Shown here in pieces: positions 1 through 63,260 of a stretch of 63,260 nucleotides of DNA (the stretch's first letter is position 1; each line of letters begins with the position of its first letter). A program made the position numbers and the translations under genes. The notes beneath the pieces are model-generated. The model saw nothing but the letters and a program-made list of their open reading frames with translations. It made no database searches and was not told the DNA's origin. Where the stretch lies: NCBI RefSeq assembly GCF_001194135.2, contig NC_068988.1, forward strand, positions 84,753,409 through 84,816,668, written 5' to 3'. This DNA is from Octopus bimaculoides (lineage: Eukaryota).

Positions 1-49
<49 letters not shown>
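1..49. repeat. (GA)n microsatellite
   Basis: Perfect GA dinucleotide run at the window start. Confidence 0.95.
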
Positions 50-53
<4 letters not shown>

Positions 54-462
54 AGAGACAGCAGTAGAGGAACAGAGGACAAATGCAGTGAGAACATCCC
101 AGCCACATTTACTACCCATTTCAGTATTCTCTCTGCCATATTTTCTCTAATGAGTAGGTTTTCTCCAGCACCACATATCACAGTCTCTTTTGTTAGGCTC
201 AACATTTAGGGATTGATTTTTACCGTGCTGTCCCATGTCTTTCTAGGTTTTCCTCTTTCATAGGCACTGTCAACTTTGAGTGTTTGGCTCATTTTCACAG
301 AGATGTCATCATCCATATGTATTATGTGCCCATACTACCACTGTCTTCTTTCTTGCTTAACACATTTCCTCTAAGGTCATTTGTACTCTGTCATTCATGC
401 ACACTAACATTGTACATCCAGCAAAGCATGCTCACTTCATTTCTTTCTAATTGTCACAAATC

Positions 463-885
463 TGTAATAGGTATGATAGTAGTGATAGAGACTTTAGTCT
501 CTCTCTATCACCTTTCAACAGCATTATAAATGAAGAGACATCAGAACAATTTACAACATAATAAAAAGGTTTTTATTTATGATGATGCTTGGTTTCACAA
601 TTCCTGTCATTCAGTTTAGCAGCCGCTGATTAAATTGTAGTTGGTATTAGAAGGTCAAGGGCTTCCTTGATGCCTGCCAGAGAACAGTGTAAAAGTGCTT
701 CGTGGAGGAGTGAGGTGTTGTCACGTAGAAGGTCGTAGGCTCAACTCGCTGAGAAAATGAAAGTAACTGCTTAAGTACGAGTTTTACTACGCATGCGCAA
801 CTCAAGGGGCTTCCGGTGGTGAAGTCCCCTGTGCATGCGCAGAATAGTACTTCCTCAATGGCGGCTATAATTTCGCGCCACTACA
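463..885 (-). mobile_element. Solo LTR (423 bp, TG...CA, 4-bp TSD AATC), probably Gypsy-like
   Basis: Starts TGTAATAG (463) and ends CCACTACA (885). AATC flanks both sides (459-462, 886-889). Removing it restores the RTE reading. Promoter-like motifs sit at the right end and AATAAA occurs on both strands near 560-577. Orientation is inferred from motif order. Confidence 0.75.
786..865. promoter_or_regulatory. CpG-rich cluster of NRF1-, ETS- and YY1-like motifs inside the solo LTR
   Basis: ACTACGCATGCGCA at 786-799, CTTCCGG at 810-816, TGCATGCGCA at 832-841, AATGGCGGC at 857-865. Activity untested. Confidence 0.45.
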
Positions 886-1619
886 AATCTTATGCATCCA
901 AGGCCCATGTTGTACTTATATGTAGCATCACACTTTGCAAACAAGCTCTTCACTCTGGGGAAGAGGCCTTTTGTTGCCAACAGAGGATGTAGCTCCTTGT
1001 ATTCTATATGATTACAAAGTCTGAAGATAACAGTACAGTCATTGGATTTGATTGAATCGAAAACGAATGATTATTGATTGGTTGATAAGGGAGGTAACTT
1101 ATATTTAGGTTTCAATAAAAATGACTATTAATATTTCTACATTTATGTTTATGTCTATAAATTTGAAAACAAAAAGTTTAGTTTGAACAGAATAAGTTAT
1201 AAGGTCTGTAGTAGGAAAAGGATTAATTAAGGAAAAATTTATTATATGAATATGAAAACCTTTAGAAAACTGGAGGATGTCATTAAATTTCTGAAGTCTT
1301 TGATTTGGTGGGGAATAAAAGCAAATAAGAATAAAAGGCCATGTAACAAAATCAATTAAAAATTAAAACTAAATCAAGGGATTACAATAAATTAGTTTCA
1401 AGACAGAAATGAAGATATGCTTTTGAGCACTGGAAGTGTTGGCAGATGAAAAGTATGTATCAAGTTGGGAGATTAGATATGAAATGGAACTTAACAGAGA
1501 AATGTAACCATTTAGGTGATTATATGTATTCACTATACTTAATATGTATGTATGGCTGAGTGCATGCATGAATGTAAGTGCACATGTATGTATGTATGTA
1601 TGTATGTGTATTCTATTAG

Positions 1620-2470
1620 TCAGAAAAGGTCTGAGGACATTGAGGTCTCGTTGAGTGTAACATGGAAGGATAGATCTAAAAAGAGTAGTTTCAGTTACTC
1701 TTTTAATTGTTTCTGATGAGTCAAGAGTGAAGTTTGTATGCTGCCAGGGATAACTGGCACAAAACTGGTGGAGTTCCACCAATTTAGCTGATTTGAAGTT
1801 CCATACAATCTGGTTGGAAAAGGCATAGTGCAGTATGTGGTTGTGTATTAGGTGGTTACAATGATATAGTGGTCAGATGACCTGATAGGTACAGAGACAG
1901 TTATGGTTTACAGTTTTTTTTTTTACATAGGTGAGTGGTGGTGACTGGAGTTGTGCCACAAAGAGAGATGTAACGAGGTGCCACAACATAGCATCAAGAC
2001 GGCATAGCCAAGAAGGTGAAAAGAAGAGAGTATGCAACCTTACTCATCCCCGTTGATGCAGAGGGGAGTAAGGTTGCAAGAGGGGAGAGAGATGGACAGA
2101 AGCATGGGATGGAGGTGAATGCAGTGAATGGTGAATAGGAATAGAGTGATGAAAACGAGTGGATGTCAGTTGAGAGTAACTCTGAAAAGAGTGATTGATG
2201 ACTGGCAATACAGAAATGGCAAAATGAAATGGTTTGTCATAACAGATTTTAATTTATTTACAGCAGCAGAATAATACAGCAGATAGGATTGCAAACATTG
2301 CAAAAGTATGGAGGGGAGTGAGAGAAGGATAAACAGGTTGGGTGCAGAGATGATAAAACCGATGGTAGGGATGGGTGGGAGGTGGTGATAGGACCAGAGG
2401 AGGGACCCATTTTACTAGTTGTAGACTTGACAAGAACTCCAGGTGAGGCTCCCAGGTATATCATAAACAT
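1620..2470 (-). mobile_element. Degenerate APE-endonuclease LINE remnant (CR1/Jockey-like group)
   Basis: Minus-strand frames give LCINGD (ILGDFN-like), RSSDHYIIV (SDH catalytic motif) and WNFKSAKLVELHQFCASYPWQH, the segment that follows APE in such LINEs. Frameshifts and stops present. Confidence 0.55.
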
Positions 2471-2479
2471 GCTTCAGCC

Positions 2480-3554
2480 ACGCTAGCTGGGCAGGTTTTT
2501 TGTTCACAGTATATCATCAATCATCTTGGTCTTTTCTTCCATGAGGCTCAGTATTCTGAGATCAGCCTTCACCACCTCCTCCCACATCTTAAAGTGTATT
2601 CCCCATTCTAAAGATTCCATGATTCTAAAGATTCCAAGTGATCTACACTTCTTTATACAACTGTATTCCTCATCCATACACATCATACAACCAGACCAAT
2701 GTAGTCTTCTCTCTTGCACACTACATCTGATTGCTATTATGTCCAGTTTTTCTCTCAGCATATTAATACTTCATGTACACTGCCATTCAACATCCATTGA
2801 AACACGTTTGCCCTTTTTTTCTAGTCTCCACAGATCCTCTGCATTCAGGAGCTATGTTCATTCACATCCATCATACTATTTGTCCTTCATCCTGAGAGAA
2901 ACCTTTTGTTGCCAACAGAAGTAATAGCTTCTGGAACTTTTTTCAGCTTGCTCTTACTTTAGCTGCTATACTTTCAGATCATCCTAAACCATTGCTAATT
3001 AGATGATCTAGATAACAGAAACTAACTACCACCTTAGGGATCTTCCAAGGCAATTGAGAGAATATTTCCTGTGCACCCTTAGTGTTTATTATTCCTCTGC
3101 ATCTTCCATATACAAACCACTTTCTCTGCTAACTGCACCTCTTTTGTGTCCATATTTTGCATTGGGTACATCATACAGAATTTCTATCTACATCTTTTCT
3201 ATGTATCAAGCAAAGCAATTTCTCTGATGGCATGATAATTTTCTGAAGAATTGGTGACTAGTCCATACTACTCCACCAGATATTTTAAGCATCTCAGCAG
3301 TAATTCTTGATGGACCAAGGGCTTCCCTGTCTCCATTACCTTAAATGCTCTATCTTTCATAGTACTGTCTGCAAGAATGGCCAGTCCTTAGTTGGGAACA
3401 CACTACGAAGACTCTCTTTCTCCTTTGCACTCGCTATAGTTAATGACCTTTCATAGTAATACTTTTCAGTATCCATCTGTACACATTTTTTACCTACATT
3501 ACAATTCTCTCTGGTACTGCCTTGCAATTAGGATCATGCCTCTGATCCACATGT

Positions 3555-3560
<6 letters not shown>
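2480..3560 (-). mobile_element. RTE-clade LINE fragment lacking the RT core
   Basis: CSVQERRLHWSGCMMCMDE...MWEEVVKADLRILSL and LLATKGFSLR are RTE C-terminal motifs. The pre-RT segment (GPSRITAEMLKISGG, ~3250-3330) joins almost directly to post-RT sequence. Confidence 0.8.
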
Positions 3561-3589
<29 letters not shown>

Positions 3590-3594
<5 letters not shown>

Positions 3595-4020
3595 ACCTTT
3601 ATAAACAGGGCAAAATTAGCTGCTTCTCAGTAGATTGAAAATATGACCAATAACCTTAATTGATTTTCAAATCTTATTAGATTCTCATCAGAAGCATCTA
3701 CAGCAATTTAACCAATCCCAGAGAAACAAGCAGCCAATCTGTTTATATACTCAACAATTACAGTAGCTACACAAAACTAGGGCTACTAATTTGCATACCA
3801 TAAGTGTTAACACTTTATTTTAAATACCAGTGGCCTTTCAACAAAGATCTTAGTCCACACAGGATCAAGTTATGATATAAAATATGTGGCTTATATAGTA
3901 GTACCTTTATGAACAGGGCTAATTTAGCTGTTTCTCTGTAGATAGAAAAAATGACGAACGACCTTATTTCATTTTCAAATCCTATTGCATTTTCATCAGA
4001 GACATCTACATTAATTTGTA
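3590..4020. repeat. Diverged ~120-bp direct duplication
   Basis: 3590-3720 (gtaacctttataaacagggcaaaattagctg...) aligns with 3901-4020 (gtacctttatgaacagggctaatttagctg...) at roughly 80% by eye. Confidence 0.7.
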
Positions 4021-4425
4021 TGATTCAAAAGTCCTAGTGTAGGAAGTTAGTAAGCTTCAAGCATGTAAAGAATTATTACAGATGACAAAAGGTGGACAAC
4101 ATATGATAAAAAGAGTTTATTTACCATTGTTAGTTACACATATTGTCCTATATTGAAATCAAAGGCAATTTTGATAAACTGACAATCGTCATTCAACTCA
4201 TTGTTTAGCAACTAAAGTTGCTAAAAATGTGAATAAAGGTACGAGATTGTAAGGGCCATGGAAAAGGTAAATAAAAACCTACAAATGATTCAAAGCTAAA
4301 ACAATGTTTGTTACATTACTTGTAACACATAAAACCCACTTAGGCAATCTTCAGGTCCTATTACCTTCAAGTTGTTTTACATTGTTGCATGGAGATGAGT
4401 AAAATATATATATATATATATATAT

Positions 4426-4562
4426 GGGCATCCAGCTGTAGAAACTCTGCCAGATCAGATTGGAGCCTGGTGCAGCCATCTGGTTCGCCACACCTCAGTC
4501 AAATCGTCCAACCCATGCTAGCATGGAAAGCGGACGTTAAATGATGATGATGATGATGATGT
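4426..4562 (+). mobile_element. RTE 3'-tail element (short 5'-truncated copy) ending in (GAT)n
   Basis: gggcatccagctgtagaaactctgcc...ccaacccatgctagcatggaaagcggacgttaaatgatgatg. The same tail ends the RTE at 26757-29150. Confidence 0.85.
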
Positions 4563-4605
4563 TATATATAGGGGGAGGATTCACAAAAAAACAAAAGACG
4601 AATAA

Positions 4606-4636
<31 letters not shown>

Positions 4637-5033
4637 GATATATGTATATATATATATATATGTATATATATAGATAGATAGATATATATTCATATGTACA
4701 TATGCATACACATATAAACACACACACATATATATACATATATATATACATATATATATANNNNNNNNNNNNNNNNNNNNNNNNNNNNNNNNNNNNNNNN
4801 NNNNNNNNNNNNNNNNNNNNNNNNNNNNNNNNNNNNNNNNTTGCATCTTGCAAAGGTTGCAAGACGCAACAAAAATTTTAGGAAAATAAAAATAAGAAAT
4901 AAGTGGAAATTTTACCGGTGAGTGTGTTAAATTTTAAGGCACAATAAGAAAATGACTCTCCCCAGACACAACAGAATATGCCTCAACACACGAAATCACA
5001 TAAAAAATCTTGCAAACCAAATCCCAAAACGAA

Positions 5034-5073
<40 letters not shown>

Positions 5074-5311
5074 GTATGTGCATATCATCATCAGCATTTA
5101 CTACCTTCTTTGCATGCTGGCACTGGGTGGACAAGTCCTTATTTAAAACAGTTAAAGTTTTGTAGGTTCCTGTGATGAGCCAATGAAACTTAAGCTGCAT
5201 TGGGCCAAAGGAAACTGTTTTAATTACATGCAACTCGTACTAAATTTACTGAGTGCCTATTTCTTTCATTTGTCCCCTGACTTGTGTGCATGTGTGAGTG
5301 AGTGTGTGTTG

Positions 5312-5351
<40 letters not shown>

Positions 5352-5900
5352 CAAAGAAGTTAACTGCATAAAAGTCAATACGAAGAGTATTCCATTCAAT
5401 GAAAGTTCAGTATTACTAAATGTTTCAACTATGTACTTATCGCACTGCTAATAGTTTCCCATACAGGCGTACGTTCATCACGTGTCAATCACACTGTACA
5501 CCCAAAACTTTAGTTTGAATAGAGGAAAAGTTTAGAAGCAGTATAAAGATAAAGCATGTCTAATGGAAGCTGCCACCTTGATGGATAAAATAAAATAAAG
5601 ATAATAAAAAATATTAAAAAAATAAAAATCAATATAAAAAACTAGTCAGCAATACAAATGTGAAAATGATTAAAAATTGTGAAGACCTAGGATCGTGTGA
5701 TGGAACATGAAAATATGAAGGATATCAAATTTAAATGAATTTGTAAAAATACATATCAGGAAAAAGGTAAAAAAAAGTTTTTACAAAGAACAAAAGGTTC
5801 ACAAGTGGTTGCAAATATTGGCACAAAAACCTAGCATTTTTCGTGTGAAGTATCTTCACTTTTAAACGATATTTAAGTGATTTAGATTTTTCTATTTATA

Positions 5901-5938
<38 letters not shown>

Positions 5939-5972
5939 TTGTATAGTTTGTATATCATGTGGCTTTCAATAT

Positions 5973-6028
5973 GTGGTGCTCCAGCATGGCCACAGTCAAA
6001 TGACTGAAACAACTAAAAGAATAAAAGA

Positions 6029-6030
<2 letters not shown>
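5973..6030 (+). mobile_element. 3' end of tRNA-derived SINE family B
   Basis: gtggtgctccagcatggccacagtcaaatgactgaaacaactaaaagaataaaag matches the 3' end of the 7040-7410 copy. Confidence 0.7.
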
Positions 6031-6066
<36 letters not shown>

Positions 6067-6085
6067 ATATACACACTTGTGTGTG

Positions 6086-6122
<37 letters not shown>
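6031..6122. repeat. Adjacent (AC)n and (TG)n tracts forming a foldback
   Basis: (AC)n at 6031-6064, a short spacer, then (TG)n at 6077-6122. Confidence 0.9.
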
Positions 6123-6124
<2 letters not shown>

Positions 6125-7039
6125 ATGTGTCTTTGTCTCCATGTAATTCCACATTGACACTGCCAACACTAGTGATGTTGCTTTTATAGTGTGGTTACTC
6201 ACCTTATGAGGATCAATGTTATAGCATACTTGAAAGCATCAGGAAGGGCACCCAGCTATAGAATACTGCCTCAAGAATTCTCATCCAACCCATACAGTCA
6301 TAGAAAAAAGTGAACAAAAGTGATGATGGTATTTTAACAAATCTAGCGATCAAATTAAGTATCTGATATCATGAATATATCTTTTATACATATTTGAACT
6401 TCAGTGTTTTCTGTTCCAAATTCATCTTTATGAATTTCCCTCTTCCCTTCTGTCAATCAAACTGATTGCATCTGAGGCTCCTTATTTGGACGTAAGGCCA
6501 TTAATATAACTATAATCCATGGAATTATTAAATTTATTGATTTTTTTTAACATTCTAGAATTTTCTATAAGACTTATTTTCTCTCTTCGTTTTTGTGTAT
6601 GATATTGCCCTGTTGTTTTTAGTTTTGACCTCTCTAAATATGCTGTTAATCATAACTATGAATATATTCAACTTCTGACCAAATGAAAAAACATGTTGAA
6701 ATAGTTTGCATACGCTTTAACAAAAGTGTGTGTGTGTGTGTGCATGCATGCATGCATGCGCTCACACGTGTGCCTCTGTGAATGTAGAAATGTTTGCACT
6801 TCACCGTAAATACTGTTGAGATAAGGGTGGTGATGTTTGTTTACATTTCCCTGTGAACAAATTCTCTGCTAGATCGGCGCTTTTGACAATGAGTGGAATG
6901 AAAACTCCCTTAGTTGAAAAATAGGTAAGGGTTAGTTAAAGGAAGAGAACCTGGCTATAAGATATCATCTTATTAATTTGTCTAACCTATGCCAGCATGG
7001 AAAAATGGACATAAAACAGACAGACTAGTACATATATAT

Positions 7040-7408
7040 GTGGCTGTGTGGTAAGAAGCTTGCTTCTCAACCACATGGTTATGGGTTCAGTCCCACTGCA
7101 TTGCACTTTGGGCAAATGTCTTCTACTATAGCCTAAGACTGGCCTAAGCCTTGTGAGTGGATTTGGTAAATAGAAACTGAAAGAAGCCCGTCATATGTGT
7201 GTGTGTGTGTGTGTGTGTGTGTATTTGACCCCCACTACAGCTTGACAACCGGTTGTGGTATGTTTATGTCATCATAACTTAGTGGTTTGGCTAAAAAAGA
7301 CTGATAGAATAAGTCCTAGGGTTGATTTGTTTAACTAAAACCATTCAAGTCAGTGCCCCAGCATGGCCACAATCAAATGACTGAAACAAGTAAAGGATAA
7401 AAGATAAA

Positions 7409-7410
<2 letters not shown>
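7040..7410 (+). mobile_element. Full-length tRNA-derived SINE (family B) with internal (GT)n
   Basis: A-box-like TGGCTGTGTGG, B-box-like GGGTTCAGTCCC, a CORE-like CTTTGGGCAAATGTCTT segment and a (TAAAAG)n tail. Partial copies at 19720-19810, 51560-51690, 52680-52840, 55140-55210, 56050-56190, 61140-61350 and 61770-61860. Confidence 0.8.
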
Positions 7411-7447
<37 letters not shown>

Positions 7448-8089
7448 GCAATTAAAAAAATTCAATATTGTTATGAAAGTGGAATAATACACAAGCACAC
7501 ATACCTTTTCCATATGTGTATGTGTGTATCCAGGACCTCAAATCAATTAATTAGATACTATGTAGAAAGGACACAAAGCTATCTCTTTAAAATTGCTTAC
7601 CATACAATATAGTACTATGGAAACATCAGCATTGTGTAGGTGTCCCTGGAGACTAGAACAGTGGTAATCCTTTCCATTAGCAGTTTTATTTCTGCAAGGA
7701 ACTTTTGGATAGATAGCCCTGCATAGATAAAGACATTGGGAGGGAAGACAAGGACAAGACAACTTGTCTGGCAACAAATAAATGGAGACAACATAGGTTA
7801 GAACAGAATACTTTTGACTTGTCACGAACAAGATGATATTTTTAGCGCTGGTGCCACAATAGAATGCACACCCAGTACACTCTGTAAAGTGGTTGATAAT
7901 AGTAAAGATATTTAGCCAGAGAAACCATGTCAAAAAATGGAATGTATGAATGAGCTATAACACCTGAACTCTTTCAGGAGGGCAGCAACCTTGAATAAAA
8001 ACTGACTTCGACTATGATGAGCTGCTCAACCTATGTCATCATGGAAAAGTAGAAGTAAAATGAAGGTGTCAATAATGACATACATAGAC

Positions 8090-8721
8090 ATGAAGATCCG
8101 GCAAGACAAGTGAGATGCGTAAGAAGACCTGGCAAGCCTTGGTCTTATATCTAAATGCAAGGCCTTTGCCAGGGGTGTAGCCAGCCCACTTATGCATATC
8201 TTCCTTCATTGGACACTAAACTCCACTTGCAAAGACCTATTGAGGCAAGTGAAATCGAAATCGAGCTAAATTCGACGACTGGCACCCATGCCAACGTCGT
8301 CTCCTTCATTGGACACGAAACTTGGCTTGCAAAGACCTGTTGGGGCAAGCGAAAGCAAAATTGTGATGGCACCTGTGCCCAGCGTCGCCTTCCTAGCACT
8401 TGTGCCAGTGGCACATGTAAAGACATTCGAGAGAGATCGTTGCCAGTGCCGCTGGACTGGCTCCTGTGCAGGTGGCATGTAAAATACACCATTTTGAGCG
8501 TGGCCGTTGCCTGTACCGCCTGACTGGCTTTGTGCCGGTGGCACGTAAAAGCAGCCACTACACTCTCGGAGTGGTTGGCGTTAGGATGGACATCCAGCTG
8601 TTGAAACTCTGCCAAATCAGATTGGAGCCTGGTGTAGCCATCTGGTTTCACCAGTTCTCAGTCAAATCGTCCAACCTATGCTAGCATGGAAAGCGGACAT
8701 TAAACGATGATGATGATGATG
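8090..8721 (+). mobile_element. Long RTE-type 3'UTR copy with internal duplication
   Basis: Ends in the RTE tail (ccaacctatgctagcatggaaagcggacattaaacgatgatg). tccttcattggacac..aaact...cttgcaaagacct occurs twice (~8200, ~8302). ORFs called here have no recognisable product. Confidence 0.7.
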
Positions 8722-8794
8722 CATGCATGCAAAGATGTATACAACCATACATATGTATATTTTATAAGAGAGAGAAGAAAGAAGATAATAATAG

Positions 8795-9015
8795 TTCTTC
8801 CTAATTTTGACATAAGGCTTGAAATTTTGAGGGAAGGAACAACATCAATTACTTTGACCCCAGTACTTGAGTGGTATTTATTTTATCAACCCCAAAAGGG
8901 TGAAAATAAAAGTCAACTGTGGCAGAATTTGAACTTTGATTGTAAAGAGCTTGAAAAAATGGTGATAAGCATTTTGTCTGACACACTAAAGATCCTGCTA
9001 GCTTGCAGTCTTGAT

Positions 9016-9061
<46 letters not shown>

Positions 9062-9315
9062 GTAGTAGTAGTAGTAGTAATAATAATAATAATAATAATC
9101 CTTTCTATTATAGGTACAAGGCTTGAAATTTGTGGGGTGGGGGTAAGTCAATTACATCAGCCCCCAGTGCGTAACTAGTACTTATTTGATTGACTCCGAA
9201 AGAATGAAAGGCAAAGTCGACCTTAGCAGAATTTGAACTGAGAACGTAAAGACAGGATGAAATACCACTAAGCATGTCATGTGACATGCTAACAGTTCTG
9301 CCAGCTCACTGCCTT
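8795..9315 (-). mobile_element. Two tRNA-derived SINE family C copies separated by (AAT/AGT)n
   Basis: Reverse strand reads GAGCTGGCAGAA..TTAGC (A-box-like) ... CAGTTCAAATTC (B-box-like) ... GCCTTGT(A/G)CC followed by (ATT)n. Confidence 0.85.
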
Positions 9316-9319
9316 AATA

Positions 9320-9422
9320 ATAACAACAACGATAGTAGTAGTAGTAGTAGTAGTAGTAACAATAGTAATAATAATAATAATAATAATGATGATACTAATA
9401 ATAATAATAATAATGATGATAC

Positions 9423-9483
<61 letters not shown>
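9320..9483. repeat. Compound (AAT)/(AGT)/(GAT) microsatellite
   Basis: Direct reading. Source of the poly-N/poly-L stretches in the ORF track. Confidence 0.95.
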
Positions 9484-9485
<2 letters not shown>

Positions 9486-9820
9486 CGTTTCCCTAAAAGA
9501 AATGGAAAAACTTTCAAAATATAAAGACCTGGAAATAATAGAGGTAACTCGAATGTGGAATCTAAAAACAGAAACAATTCCTATCATAGTAGGTGCCTTA
9601 GGTATAATAAAAAAATATTCAGACAAATACATAACAAAAACACCAGGACTTACAAATATATATAACATACAGAAAATTGCACTACTGGGCACTGCACATA
9701 TCCTNNNNNNNNNNGAGCATCACAGCAAACCACAGCACATACCCAAGGCACACAGAGCTGCGCTCGGTAGTGAAGTGAAAGCACGTTATAAAAATAAAAC
9801 TACTGAACAATAATAATAAA
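9484..9820 (+). mobile_element. R4/Dong-clade LINE 3' fragment (REL endonuclease end plus 3'UTR)
   Basis: KEMEKLSKYKDLEIIEVTRMWNLKTETIPIIVGALGII...IQKIALLGTAHI is a typical R4/Dong C-terminus. (AAT)n on both sides. Confidence 0.85.
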
Positions 9821-10370
9821 GGCCCAGATGTAGTACCAGGCAGTGGCTCTCATGGCTTCTGATCTTAATTGATTGGAAGTGTTATCATGTACATTGTTTT
9901 GTCTTGGTATAAAAGATGGGCTACAGCAAATATTCAATACCACAGATTTGCTTGTCAGTTGTTTGACCGTAACCAGTTGAGCATGTCCCTTGGTGACTGA
10001 CGATATGTGCATCTCTGATCATGAGCAGAAGTAGTGGGGGAGCATCATAGCCATGTGTTGAGAGGAATTCGTTGGGGTTTGGACAATTCACCTATGGAAA
10101 CATGGGTGTTTCATTCAACATCCTTAAAAGACCCTTATTCAGGGACCTTTTGAGTGGGATGGTACTCGACCTGAAGAAAATTCTAACTGGGCCCCACCTG
10201 CAAGGTCATGTACTGTTAATCTTGATATGAGATTACCATGTCGTGCACATATGGTTGTGATGCTTGTGTCTAGTGTACCCTTAACAGATGGGTAGTCGTG
10301 ATGGGTATACTGGGCTTTTGTATATTTTACCCCAGTGACACTTTGATGGCATGCACTACTCGCTCACTCA
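9821..10370 (+). mobile_element. Non-coding (AAT)n-tailed retroelement, copy 1
   Basis: 9937-10370 is near-identical to 14472-14904. Both end ctcactca followed by (ATA)n. No ORF or pol III boxes seen. Confidence 0.75.
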
Positions 10371-10394
10371 ATAATAATAATAATACTAATAATT

Positions 10395-10759
10395 CTTTCT
10401 AACTTAGGCACAAGACCTGATATTTTGGAGGAGGTGTGTGTGTGTGTGTGGGAGGGGTTTAGTCAATTACCCACCCCCACCTTCTGTGTTCAACTCAAGA
10501 TATCGAGATGGACAAAATACTCCTAAGCATTTTGTCTGGCATGCTAATGTTTCTGCCAGCTCACCATCATCATAATAATAATCCTTTCTATTATAGGCAC
10601 AAGGCCTGAAATTTGGGGGAAAGAGATAGTTGATTAGTTCATTTATTGACCCTGAAAGGATGAAAGGCAAAATCAACCTTGGCGGATTTTGAACTCAGAA
10701 TGTAGTGATGGGCAAAATACCATTAAGCATTTCGCTAACAATTCTGCTAGCTCGCCACC

Positions 10760-10827
<68 letters not shown>

Positions 10828-11065
10828 GGTGATGATGATGATAATAATAATAATTTCAAATTTTGGCACAAGGCTAGCACTTTTAGGTAAGTGGGTAAGT
10901 CGATTACCTCGACCCCCAGAACTTAATTGGTACCTATTTTATCAACCCCAAAAGGATGACAAGCAAATTCAACCTTGGTGGAATTTGAACTTAGAGCATG
11001 AAGACTAACGAAATTCTGCTAAACATTATGTCTGGCATGCTAAGGATTCTTCCAACTTGCTGCTT
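10395..11065 (-). mobile_element. Cluster of about three family C SINEs with (AAT)/(GAT)/(GGT) spacers
   Basis: Repeated ggcacaagg...gatgaaaggcaaa...gaatttgaactcagaa...gccagctc motif blocks. Confidence 0.8.
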
Positions 11066-11154
11066 TAATAAAAATAATAATTATAATCACTGTAATGTAA
11101 ACATCCAAACCCAACATTCTAATGACTCCTACTGTTTGATCTACTGAGTGTGTG

Positions 11155-11199
<45 letters not shown>

Positions 11200-11789
11200 C
11201 TTGTTTGCCAGTAGATAAAACAGGAACAACCTTTATTCCACACCAAAAAATTAAAGTATTCCTTTTGTTTAAAAAGTCAACTATATTATATTTCATAGAC
11301 TGCATATAGCATGATATTATCTAATGTAGCCTTTCCTTTTTCAAGTTGCTCAGGAATGTGATTGATAAAAGATTTGTTGTTATTTCTAACAGGTCAAGGT
11401 ATGTTGTCACATAGAGGCTCCCTCATGTTTGTATATATTCAACTGTGTGCGTATAAGTAGGTGTGTGTACAAGAGTGAGTGGGTGTATGTGTGTATACAT
11501 GTATATGTCTGCAATGAGTGGCCAGGCCAAATTGGCTGCTATTCTGCCTTTAATCAAAGTCCATGTCTTTGTGTATATATGTGTACATGAATATATGTGT
11601 CTGTGCATGTGTACACATGTATGTATGTATGTATGTATGTATGTATGTATGTATGTATGTATGTATGTATGCATGTGTGTGAATACATTCGTGTGCACGT
11701 GTATCTGCATGCACACGTGTTTGTGTACATATGTGTATCTGTGTGAACATGTGAGAGTGTGCACATACGTTTGAATCCTCTCATTAGTT

Positions 11790-11970
11790 CATGTTTCATT
11801 TATGAAGGTTGCTGTGTAGTGTGGTAATAGTGGTTTTTGTAGTGATAGTTGTGGTAGTGGTATTATGTAGTGATGATGATGTGGTGGTGAATGTAGCAGT
11901 AGCAACAGAAGTAGTATGTTGGCAGTGGGTGTGGTGATAATGACAGTGGTGGTGGCAGGTGAGACCTACT

Positions 11971-12066
<96 letters not shown>

Positions 12067-12227
12067 TACTTAACTACTACTACTAGCCAGCCACTACTCT
12101 ACATCCTCAATGCTGCCACTCTGCTTGTTTTTGTCTCTTGACAACAATAACAACTACATTCACAGTGATATCTAAATAAAAAACGACATAATCAACAACA
12201 ACATTACCACCCAGTATTATCACCACC

Positions 12228-12258
<31 letters not shown>

Positions 12259-12690
12259 GCTACAACATCAATCTAAAAGGGATCTCCAACAGAGCCACTC
12301 GACCTGCAAGGAATAGAAACCAAATTCTCTCAAATTACATTTGACCATCTTAAAAAAAGATAATTTGGCCAATGTCATCAAAAATATGCAAAAAGATAGG
12401 ATGGTCATAACTGGAATGCCTTTGATCATACGACTGCTCAGCCAAGGATGACCTGGGGCTAAACAACAACAACATCAATACTTCCACTTCTACTAACTCC
12501 AACAACAATATCAATATCACCACCACCATCACCACATTAAGAATCATATTATCATCGCTACACTACCACCCCCACAGTGACCACACCATCATCACTACCA
12601 ATATCCCTACCACCAACATCACTACTGCATCAACAATAATCACGACAACACCAGCATCTCCACTGCAGTACCACACAATCATCAGTATCA
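11790..12690. repeat. Compound and degenerate trinucleotide region (GTG, CAG, TAG, CAC, CAA) with a short dispersed repeat at 12290-12470
   Basis: Direct reading. The 12290-12470 piece matches 21060-21450, 43400-43480, 45140-45300 and 59575-59625. Confidence 0.8.
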
Positions 12691-13218
12691 CTGCCACTTC
12701 ACCACCTCACCACTGCCAACAACCACAACACCACCTCACCACTGCCAACAACCACAACACCACCTCACCACTACCAACAACCACAACACCACCTCACCAC
12801 TACCAACAACCACCNNNNNNNNNNNNNNNNNNNNNNNNNNNNNNNNNNNNNNNNNNNNNNNNNNNNNNNNNNNNNNNNNNNNNNNNNNNNNNNNNNNNNN
12901 NNNNNNNNNNNNNNNNNNNNNNNNNNNNNNNNNNNNNNNNNNNNNNNNNNNNNNNNNNNNNNNNNNNNNNNNNNNNNNNNNNNNNNNNNNNNNNNNNNNN
13001 NNNNNNNNNNNNNNNNNNNNNNNNNNNNNNNNNNNNNNNNNNNNNNNNNNNNNNNNNNNNNNCCAACAACCACAACACCACCTCACCACTACCAACAACC
13101 ACAACACCACCTCACCACAACCAACAACCACAACACCACCTCACCACTATCAACAACCACAACACCACCTCACCACTACCAACAACCACAACACCACCTC
13201 ACCACTACCAACAACCAC
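12690..13218. repeat. 29-bp minisatellite (caccacctcaccactaccaacaaccacaa)n spanning an N-gap
   Basis: ccacctcacc recurs at 12731 and 12760 (period 29). The same unit resumes after the gap. Confidence 0.9.
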
Positions 13219-13994
13219 CGTAGTATTGCCATACCACCACCATCAACAACAACAGTGCCATACCACTATTAGCAATCACATCACAATAAACTACGAAACT
13301 ATCACCATCACCAACACATCATCTCTAATATCACTACCACCACTACCACATTAAAAGACCATAAATACCACTACCATCATCATTACAACAACCAAAACAG
13401 AAACAGCAGCATCAACCAATCGATGCTGTCGCAAATATTGTATTTTCAATGTGTCGCTTCCCTCTGGGCTGGCTCACATCACTGTATGTAAACTGTGGAG
13501 TTACAAGTTGGGTGAATGTTATATTCTCCAGGAGATAACAATGTTTTATCAGTCCCTTGTACAAATGAAACATTAGACTATAAAGGTTACAGTAAACCAT
13601 TAACGGGCTTTTACTTTCATTATCACTATGTCACTCCTATAAATAGGGGGTCAAAAACATAACATACAACATTTATTTGGTTTATTATTATTATCAAGAA
13701 TTATGCAGATGTTAAAAGTAAGTGTTATTATTTTTATGTTATTCACAATTTATTTTATGTTATTTCATTGGTTAATCGAGGTGGTACATGCTTCCCATTT
13801 GTATGTCTTCTTTTTATTTTAGAACTCAAAATATATTTCCTTAGAAATTTTTTTTGTACAACTAATAGTCATTTAGAGAAAGTCTCTGGAAGTAGAAGTA
13901 CTTAATTTTCTATCATTATTACCAGAACATGAAAGTAAATGTGAATCCAAACAGATAACTTCGAACGATGTGACAGCTAATAGTAATAATAATT

Positions 13995-14151
13995 CTTTCT
14001 ACTAAAGGCACAAGGCCTGGAATTTATTGAGGGAGGGGACTAGTCAGTTATATCAACCCCAGTGTTCAACTGGTACTTATTTTATCAACTCCTGAAAGGA
14101 TAAAAGGCAAAGTCAACCCCAGCAGAATTTGACTATAATAATAATAATAAC

Positions 14152-14196
<45 letters not shown>

Positions 14197-14416
14197 AATA
14201 ATGGTTTCAAAGTTTGGCACAAGGCCAGCAAGTTCAGGGGAATTGGGTAAGTCATTTACATTGACTCCAATGTTCAACTGGTACTTACTTTATCGTCTTC
14301 AAAAGTATGAGGGGCAAAGTCAACCACGGTGGAATTTGAACTCAGAATGTAAAGATGGACAATATTGCTGCTAAGCAATTTTCTAGCGTACTAACAATTC
14401 TGCGAACTTACAACCT

Positions 14417-14420
<4 letters not shown>
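13995..14420 (-). mobile_element. Two family C SINEs
   Basis: Same motif blocks as 8795-9315, embedded in (AAT)n. Confidence 0.8.
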
Positions 14421-14471
<51 letters not shown>

Positions 14472-14472
<1 letters not shown>

Positions 14473-14903
14473 TACCACAGATTTGCTTGTCAGTTGCTTG
14501 ATCTTAACCATTTGAGCATGTCCCTTAGTGGCTGACGATATGTGCATCTCTGATCACGATAAGTAGTGGGGGGAGCATCATAGCCATGTGTTGAGAGGAA
14601 TTCTTTGGGGTTTGGATAATTCAGCTTTGGAAACATGGGTATTTCGTTTGACATCCTCAAACAACCTTTATTCAAGGACCTTTTAAGTGGGATGGGCTAC
14701 TCAACCTGAAGAAAATTCTAACTGGGCCCCACCTGCAAGGTCATGCGCTGTTTATCTTGATAAAAGACCATTATGTTGTGCACATATGGTTGTGATGCAT
14801 GTGCCTGGTGTACCCTTATCAGACGGGTAGTCATGATGGGTATACTGGGCTTCGTATATTTTACCCCAGTGTCACTTTGATGGCATGCCCTGCTCTCTCA
14901 CTC

Positions 14904-14904
<1 letters not shown>
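14472..14904 (+). mobile_element. Non-coding (AAT)n-tailed retroelement, copy 2 (5'-truncated)
   Basis: Aligns to 9937-10370 with the same 3' end and (AAT)n on both sides. Confidence 0.75.
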
Positions 14905-14999
<95 letters not shown>

Positions 15000-15270
15000 A
15001 CCTGCTAACTCATCAACATGATTGTATCATCTAATAGAAATGATTGAGCAAATGAGTATGAAAAACTTGCTAAGTATAAGGTTCTCAAAATAGAAATAAA
15101 CAGAATGTGACACCTTAAAGCCCAAACTATTTGAGAAGAGATAGGACTAGGTGTCATAAAGAAAGGTGTTCAAAGGTCTCTATAAGACATACCTGGTAAA
15201 CTTAGAATCTATGAAATCCAAAAGATAGTTCTAACAAGTACTGGCCACATTGTAGATTTTTGTCTTTGTA
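15000..15270 (+). mobile_element. Degenerate R4/Dong-clade LINE 3' fragment
   Basis: EYEKLAKYKVLKIEINRM*HLKAQTI...GLGVIKKG...IPGKLRIYEIQKIVLTSTGHI. Preceded by (AAT)n(AAG)n. Confidence 0.7.
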
Positions 15271-15604
15271 ATATATTTCAACACACAATCATTTCTTTTA
15301 ATTTTTATTGTAAATTTAATTGATATTTAATATCATTCAGCTATCTTCAAAGCAATTTAACTTTTTTACTCTTTTATACTTCTCACCCACTTTATATTCT
15401 TTTATACTTTATTTTAACCCCGACCTTCCATATTTATTTTCTCAATTTGTTTTACCTATAAATGTTTGTGATTTATTTAGTGAATGAAAAGTACAAAAAA
15501 AAGACAGTCTAAAACAACAATACCTGCCCTAAGTATCTGCTTGATACTTGGTAGTCATTACTTATAAAGTGAAATCAAAGGAAAAATAATAGTAACAATA
15601 ACTG

Positions 15605-16490
15605 CTTCAGATTTTGACACACGACCAGGAATTTGGGGGGAGGAGACAAGTTGATTACACCAACCCTTATACTTGATTGGTATTTATTTTATTGATCTTG
15701 AAAGAGTGAAGGGCAAAAATTTACCTTGGGAGAATTTGAACTCAGAATGTAATGAGTCAGAAGAAATGCTGTAAAACATTTTTTCCAATGTTCTAATAAT
15801 TCTGCCAGCTTACCACCTTTATAATAGTCCTTTCTATTATAGGCTCAAAGCCTGAAATTTTTGGGGAGGGAACTAGTTGATTACATTGCCCGCAATGTTT
15901 CACTGGTACTTAATTTATCAACCCTGAAAGGATGAAAGGCAAAGTCGAACTCAGTGGAATTTGAACTCAGAACTTAGCAATGAGTGAAATGCTGCTAAGC
16001 ATTTTGCCTGGTGTGCTAACAACTCTGCCAGCTCACCACCTGTATCACCTTTATACTAATGCTAATAATTCTTTCTAGTTATTGACACAAGGTCAACAAT
16101 TTTAAGGGGAGGGAGAAGTCAGTTGCATCAATTCTAGTATTCAACTGGTATTTATTTTATCTACCCGAAAAGAAGAACGGAAAAGCTAACCTTAGGAAGA
16201 TTTGAACACAAAATGCAGAGTTGGAGGAAATACCACTTCGCATTTTTTATAAATGTTGTAATAATTGTATCAGTTCATTGCCTTTAAAAAAATTATTATT
16301 ATTCTTTGTAATTTTGGCACAAGGCAAGCAATTTTGAGGGGAAGTTGATTAAATCAACCTCAGTGCTCAACTGTTACTAATTTTATAGCACACCCCACAC
16401 AACCCACCTAAAAAAAAAAATAGGATAAAAGACAAAGTCAACTTTGGTGGCATTTGAACTCAGAACATAAAATGTTGGAAGAAATGCTGC
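15605..16490 (-). mobile_element. Head-to-tail array of four family C SINEs
   Basis: Four successive blocks (~15605, 15830, 16070, 16300), each with (g)acacaagg...gaactcagaa motifs. Confidence 0.8.
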
Positions 16491-17734
16491 AAAGACAAAC
16501 AACCACAAATCTTGAAGGAGTAAACAAATTAAGTCCACCCTATTGAATAATACCACAATTCACACCACCACATATTCTATACAATCACTTCTCAACACTA
16601 TAAACACAACTCACACAACACATTTTCTATACAATCACCTCCATATACTTTCACGACTAACGAGAGCAACAAAATAACAAACATTTTACTACTGCAAAAG
16701 AAATTACTGTACATATTGAGAAATACAGAAATGTGCTTGCTGCAGTGAAAAACTCATGATGGAGGGCATGGTTGGCTATATCAGCTCCGGTGATTAACTG
16801 AATATGTGAAAGGCAAAATTAACCCTGGTGAGATATGATCTCAGTTTGTGATAAGCGAACTTAAGTATCACAAGACATTTTGTCTAATATTTTATTAAGT
16901 GTATCAATTGACCTTTGTTAATAATAATAATAATCATTATTATTTCAAACATAGAAAAAGTAGCATACTTAAGTTTCCTTAAGAGAAATGTAAAGAACGG
17001 AGGTTTATCATTGCGTTTCCATTTTATGATAAACTTCTTTTAAAAGAAGAAATCTTTTATTTATAAAGTGGTAACTTAATATCTTTAATGATCATTTTAA
17101 GAAATATGCATCTCTGTGTACATACATACTGAGAGAGACAGCAAGGGGAAAGGGCAATATATTCAGTTAAAGATTGAGGATAAAAACAGTGATAGAATGC
17201 TGCCACTGTGTTACTTGTTTGACTTTGTATAATTACATATTCTTCATATATAACAAACTGTTCAATAATGAAATGAATTTTAAAATGGTGGTAAGAAAAT
17301 AATCATTCAACTATTTTCTGGAATAATTAAATGGAGGAAATTGAAGTAGTGAGTTTCTGTGTGTCATTTAGGTTAAGGGTGAATGCTCAATCACTCACCC
17401 TTAACAGTAACAGATAGACACCTGTCTTTTTCTTAACTCAAAGAAAGTAACTTATTAAAATCAAACAGAGAAAAACAAATACTTGCAAGTTTTCTTAAGA
17501 CAAATTTGAAGTACAGATTCATTATTTTCTTTAAAAAAAGAAACTTTTTTATTTTCAGAAGTAGTGACTTAATGTCTTTAATGAAATATGTAGGTGTGCC
17601 TATGAATATACACACAGACAGAGGGAGAGTGTGAGAGAGGAGGGTAATTGCAAACCAAACTAGAAATTATGTTACAGACAAGACAGATTTCTCTATTATT
17701 AAAATAATGATTATTGTTATTATCATTGGAGCAA

Positions 17735-17955
17735 TGAATTGGCAGAAGCATAAGTCAGACAAAATACCATAGAGTATTTCTTTTGGTTCTCTACATTCTG
17801 AGTTCAAAACCTGTTGAGATTAATTTTAATTTCCATCTCTTAGTGGTCAATGAAAAAAAATGTGCCAATCAAGTCCTGGAGAGGCAGGAGTCAATGTAGT
17901 CAACTCACCCTCTCCCCCTAAAATTGTTGGCCTTGTGCCAAAATTTGAGACAATT
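17735..17955 (+). mobile_element. Family C SINE
   Basis: ttggcagaagc...ctgagttcaaaac...ggccttgtgccaaaatttgag followed by (ATT)n. Confidence 0.75.
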
Positions 17956-17981
17956 ATTATTAATATTATAATTACAATTAT

Positions 17982-18132
17982 TTGGCGTTAGGAAGGGCAT
18001 CCAGCTGTAGAAACTCTGCCAAATTAGATTGGAGTCTGGTGTAGCCATCCGGTTGCACCAGTCCTCAGTCAAATCGTCCAACCCATGCTAGCATGGACAG
18101 CGGACGTTAAACGATGATGATGATGATGATGA
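17982..18132 (+). mobile_element. RTE 3'-tail element ending in (GAT)n
   Basis: ttggcgttaggaagggcatccagctg...gcatggacagcggacgttaaacgatgatg. Confidence 0.85.
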
Positions 18133-18487
18133 AAGGAAATTCTCATTATTAGGTTATAATTTGATAGACATAACACATCTAAGTAAACGATTTACAGTAT
18201 TTAGTTTCATCTCAATATATTCTGAGTTCCGAATTCCACTTTGGTTGATTTTACTATTCATCATTCCAGCTTGGTGGACTGTTCAGCTCAGTGGCAGACT
18301 CTATAATTTCCATAATACCCCACTATGGTACCCATTGACAGCCAGATGGATAACATCTGTATAGGTACATATTTACAGCAAAGTGAATCGCATCTATTTA
18401 CAACTTACTAAACTGTATCTTTCTGTGGTACCCTTAAATAAAGGCACAAATACAAGTATATAAGCAATCTACTGAATATATGAACAT

Positions 18488-18521
<34 letters not shown>

Positions 18522-19286
18522 TACACAATGGTCAATTTTTTTAAGCAATTAGTTTTGGCAATCTTTCAAACAAGATGAACAACCACCTCTATCTTTTCTC
18601 GTTGTTGGTCAGCCAGTAGCTTCTGTGTATGATGATCTTGTGAGTATGTGTGTGTGTGTGTGTATTTAGTAGCTTATTTGTATGCTTGTGTGTGCCTGTG
18701 TGAGTGCATGCATGTGAGTGTATGTCTGTCAGCTTGATTGCATGTGTGTGTAATGTGTTTGAAAGCATGCGGAGGGTGGGGTCCGGCAATTCTTCAGCCT
18801 TATACCTGTGTACCCACATACCCACCCCATCTGCAGCTGGGTACGTACCTACCTCCTAACATTCCTTCTTTTCCTCCCTTATCACTCTATCTTCTTTTTT
18901 TCTCCCTTTCTTTTTTTTCTTGCCCCTGCCTTCTTTCTGCTTTCCTTTCTTTTTTCTTTCCTTCTCATTTGCTTTTTTCTTTCTCTCTCCTCTCTCTATT
19001 TTTCCCTTCCCCCTCTTTATACTCTTTCCTTCCTTCCCATACTCAAGACTAGTACATGTATATGCTTGCGTGTGTTTGATTGTGCATGTGTGCACATGAA
19101 AGCATTTTTTCTCACTATTCATCCCTCTAACCATGGTCCAAATCCAGCTTGTAAATGCAACCAAATATGTATGTCCCAGCTTCCTGTACTTTGTTAGAGT
19201 GCTTTCACACATCTGAGTAACTAGCTACACATCTGGTAAAAACCACCAGACTAACAGGTCACTAGATCAAACTAAGTAATATATAC

Positions 19287-19360
<74 letters not shown>

Positions 19361-19405
19361 ACATAAAATATAATGCTACCTTTGCCATTGGTCTGTTTAT
19401 CTTAT

Positions 19406-19443
<38 letters not shown>

Positions 19444-19826
19444 ATCTACTTTTCCATGCTTGTATGAATCAGACAAAATTCATTGAGGTAGGCTTTTTAC
19501 AGCTGGATGCTCTTTCCATTGCAAACCCTCACCTGTTCCCAAGCAAGGTTATATCTAGTTCTTAGAACATGAGCAGAATGTTTCCAAGGAAAACTGAAAC
19601 TAAAGAACGCTGCTTGTATGATGGTGACGCTTTTTAAAACTTAACACATGTCAAGAGAAGGAAATATGAAAACATGCACACACATCCGTCCACCTACCAA
19701 ACCTACTAACAAAGCTTTTGTTGGCCCTGAGTTGTAGAAAACACTTGCCAAAGGTGCTATGCAATGGGAGTGAACCTGAAACCATGTGATTGCAAAGTGA
19801 AGTTCTTAACCATACAGCTGTACTTT

Positions 19827-19978
19827 ATGTGTGTGTGTATGTGTGTGTGTGTATGTGTGTGTGTGTATGTGTGTGTGTGTATGTGTGTGTGTGTATGTGT
19901 GTGTGTGTATGTGTGTGTGTGTATGTGTGTGTGTGTATGTGTGTGTGTGTATGTGTGTGTGTGTATGTGTGTGTGTGT
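19827..19978. repeat. Higher-order (GT)nAT microsatellite, alternating 12/14-bp units
   Basis: Direct reading. Confidence 0.9.
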
Positions 19979-20019
19979 ACATATACATATACACTCATAT
20001 TATTCCTTCTGTCACTTTT

Positions 20020-20225
20020 GACATCTATCAGCACCCCCTCTCTTCTCCCCTCTCCTCCTTTACTCTATCCCCTAACATCCTCTCCCATCATGCTCTCTTT
20101 CATTATTCTCTCTTCTATCTCATTATCCGTTTATTCTCCCTTCTGTCCCTTTTATTGACCAGAGATGAGAGGATTCTCTGATGCTGGTAAACGCATGACC
20201 GGAGATAATGAAGGAGAGAGAAGAC
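20020..20225 (+). mobile_element. C/T-rich Penelope-like tail remnant with a degenerate hammerhead-like motif
   Basis: Pyrimidine-rich body, then ctct-CTGATG-ctggt-(aaacgcatg)-accgg-AGATA...gagag at 20174-20222. The catalytic core is imperfect. Confidence 0.3.
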
Positions 20226-21689
20226 TCTTAGTCAACCACATTAGTATTGGTGTCATGATAAAATGTGCCCACTACATTGTGTAAAATGGTTGGTGAATGA
20301 ATGTAGACAGTCTGAGGGTAGAAAAAAAACACTTTATTCTTGCTGGGGGCTTAGCAACCTCTCTAATGCTGGTCTTATAATAAAATTCAGCTAGTGTATT
20401 CTCTAATATAACTAGCAATAGCAAGGGAATCCAGTCATGAAAATGTTATCAAAAGTGGAACATACAAATCAGACACGGTCCCCAATCTGTTTAAGAAGGC
20501 AAGAAATTGAAATAAGAATTGACTTGGTCCATGACAACTTGTTCGGCTTATGTTGGCATAGAAAAGCGGATGTAAAATGATGATGACGAGGACAATGATG
20601 AGTGTGTGCATTGGCAAAGCCTTTGTCATTGTTGTTGTATCCGGATGTTTAAGTATTTATTTTGCCCTTTTGGTTAATAAAGAAATAATTATTATTCTTA
20701 TTCTTATTATTTTTATCACCATCATCAATAATATTATTGATCCATTAATGTTAGTGATGAACTGGTTGGAATAGATTTATAATAAAATGGTCCAGTCTCT
20801 TGGCAATATACAGCACTGATCTGGAAAGGTTGTTTCCCAGGCAACAGAATTCATGTTGATCTACAGAATTCCATGTCATCACTATTTAATGGTGATGACA
20901 ATCAGTTTTGGTATTTTGTTTTCATGTTTTCCAAATATTTAAAAAAAGAAATTTATAGATTTTGTTTTCTTTTTTTTCTTTATAAGCCTGAATAAGTGCA
21001 TTTTGTTGGAGCAGGCAGCTCTGACCACTGAACCATGAAATAGAGAGTGATAGAATATATTTACTTGTTTAGCCCTCGGTTAACCTTCATCCAACAAATC
21101 TGTGATCAAAGATGTTCCAGCCATGGCTATTTCATTTTTGTCCTTTTTTTTTAAGACAATATAATGTAACTTGAAAAATATTTCCATTTCTAGCAGGTCA
21201 AATGACCTTACAAAGGCTAATTGTTGAGTCATGTAATGTAATGTGGTATGATGACATCTAGTATGAGGTGGTGTTGTTTGGTTACAGGTCAGTCATAATC
21301 ACAGCAAACTAATGATCAAAGATGTCCTAGATATATGACTTTTCCCTCTTTTATTCAGACGGTGTATCTAGGGTTCCCTTAATGCACTTTCTAATTTATC
21401 TTTTAATTGTAGAGTGAAATATGAAGACTATTTGACTGTTACTTCTAACAGATGACCTCATAGATTGAGTTGGAATCATTTGACTATAACCCATGCCTGC
21501 TATAAATTTGGGGCAAGTCCCTCTTAACATTTTATTTCGGTATGTTGTCAATATTGAAAGTGATGGAGAGAAAAATACTATGAAACATTTATAGGAAAGT
21601 GGTTATACACCATTAGGAGTACACCTGCTTTCCTATATTAAATTCAAAAGAACAACGAAACGCAGAACTCTGAACTATCAACACAACAA

Positions 21690-21897
21690 TATTCATTTAT
21701 GGAGGAAATAGGCAGCTTAAATCTTGGTTGCTGAGACGTTGGAATGTTGATGTGAGCTGTCCCCAGAGTTGGAATGTTGGAGAGACAGCTTGACATGACC
21801 ATGCTCATGGCCGTCCGGCCGGGAAAAGAGTATGAATAAGGGCGCCAAACTTGGATATTGATGACTACGCATGCGCACGAAACAAGGCGTTACTACA
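21690..21897 (-). mobile_element. CpG-rich LTR-like segment
   Basis: Shares ACTACGCATGCGCA (21864-21877) and an ACTACA terminus (21897) with the 463-885 LTR. No matching left end or TSD found. Confidence 0.35.
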
Positions 21898-22377
21898 CAT
21901 TAATATGCTATGCACTACCTTATTTCAACATTTAATTCCAGGCAGCATTTGCTGTAACTTTCAATGATAAATCAAGCATATACAAAGTTTAATTCAGTTG
22001 ACAGTACTCTTACCTATTACTAATTCTCAGCCTTCTTATGACCAACACAAGAAATGAAAATCATAATGTTACATAGTAGCAGAGGGAAGTAATAACGGTA
22101 GTAGCTGTAATTGAAACAAGGAATTCAGTTTCTTCCTTATAAGTTCTGAGATAAAATTCTTCTCAAATAACTTTATTATTCATCAATCTAGGCTGATAAA
22201 TAAGTACTAGTAATATACTGCAATAGGCTCAGAAGACCATCGTAAGAAGTGTTGCAATTGCAAGATGTGACATGGAGCAAACATTAAGCACCTTACAAGC
22301 TGAGTTTATGAGATAACTTAGAGTATCAGTAGAAGCTATTCACATTGTTGTTGTTCTTGATAATATTATTATTATCC

Positions 22378-22585
22378 TCTCCAGCTGATCTGGCAGAATC
22401 AGTAGCACATCAGACAAAATGCTCAATGACATTTCTTCCAGCTCTTTACATTCTGAGTACAAATTCTGATGAGGTAAATTTTGCTTTCATCCTTTCAGGG
22501 TCAATAAAATAAGTACTGATTAAGGACTGGGATCAATGTAAACTCTCCCCCTAAAGTTACTGGCCTTGTGCCAGAATTTGAAACA
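22378..22585 (+). mobile_element. Family C SINE
   Basis: gatctggcagaatcagtagc...ctgagtacaaattc...ggccttgtgccagaatttgaaac followed by (ATT)n. Confidence 0.8.
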
Positions 22586-22589
22586 ATTA

Positions 22590-25190
22590 TTATTATTATC
22601 ATTATTTGATTTGCTCAGGTTCAGTCTTATTCCTGGTAGGAATTATGTGGGTAATGGGTTACTACCTGTAACCTTAAGTATCCACAAGTTTTCAGTAGTC
22701 TCAAGTGCTTAGAATGCTCCTGATAATCCTTGCTGTCCCTAAAAGACAAACTTTCTGTAGGAGCTCTACCAGGCATTCTATTTCAATCTCCTTCAACCAT
22801 TTGTCTATATCTTTGCTTACTGTTCCCAACTCACCAATTATTATAGGCACGACCTTTACTGTTTGCATGCTCCAAATTCTTCCTATTTCAAATTTTAAGG
22901 TATTGTATGTCTTTTGTTTTTCTTCCTCTTTCTTTGTGATCCTGGAATCAACCATACATGATGGGTTGATAAGTAAGCAACTTCACTTTTCCTTATTTAT
23001 AATTGTTATGCCTGGTCTATTATTTTCTAACTTCTTGTTTGTTTGAATAGGAAAGTCCCACAAAATCTTACATTTCTTCAACTCCAGTACACTTTTGACT
23101 CGATGATTGTGCCAAGTGTTTCCAGCTTCAAATCCCCATTTCTGGCATAGTTTTCAGTGTAAAACTTTTACAACCAGGTCGTGCCTCTATCTCTTATATT
23201 CTTCCTGTGCCAACTTGGGCATTATACCACAATGTGTGCCACTGTCTCATTTCAAATTCCACAGGCTTTACATTTTTCTGAGACATTCTCTCCATATATA
23301 TATTTTTTCTCAAGTTGTTTGTGTTTATTGCTTGATCTTGGGCTGCTACAATTAGGCTCTCTGTTTCTTTTTTTAATTCCCTCCTTTTTAACCAAGCCCC
23401 ATGATTTTGTTCCACATATGTCTTCAGTGACTCTCCAAAATTGGCCATGCAGAGGTTTATCTTTGGTATGTCTGATGTGCTCTCTTTGCATTTCATTCTT
23501 GTCCTTTTCTCCTATTGCACACTTCATCACCTGTTCTTTATGAACTGTCTTTAGTAGTTTTTCTGTGCTGCTCTGTAAATACTCTACTAGACTTTTTCTT
23601 TCCATCTACTACTACTCTTAAGCCTCTTCCACCCTGGTTTCTTCTCAAGTACAACCGGCTGATATCAGCTTTCAGATGGTGGGCTCCATACATCATCAAC
23701 AACTTCTTAGTTTTTCTGTCAAGTTTCTTTATATAATTTTTGTCCAGCCTATAATTCCAACTCCATATCTGACTAAGGGTACTGCTCTAGAATTTATTGC
23801 TGCACTAAGATTTTTGGAATTCAGCTTTGAGTGCAATAATTTTTTTACTCTCCTTGTGTACTCCTTATTGGTAATTTGTTTCATTTGTTCATTTTCCATC
23901 TTGTCTGCTTCTGGTATTTCCAGGTACTTACACCACTATCCTTTCTCAACTGCTCTCATTGTTTGACCATTTGGCATTTCAATTCTCTGGCTTCTTTCAA
24001 ATCTTCTTCACTTCATTTTCAATATAGCGCACTTTTCTATCCCAAGTTCCATACCTACATCGTTTGAGAAAATGCAGATAATATGTACAAGACTTTCAAG
24101 CTGTTTCTCATTTTTCACATAAACCTTTATATCATCCATGAAAAGGAGAGGATTTATCTGACCATTTCCTTTTCCAAAATTGTAAGCAATTTTAACTTCA
24201 TGTTGCATCATAGTGAGTGTCATGGCCAATTTGAACAGTAATGGAGATAAGCTATCACCCTGGAATATTCCACGTCTGATGTTCACTTTTCCGAGTCTTT
24301 GTTTTCCTCTGATTAATTCAGCATTCGAATGTTTCATACTTTCATTAAGCATTTTCTCCATGTTTTTTTCCTATTCCAAACGTGCTCATTGTTTTACTTA
24401 TCCAACTGTGTAGTACCATGTCATATGCTTTTTTTATAATCTAGCCATGCTACATTCAGTCCTGTCAATCTGCATTACAATTTCTAATTATCCTTTTATC
24501 AACTAATAAGTGATCTTTTGTTGCCCTACTTTGTTTCCTGCATTCTTTCTGTTCTTATGGAAGTAGATTGTTACTTTCCAGATGATTGTATAACTCTTCT
24601 GCAAAGACACCAGTCATGAGCTTCCACATTAGTGGTAAACAAGTTACAGGTTGAAGATATGACACCAAGTTCCCTTTCAAGGGATCTTTGAGGCATAGCA
24701 ACATTCGTCCACTTGTCATCCAGGCAAGGATGTAACCTTGCTGCAGGCAGTCATCTAGTTGCACAGTGATCCTTTCATACAACTGTGTAAAGTTCTACAG
24801 CCAATAGACTTGTACTCCATCCAGGCCTGGTAGTTTCCAATTTGCTATTTTTTAAAACTCCCATCTCACTGCATATAGATTAATTCTGATGTCTTTTTGT
24901 CTTGGTACAATTGCAAGTTGTCTTTCCACCTTTGTTAGCTACTCTGCACTTTTTTCATGTCTTGCCAACTTGTTCTACAGCCTTCCCAAAAATTCTTTAC
25001 TTTCTTCTGCATCTGGAATCAGTTCCTGGTGTTGGCCTTCCTTTATTTCCTCAAATCAATGCCTTGTATTTGATTGGAACAGTCTATTCTATTCAAAACC
25101 TTTGCATCTAGCATTCATATCTTTTCAATTTGGCTTTTAATGCTGTCACCTTTTGTATCAATTCATCATGTACTGAATTATTATTGTTAT
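22590..25190 (-). mobile_element. 5'-truncated, decayed R4/Dong-clade LINE (RT, CCHC, REL)
   Basis: QPVTCLPLMWKLMTG, RGIFQGDSLSPLLF, LLFMDDIKVY, CKACG..ETVAHIV..C, NRPGI and VVPIIIGELGTV...LQKVCLLGTARIIRSIL*. Sense-strand (AAT)n at both ends. Multiple stops and frameshifts. Confidence 0.9.
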
Positions 25191-25609
25191 TATTATTATA
25201 TTGCATTTTCTAAAAATAGAATAATCAGTTACAGGCTTTCAACAGGCTAATCAATAGTATATTGTGTTTACAATACATAATGACAAAAGACATGTAAATA
25301 TATAGTTATCGTTTTATTTCATGAGTTACTAACAACTTATAAAATGTTCCACCAAGAAAGATGTTAAAATGCCTCAACAATCCTGAAACTATAATCTGAG
25401 TATTCTAGAGTGTTTGTTTTTCTTCTGTCTAGATAAAACATCTTGTAAGTAATTAGTTAACTTCTGAAACAAAAGTATTACACTCTGCCATCAAATACAT
25501 GATGATTTGCTGACATGTCAGCTGTATGACTAAACCAACCTGTAGTCTGTCTATATTTTCTATCTGCTCCCATCACCTGGCTCTTTTTATGCCTTATTAG
25601 CTTCAAAGC

Positions 25610-26745
25610 AACTCCACTAATGCTGATGTCACAAAAAAGCATCTTTGCTTTTTGCTAGATTGACTCTAAGGCCCTTCGATTCTAGACCTTGCTTCCACAC
25701 CTGAAACTTCTTAGTTCGAGTAGTCACTCAGCTATTAGAGCAAAGTCATCAGCATAATCAGCATAGAGGAACTCCCAGGAGCAGCCTGTCTTGAATTCCT
25801 CTGTTATTGCCTGGAGGACTATGATGAATAAAAGGGGACTGAGGGCTGATCCTTGGTGGACCCTACTTCTATCCGGAATTCTTCCAAGAGTCTAGTAGGT
25901 GCTTTTTACATGCTATCGGCATGGAAGCCAGTCAGGCGGAACTGGCATCGGCCACATTTGAATTCTTCACTATACTTGTTGCCAACCTTCACCTTACTGA
26001 CAGCATCCCTGTACATGGCTTGTACAGCTCTTACCAACTATTCATCTATCCCTAGTTTCCACAGTGACGATCAGATAAGGGAGTGGGGACTCTGTCAAAA
26101 GCTTTCTCCATGTCAACAAAAGCCAAGTACAGAGGTTTATCTTTGGCTGGGAATTTCTCCTGCAGCTGTCTTATCAGAAATATAGCATCAGTGGTGCTTC
26201 TCCTTGACACAAACTGCATCTCATCTAAACTAACTCTCTCCCTAATTAGTTGGGCTATGACCCTCTCTGTGACTTTCATCACCTGATCCAACGATTTGAT
26301 ACCTCTGTAATTATTCCTATCTAATAAGTTACCATTACTTTTGTAGCAGTGATTATGGTGCTACAACACCAGTCATTGGGTATGACTCCTTCATGTATCA
26401 CCTGGTTGACTATACAGGTGACTAGACTATAGCCTAGACTATCGCCTAGACTATAATCTAGACCATCAGATATTTTAAGCATCTCAGTAGTGATTCCTGA
26501 TGGGCCAAGGGCTTTCCCTATCTTCATACACTTAATTGCTTTATCTACCAAGGTACTGTCAATTTGAATAGCCGGTCCCTCTGTTGAGTTGACATTTAGC
26601 AGACTCTCTTTCTCCCATTCATTCATTTAGCAGCTTTTCATAATGGCATTTCCAAGTCTCTCTCTTTGCAGCATCATTAAATGCAAGTGAGCCATCATCC
26701 ATGTGGACGCATTTCTCTCCTATGACATCATAATTTTCTCTCACA
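25610..26745 (-). mobile_element. RTE-clade LINE RT fragment (copy 1)
   Basis: GKALGPSGITTEMLK, RSTTDAIFLIRQLQEK...LAFVDMEKAFDRVP, HQGSVLSPLLF, YADD. Local 12-bp triplication at ~26424-26463. Confidence 0.9.
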
Positions 26746-26756
26746 CACTGTCTTAT

Positions 26757-29150
26757 ATATCATCATCATTATCATCCTTATTTAACATACGTGGTTCATG
26801 CTGGCATGAGTTGGATAGTTTGACCAGAGCTGGGAAGCCAGAGAGCTGCACCAGGCTCCAGTCTGAATTTAGTATGTTTTCTACAGCTGAATGCCCTTCT
26901 TAATGCCAACCACTTTTCTGAATGTGCTGGGCCTTTTACATAGCACCACACAGGTGCTTTTACATGGCACCACACTGGTGCTTTTATGTGGCATCACATG
27001 GTTGCTTTTAAGTGACATTGCTTGGGTACAATTATGTGGCACCACAAGGGCCCTTTTACATGACACCACATGAGTCCTTTTACATGGCACCACCATGAGT
27101 GCTTTTTATGTGACATCAGCACAGGACTGTAGCAGGTCAATCCTCTTCACCAGGGGGACTGAACTTAACACTTCTGCTATAGAGCACAGATATTCTTGAG
27201 TATAACAAGGTGCCAGAAATCCCAGTCCTTTGTCGTCTCACCTGAAAGGTTCAACATCTTGAGGTCATTCTTCAGTACTTTGTCCCTGGGTGTCCCACTT
27301 TCACATGTTCTATCAACTTTGACATCGGCACACTCTTTATGGAGCTGTTAGCACTCATCCACATCAGATGACCAAAGCAGTGCAATCTTCTCTCTTGCAA
27401 GCAACATCTAATTCTTCTTATGCCATACTTCTCTCCCAGTACACTAGCACTCTGCTGAACATGAACAATTACATTACATATACAACAGAGCATGCTAGCC
27501 TCATTCCTCCCTAACCTTTACATGTCCTCTGCATTCAAGGCCCACATCTCACTATCATGTAGAACTGTTATCCATATACATGCATCATACAATCTTTCTT
27601 TCACTTAAAGAGAGAAACCTTTCATAGCCAACAGAGGTAACAACTCTCTGAATTTCCTCCATGATATTCTTATTGTATCTATCACACTCTCTGTGCATCT
27701 TCCCCCACTACTAATTTGGTCTCCTAGGTAGTAGAAATTATCCACTACCTCTAATGAGCCATTAGAACATTTGAGAGAATCAATTTCCAAAGTCTCTGTA
27801 GTTTTTATGGATCCTGTGCATCTTCCACATACAAACACTACCTTCTCAGATAGCTTTCCTATTAATCCACTGCACCTCTTGTGTCTCCATAGCTTACACA
27901 GCATACACCATATGGAGTTCCTGCCAACACCTTTCCTACAAATCAAGCAGAGCCACCTGCCTGAAGGAGTTGGGTTTGGTCCTGTCTATTTTCTTGCTTA
28001 CTAGTCTTTGCTAAGTTAACCTTAATGCCCTTAGATTGCAGGTTTTGCTTCCACACCTGGAATTTCTCTTCTAATTCTGATATGGAATCTGCTGAAGGCA
28101 AGATCATCAACATATAGTAGTTTCCAGGGGCTGCCTGTCTTGAATTCCTCTGTTATAGCCAGGCGGACAATGACGAAAAGAAGAGGAATGAGGAGTGAAC
28201 CTTGATGAACCCCTACCTATACACCAAATTCTTCACTGTACTTGTGGTTAACTCTCACCTTACTGACAGCATCTCTATATATGGTCTGTACAGCTTTCAC
28301 CAGCCACTTGTGTATCCTAAACTTCTTCAAAGTCTACCATATCACACAGCAGGGAACTCTATTGAAGGCTTTCTCTAGATCAATGAATGCCAAGTATAAT
28401 GTTCTATTCTTAGCTAAGTATTTCTCTTGAAGTTGCCTGTCTGTGTAAATAGTGTCAGTAGTGCTTCTCTCCCAGATGAAGCTTAACTGCATTTCATCTA
28501 GCCTAATTTTGCTCCTAATTAAGTGGGCTATAACACTCTCTGTAATTTTTATCGTCTGGTCCAGGAGTTTGATGCCTCTATAATTGCTTCTATCTAAAGC
28601 ATCACCCTTACCCTTGTAGGAGCTAACAATTATTCTGCTGTGCCAGTCACTTCCTGAATGACCTAATTAACTATGTGGGTGACTAGCCCGTATCCTACCT
28701 TACTGGATATTTTGAGCATCTCAACTGTGATTCTGGATGGAGCAGGGTCTTTCCCGGTTTTCATGTTTTTAATTGCCTTATCTACCATACTGATGTTCAC
28801 TAGGATAGCTGGTTCTTCTGTTGGGTTCTCATGACTGAGACTCCCTTTATCCCATTCATTCTCTAAATTCAGCAGTCTCACATAGTAACTTTTCCACACC
28901 TCTCTCTTGTCTAATTCACTAAGTGCAACCATGCCATTATCTCTCTTACAATATCTTGATTCTCACTGACACACAGGCTAGCTATCTGGAACACTGCAAG
29001 TATCTGATTTTCATGCTGTAGGACATAGGCAAACTTCTTTTCTGCTTCTAACCTGGCTAGATAAACCTGATGTCTAGCCTCCTTTTTAATTTTCTGATAT
29101 GATTCTTTGCTATCCCCCTCTTTTTCATTCCTTCCAGACCTGTCTCTTCT
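26757..29150 (-). mobile_element. RTE-clade LINE (copy 2) with RT, C-terminus, 3'UTR and (GAT)n tail
   Basis: GKDPAPSRITVEMLK, ICRKGVGRNSIWCMLCKLWRHKRCSGL, WRKFRELLPLLAMKG, QERRLHCFGHLMWM. The ORF ends near 27170 and is followed by a 3'UTR with a ~23-bp tandem expansion (26930-27115) and the shared tail. Confidence 0.9.
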
Positions 29151-29469
29151 CTTTTATGGCCCTGTCAACATCACTGTTCTACAACCATGTTACCCTTGGC
29201 CTGGTAGAGATTTTGCTCCAACCACAGATTTGATCTGTTGCTATGTCTTCCTCATAAACTTCAATTTTGGCATGGTTTTTTACAGCTGGATACACTTCCT
29301 ATCACCAACCGTTTTACAGAGTGTACTGGCTACATTTTATCACATCACCAGCATGGTTTGCTTGTATCCTGCATGACAAAAGTGGTAGGAGGCATACTGC
29401 TCTACAGTACCTCCATTAACTCAGGATATGATCAACAGAATGAGAAGAGTTTGTGTTTACAGAAATGAA

Positions 29470-30300
29470 CTATTGTGAGAGGGTGAAAGAAGTGAGAGAA
29501 TAATAAATGAGGCAAAGTGATTGAGTGAGAATGTGGAAGAAGGAGGGATGAGAGAGAACAAGATAGCACTACAAGGAATAATGGATGTGGTTATATGTTT
29601 GCAGTTAAGTGGGTGTGAAGGGGGTGTATTGGATACCAGCAGTTTTAATGTAATATTCGTCTTTCTCAACATTTCGGTCAACATACACCACCTCATTCTT
29701 ACCACCTCCATCCACTACACACACACTGACTCACACTCATACCTCAGTTTCTCCTCCTCCCACCCTACACACACCAAGCTCTCCATCCCCTACTTCCAAT
29801 TCCTCCGTCTGTGCAGGCTCTGCAGTGACAACCATGACTTTGAGACTCAGTCTCAACTGATGGCTTACCACTTCATACTTTGTGAATATCCCCTCACCAC
29901 TTTCCACACCACTTTCCACACCACTTTCCACACCATCCTTGCCAGAGCATGTTCCATGGACCGTGCCTCTGCTCTCTCTCCCCACACCCACCCCGCTGTT
30001 ATCCATCTCCCATTTCCCCTCACCTACCACCCCTCCACTCTGCCTCTCCAATACCCCATTCTCCAAGAGACACTAATTGCTTCGAGGTGTGAGAGAGATT
30101 GTGATGGGTAGTTATAGAAATGATTGGTGGCAGTAAGAAAGTGTGATGGATACCAGTAATGTGCGACCAGGAGGAGTGCTAGCAGTATAGATGTGTAGTG
30201 TCATATGTACGAGAGAACAAGAGTCATAAATAGCCAAGATGGTGATTGTAAGAAAGTGATGGATGTCAATAAGAGTGACCAAGTGAGGAAAGAAGGTGGG
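29470..30300 (-). mobile_element. Very degenerate C/T-rich LINE-like remnant hosting the PLE duplicate
   Basis: Flanks of 29661-30067 read on the minus strand as weak APE-like peptides (LIDIHH..., LVSNTPPSHP). Low similarity. Confidence 0.3.
29661..30067 (+). repeat. Near-identical partial duplicate of the PLE RT (32020-32402)
   Basis: By manual alignment, 5 substitutions in 383 bp plus two extra copies of the 12-mer cactttccacac. Confidence 0.95.
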
Positions 30301-30333
30301 GTGCGTGTGTGTGTGTATCTATCTGTTTGTCTG

Positions 30334-30384
<51 letters not shown>

Positions 30385-30390
30385 GTCTAT

Positions 30391-30424
<34 letters not shown>

Positions 30425-30480
30425 CTCTTGTAAAAAACATAAATTTGAAAGATTAAGCACATTCTAAGATGTAGAGCAGT

Positions 30481-30664
30481 ATATATTAAAATTGGGGAAG
30501 GCTGGTTTATGGGATTACTTTAGGTTTCCCGTCCGTAAAGGGTTTAGCTTTGTGGCGTATCATCAGATCCCAAAAACCTGTTATGCCATAAAGCTAAACC
30601 CTTTATGGATGGGGAACCTAAGGTAATCTCATAAATCGGGTGGCCTTCCCCAATTTTAATATAT
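30481..30664 (+). other. 184-bp foldback / MITE-like palindrome
   Basis: Arms 30481-30559 and 30582-30664 with a 22-nt loop. 79 pairs = 70 Watson-Crick + 9 G-T, one 4-nt bulge, ATATAT termini. Confidence 0.95.
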
Positions 30665-30687
30665 TATCATCATCATCATCATTTAAC

Positions 30688-30723
<36 letters not shown>

Positions 30724-30724
30724 C

Positions 30725-32930
30725 TCCTCCCCACATACACTTACCCCTCCTCTCTCTCCTCCCAGCCTTCCACTACCCCACCACCTCTTCCACATCTGAT
30801 CCATTCACCCCCGCCCCACTTCAATCTGTTGTTGCCATTCCTCCTGATCTTCCCCTCTCTGAGGCGAAACGCTCTCTTTTCAGTNNNNNNNNNNNNNNNN
30901 NNNNNNNNNNNNNNNNNNNNNNNNNNNNNNNNNNNNNNNNNNNNNNNNNNNNNNNNNNNNNNNNNNNNNNNNNNNNNNNNNNNNNNNNNNNNNNNNNNNN
31001 NNNNNNNNNNNNNNNNNNNNNNNNNNNNNNNNNNNNNNNNNNNNNNNNNNNNNNNNNNNNNNNNNNNNNNNNNNNNNNNNNNNNNNNNNNNNNNNNNNNN
31101 NNNNNNNNNNNNNNNNNNNNNNNNNNNNNNNNNNNNNNNNNNNNNNNNNNNNNNNNNNNNNNNNNNNNNNNNNNNNNNNNNNNNNNNNNNNNNNNNNNNN
31201 NNNNNNNNNNNNNNNNNNNNNNNNNNNNNNNNNNNNNNNNNNNNNNNNNNNNNNNNNNNNNNNNNNNNNNNNNNNNNNNNNNNNNNNNNNNNNNNNNNNN
31301 NNNNNNNNNNNNNNNNNNNNNNNNNNNNNNCTCCTCCTGCTCCCTCCCACCGCCTCCAACCTCATTGTCTGCACTCCTCGCACCCCCACCATTTACTTCC
31401 TTCCCAAAATCCACAAATCCAACAATCCTGGCCGCTCCATTGTCTCTGCCTGTAACTGCCTCATGGAACTCATCTCTAAATACCTTGACTGTGTCCTTGC
31501 CTCCCTAGTGGCTTCCCTCCCCTTACACATCCATGACACTAACCATGCTCTTCGTCTTTTCAACTCTTTCTCCTTCCTTCCTGGCCCCTCTAAACTTCTC
31601 TTCACTCTTGATATCAAGAGTCTATATATGGTGATCCCACAACACAAAGGACTTCTTGCTCTGAAACACTACCTAGACCTTCGACCTAACTCGCAACCTG
31701 ACATGTCCACACTTCTTCATCTGGCCGAACTTGTTCTCTCCCTTACCTGCTTCTCATTCGCGGGGGAGTTTTACTAACAGGTCTCGGGAGTGGCCATGAA
31801 AACAAGAATGGGCCCCAACTATGTGAACCTGTTTGTTGGCTATGTTGAGGCCCAAATATTATCAAGATTCACTGGTCCTACTCCCGAACTATATGGCTGT
31901 TATATTGATGACTGTATCGGTACAACCTCGCTCTCCCATGAACAACTAGACTCCTTCCTCTCTTTTGTCCAATCTTTCCATCCTGCCCTCGAATTCTCCA
32001 TTTCCAACACTTCCATCATCTTTCTCAACATTTCGGTCAACATACATCACCTCATTCTCACCACCTCCATCCACTACACACACACTGACTCACACTCATA
32101 CCTCAGTTTCTCCTCCTCCCACCCTACACACACCAAGCTCTCCATCCCCTACTTCCAATTCCTCCGTCTGTGCAGGCTCTGCAGTGACAACCATGACTTT
32201 GAGACTCAGTCTCAACTGATGGCTTACCACTTCATACTTTGTGAATATCCCCTCACCACTTTCCACACCATCCTTGCCAGAGCATGTTCCATGGACCGTG
32301 CCTCTGCTCTCTCTCCCCACACCCACCCTGCTATTATCCATCTCCCATTTCCCCTCACCTACCACCCCTCCACCCTGCCTCTCCAATACCCCATTCTCCA
32401 AGCCTTCTGGTTACTCCATTCTGACCCCTCCACTTCACACATCTTCCCCAACCTACCACTCCCATCCTTTCAACAAGCCCACAACCTACGTGACCTCCTG
32501 GTCTACAATTTCTTCCCTAACCCCACCTCCCAGCCTGGCTTGTTCCCCTGCTCCCACCCATGCTGCTGCACTTACCCCTACCTCTCCAACACCACCATCC
32601 TCACAGGCACCCATCATCATCCCTATCATATCACTGACTCCTTTACATGCACTTCTTGCAATGTCATTTACTGCATCTCCTGCTCTTTCTGTCCTTCTCT
32701 GTACATTAGTCAAACAGGACGCCGCTTGGCTGACCAGTTTGCGGAGCACCTCTGAGACATTAGACTTGGCAACGACACCCCAGTCTCATGCCACTTCTGC
32801 TCTACTGGTCATTCGTTACAACACCTGTCTGTATTTGGACTGTTTTTGCACAGGGGCCATCTGACCTCCCACTATGCCGTGAACAGGAATTATTCTTCTC
32901 TCTTCTCTCCTTTGTGCCACATGGGCTCAA
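30725..32930 (+). mobile_element. Penelope-like element (Neptune-type), RT plus GIY-YIG endonuclease, decayed
   Basis: IPPDLPLSEAKRSL before the gap. Then IYFLPKIHKSNNPGRSIVSACNC, LFTLDIKSLY, QVSGVAMKTRMGPNYVNLF, YIDDCIG, a Cys-rich linker, and NVIYCISCSFCPSLYISQTGRRL..F.EH. Stops at 31775-31777 and 32753-32755, frameshift near 32875. Confidence 0.9.
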
Positions 32931-33991
32931 ATCCCCTCCTCTCTTCATCTGATTCCCTTCCTCTCTCCTCTCTTCATCTCACACCTACTTCCTCTCTTCA
33001 CTCCTACCCACCTTCTACTTCATTGTTACCCCCTCTGTCCACATCCCACCCCTACACATCCGGACTCACCATCCCAACACATCCAAACCCCACCATCTCA
33101 ATACATCTCAGCCCCATCACCCCACCCACCCACACCTCNNNNNNNNNNNNNNNNNNNNNNNNNNNNNNNNNNNNNNNNNNNNNNNNNNNNNNNNNNNNNN
33201 NNNNNNNNNNNNNNNNNNNNNNNNNNNNNNNNNNNNNNNNNNNNNNNNNNNNNNNNNNNNNNNNNNNNNNNNNNNNNNNNNNNNNNNNNNNNNNNNNNNN
33301 NNNNNNNNNNNNNNNNNNNNNNNNNNNNNNNNNNNNNNNNNNNNNNNNNNNNNNNNNNNNNNNNNNNNNNNNNNNNNNNNNNNNNNNNNNNNNNNNNNNN
33401 NNNNNNNNNNNNNNNNNNNNNNNNNNNNNNNNNNNNNNNNNNNNNNNNNNNNNNNNNNNNNNNNNNNNNNNNNNNNNNNNNNNNNNNNNNNNNNNNNNNN
33501 NNNNNNNNNNNNNNNNNNNNNNNNNNNNNNNNNNNNNNNNNNNNNNNNNNNNNNNNNNNNNNNNNNNNNNNNNNNNNNNNNNNNNNNNNNNNNNNNNNNN
33601 NNNNNNNNNNNNNNNNNNNNNNNNNNNNNNNNNNNNNNNNNNNNNNNNNNNNNNNNNNNNNNNNNNNNNNNNNNNNNNNNNNNNNNNNNNNNNNNNNNNN
33701 NNNNNNNNNNNNNNNNNNNNNNNNNNNNNNNNNNNNNNNNNNNNNNNNNNNNNNNNNNNNNNNNNNNNNNNNNNNNNNNNNNNNNNNNNNNNNNNNNNNN
33801 NNNNNNNNNNNNNNNNNNNNNNNNNNNNNNNNNNNNNNNNNNNNNNNNNNNNNNNNNNNNNNNNNNNNNNNNNNNNNNNNNNNNNNNNNNNNNNNNNNNN
33901 NNNNNNNNNNNNNNNNNNNNNNNNNNNNNNNNNNNNNNNNNNNNNNNNNNNNNNNNNNNNNNNNNNNNNNNNNNNNNNNNNNNNNNNNNNN

Positions 33992-34032
<41 letters not shown>

Positions 34033-34734
34033 AGATCATATGAGCTATGTGAATCCATATTATAAATACACTTTCACTTGTTAAAATAGAACACAGACTG
34101 ACATATAATATAGTCCTCTATCATGAATGGTATATTAGGAGAAATAGGATAGTGTTGGAAAAAGAACTTCAATTATAATACCCTTCATATTCTATTTTCA
34201 AATCCCTCAAAAGATGTCTTTGCCATTCATTCATCAAGGGATCACTAAAATAAGTATTTATCAAATTGTGGAGTTGATAAAATAGTCCTTTCCCTATCTC
34301 TCATATTTGAGTTCTGGTGCTTTCCTCTATTAGAAATCAATATGTCTCATACTCAATAACACATAATATTCTGGAATGGGACGGGACTATTCATACATTT
34401 TTATTAAGACTGAATATTTTTTTAAAAGTTTTATTTTCTTTAGATTTTTCATTACTTTATTTTATCAATTTGATATCTGAAATTTGATAGAAAGCTAGCT
34501 GTCTACTTAGATTTTGTATGTTTCCAGCTTGAGATAGAAGTCTTGATCTTGTTCAGTTTCTGGAGAACTTCCTTCCTTTATTGGTATTTCATGGCAAAAT
34601 AAGTTGTTGATAATTTCCCACACCCTCCTAAGCTACCTGTTCAGTATTTTTTTTTTTTTCGTTATGATTAGTAATGTATCTTCTATCAAAAATTTGAAAC
34701 TTCAGATAATAATAATGATGATGATGATGATGAT

Positions 34735-34922
34735 AATCCTTTCGACAATAGGCACAATGCCTGCAATTTGGGGAAGGCGGTTAGTCGATTACATTAACCC
34801 CAAAAGGATGAAAGGCAAAGTCAACCTCAGCGGAATTATAAACTCAGAACATAAAGTCAGAAGAAACTGCTACCAAGCATTTTGTCCAGTGTGTTAAACA
34901 TTCTGCCAGCTCGTTGCCCCTA
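34735..34922 (-). mobile_element. Family C SINE
   Basis: ggcacaatgcc...ggatgaaaggcaaagtcaacctcagcgg...actcagaac...tgccagctcg. Confidence 0.8.
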
Positions 34923-35049
34923 CCACAACAAGAACAACAATAACAATAATAATAATTTGCCACAAGGGCATCAGATGATGGGAACATTACAAGGAAAGTC
35001 TACAATTTGTGTAGGTTTTTCACATAAAAGATAAGGGGAAGAAAGGGGG

Positions 35050-35760
35050 AGAAGGGTGAAATGAGATAAAAGTGTAGAGTATACAAAATATGTGAACACA
35101 TCTATGATGCAGTGCTCCTGATACTGGAAAACATCTGACTAGGGCCAGTCAAGGAACCCCACAGGTCTAGGCTCCTGAGCACCAATACCACAAAGCCCTT
35201 GCCCAACTACTGTTGTTCTCCAATCTTTAGGTGCATACTTAGATCAGATTTACTTACCCTAACCATTTTTGTCCCAGTCACCCACCTTTTGACAAAATCA
35301 CTGAGAGAACACTTTCTTCTCTGTTTTCACTTTCCTTTCCAAGTGGAACTTTAAATAATTTATGAGGAAGGTGTCTTTTCTCTAATCTTTCAGCCTTGTC
35401 CATCACACAGCCTCTTTTGTTATAGTTAATATACAGAGGTATACCACCTGCCTTGCCCTGTAAAAGGTGGGATGATCCTTGTGATAGGCCTGGCCAATAG
35501 TTGGATTCATCCTACATGTGACAACAGCTGTTCAGCATAACTTCACTGGTCACAATGCTTGGACTCTGCATGAGCATGTGTAGTATGGGTTCATCTTTCT
35601 ATATGCATCTAAGACAGTCTAACATGGCAGCATTTGCTTGTAGAATTTATTTTGAACTTGTAGTGACCCTCAGTAGCACTGCCAGATTAGGGATTTCTGG
35701 AAGTTATCTATGGATAGTTCTCTCCCCAAAAGTCCTAATTAGCCACAAGGAAATGAAGAG
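35050..35760 (-). mobile_element. Degenerate LINE C-terminal remnant
   Basis: Minus-strand KAERLEKRHLPHKLF resembles the LINE C-terminal R-M-xx-R-xPK-x-L motif. Otherwise decayed. Confidence 0.3.
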
Positions 35761-36276
35761 ATACAAAAAATATTAAATTTTTACTAGAGATTATAAAGAA
35801 AGAAAAGATAAGATAATGTGGAAAATGAAAAAAATGTTTACAAATATGAAAGGAGTGGGTAAGAGATGTGAAACAATATATTCACAATACATGAATGTTG
35901 ATATTTCACTTATCCCCATACAAGCAAAGCAGTGTTAATGATGACATTTCTTGTTAACATTATGAATGGTCACTCTATGATTTCAAAGACTGGTGGGAAT
36001 ATAAAAATCTCATATCTGTAAAAACATGTTGCAAGGGTTGGCAAAAGGAAAAGCATCTGACAGTACAATCATGCCTCAAAATCAATTTCAGTACAAGTTA
36101 TGCTAACATGGAAAGGTAGATGTTAAAATAAGCAAATGAACGATTTTTTAATTGTTATAAATGTACATGTAATATATAACGTATACACATGGACATAAAT
36201 ACAGACATGCATACAAAACCACCACAAATGCAGTCTCTGTACATAATTGCAATTGTATTTAACAAAGTAAATTTTC

Positions 36277-36315
<39 letters not shown>

Positions 36316-36317
<2 letters not shown>

Positions 36318-36343
36318 CTGAATTGTTTTTCTCTTTATTGCAG
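36316..36343 (+). promoter_or_regulatory. Splice acceptor of the Di-Ras coding exon
   Basis: Polypyrimidine tract tttctgaattgtttttctctttattgCAG, AG at 36342-36343, 33 nt upstream of the ATG. Confidence 0.8.
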
Positions 36344-36376
36344 GCATCAAAGGATCGGTCAGTGCGACTTCGAGTG

Positions 36377-36973
36377 ATGCCAGAGCAGAGCAATGACTAC
36401 AGAGTGGTAGTGTTTGGTGCAGGGGGTGTGGGAAAGAGTTCCCTCGTTCTCAGATTTGTACGAGGGACATTCCGCGAAAGCTACATCCCAACAATTGAAG
36501 ACACTTATCGGCAAGTTATCAGCTGCAACAAACAAGTGTGCACGCTGCAAATCACGGACACAACGGGCAGCCATCAGTTCCCCGCCATGCAGCGCCTATC
36601 CATTTCAAAAGGACACGCCTTCATTTTGGTCTACTCTATCACAAGCAGGCAATCGCTGGAAGAGCTTAAGCCAATATTCAGTGAAATTACAGAGATCAAA
36701 GGAGACGTTGACAGCATCCCAATCATGCTGGTGGGCAACAAGTGCGACGAAACTAGTCGTGAGGTGACTCAGAACGTAGGAGCTGAACTGGCCAAACGCT
36801 GGAACTGTGCCTATCTCGAAACTTCAGCAAAGACAAATCACAATGTGAAGGAACTATTCCAAGAACTGTTGCAGTTGGAGAAGAGAAGAACTATGAGCCT
36901 GCAACTGGAGACAAAGAAAACAAAATCCCAGAAACGCAAGGAGAAGTTAAAGGGGAAATGTGTTGTTATGTAA
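36377..36973 (+). CDS. DIRAS: Di-Ras family small GTPase (198 aa), uninterrupted CDS
   Basis: [21 protein letters not shown] (G1), YIPTIEDTY (G2), the Di-Ras-diagnostic DTTGSHQF (G3), NKCD (G4), ETSAK (G5), a polybasic tail and CAAX CVVM. Purine at -3. No orthology to DIRAS1 versus DIRAS2 is claimed. Confidence 0.97.
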
Positions 36974-37145
36974 AACAAAACAACAACAAATGTTGCAAAA
37001 CAGCAAAGAACAATAAGATCATGTATGTGATATATATATATATTTATACACATACACATACGCACACTCATACACATGCATACAGTATATGTGTGTGTGA
37101 ATATGTATGTAGATTTATAAACATATACACATATATATGTGTGTC

Positions 37146-37195
<50 letters not shown>

Positions 37196-37450
37196 TATAC
37201 ACACATGCACACACACATATACATAGATCCAAATATACACGCACACCTGTATCTGTGTATATCTAAAATGGAAATTAGTGACAATTTTGTGACTTGCTTT
37301 ATGCTGAGGTAATAGTACTGGTAATATTTTTATCATATGGTGAAGAAACACATCCAGCTGACACTCATTACACATGTCTCCATAATACTTAAGTAAAGAT
37401 TTACGTAAATGAACACTTACAAAAATAAAGAACAAAATCCACAAATAAAT
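36974..37450 (+). other. Presumptive Di-Ras 3'UTR with CA/TG/TA repeats and candidate polyA signals
   Basis: Mixed (TA)/(CA)/(TG) tracts at 37020-37270. AATAAA at 37424-37429 and 37444-37449. The true 3' end is unknown. Confidence 0.45.
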
Positions 37451-37490
37451 ATACAAATATAAGTTCATAAATTCTTATGACCACAACAGC

Positions 37491-37521
<31 letters not shown>

Positions 37522-38307
37522 NNNNNNNNNNNNNNNNNNNNNNNNNNNNNNNNNNNNNNNNNNNNNNNNNNNNNNNNNNNNNNNNNNNNNNNNNNNNNNN
37601 NNNNNNNNNNNNNNNNNNNNNNNNNNNNNNNNNNNNNNNNNNNNNNNNNNNNNNNNNNNNNNNNNNNNNNNNNNNNNNNNNNNNNNNNNNNNNNNNNNNN
37701 NNNNNNNNNNNNNNNNNNNNNNNNNNNNNNNNNNNNNNNNNNNNNNNNNNNNNNNNNNNNNNNNNNNNNNNNNNNNNNNNNNNNNNNNNNNNNNNNNNNN
37801 NNNNNNNNNNNNNNNNNNNNNNNNNNNNNNNNNNNNNNNNNNNNNNNNNNNNNNNNNNNNNNNNNNNNNNNNNNNNNNNNNNNNNNNNNNNNNNNNNNNN
37901 NNNNNNNNNNNNNNNNNNNNNNNNNNNNNNNNNNNNNNNNNNNNNNNNNNNNNNNNNNNNNNNNNNNNNNNNNNNNNNNNNNNNNNNNNNNNNNNNNNNN
38001 NNNNNNNNNNNNNNNNNNNNNNNNNNNNNNNNNNNNNNNNNNNNNNNNNNNNNNNNNNNNNNNNNNNNNNNNNNNNNNNNNNNNNNNNNNNNNNNNNNNN
38101 NNNNNNNNNNNNNNNNNNNNNNNNNNNNNNNNNNNNNNNNNNNNNNNNNNNNNNNNNNNNNNNNNNNNNNNNNNNNNNNNNNNNNNNNNNNNNNNNNNNN
38201 NNNNNNNNNNNNNNNNNNNNNNNNNNNNNNNNNNNNNNNNNNNNNNNNNNNNNNNNNNNNNNNNNNNNNNNNNNNNNNNNNNNNNNNNNNNNNNNNNNNN
38301 NNNNNNN

Positions 38308-38353
<46 letters not shown>

Positions 38354-38836
38354 GTGTGTAGTCACACACAAAGTTTTTAAGGATAGATGTCAATTTCCTA
38401 TCTTGAGTAAAAAAAGATTTAACAGTTCAGACATATATCCTGAAGCCAAGAGTGTGTTTGTGTGTGCGTATGTGTGCATATATAAATTCCAGACATCCAC
38501 CTATCAAAAAGAAATAATTGTAACAGTAGTTCTGAGCAAGAAGAACCTGTGTAACCTAAAGTTAGTTTGCATATTTCAAAATATAAGCTCAAAAATTAAA
38601 TTAAACACACAGGAATATGCTATAAGATTACAGAATTATTATAAATTTCAACTGGTTAAAATTGTAGGAAATACTCTAAATTGAATAGTATAATACATTC
38701 AAGCTTGCATAGTGATCTACCCACTCCACATATTACACACTGACGCACATATACACTCATTGATTAAAACAAAAACAGGTTCAAGAGAAATAAATATACA
38801 CATAAAAAATAAGTACACACATATACATTTGTGCAT

Positions 38837-38887
<51 letters not shown>

Positions 38888-39738
38888 NNNNNNNNNNNNN
38901 NNNNNNNNNNNNNNNNNNNNNNNNNNNNNNNNNNNNNNNNNNNNNNNNNNNNNNNNNNNNNNNNNNNNNNNNNNNNNNNNNNNNNNNNNNNNNNNNNNNN
39001 NNNNNNNNNNNNNNNNNNNNNNNNNNNNNNNNNNNNNNNNNNNNNNNNNNNNNNNNNNNNNNNNNNNNNNNNNNNNNNNNNNNNNNNNNNNNNNNNNNNN
39101 NNNNNNNNNNNNNNNNNNNNNNNNNNNNNNNNNNNNNNNNNNNNNNNNNNNNNNNNNNNNNNNNNNNNNNNNNNNNNNNNNNNNNNNNNNNNNNNNNNNN
39201 NNNNNNNNNNNNNNNNNNNNNNNNNNNNNNNNNNNNNNNNNNNNNNNNNNNNNNNNNNNNNNNNNNNNNNNNNNNNNNNNNNNNNNNNNNNNNNNNNNNN
39301 NNNNNNNNNNNNNNNNNNNNNNNNNNNNNNNNNNNNNNNNNNNNNNNNNNNNNNNNNNNNNNNNNNNNNNNNNNNNNNNNNNNNNNNNNNNNNNNNNNNN
39401 NNNNNNNNNNNNNNNNNNNNNNNNNNNNNNNNNNNNNNNNNNNNNNNNNNNNNNNNNNNNNNNNNNNNNNNNNNNNNNNNNNNNNNNNNNNNNNNNNNNN
39501 NNNNNNNNNNNNNNNNNNNNNNNNNNNNNNNNNNNNNNNNNNNNNNNNNNNNNNNNNNNNNNNNNNNNNNNNNNNNNNNNNNNNAAAATCTTTAGCTTAC
39601 ATCCCACATTGTATGGTTCATTGAACTCAAGATGATTATGATGATCATGATCATGATCTAATGTTGATGATAATTGATTATGAAGAAAGAAATATTTAAT
39701 TTCACCTTGAAATTGTCTTAATTTTTCTTATAAAAAAC

Positions 39739-39789
<51 letters not shown>

Positions 39790-39793
<4 letters not shown>

Positions 39794-41210
39794 TGACTGT
39801 ACCCCCTCACTCAAAATTTATGGCTTTTTGCCTTTGTTCTTACATCATTATTTTTCACTATCCTAAAGTGAATAACAGAATTGGTAGTGCTTTGGGCAAA
39901 ATACCTTGTGGTATTTTAAGTTATATTTCTTTTTGGTCTGAGTTCAAATTCCACCGAGGTCAACTTTGTATTTCATCCTTTTGGGATCGATGAAATAAAG
40001 TACCAGTCAAGTACTGGGGTTGATGGTACTGACTAGCTCCCTCCCCTAAAATTGTTGGCCTTGTACCAAAATTTGAAATCAAAGTTGCTAAGTTGGTAGA
40101 ATCATTAGCATGTCAGACAAAAATCCTTAGTGGCATTTCTTCTAGGCTCTTTATAGTTTGAACTCAAATACCACCAAGGTCAACATTATCTTACCTTTTG
40201 GGGCCAATAAAAGATTTGAAACTATTATTGACTGTACCCCTCACTCAAAATTTATGGCTTTTTGCCTATGTTAGAAATCATTTTTTCCTACCCATCAGAC
40301 AATAACAAAATTGGTAGAGCTTTGGACACAATACCTAGCAGTATTGAGTTGTGCCTCTTTATGTTCTGAGTTCAAATTGCACTAAGGTTAACTTTGCCTT
40401 TTGTCCTTCAGGGTTTGATAAAAATAAAGTACCAGTCAAGTACTGGCGTTGATTTAACTGACTGTACTCCTCCCCAAATCTGTGACCTTGTGCCTAAGTT
40501 AAATCATCACAATTATTATTATATCTATAGTTCTATCATTTCTTATAAAAGTGGTTGTTGTGTTAGGACAGTGGAGTAGCCTAATTGGTAAAGCAGCAAA
40601 TATAATGCCTTTTGGTCTTTCTTTACATCCTACGAAGGTCAACTTTGATTTCATGCATGCAGTGAGTAGAGTGGAGGGAGTCAGTAAATATGTACTAGTG
40701 AAATACCTAATGTTGAAATTAGTTATCTTTACCCACTTCCTCCAAATTGTGGCTCTGGCAGAATTGGTAGAACATCAGATTGATTGACTTGAAATATTGA
40801 ATAATATCCCTTACCAGTATCAATAAAATTAAGAACCAGTCAAGAACTAAGGTTGATCTACTCAACTATATATATCTAACCCTGAATTTACAGCCTTGTG
40901 CATATGCTAGAAATTATTATTTGACTGTACCCCTCACCCAAAATCGATGGCTTTTTGCCTGTTGGAGATCCTTATTATTCTAACTATACTACAATGAATG
41001 ACAGAATTGATAGAGTATCAGATGAAATATCTTGCAGTATTCAGTTATGTTTCTTTATACTCTGAGTTCAAATCCCACCAACATCAACTTTGCCTTTCAT
41101 CGCTTCAGGATTGACAAAAAGTACAAGTCAAGTACTGAGACCAATTTAATTGACTAACCCTCTTGCTCAAATTTCTGGCCTCGTGCATACATTAGAAACA
41201 GTTATTATCA
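39790..41210 (+). mobile_element. Head-to-tail array of about six family C SINEs
   Basis: Repeated ggtaga...tgagttcaaat...aactttgcc...aagtaccagtcaag blocks. gactgtacccc...tggctttttgcct recurs at ~39795, 40230 and 40923. Confidence 0.8.
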
Positions 41211-41627
41211 TTATCATTATTCTTCCTTGAAGATTGATTATATAAAATTAATTTTCTCTTGTTTTTTAAACTCTTTTTGATGAACTTCTGAAACTAATGA
41301 TCTACATCATTATTTAAAAAAAAACTTACATCCTAGTATCTACAACCTAAAAATGTATATAAAATAGATGAAAAAAAACCTTAGCAATTCATTTATACAA
41401 AAAAAAAAAAAAATCCCCCTACTCTGAATTTTTAGTTGTTGTTGTTGTTATTACTGTGGCAAACCATTAAGTAACTTTGAAAAGAATGACAAACCTATCT
41501 GAGACCATGGATGGTTGGCTGTAAGTTGAAGGTGCTTGATAGAATGGGTTGTGAACAGTAAAGCAATGGGTTGTGAACAGATGACAGTAATATATGTAAT
41601 GGAAGGAGAGAGCAGTGGCTCTCACTA

Positions 41628-41696
<69 letters not shown>

Positions 41697-42069
41697 CGTC
41701 CAACCCATGCTAGCATGGAAGGCGGACGTTAAACGATGATGATGATGATATATGGGATTTCTTCATTGCAAAAAGGAACTAATTTGACTTTGTTTCATTT
41801 AACCTGCTTTGTTAAAACCCTTCAGCAAGGGTTGAACTACACAGTCTTCCCCTTCTGCTACAAATTTGTGAGATCCCTGTGCCTAAGCAAGAAACTGATG
41901 TTAAATATTGACATTTTGATGCCAGAGATAGAAACATGATAGGGCTCTTTCAACCTAAGCCCTACTCTTCTTTATTTGAAGTATCTCCAGACTTTGTCGG
42001 CTAGGGCATTTTCATCATTACATAAATAAATAAAGCCACCATGGTTTTATTTATTATAAATGTTAGTCT

Positions 42070-42320
42070 TTGTCTCATCTTTACTCAAAAACTCAAACTC
42101 TTATTAAAAACCACCCCAAATACTTAGTCCTAAAACCTAATCCTAACCTTAAACTATCATCTAAAACCCAAACCCTTTAAGATTAATCCTTAAACTCAAA
42201 TGCCTAAATGCAAAACTACTCTTAAAATGTAAATATAAAGCAAACTTTAAATTCCTAAGCCTAGCAGTAATGTCAAGCTAATCCAACCATAAACCCTGAC
42301 TCACATTAATCCTAAAGGCT
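42070..42320. repeat. Degenerate (CCTAAA/CCTAAC)-like hexamer tract
   Basis: cctaaaacctaatcctaaccttaaac...aaacccaaaccc...aaaccctgac. Confidence 0.5.
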
Positions 42321-42456
42321 ATGACAATTTCCTGGTCTGTCTCAGAAGGCCTGCAAAAACAAAAACAATGAACACAACCTTTCCCATCAGACCAAACAAA
42401 CAAATATCTAATATTACTCTATACTTGTATGTGAATATGTATACATGCAATAGTAT

Positions 42457-42493
<37 letters not shown>

Positions 42494-45400
42494 CCCCCCA
42501 AAAAAAAATGAAAATAAAGAAAAATAAGCAAAATGGAATAAAAATTAAGAATGAAAAAAAAAATTGATTAGAGTTCAAAATGAAAGATTTCGACTCAACT
42601 TAGATTGCTTTCTTTTAATGCCTTAGGGAAAGGTGTCAACATCACACCACAAAATACCTCATCATTGACGAATTTTGTGGCTATGTGCTGAAGTAGAAAA
42701 TTGGTTTTGTTTCTGAAGAAACTGAAAATGATTGTCAGATTATATGATATTTTCTCATTAAAAATTTCAAAGGATTTGTTAAAAAGTACAAAGAAATAAT
42801 GCAATAAAGCTGCAGCATATTTTTCTGCATCCTAATACCATTAAACTTAGATATTAAAAAGAATTTTTTTATTAAAAAAGAAGGAAATATAAACTTACAA
42901 GAATAAAAATTACTCAAACAATAACTGAAATATATATGTGTGTGTTTATATATGTATGTATGTATATAAACACACACACACACACATAGCTGGCAACTTA
43001 ATATTCCATTGCTCTATCTCTTTGACCTAGTTGTGTTAAGATATTTTTAATTTGCACATAATATTTTAAAAGGTAAAGAATATTAGCAAACTATGTTATC
43101 TGCTGTTAAAATATTCCACTGATATCACATGACATCTCTAAGACCATGAAAAGTTGAAAAAAATTGGTTTCTCACTTAATTGATCTCTTATTAATATTGT
43201 CTCAGGAACTGCTTCAATATTTATCCAACCTAGATAAAATTTATTAACACTTTAGCAACGTACTTATGAATATACACTCAGGATCATTTTTAAGATTTAC
43301 CTAACCAAGTACCAGCTAATAATAGTATGGTATACAATATATACAGCACCATAGCAAAAGAAATATGGAAAACACTGCCACTGGCTATCAACAGGAAATC
43401 TCTGGCAAATGAGGAAGCCTCTCCATAGTAGCCTGACTTGCTAGAAACAGAAGTCAAATATCCCTCAAATTACACCCACCCCAACACAGAAATGGACACA
43501 TTGAAGAATGTGGTCCTGGCTGGGATGTCTTAGATCACAGGGGTATATAATCAGAGATCGTGCAGTGCAAATCAGAGCATCTTGCAGTATAAATGTGATC
43601 TTGGACGACACATAGTAAACATGGTAGTGGTGTAATGTTGCTACCATCTTTATTACTGATAGTAACAGTATTATTTTCATTGACATTGCCTTCATGACCA
43701 CCACAATCATCATATTTCTCATCCCCATAGTGGTCTTCATCCTTATCATCATCATTATCATGACCATCATGGTTATGATGAACATCATTACCCTCATCAT
43801 CATCATCATTCTCTTTCCTGCCAACCTGATAAATCTTTCAGAAATACTCCTATAACATTGGTAATATTAAAATCGTTTTGATTCCAAAGTCATTCAAAGG
43901 CTGCAAGATTTATTGGAAACATGAGATGTTGTGATGTTAATGGCATATTTTTTCTCCTTTTTTTCTTATGACTACCTCTTGTATCACTGATATCCTTTAC
44001 CTTACAAACCTAAATCTGAAGTGAACATGATTAGATGATGTTCTACCTTTTTTTTTTTTCACCAAGTATTAAATAAAATGGAATTACTTTATGCCAAGTA
44101 GATCTCAAACTACAAGTTTGCCAACTCAGTTGAAGTTTTCTTTTCTATTGTAATTGGGACCCTGAATAACAATCCTTTATATATGAATAATCAGAAGAAG
44201 AAAACTTGACAGCTGATCCACTGTAACCCACCCCAATCCAGCCTAACCACCCAGTTAAACCAAAGAAGCAACCTATGCATTCCACAGTTCGCACACTGCC
44301 TTGTTGAAAAAAATGTAAGGCCAAATAAGATAATGTAATCTTAGACATACTGTGTATGAAAAAAAAAAGAAGACTGGATGGTCATGGTTGGAATTCTTTT
44401 CATCATAGTTTTGGCTTTGGATAGTAAACAACTGAACAATATAAATAAATGCATTCTTCCCTTGCTTATTTATCAAAGGGTAATTTATAATTAACTCTTT
44501 TGATAGCAATTTGCTTGATACCACTTCTGGTTTCATGATTCCTCTTCTGAAGTGAGCTAAATTAAAACCTTCCATCAAAATTTCAAATCAGTTTATGTTC
44601 CAAACACCAGCTTAATGACAAATTTATTTTACTAAATTCTTTATTATTTTCAAAATTAATTGAAACAAAGCAGAGTATTTCAACAGAAATATTGTAATAG
44701 TTGAGTTAAGGAGTACTTTAGTTAAATTTTGACTTAGTACAAGTAAGATTTAACTGTGTTGGTCAATCTTTTTGTTACGATTTTTCTAATGCAATACACT
44801 AACTACATACTCCAATTTAATTTCAAAATAATTCAAGAATTTAGAGGTATTTAGTAAAATAAATACATTTTTAGTATGAAGCTGGTGTTCAGTACTCAAC
44901 AGTACTTACTTTTAACTGATAACCACCACTGAAAAACAAAAAACTTGGAGTAAACACTACTGAAAACCCATTTCTTCTACTGTTGTTGTTATTACTATGT
45001 ATTTAACTCAATGTATTGAGTACCATCTACTCACACACACAAACACAATAGTAATCAAACAGAAGATGAAATTTAAAGAAACAAAACAAAAAACTTGGAA
45101 AGTAAACAACAGTATTAACAAAGAAGTTGTATAGATCCAGATCAATCTTGAACTTGCAAAAAGGTGTTCCACCTATGACCATCCTGTCTTTTCATTCAGA
45201 CAGTGTTTGTTACTATAAATCACTTAATTTGTCCTGCATTTTATAGAAGGATATGAGAAAGGCTTGACAGCTAATTCTAGCATGAAGTAGCTTCTTTTAA
45301 ACTTTGTTCTAAAATAATTTACAGAATTTCAACCTCTAGAGAGAACATGCAGGACTGCCAACTGTTAATATCTAGTTTGGTCACACTAAAGCCTTCACAC

Positions 45401-46189
45401 AACTGGCCAAATGCACTACTTGGTCCTTGGATGTCTTGAGCAGAATTTACTCTTCTGTAAGCATTTGAACTACAATCCCCAGTTTCTTCCCCACCCACGT
45501 TCTGTTAACATTATAAAGGTAATAAACCCTGTCTTTCCTTCTTCTCTAACTCACACACATGCATACACACATGCGCGCGCGCACGCACACACACATACAC
45601 ACACACACACATACATGCACACACACAAATTAAGGATTAAAGATCAAACTGGCCAGGTTCTTGCCTTGGTATTGGTTCCAATTCAAAGTTAGTTGACTGA
45701 CCATTTATGTTGTTAATACTACCTCTCTGATAAATACCACAAAATTTTGTTCCCCTCCATCTGCACCTATTAGCTTCATGAATTCCTGTCCTTAGGCAGC
45801 ATACAATGAAAACCAACTTCGTTTGTTAGCCAGTGCTGAATAGTTATTAAGAGAAAAGATAAAATTTCCCATTATCCAACATACTGAAACATGTTCAATA
45901 CTGTTGTTGCAGCTACTTCACTCCATGTCCTTCACACCACTGGTAGAGAGGGTTGACACCTCTCTCTTGCAATGTCTTTTTCACAGTCTAGCAGATAAAA
46001 CATACAAAATCCTTGTTTTTACTCTGCATGGTTTAACAACTGGTAAATGAAAGCTTGGTAGGGAACAAAAGGATGTTATTATCAAGAATGTTTGGCACTG
46101 GTGGATCCAAAGATTGCTTTCAATTATACTGTAATGGTAATGATGCTGATGATAATAATAATACTAACTCTTAAAGATTTTTAAAAGCG

Positions 46190-46390
46190 GTACAAATACA
46201 CAAATTTTAGGAGATAGGATATTGTCAATTAAATCTGCTGCCAGTACTTGATTGATACTCATCATATGATGCCTAGATGGATGAAAGGAAAACTAGGTTT
46301 CAGCAGGATTTGAACTCAGAACAACAAGGGATGTAACTAAATACTATGAGGTATTTAATCTAGCATTCAAACACATATGCCATTCTATTT
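46190..46390 (-). mobile_element. Degenerate family C SINE
   Basis: ggatgaaaggaaaac...ggatttgaactcagaac. Confidence 0.65.
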
Positions 46391-46486
46391 TCTTTTACGA
46401 TGATAAAAATAACAATCTCACACAGCACAGCCTCCACACAATTGCCACCTGACACTATAACACAAATCAACACTCAACAAATGTTG

Positions 46487-46790
46487 CAGTGGATCTCAAA
46501 CATCACATTGTGATGCATAGGTGCACTGCAAATGGTATCAAGGTGCACCATGGATTTTTAAAGATATAATTTAAGGCTTTAGAAAATCCCTACCAATGGT
46601 AGAGCCTCTTGAAAAAATGAATAATTCATAAATCTGCTATGCACAGATATGATTAATAAAACAAGGTAAGCAATAGTTTTCTATATTTTTTCTAAATTTT
46701 TAAATTTAAAACAGTTTTTTTTTAAACTGTTCATGTAAAGTGCACTAGTAATTTTTAGTGCCATGAAGTCAAAAACATTGAGAGCTACCG
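46487..46790. mobile_element. Possible hAT-type non-autonomous element
   Basis: Left end cagtggatctcaaac and right end attgagagctaccg resemble hAT/Charlie CAGTGGTTCTCAA TIRs. No 8-bp TSD seen. Confidence 0.35.
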
Positions 46791-47341
46791 AACTATACAG
46801 TCATTATCCTTAACAGACATGACGACATAGTCTACACAATCACCATCCAGTATTATAACTCAACACTCACTCTACACTATCACCCACCTGACTATAAAAC
46901 AACCCACACAACACAAACTCTATGCAAATACTACCAGACACACAACACATAATCTACACAATCACCACCTAACCATATAATAACTCATTACATTTTGCTA
47001 CACAACACACAAAAAGTAAAATAACACCAGAAACAACAAAACAAAATCCCACAATAAAGTAAGAGATGTAACATAACAAACACAATTTTACATTTCCAAA
47101 GGACAATGCAGTAGACATCTCAAGGAAGTGCAATCGAACAAAGTTCATATGAATCTGTTGGAAGCATCAGATATTGCTAATGATTTTGTGAAAATTATGA
47201 ACACCCCAACCTCTTTTCTCCTACAAATATCAGATCCTTGTGCCTAGTCAAAAAACACAATCAAAAAGAAAAATTATTTGTACTATATAAAGGTTTTTTT
47301 TAGTGATTTATGTTTGAGAGGGAGAAAAGGGAGTAGCACCC

Positions 47342-48300
47342 TTAGCTTTTGCAAGCCCTCAGATGGGTGAAGTTGATGTAGTTGGTGTTCAGCTCGAACC
47401 AGGGGCAACATGGATAGGGGAGAGAGCGGTCCAGAGGAATGTAATTCAGTAGAAGAATGATTAAGTTAAAAGTGTTTGGTACAGAACTTGTAGGGTAAAA
47501 TGAGATAGAGTGGGAGTGACATGAAAAGGTGGTGGTGGTGGTGGTGGTGGTGTGTGTGTGTGTGTGTGTGCGTGTGTGCGTGTGTAACAAGTGAGCTCGG
47601 GCAGGAGTGATACACAAATACCTAATTAGGCAACTGGGGTTTGTTGTAGAGGAGATAGGAGGGAAAAGTACATTGATGGTCCAAATAGCTATTATCATAT
47701 AGCACTGCAATGAGAGTTGTACAAAACAGCTCGCTAAGTTCAGAGGGACTTTTAACTGCTATAATACTAGAATAGATTGAGGGAGAATATACTGTGACCA
47801 TAGGTTAGTGATGTATATAATAATTGTAGTGTAGTTGTAATGTACTGCTGGGGTATGGTAGCTCAGAAGAACAGGAATCACTGTAGAGAAACATAGAAGA
47901 AAGAGTGGGAAGATTGAGTGTGTCAGTGGGTATAGTTTTATAGTCTTGGAGTGAGAATGGTGCACAGTTTGTTAGTTTAGAGGAACAAAAATGGTTGTAC
48001 TAGTAGTAGGAATGATACGAATTGACAGAGTGAGTTAGTGGTTCTAACTTAGTGGTTGCAGTGTAATATTAGTGCAAGTGTGGTGGTAGTTTACTGGTCC
48101 AAAGGAGTTGCAATTGCTGTACTAATCATAGAAGAGGCAGGAGGATGGACAACACAGTGTTTCAGTAGGGATAATGGCTGCAGTATGCTGTTAAATAAAA
48201 TGCTGTATGTTTGTCGGAAGGCCTCTCTTTGGATGCTGTCACAAATGTTTTTGTATGTAAGTTGCTTCATCCCAGATATATGAACAGTTCTCTAGCATGG
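47342..48300 (-). mobile_element. Degenerate APE-LINE remnant
   Basis: SSTTNPSCL and LLNYIPLDRSLPYPCCPWFE resemble the post-APE YIP...PWF segment. Composition matches 1620-2470. Confidence 0.4.
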
Positions 48301-48529
48301 ATCACATTTGTGCTTTGTAAGATCACCAAGTATTCATTGCTCAAGTGGTTACTGGTCCTAATGACAGTGCCTAGCCTTTGAACTACAACACATAATGTTA
48401 TAAATGTAGTTGTCATGTATAACATCATCAGGTGAATGCTGAAGTGTTGGTGCAGGGGATGAGATAGTAATATAGTTTCAATCCTCAGATAATTCAGTTT
48501 CAAATGTGTTGCCAACAACCATTATGAGA

Positions 48530-49360
48530 AAGCACTGTTTGTACTATGCATATCTATTTTCCATGCTATTTTTGTGTATTCTGAGTTCAAATCCCCACAA
48601 AGCATAAGTTAGTAATTTTTCATCCATTCTCCAAATTTAGAACTCCTAGAACATCAAAATGAATTCCATGCAATATTTAGTTTTGTTCTTCTACATTCTC
48701 AGTTCAAATCCTACCAAGTATTGAGTTCGTCTTTCGTTCCAGGGTGAGGTTGATAAAAATAAGTACCAGTAAGATACTGAGGTTGATACAATCACTTATG
48801 CAGTCCTCTCTTACATGTTTGCAGCCTTGATTTAGAAATCAATATAATTATTTTGTTCAAATTTTTGAAACAAAATGGCTCACAGTAGTTATATCCCTTT
48901 ACATTGTGAGTTCAAATCATAACTTTGCCTTCCAGCAAAGTTAATAAAGCAGTACTAGTAGCAAACTGTGGGCTATTTAATTGATTATACTACCCTATAT
49001 TTAGTGGCATTACGCCAACTCAAGGAATCAATATCATTGTTGTTGTTGTTGTTGGTATTATTATTATTATTAAGACAGTAAGCTGACAGAATCATTAGTG
49101 CATTAGACAAAATGCTCAGCATCATTTCTTCTTAGTTCAAATCCTCTGAGGTCAACTTTGCCTTTCATCCAATTGGAAGTCAATAAAATAAAGTACCAGT
49201 GAAATACTAGTGATCAACGTAATTGACTAGCTCTGTCCTCCTAAAATTGCAGGCCTTGTACCAAAATTTGAAGCATTATTATCATTATTATTACTTTCTG
49301 AGTTCAATCCCCACCAAGCACAAATTTCCTGTTCCTGAAGTCAATAAAATAACTACCAGT
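48530..49360 (+). mobile_element. Array of four to five partial family C SINEs
   Basis: Repeated (ct)gagttcaaatc blocks at ~48580, 48700, 48908, 49135 and 49300. Confidence 0.75.
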
Positions 49361-51348
49361 TAGAAATCGAGAGTAAGAGCTGCAGTAGAGCTGTAAAAGC
49401 TGTAGCCCTTGCAAAGCCTTCCCTCCAGCTTAATAATGATGATATACTTTTCAACTTGAATTTCTTTTAGCTGATGAGCTTTTTTTTTATTTTTTGTTCT
49501 TTTTCATGGAGTAGAGATGAGATAGAAGATTTGCAGCGGTGAAAGGACTGAAAAATATGTTATGTGTAGCGTGAAATTTGGTGGAAGTGGAGTGTGAGGG
49601 GGTGGGTGAGGCAACATGCAAGACACAATAGAAGTGAGATGAGGCGCTGAAGATGGTACAGAGGTTGTTTAGTTCTGAGGAGTAGGAGGACTGTTGAAGC
49701 AGACAATTATAGAAGAGACAGGAGAGGACTTTTCCACTGCTAGCACAAAGACAGTTTAGGGAGGAAAAACATACATGTCACAGTATGCTATTATCCCCTC
49801 CACCATACACACACACAAACACACACATGCACATCACCAAAAAAAAAAAAAAAGATATAGAGCCATTTATGCCAAAGTCAAAATAGAAAAAACTCCAATA
49901 TTTATAACTTGTGTTGTGCCAAGGCTTCAATGGGCTAAAAAGGAAAAAAAAAATTCAGATTTTGGTAGGTTATCTTTATGACTTTGTTGTCACCTTTGGT
50001 TGAAGACTTCATTTCACAAAACTACAGTCAATTGCCCTTCAGAGATGCATGACCTTTAAAGCACTTAACTTTCTCCTTCCCCAATTCATTCAAAAGTCAA
50101 AAAACAATATTACTGTGTTGTGCTGAGGCTTCAAGGAGTGAAAAAATAAGGTTCTGGTAAACTTCAATCCAAGAGCAAGAAGGAATATTTTTTCACTCCT
50201 GTTTGGAGCTCATCCAATTTATCTTACTATGTAATGACACCACGAATTGCCCACTTGAAAAATATCTGGCATAAATATCACAAAATCCCATTCCACACTT
50301 CTCTCTCCCTTCCATTACAAATCTCATATAGATCTGTGGAATTGTGCCTCAGTTAAAAGAAAATAAAAATCAAAAATATAAAAAAAAATGTCAATATTTG
50401 TACAGTACATAGTGACTGTTGTAGAATTAAGAGATAAAACTCCTGGCTGTGACACACATTTAGAATTCCTGGTATAAATCCAGTTCACTTCATTTACAGC
50501 TAATATTTGCCATTAGAGGAAAGGCATGAATGATATAGAATCCCATTTTCCCCATTTCCTTTAATTCATAAGATAAGGTCTTTTATGCCTGCTTGGTCAT
50601 GAATTTAGGTTAAAAAAAAATTTAAAAAAAAAGTTTGTAAAATACGTATTAGACATCCTTAGATCTTTCAAACCTGAATTCATGTCTACACATGTTCTTA
50701 GTAGTCTTTCTTGTATATTTATATTTTCCTATTCACATATAAACAGATATATAACAAACATGTGACAGCATGTGACAAATAAGTAACGTATTTGTAACCT
50801 ATTAGATTAGAAATAAAGAATTTTCAATCAGAGACTTAAAATAGAAAGGAAGGCAAACAGTTTTCAAGTTTATATACACATATATGAACACTTACACGAC
50901 AAGCACAATTACACAGACACACATGCATATGAACAGATTACACATGTAAACACTTGGAAAATCTTATCAAAACATAATAAACAAGGATTAAGACTTGCAA
51001 AAGAAAGTTGAATACTAAAACTTATATGATGAGATTATGAAATTGTAACAAAAAATGCTGAGACAAAAAACAAAAAAAAACTAATAAAAATCAAAGAATT
51101 TGAAGGTACAGTGTATATATCATTAATTAGGCAATACTCTCAGTAAAAAGAAAATTAAACTGTATACAAGTATGTGTATACATATATACTTACATGGACA
51201 CATGCACATATATACATGCATATATATATATATTGTATACATACATTATATAAATATATGAATTCTGTTAGCATTTTTTAATAACCATTGCAAATTTGAT
51301 TTTTTTTCAAAACATTAGTTGTGTGATTGAGCCTGTGCATATACACAA

Positions 51349-51404
<56 letters not shown>

Positions 51405-52879
51405 GACACAGGCAGTGATTTCAATGATTGATTAAGGGAACAAACTTGCATTGAATTATTGTACAATGTGGCTGGGTATTCCAAAGGCACATGTACCTTG
51501 ATGGTTATTCTAAAGCAGAATATGAACATAACAGTGTAGTAAGGTTGGACTTTTTAATTACAGGTACACTATAAGCTTCTACATAGTTTCTGTTTATCCA
51601 CCCAGAAAGCTTAGCTCACATGAGTTCATGATATTGAACTCAGGACTTCTTAGTTGTGAAGTGATCTTAATCACTCAGCTATGCCTGTGTAAAATATATG
51701 CATACATATACGTGCATGTATTTATTTATTCATTTTATGTAGCAAAGTAGTACATCCTTGGTTATGGCGTATAACTGGTCAGAAAGTTACTATTGGTTTT
51801 ACTTCTACTATTGCACTTCACAATATAGGTGGCTCGTCAGACCTGCTGACTGGAAGCACATAGCCTCTTTTAAATGCCATAATCAAGGATATACTATTCA
51901 ACTACATAAAATATAATTGCTCAACATTTCTTTAAGAGTGTGCTTCTTTTCTGACATATGGATAACTGACTTATATGTATATATATATATATATNNNNNN
52001 NNNNNNNNNNNNNNNNNNNNNNNNNNNNNNNNNNNNNNNNNNNNNNNNNNNNNNNNNNNNNNNNNNNNNNNNNNNNNNNNNNNNNNNNNNNNNNNNNNNN
52101 NNNNNNNNNNNNNNNNNNNNNNNNNNNNNNNNNNNNNNNNNNNNNNNNNNNNNNNNNNNNNNNNNNNNNNNNNNNNNNNNNNNNNNNNNNNNNNNNNNNN
52201 NNNNNNNNNNNNNNNNNNNNNNNNNNNNNNNNNNNNNNNNNNNNNNNNNNNNNNNNNNNNNTATATATAATAAATTTATTACAGGACATTAATGAAGTGA
52301 AGAGTATGATGGCCAAAGGTTTCTATATCACACACTAGTTTATCTGAAGGTTGATGTCCCTTGAGAGTGTGGAACCTACTACTGAGCCCAATCTTTGGTT
52401 ATGCGTCACACTTTATTGTGCCCTTTTATATATATCATCATCATTCAACATCTACTATTCCATGTTTGCATAGGTTAGATGGATTTGTTGGGGCAGATCT
52501 TCTACTCTTTCTGTCACCAACCCTTACCTGTTTCCAAACAAAGTAATATTTCCCCATGGCCAGACATATCTTTTTATGGAAGACTGGAAACAAATAACAT
52601 CACTTGTATGAGGGTAAAGCTCATTTACAATCATCACATGATGTGAAGACAAAAGTACACACATACATACATTCATGTACAGTGGACTTCCTTCAGTTTC
52701 TGCCTACCAAATCTACCCACAAGGTTTTGGTCTCCCACCAGGGCTAAAGTAGAAGATACTTGCCCAAAATGCTTTGCAGTGGGAATGAATTCAAAAGCAC
52801 ATGGTTGCTAAGCAAGCTTCTTAACCACACAGCCATGCTTGATCTTTGTCAAGTCAAATGAAATCATAGTTGTGGCTGG

Positions 52880-53080
52880 TGCTGGTGACATGCAAAAGCA
52901 CTCATGCTGGTAACCTGTAAAAGGCACCCACTACACTCTTGGAGTTGTTGTTAGGAAGGGTATCCAGCTGTTGAAACCAGGACAAAACCAGATTGGATTC
53001 GGGTGCACCTCTCCAGCTTACCAGTTCCACTCAAACCATCTAACCCATGCCAGCATGGAAAACAGATGCTAAATGATGAT
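52880..53080 (+). mobile_element. RTE 3'-tail element
   Basis: ggcacccactacactcttggagttgttgttaggaagggtatccagctg...aacccatgccagcatggaaaacagatgctaaatgatgat. Confidence 0.8.
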
Positions 53081-56000
53081 AATACACACACACACACACA
53101 CATGCATGAATATATAAAATATACATCCACATACATGTGTGTGAGTATGTGTGTGTGTATGCATATATATNNNNNNNNNNNNNNNNNNNNNNNNNNNNNN
53201 NNNNNNNNNNNNNNNNNNNNNNNNNNNNNNNNNNNNNNNNNNNNNNNNNNNNNNNNNNNNNNNNNNNNNNNNNNNNNNNNNNNNNNNNNNNNNNNNNNNN
53301 NNNNNNNNNNNNNNNNNNNNNNNNNNNNNNNNNNNNNNNNNNNNNNNNNNNNNNNNNNNNNNNNNNNNNNNNNNNNNNNNNNNNNNNNNNNNNNNNNNNN
53401 NNNNNNNNNNNNNNNNNNNNNNNNNNNNNNNNNNNNNNNNNNNNNNNNNNNNNNNNNNNNNNNNNNNNNNNNNNNNNNNNNNNNNNNNNNNNNNNNNNNN
53501 NNNNNNNNNNNNNNNNNNNNNNNNNNNNNNNNNNNNNNNNNNNNNNNNNNNNNNNNNNNNNNNNNNNNNNNNNNNNNNNNNNNNNNNNNNNNNNNNNNNN
53601 NNNNNNNNNNNNNNNNNNNNNNNNNNNNNNNNNNNNNNNNNNNNNNNNNNNNNNNNNNNNNNNNNNNNNNNNNNNNNNNNNNNNNNNNNNNNNNNNNNNN
53701 NNNNNNNNNNNNNNNNNNNNNNNNNNNNNNNNNNNNNNNNNNNNNNNNNNNNNNNNNNNNNNNNNNNNNNNNNNNNNNNNNNNNNNNNNNNNNNNNNNNN
53801 NNNNNNNNNNNNNNNNNNNNNNNNNNNNNNNNNNNNNNNNNNNNNNNNNNNNNNNNNNNNNNNNNNNNNNNNNNNNNNNNNNNNNNNNNNNNNNNNNNNN
53901 NNNNNATTCTCAAAAAACAAAAAAACACAAACGTATTTAGTCCTTGTCAATGTCCACTATTAGCAATGTTTTCCCCACTAAAAAAAAAGAAATATTTCAA
54001 AAAAGAATTTTCTCTACTGATTTAAGAAAAGATATAAAAATATGGGGAGTGATCAAAATATAAAAAAAATATATGATAAATAAATCAATATTGCATTTTT
54101 TTTTTCATTCCCTTTTATTGAAATTTCCAAAAAAAAAAAAAATCTCCTTCTTTTTGAAGTGCATCTTTTAGCAACATTGCAATATAGTAGTGTATATCAA
54201 AATATTTGGCTAATAAAATTGTCTAAAGGTTACAAAAATGGTGGAAAATGTAAGGGATGTCTAACCATCTTGTATTCCTGTCATTTTCATTGAAATATAT
54301 TAAAGAATAAAACTGAAAAAAATAACACGTATGCATTTTTTGTTTTAGATCATTGATGATTAACATATCTCAAATGAAACCTCTGAAAACATTACCTGAA
54401 GGTTTCAGAAAAGCCAAAGAAGAAAAAAAGAAAGCACTGAACCATTTCGTATTTGTGTTCTTTTATTTAAGTATACTTTTAAAAAGTTATCTCCAAAAAG
54501 CTATCTACTTTTTGTCATTAACATCATTTTTTGGCAACAACCAAACAATATTTCTTGAGAAAAATATTTGAAAATGAATTGTCCAAAAGCTTAAGAAATG
54601 CTCTAAACCAGTTTAGAAAGAATGAGTATCTTACATTTTTGTATTTTTAAAATTTAAATTTATGTAATAAATTTCTAAAAAGCTACATACAACATAACAA
54701 AAGAAAAAGAAAAACAGCATATCATGATGGAAATAAATGAAAAAAAAAAGGCTAAAATCTTTAAAAAAAAACTAGAAGTGGAGAAAATTTAATGAACAAT
54801 TTTTAATGTCTTCTTTGTAATGAGATCCCTTGTTTATTAAAAATGGAGCCAAGAACAATATTTTTCCCTTTGGTTTGACAAATGAAGGGAAAAGATCTAT
54901 TTGATGTTTTGTAAAAGTTTTGTTTCCAGTTTATTTTACCCTAACTTAAAATTCTTATTAAAAAAGAAGCGAAAAACAAATAAATAAGAAACAGAACAGT
55001 CTTTAAATTTCACTCTTAAATCAAAGACCAAAGTGAAAAACAAATTAAGAGATCTGTAATTGTTACTATAATCTATATGGGGAAAAAATCTGCACACAGG
55101 AAGAACCAAACCTAGAATAACAATAAAAACGATTTTAGAACACACTTAACTAAGGTGCCATGCCATGGGACTGAACCCCAAAACCATATTTTTGGGAAGC
55201 ATACTTTTTACCCCCCCCCCCCATATATATTCATATACAGTTGCTAACAATTGTCCCCTATGTATTTATGTGTGTGCATATATTAATTAGAGATACACTA
55301 AGCAGTGATGGTTAGAATATTGATATGTAGAATTATATCAAACAAGTTCATGTACACTAAGACATGGAAAGACCTTTGTTGTGGAAACTGTCTTCTTACA
55401 AACTTATAGTCAATGTGTGTGAAAACACAACATTGGGCTTTGATTCATGCAATTAAACCATCATTCATAGTCCAGTCATGTGTTTTAACATGTTTTGTTG
55501 TCCATTAGGGTTCCAAGACAGTTTCCACAGCAAGTGTCTTTCCATGTGTGAGTGAATATGAATATATTGAATATAACAATAAACTCACACACATATATAC
55601 TTAAATCATTCTTACATATGCCTGCATATTATCCATAATGAAATATTCGACATATTTCCCTGCTTTTCTAATCACTATGATGGTGACCTGCTAACATGCC
55701 TAATGCTAGCCAGGTGGGACATCATAAATATAACTACAAACCATTTTGCAAAATTTATGTTTGTGTAATTTATTGTATATGTGTAAAATCATCATTTTTA
55801 ACATCCACTTTTCCATACCTACATAAGTTAGGTGGAATTTGTTGAGGCAAATTTTTTATGGTCGGATGCCTTTCCCATCACCAACACTCACCTGTCACCA
55901 AGCAAGGTAATTTTTTTCCTCAAGGCCAGACATGTTTTAACAAAATCTGGGAATGAACGACACTGCTTGTATGACAGTGATACTCATTTACAACTGTTGC

Positions 56001-58028
56001 ATGGTATCAAGATAAAGAAACACACACACACACACACAAAAGTCTTCTTTCATTTTCTGTTCACCAAATTCACTCACAAGGCTTTGCTTAGCCTGAGGTT
56101 ATAGTAGAAGACAATCACCTAAGGTGCTACATGGTGGGATTGGATCTGGAATCATGTGATTGGGAAACAAACTTCTTAACCACATAACCTTGCCTATGCC
56201 TAATCACACATATGCTGAATGAACAAAAACAAGAAAAAATGCAAGAGGGGCAAGTTTTCACAAAGGTGTTATGAATCTCATGGTTAAAAGGAAGAGAAAG
56301 AGTCTTTGACAATTCAGACATCAGGAAAAAGAGAAGAGAAAATTAGAAGGATGGTGGAAAGGAGGGAAGAGCAAAAGAAAGTTAAAAGCTGGCTGGGAAT
56401 GCAGTTCTACGGGGAGAGTTAAGAGAGGAGAAGGTGAAGAGTTGTTTGCATATACAGAATATCTGTGTAAAGAGATGGGCAGGGGGATGAGCAGTGTGGG
56501 GTGCAGGTGGTTGGCTGGGTGTACGTGGAGTTGACTGAGATGTGAATGGAATAAAGATGGAAGCAGAGAGAAAAATGGGGGAAGCTGTGGAGAAAACAAT
56601 GTAGTAGGTGAGAGAAAAAGTAAAAACAAGTACAAGTAGATAAAAATTTCCAAAGCAGATAAAGGGGGAAAATACTATGTGGAAAAAATAAATAGATAGA
56701 TATATATAAAAAAACAGTTGACCATGAAAGAGTATGTGAAAAGGCAGAGAGGAGGAGAACCGAATGGTCAAGAAATATATATAAAGCACATGATTATTGA
56801 AAAAAGGGAGAGTTGCAAAAGGAAGAGATGATTATGAAAAGGATATTAAAAAAAAAAGGAATGTAAAGAAAAAAGTTACTTAACAAAAACAGATATGTTC
56901 ACAAACATTCATACGCACACACACACATCACTGTGTATGTGTGTATACATGTATGTGTGTTTATATATAAGCGCCAGACAATGTAGGTGTCAGCAACAAA
57001 CATATCTTCCATGTACTTTATAATATGTTCATATTGGCATTTTTACATCTTATTTCTGATTATACTGGTTGACTGTAACAGCTGGCACCTCTCAATTGAA
57101 TATATTTGCTGCATGATCTAGAATGAAGGAATTGTTTTAACACACACATAGATGTATATGTTGCTGCACCAAATTCCAACTCTCCTACTGTTCATCTATC
57201 ACTTCTTACTCTGAGACACCTAAGACGCATCTATAACAGCCCAAGACAATACTACAACACCATCTTGATCACACTCTTCTTCCCATTCAGTTCAAACAAA
57301 CATAAAGATATTTACAACAGTGAAATTCTCTGATCGATAACATCTTTTTGACCTTCATGTTCAGTAAGATGTTATCCTTTATGTAGTTGCTTGACTTGCA
57401 AGAAATAGTAGTTAAATTGCTGTCAAGTCACACTCTGCCATCAAAAATAACGAAAAGGAGATGCTATGTAATGCAGCCCTACATAGTCCTGAAAGAAAGG
57501 GATCATCACAGTTGGATGCTTTTGATCAGGGCAGACATGCAGGGTCAGATTGGACAGCAGAGAAAATTCCTCTTGCCTACATATAACCCTGTGCTCGATA
57601 CAGGAACAGATTAGACAATGGGAAAAATGCAACATGCTTAAACTAATACACTGTATTCCATATAATAAACCACTGCATGTCAGAATGCACAGAATGGTCA
57701 ACTGGACAATGGCATGGCCTATCTGAAATAATTGATCATAATTTGTTGTTTGAACAACTATCTATGCACTATAGGACTTCTTGATTAGGACTGACCTGGG
57801 ATTAATCAACAACAACTGCCACCACCACCACCAATAATGAGATTAAAACATCAGAAGGTAAAATATTAATGCTAAACTGTTAAAAAAGTAAAATAAATAT
57901 TTACCATGGAGTTGGGGTTTCTTCCAAATTGTAAGTAGGTGCAGCTTAACTGAATATTAGGTAGCACTTGGAGATACAACCCACTTAACTGTTTTTGCAT
58001 ACTATGAAGTGATACCATCCTTTTCGCT

Positions 58029-58245
58029 GCACATAAGTACCATGTGTGGGTACAGTACAACCAGCTGTAAATAGGTGCCATGTAGAGGTAAAGTCTACTT
58101 AACTATAAATAAGTATCATAAGGAGGTACAATTCACTTAGCTATATATCATGCTAAGGAAGATGGCTCCTAGTGTAAATAAGTATCATGAAGAGTTACAT
58201 ACCACTAAGATGTTTAACAGATACCATGAAGTAGTATGGTTTGTT
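58029..58245. repeat. Old ~37-bp degenerate tandem repeat, about six units
   Basis: t(g/a)taaataagta(c/t)cat..agaggtaca-like units at ~58029, 58066, 58104, 58138, 58173 and 58211. Confidence 0.55.
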
Positions 58246-59019
58246 AAGCTGCAACAAACTATCAAGAAGAGGTATCGTCTATGTAGTTGAAAATAAGAAA
58301 AGTTGATACTTTTATTCATTTCATGCCCACAAAAGTGTTGTACATTTGTGGACTAGGGAAAATTTTAATTCCTTGTCAGGACTGAATCCACTGGGTTATG
58401 GGGTAAAGTCCAGATATTACCAAAATTATTAATAACTATAATGTCATAAATTAAAATCCATGCTTACCAACTCTTAATTTCAAATCCTGCAGCCAGCATT
58501 ACATTGTATCACTGATAAATACACATAACTCAACTGCAAATTCAAGAGAGTTTATAGAATGTTAATAAATTCAATTATTGCAAGGAGTAAAAGATCTAAT
58601 GTTTAGGGCTCTTGATCCTTAGTGCAGAGAAGATAAAATGTAAAGGTTTTGTTGGTCTGGCTTCTCATTCACTGCTGACAATCAGATCAGCATCACCTTC
58701 ATACATTCATACTTTCCATTGAAGGGTAAGAGCTAAAAATGCTTCTGACGGGTGAATATATTAAACATACTACAAACTATCTTTTGTGCTAATTGTTACC
58801 AATGAAGACCTTTTACCATCTACTTCAGATTCCAGACTTTATCCTTGCAGCAGTTTACCTGACAGACGACAATACCATCACACTGATAAGTTCAATTGTT
58901 AAAGAAGTCATCAAGCTGAGATGCTGAGCACCAAAATACATAACTCTACCCAATTCAGTTTACCTGACCAAATGAACAAAAATTAATAAAGTCTAAAGTT
59001 CAATGTTATTAGACTGGTA

Positions 59020-59410
59020 AAGCTATTAGAGCATTTGGCAAAATACTTTACAGTATTTGTCTCAGCTCTTCATATTCTGAGTTCAAATTTTACTAAAGGC
59101 AGCTTTGCTTTTTTCTGTCCAGGAGGTGTTGATAAAATAAAGTACCTTTCAAGTACTGGCTTTGATACAATCAACTATTCTTTTCTCTCAGGTTTGGGGT
59201 TGACAAAGTAGCAATCAAGTATTGGTATCATGAAAGTGTCAATAAAATATTGGGATTGATAAAATAAAGTACCAAGCAAGTACAGGTGTTGATAAAATAA
59301 AGTACTGGCATCAATAAAATAAAGTATCAGTCATGCACTGGCACTGATATTACCAACTGTTCTCTTCCTTCAAATTTGAGACCTCATGTCTATGTAGAAA
59401 ATCACTATCC
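59020..59410 (+). mobile_element. Family C SINE with internal tandem amplification
   Basis: gataaaataa(a)agta(c) module repeated about four times at 59130-59330. Confidence 0.7.
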
Positions 59411-59627
59411 GAAGAAGAAACATAAGTTTGTTACAGTATGCCTGGCTTCTGAAAAAAACCCCAAATACAAAGCATACATGACAGTCTTGTTTCATAGTTC
59501 AGAAGTTAATAATAGGAAGAGACATCTAACTGTGATAAAAAAGTCAACTGATGCTTGAGTCAATAAGTGAGAATTTAGTCTCCAGGCCTGCTAGAAATAG
59601 CAGGCAAATCTGCAAATTACACCATGA

Positions 59628-59960
59628 AGGTGCATGGCTCAGTGGTTAGAGCATCAGGCTTACAATCATGAGGTAATGAGTTCAATCCCCAGACCAGGCT
59701 GTGAGTTGTGTTCTTGAGCAAGACACTTTACTTCACATTGCTCCAATTCACTCAGCTGTAGAAATGAGTTGCGATGTCACTGGTGCCAAGCTGTATTGGC
59801 CTTTGTCTTTCCCTTGGATAACATCAATGGCTTTGAGAGGGGGGGCTGGTATGCATGGGTGACTGCTGGTCTCCCATAAACAACCTTGCCCAGACTTGTG
59901 TCTTGGAGGGGAACTTTTTAGGTGCAAACCCATGGTCATTTATGACTGATGGGGGTCTAA
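59628..59960 (+). mobile_element. tRNA-derived SINE (third family) with CORE-like central segment
   Basis: A box TGGCTCAGTGG at 59635-59645, B box GAGTTCAATCC at 59678-59688, then gtgttcttgagcaagacactttacttcac. No intact cloverleaf. Confidence 0.75.
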
Positions 59961-61101
59961 GACTTAAAAATGGAAGTATTGTATAATGTACATCTGGAAG
60001 AAAGCTCAAATTGTAGTATCTAAAACATCTGATTATAGCTCTTCTGGATTAAGGCTGAACTAAAGCTGAACAACAACAACAGTATGTGATTGAACTAACT
60101 CCTCTAACAAAAAAAAAAGGAGAAAATTATTTTATTCTACCCTTGTTAGAATGGAATGAGTCAACAAGTAACCCTTTATATGTTTACTTGACTCAGTAGA
60201 TTTAGAAACCACATCTTCAAACTACTACTTCCTGACTTCAAAAGCAATAAGCATATCTCTAACACGGGAAGGAGTGCAACAAAATTGCAAATATTCAAAT
60301 ATTTTTGAAGTGCTATAGTTGCCATCCATAGGTTGTAGAGTAGATATTGGTGCAACCATTGCTGTCATTCCTAGCAGTTCTAAAACATTGATTTGCTACT
60401 TCTTTGAAGTTCTGAAACAACTCCAATGAATTTCAGCTGCCAAAAGAAAATACAACTACAACTAAAAACATTGATAATAGATACTAGTGTACAACCAGAA
60501 GAACTGCACACCATTGTGTAAAGCCCTTATGTGTGTGTGTGTGTGTGTATCTATCTATCTATCTATCTATATATAAATATATATATACATATATATATAT
60601 ATATATNNNNNNNNNNNNNNNNNNNNNNNNNNNNNNNNNNNNNNNNNNNNNNNNNNNNNNNNNNNNNNNNNNNNNNNNNNNNNNNNNNNNNNNNNNNNNN
60701 NNNNNNGTATATATATATATATTTATATATATTTATATAATTTGAAAGTAATGAAAAATTTAATAAAATAACTTTGCCATTATTAAGCTGGTGTTTGGAG
60801 CATAAATGAACAAGAAACCTTGGTGGAAGGATTTAACTTAGACTGCTTTAAAACAAGAAATTTGTATCATAAAACTAAGAGCAGTCTTGATCAGATTGGA
60901 ATGAAAAGAGTGAAAAGGATTTCCTATCATCACTGTTTAGATCTTCATGACAAATGATCTTAGAGACTGTTTGGTGCATTTGTTGTCTTCCATGCAAAGT
61001 GACTTCCTGTTTAGAATATCACAGAGGCCATGAACCATCTTGGTCTTATCAAAACTGAACTGAAGAGCTCTTTCTTCCTGCAAAGGTGTGAAGCACTCTT
61101 G

Positions 61102-61145
<44 letters not shown>

Positions 61146-62039
61146 CCACTGCTTGACAACCAATGTTGGTGTGCTTATGTCCCAATAACTTAGCAATTCA
61201 GCAAAAGAAAATGATAGAATAAGTACCAGACTTTAAAAAAAATTAAAGTAAAAGAGAAATAAGTACTGGGATCAATTCATCCAACTAAAAATTCTTCAAG
61301 GTGGTGCCCCAGCATGGCCATAGTCTAGTGACTGAAACAAAGATAAAAGATAGAAGATGGAACATTATTATACATAACTGTGTACAATGAAACAGGTTAA
61401 ATAAATGAGTTATTCATAGTAGTAATTCTGTTTTGTTTAGGTGTTGTATGTGTATTGTGATAAAAGCAGTGGGCGTTACTAAGTTAAATAATAAATTAAT
61501 TCACTATTATGCCATGATAATAAGAAAAAAAAATTAACAGAAAGATTTGAAAATCTTATCAAGTAAATTCCATGTTTAGACATAGACTAAGAGTAGTATT
61601 TATATGTATGAAGAATGAACGAATGAAAATATAACTAAAATTGAATTATATTGCTGTTGCTAAGATATTTAAAATTTCCATAGAAATGCTTGGAATACAG
61701 TGTCTTTAGATAGGCTTTTATATCAGTATATCTGCTTATATTTGTATTAAATAATTCTTCAACCTGGGGCTATAGCAGAAGACACTTGCCCAAGTTGACA
61801 TACAGCAGAACAAACCCAAAACATTGTGATTGGGAAGTAAACTTCTTACCATACTACCATGCCTGCAATTATTCACATACACAGATGCACACACACACAC
61901 ACACTGTTATATTGTCAATATTTGAGTATTTTGAAAGGAAGGCCAGTGATATTGTAAATGGCTGGGTTTTACCCACAGTCTCAGTAACATTTTCAGCTTC
62001 CATTCAGTGGCCTTACTGAAGAATTTAGGGTGACATAAA

Positions 62040-62720
62040 CAAGAGAAGTCCCACAGTATAGGGACTCTAAGGACTGGAAGGTGTCATCAGGGTAACAGGA
62101 AAAAATGGAAGGGCAGAAAAAGCAGTGCAAGTTAGAAGAGTTACACCTAAGAAGAAATGAGCTGACGAGCATTGTGGCAGCTGGTAGAGTGAGCTTGGAA
62201 TACTTCTCAAAAATTCAGGTTAGCAAGGTGCAGGGCAAGGTGGGACATCATCTTATCTATGAAAAAATTTGAGCAGGATTGAAGGAAAAGCTAGTGAACA
62301 GGTCAGTGATGTTTAGCATTATGAATGAAGTGTTAGTGTGCAATCAAACATCAAGCAAGCAGGCTTCCATCATGACTGGTCCCTTGTGTAGGTTACCAAG
62401 CTCAGCTAACCTTCACATCTACAGTAAGAGAGAGATGCCATCTAGCTCATTCTGCTCTGAAAGTGGATATTTCGATCAATTCAGTACTTGCCCAAAAATC
62501 TTTGAAGATGGCTGCTTTTATAGGTACCATGATGAGGTACTCAAGCCAGTTGCTGAAAGCATAACCATGGCCAACAGCACAATCATTCAAGGATCTAACA
62601 TTAAAGTCAATTTTACAAAAGAGCAGATAAATCTATACAAAGAATTATCTGTAACCCCTACTCATTTGACAAAGAAACTCATGAAAGTGACTAGGAAATA
62701 CATGCCACAAAGCTACTATC
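62040..62720 (+). mobile_element. Hero-type REL-endonuclease non-LTR retrotransposon fragment (post-RT and decayed CCHC region)
   Basis: AAGRVSLEYFSKIQVSKVQGK..., LPSSANLHIYSKREMPSSSFCSESGYFDQFSTCPK and GCFYRYHDEVLKPVAESITMA resemble Hero LPSPSNL..W...P.C..C...LEHILSSCPK...GRYRWRHDQVLKA.AE. Clade assigned from recalled motifs only. Confidence 0.55.
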
Positions 62721-63224
62721 AATTGTAAGATTAGAAATTCTATATACCATATAATGTGTCTTGATAGACCATATATGTGTCAATTTGTATACTATATATG
62801 TACCAATCTCCCTAACTTGCGCAGGAGAAACTACTTGTAATATCAGCAAATGATTCAGTGAAGAATAGGCCAGGTATACTAAAAAGGAAGCTACTTCCAT
62901 TTTTTTTTTACCAAACAAGCACTGGATAAGCACAATGGTTCATTCAATAGAGTCAATGTAGATATTATATCTACACACCCTTATGGTATGACACTTTGAT
63001 TAGTAAGTGAATTGGTCTGCATATGAAAATACAACTCCAGTCTCAATAATCATAAGTTGTGTATATACACCACATACAAGAAATTCATATTTCCCTCTTC
63101 TGTTTAGGCTAATCTTTTACATATACATTTATGTATGAATGTGTACATATGCATATGTCTGTATACATATGTGCATGTATTTGTACGAGGATGTGTGAGT
63201 GTACATATCTCTGTGTGTGTATAT

Positions 63225-63260
<36 letters not shown>

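What the first reader, a model, noticed from the sequence alone, without database searches (positions are those of the whole stretch)
30481..30664. 79-bp foldback in which every mismatch is a G-U wobble on the + strand
Seen: a near-perfect inverted repeat with 70 WC pairs, 9 G-T pairs (6 G-T, 3 T-G), no A-C pairs and no transversions, a 4-nt bulge and a 22-nt loop. If transitions hit either strand at random, all nine falling in one class has probability about 2 x 0.5^9, or 0.004. The + strand is the sense strand of both Di-Ras (acceptor 5.7 kb downstream) and the adjacent PLE, so a + transcript would form a long uninterrupted duplex. Inference, three models: (a) selection to keep a + strand RNA or ssDNA hairpin (hpRNA, miRNA-like precursor or ADAR-recruiting duplex; coleoids are known for very heavy A-to-I editing); (b) a fossil of A-to-G edited RNA that was reverse-transcribed and inserted; (c) strand-biased C-to-T deamination. 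Four of the 9 sites fit CpG contexts, and 3 of 9 would have a 5' G, which ADAR disfavours, so (b) is not the favoured model.
Basis: partly seen in the sequence, partly recalled or inferred. Interest (0 to 1): 0.72.

Follow-up and report, generated by a model that had tools for sequence, protein, structure and literature searches.

The report
Wobble-only long hairpin in octopus intron
A 184-base palindrome, present in Octopus bimaculoides but missing from three other octopods, lies in an intron of the Di-Ras2 gene and folds only on the transcribed strand into an unbroken 79-pair stem; the one-sided mismatch pattern is real and hard to get by chance, but its cause could not be settled without genome-wide copies or RNA reads.

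Summary
Window 30481-30664 (Octopus bimaculoides chromosome CM046608.1) folds on the + strand into 79 consecutive pairs: 70 Watson-Crick and 9 G:U, with no A:C and no transversion. It has a 4-nt bulge and a 22-nt loop.

With the substitution spectrum measured in this same intron, chance gives about 1e-4 to 5e-4.

The + strand is the sense strand of Di-Ras2, so the hairpin is intronic.

The hairpin is young or unstable. It is absent from the orthologous intron of O. vulgaris, O. sinensis and Argonauta hians. It lies inside a 5.9-kb O. bimaculoides-only block of LINE, PLE, SINE and microsatellite debris, within a TA tract. I found no second copy in about 230 kb of octopod DNA.

A SINE-polarised control shows no regional strand-biased mutation (74 versus 76). 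An ADAR-edited retrocopy would require the reverse of ADAR's neighbour preference (p = 0.005).

Best reading, at 0.4: a TE-like palindromic insertion whose + strand pairing has been kept by selection on a single-stranded, probably RNA, form. Chance remains a serious rival.

No reads, small RNAs or family copies could be examined.

The parts
30481..30559 (+). 5' arm of the foldback (79 nt). It carries six G and three T of the nine wobble pairs: G30505, G30512, G30531, G30535, G30552, G30557, T30503, T30519, T30527.
30560..30581 (+). 22-nt non-palindromic loop, TCATCAGATCCCAAAAACCTGT. The - strand reads CTGATGA, but no hammerhead ribozyme is detected.
30582..30664 (+). 3' arm (83 nt) with the 4-nt bulge GGGT at 30638-30641. 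It carries T30584, T30589, T30606, T30610, T30629, T30636, G30614, G30622, G30642.
30316..30424 (+). Neighbouring palindromic microsatellite, (ATCT)18 facing (AGAT)8. All of its variant units (GTTT, GTCT, GTCT, GTCT) are + strand A>G or C>T, so they are also wobble-compatible.
30665..30688 (-). 3' end of the abundant octopus SINE (CGTTAAA plus a (TGA)5 tail on the - strand). It is truncated after 7 nt and abuts the right end of the hairpin.
30689..30722 (.). (TA)17 tract. Together with TATATAT at 30480-30486 and ATATAT at 30659-30664, it shows that the hairpin sits inside a TA microsatellite.
30723..33041 (+). Degenerate Penelope-like element (RT plus GIY-YIG, with in-frame stops and one assembly gap), in the same orientation as the hairpin. 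It is absent from O. vulgaris and O. sinensis.
27117..33041 (.). O. bimaculoides-only block of about 5.9 kb. It holds a LINE fragment on the - strand, a PLE fragment at 29657-30067, microsatellites, the hairpin, the SINE stub and the PLE. Its two flanks lie 2 bp apart in O. vulgaris (L004 36622/36625).
36342..36973 (+). Di-Ras2 coding exon; the splice acceptor is at 36341/36342. The upstream coding exon lies outside the window (L003 1906-2040), so the hairpin lies in this intron in the sense orientation.

Best explanation
The feature is a lineage-specific, transposon-like palindromic insertion: two 79-bp arms around a 22-nt core, lodged in a TA microsatellite in the large intron of Di-Ras2 in Octopus bimaculoides.

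It lies in the sense orientation of the gene. It is therefore presumably transcribed as part of the pre-mRNA, and the + strand RNA can close into an uninterrupted 79-pair duplex.

The arms differ only by changes that keep a pair on that strand (G:C to G:U, or A:U to G:U). Ordinary mutational input, including CpG>TpG, seems to have been filtered. Changes that would give A:C or transversion mismatches on the + strand have not survived.

I infer purifying selection on a single-stranded + strand form, most probably RNA. It acted either in a source family before this copy was inserted or in place.

The likely activity of such an RNA is that of a long hairpin dsRNA, a substrate for ADAR and/or Dicer (hpRNA-like).

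Shown: the anatomy, the strand, the intronic position, the lineage specificity, the non-randomness, and the absence of a regional mutation bias.

Inferred: transcription of the hairpin itself, selection, and any processing.
For: - 79 consecutive pairs on the + strand with 9 G:U, 0 A:C and 0 transversions; 30 kcal/mol more stable than the - strand.
- Chance probability is 8e-5 to 8e-4 under the transition share (0.65) measured in this intron.
- The thirteen other inverted repeats of the locus carry transversions, and all but one short one also carry A:C.
- There is no regional strand asymmetry of mutation: SINE-polarised + strand changes are 74 wobble-making against 76 mismatch-making.
- 4 of 9 sites are CpG>TpG with the partner CpG intact. 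This is ordinary mutational input; only its A:C-making mirror image is missing.
- The + strand is the Di-Ras2 sense strand and the hairpin is intronic.
- ADAR demonstrably acts on this transcript: all 11 differences between RNA contig L002 and the genome are A>G.
- Rfam covariance models score the + strand higher than the - strand.
Against: - There is no conservation. The hairpin is absent from the orthologous intron in O. vulgaris, O. sinensis and Argonauta hians. An old organismal function is therefore excluded.
- It sits in TE and microsatellite debris.
- If it arose as a perfect palindrome after the species split, the five non-CpG wobbles are more than expected under constraint: 1.6 expected, P = 0.025.
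- No second copy was found in about 230 kb, so a source family is hypothetical.
- No transcription, small-RNA or editing data could be obtained for the hairpin.
- The pattern was noticed after the fact in a scan of unknown size.
Confidence: 0.4

Rival explanations
1. Chance extreme. A neutral, decaying TE-derived or fold-back palindrome happened to accumulate nine transitions of the same class, and it was picked out because a scan of many windows looks at many hairpins.
For: - It is lineage-specific and lies in junk DNA.
- The arm divergence (9 of 79 pairs) fits unconstrained decay since about the species split: 5.5 expected, P(>=9) = 0.11.
- No family, no known RNA family and no conservation were found.
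- An octopus genome holds very many inverted repeats, so a few such extremes must exist.
Against: - The nominal probability is 8e-5 to 8e-4 per hairpin.
- It is the only long near-perfect foldback in the 63-kb window.
- The favoured strand is also the transcribed one.
- The neighbouring microsatellite palindrome shows the same direction of change.
Confidence: 0.3
2. A local strand-specific mutational process. The + (non-template) strand of this structure-prone tract, which runs (GT)n, (ATCT)n/(AGAT)n, foldback, (TA)n, is unusually exposed, for example in R-loops or as a single-stranded intermediate. It suffers C>T and A>G deamination far above background.
For: - All nine changes are + strand C>T or A>G, with no transversions.
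- 4 of 9 are at CpG.
- All interruptions of the adjacent (ATCT)n are + strand A>G or C>T.
- A raised local rate would remove the time problem.
- The other inverted repeats lean mildly towards G:T, 39 against 23, p = 0.056.
Against: - The SINE-polarised control shows no asymmetry across the gene, 74 against 76.
- Unpolarised A<>G and C<>T counts against O. vulgaris and O. sinensis are balanced.
- Bases in a stem are paired and so protected from deamination.
- The microsatellite changes are mostly A>G, whereas hydrolytic deamination is mostly C>T (established chemistry).
Confidence: 0.12
3. Fossil of ADAR editing. A perfect hairpin RNA was hyper-edited (A to I), reverse-transcribed by a PLE or LINE enzyme and inserted, so that every mismatch is an A>G on the RNA strand.
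For: - It gives one-step production of a G:U-only pattern without transversions and removes the time problem.
- The site lies between retroelements of the same orientation.
- ADAR heavily edits this locus's transcript.
Against: - The neighbour context is the reverse of ADAR's. The putative edited A's have 5' G3, C3, T2 and A1, against T18, A17, G4 and C3 for unedited stem A's; Fisher p = 0.005.
- The 11 genuine edited sites nearby have no 5' G.
- There is no poly(A) or own tail. The (ATC)5 beside the hairpin belongs to a SINE stub.
- No parent copy was found.
Confidence: 0.05
4. A canonical microRNA gene: a mir-9/mir-79-like or other conserved pre-miRNA.
For: The mir-9 covariance model gives 38.1 bits and shares CAUAAAGCUA with the 3p consensus.
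Against: - The score is below the family gathering score of 58.6.
- The - strand scores 32 bits, so most of the score is generic hairpin.
- A 79-bp stem is far longer than a pre-miRNA stem.
- The hairpin is absent from other octopods, whereas mir-9 is ancient.
Confidence: 0.03

Closest known systems
MADE1 / hsa-mir-548 type palindromic MITEs (mariner-derived, TA target), which become hairpins when read through in introns
   Same: - It is a short element made almost wholly of two inverted arms.
- It lies in a TA-rich target, inside an intron, in the sense of the host gene.
- It is lineage-specific.
- It can form a long RNA hairpin.
   Different: - It is 184 bp with 79-bp arms, against about 80 bp for MADE1.
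- No family copies, no clear TSD and no transposase partner were found.
- A strand-specific wobble-only signature is not, to my knowledge, a described property of MITEs.
Drosophila hpRNA loci (long inverted-repeat transcripts processed by Dicer-2 into endo-siRNAs)
   Same: - It is a long, nearly perfect intramolecular duplex on one strand, with G:U tolerated.
- It is evolutionarily young.
   Different: - hpRNA arms derive from, and target, specific genes and are usually several hundred bp. No target or small RNA is known here.
- It is intronic rather than a separate transcription unit.
Inverted Alu pairs and other intronic inverted repeats that serve as ADAR substrates
   Same: - It is an intronic sense-strand dsRNA in a transcript that is demonstrably A-to-I edited.
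   Different: - It is a single compact foldback rather than two separate repeat copies.
- Inverted Alu pairs show no pairing-preserving substitution bias.
Genomic fossils of RNA-edited retroelements (A>G clusters in retrocopies)
   Same: - The changes are one-directional, transition-only differences on the RNA-sense strand.
   Different: - The neighbour preference is reversed relative to ADAR.
- There is no retroposition hallmark.
PLE-associated hammerhead ribozymes and metazoan retrozymes (rod-like RNAs mobilised by PLEs)
   Same: - It is adjacent to a PLE, has a rod-like fold of about 180 nt, and has a CTGATGA box on the - strand.
   Different: - No hammerhead is detected even at E <= 10.
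- There is no tandem arrangement.
- The strand that folds best is the opposite one.

Membership tests
MITE (non-autonomous DNA transposon) | Terminal inverted repeats | tested here: met
   The arms at 30481-30559 and 30582-30664 are complementary over 79 positions. This is trivially met by any palindrome.
MITE (non-autonomous DNA transposon) | Target-site duplication of defined length | tested here: inconclusive
   The ends lie in TATATAT and ATATAT. TA, TTAA and AATT are all compatible because the termini are themselves palindromic.
MITE (non-autonomous DNA transposon) | Multiple dispersed copies in the genome | tested here: inconclusive
   There is no second copy in about 90 kb of O. bimaculoides, 115 kb of O. 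vulgaris and O. sinensis, or 25 kb of Argonauta. The whole genome could not be searched.
MITE (non-autonomous DNA transposon) | Empty site at the orthologous position in a relative | tested here: inconclusive
   The hairpin is absent in O. vulgaris and O. sinensis. However, the whole 5.9-kb block around it is absent too, so no clean empty site exists.
hpRNA / endo-siRNA locus | Long intramolecular duplex on a transcribed strand | tested here: met
   The + strand forms a 79-bp stem, and it is the sense strand of the intron-containing Di-Ras2 pre-mRNA. Transcription of the hairpin itself is inferred.
hpRNA / endo-siRNA locus | About 21-nt Dicer-dependent small RNAs from the stem, and a complementary target | not testable with these tools
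The miRNA paper's supplements hold no sequences.
Rfam miRNA families (mir-9, MIR2670, MIR400 and others) | Score at or above the family gathering threshold | tested here: not met
   mir-9 scores 38.1 against 58.6, MIR2670 66.6 against 117, and MIR400 42 against 83.
Hammerhead ribozyme / retrozyme | Conserved catalytic core with helices I-III | tested here: not met
   There is no Hammerhead model hit at E <= 10 on either strand. Only an isolated CTGATGA is present on the - strand.
ADAR-edited retrocopy | A>G-only changes with the ADAR neighbour signature (5' G depleted) | tested here: not met
   Three of 9 sites have a 5' G. A 5' G or C is enriched, at 6 of 9 against 7 of 42, p = 0.005. The local genuine editing sites have a 5' G in 0 of 11.
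Conserved structured RNA | Orthologues with preserved pairing or compensatory changes | tested here: not met
   No orthologue exists in O. vulgaris, O. sinensis or Argonauta hians.

The most novel reading that the evidence does not exclude
A species-specific, newly born hairpin-RNA gene inside a neuronal gene's intron. Selection would hold the 79-bp duplex together on the transcript because it is used, either as a source of endo-siRNAs or as a local ADAR-binding duplex, in an animal lineage where hpRNAs have not been described and where ADAR activity is exceptionally high.
Probability: 0.12. Interest if true: 0.7.

Novelty: new member of a known kind. Interest (0 to 1): 0.38.

Why it matters
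A one-sided, wobble-only mismatch pattern is a cheap, sequence-only signal that a palindrome has mattered as a single strand, and it says which strand.

If the signal is real here, it marks a very young structured RNA, or a hairpin-dependent mobile element, in a cephalopod. This is a group noted for massive A-to-I editing and a burst of new small-RNA genes.

It would also give a concrete locus at which to test how new dsRNA substrates arise from transposon debris. If it is a chance extreme, it calibrates how often such patterns turn up in repeat-rich genomes.

Tried and rejected
Read evidence:
There is therefore no evidence on transcription, small RNAs, editing or DNA-copy variants.

Searches for other copies:
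- blastn and nhmmer on the window and on all fetched octopod loci found nothing.
- The 52-aa ORF through the hairpin found no candidate among 5.8 billion proteins.
- The same ORF against 1.84 billion representatives gave only chance hits: bacterial surface proteins built of many copies of a short repeat, and one unrelated tandem-repeat ORF.
- Exact ORFs flanking the hairpin are not in the protein collection.
- Pattern scans of metagenome, viral and prokaryote collections found only Acidobacteria palindromes that share the 13-nt termini by chance.

Is the hairpin part of the PLE?
- The PLE protein search returned nothing closer than 54-72% identity and nothing from octopus. The 5' region of the family could therefore not be compared.
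- No second copy lies at the other PLE fragment.

Other leads:
- Hammerhead or retrozyme: rejected.
- mir-9 homology: sub-threshold.
- Transposase or other domains in the flanks: none in Pfam.
- Base-composition skew as a sign of transcription-coupled bias: uninformative, because TEs dominate it.
- Other Di-Ras clusters as a way to sample more octopus DNA: none were cephalopod.
- The supplements of the octopus miRNA paper hold no precursor sequences, so the negative search there means nothing.

Full report
**1.

- The + strand of window 30481-30664 folds into one stem of 79 consecutive pairs. There are 70 Watson-Crick, 6 G-T and 3 T-G pairs, with no A-C pair and no transversion.
- The 3' arm has a 4-nt bulge (GGGT, 30638-30641). 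The loop is 22 nt (30560-30581).
- As RNA the + strand has an MFE of -125.6 kcal/mol (z = -17.6). The - strand, where the nine sites become A:C mismatches, reaches -95.0 kcal/mol.

**2. Where the window comes from**

- A look-up of the annotated Di-Ras2 protein returned three chromosome-level loci.
- The window is 100% identical to Octopus bimaculoides GCA_001194135.2, chromosome CM046608.1 (L003).
- L004 and L005 are the orthologous loci of O. vulgaris and O. sinensis. L007 is that of Argonauta hians.
- An RNA contig (L002, Logan assembly of SRR32601320) joins an upstream coding exon (L003 1906-2040, outside the window) to window 36342.
- The acceptor is therefore at 36341/36342, 5.7 kb downstream of the hairpin. 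The hairpin lies in the Di-Ras2 intron in the sense orientation.
- The neighbouring PLE ORF is also on the + strand.

**3. How unlikely the pattern is**

- About 18 kb of this intron aligns to O. vulgaris and about 16 kb to O. sinensis. Substitution divergence is about 7%, and 65% of differences are transitions.
- Under a strand-symmetric neutral model, the chance that nine arm differences are all transitions of the class that leaves a G:T on one strand is 0.325^9 = 4e-5. For either strand it is 8e-5.
- It is 4.5e-4 if the four CpG sites are taken as certain transitions, and 7.7e-4 if the two sites flanking the indel are excluded.
- Thirteen other inverted repeats in the same loci contain transversions, and all but one short one also contain A:C pairs. 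Without orthologous duplicates the totals are G:T 39 and A:C 23.
- The hairpin is a real outlier. The pattern was, however, noticed after the fact in a scan whose size I do not know.

**4. It is not conserved**

- Neither blastn (word size 7-9) nor nhmmer finds any relative of the hairpin in 115 kb of O. vulgaris and O. sinensis or in 25 kb of Argonauta. None is found elsewhere in about 90 kb of O. bimaculoides either.
- Orthology with O. vulgaris runs up to about window 27066-27116 and resumes at 33042. The two points are 2 bp apart in O. vulgaris (L004 36622/36625).
- The hairpin therefore lies in a 5.9-kb O. bimaculoides-only block. The block contains, in order:
  - a LINE fragment on the - strand;
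  - a 411-bp internal PLE fragment (29657-30067, 93% identical to 32016-32402);
  - unclassified sequence;
  - (GT)n and a palindromic (ATCT)n/(AGAT)n microsatellite;
  - 56 bp of unique sequence;
  - the hairpin;
  - a SINE 3' stub;
  - (TA)17;
  - a degenerate RT plus GIY-YIG PLE (30723-33041).
- The ends of the hairpin are embedded in TA repeats (TATATAT on the left, ATATAT then (TA)17 on the right). This fits insertion into a TA microsatellite but leaves the target duplication undecidable.
- I could not tell whether the block is a set of insertions in O. bimaculoides or a deletion in the O. vulgaris/O. sinensis lineage.

**5.

*Model (c), strand-biased mutation.*
- I polarised substitutions in 16 copies of the abundant SINE of this locus against their consensus and expressed them on the gene's + strand.
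- Counts are A>G 18, C>T 44 + 12 (non-CpG + CpG), T>C 26 and G>A 34 + 16. That is 74 wobble-making against 76 mismatch-making changes (p = 0.93).
- The unpolarised comparison between species is also balanced.
- There is no regional bias. A bias confined to this structure-prone tract cannot be excluded: all interruptions of the adjacent (ATCT)n are + strand A>G or C>T.

*Model (b), edited RNA copied back into DNA.*
- If the nine G's were edited A's, their 5' neighbours would be G3, C3, T2 and A1. The 43 unedited stem A's have T18, A17, G4 and C3.
- Preference for a 5' G or C has p = 0.005. This is the reverse of the established ADAR preference.
- A local yardstick exists. All 11 differences between RNA contig L002 and the genome are A>G: three recoding sites in the CDS, seven in the 3' UTR and one in the 5' exon. 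None has a 5' G.
- ADAR is therefore clearly active on this transcript, but the hairpin's wobbles do not look like its footprint.

*Model (a), pairing kept on the + strand.*
- The input looks like ordinary mutation. 4 of 9 sites are CpG>TpG with the partner CpG on the other arm still intact.
- The equally likely CpG>CpA, all other A:C-making transitions and all transversions are missing.
- That is what a filter on + strand pairing would leave.
- The difficulty is time. If a perfect palindrome formed after the split from O. vulgaris (branch of about 3.5%), only 1.6 pair-preserving non-CpG transitions are expected in 71 pairs, against 5 seen (P = 0.025). Unconstrained decay would give about 5.5 differences of all kinds.
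- Three ways out remain: the sequence was shaped before it arrived here (a source family or an older locus), the block is older than the split, or the local rate is raised.

**6. What it is not**

- Rfam gives only sub-threshold matches to long-hairpin miRNA models: MIR2670 66.6 against 117, MIR400 42 against 83, and mir-9 38.1 against 58.6. The - strand also scores 32 bits for mir-9.
- The shared CAUAAAGCUA with the mir-9-3p consensus is a curiosity.
- No hammerhead is found even at E <= 10, despite a CTGATGA on the - strand next to a PLE. It is not a PLE ribozyme or retrozyme.
- The flanking ORFs have no transposase or other informative Pfam domain.
- The 52-aa ORF through the hairpin has no homologue. 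The few HMMER hits are bacterial surface proteins built of many copies of a short repeat and an unrelated tandem-repeat ORF.
- Bacterial palindromes that share the 13-nt termini are unrelated inside.

**7. Verdict**

- What is there is a young, TE-like palindromic insertion in a TA tract of the Di-Ras2 intron. It is co-oriented with the gene and able to form a 79-bp dsRNA in the pre-mRNA.
- The wobble-only pattern is genuine and is explained neither by regional mutation bias nor by ADAR retro-copying.
- I rank the explanations as follows:
  - selection on a + strand single-stranded (RNA) form: 0.4;
  - chance extreme: 0.3;
  - a local strand-specific mutational process: 0.12;
  - an ADAR fossil: 0.05;
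  - a canonical miRNA: 0.03.
- Its most likely activity, if any, is as a long hairpin dsRNA bound by ADAR and/or cut by Dicer. That step is inference only.
They are genome-wide copies, small-RNA and total-RNA reads, and the sister-species locus.

Noticed in passing
window 36521, 36836, 36849, 37087, 37103, 37107, 37119, 37129, 37161, 37163; L003 1944: All 11 differences between the Logan RNA contig L002 (SRR32601320) and the genome are genomic A read as G. Three of them recode Di-Ras2 (S>G, N>D, K>R) and seven cluster in the 3' UTR. The 5' neighbours are T6, C3, A2 and G0. This looks like heavy A-to-I editing of this transcript.
   Followed up: partly
window 30316-30424: A palindromic microsatellite, (ATCT)18 facing (AGAT)8. 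Its four variant units (GTTT, GTCT, GTCT at 30325-30336 and GTCT at 30385-30388) are all + strand A>G or C>T, the same wobble-compatible direction as in the hairpin.
   Followed up: partly
window 30665-30688: (ATC)5 followed by TTTAACG is the 3' end of the abundant octopus SINE in minus orientation. It is truncated after 7 nt and lies directly against the hairpin, followed by (TA)17. Full copies lie at about 4330-4560, 8480-8720 and 17900-18130, among others.
   Followed up: partly
window 27117-33041: A 5.9-kb block is present in O. bimaculoides but absent from O. vulgaris and O. sinensis, where the flanks lie 2 bp apart. Whether it arose by insertions or was lost by a deletion is not resolved.
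   Followed up: partly
window 29657-30067 and 32016-32402: A 411-bp internal piece of the PLE is duplicated upstream at 93% identity, without the rest of the element.
   Followed up: no
window 13703: ATGCAGATGTTAAAAG followed by GT encodes MQMLK, the alternative first coding exon of Di-Ras2 isoform X2. The hairpin is intronic for both isoforms.
   Followed up: no
window 30587-30596: The 3' arm reads CAUAAAGCUA, identical to the start of the mir-9/mir-79 3p consensus in Rfam. The model score is 38.1 bits, below the gathering score of 58.6.
   Followed up: yes
L001 1865-2016; L006 7812-7983: Acidobacteria contigs carry roughly 150-170-bp palindromes that begin and end with the same 13 nt (AATTGGGGAAGGC) as the octopus hairpin. 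In L001 the interior is unrelated, so the match is chance; L006 was not inspected. They look like a bacterial repeated palindromic element.
   Followed up: no
window 26884-27116: A roughly 24-bp minisatellite (units like CACATGAGTCCTTTTACATGGCAC) lies at the left edge of the lineage-specific block. The number of units differs between species.
   Followed up: no
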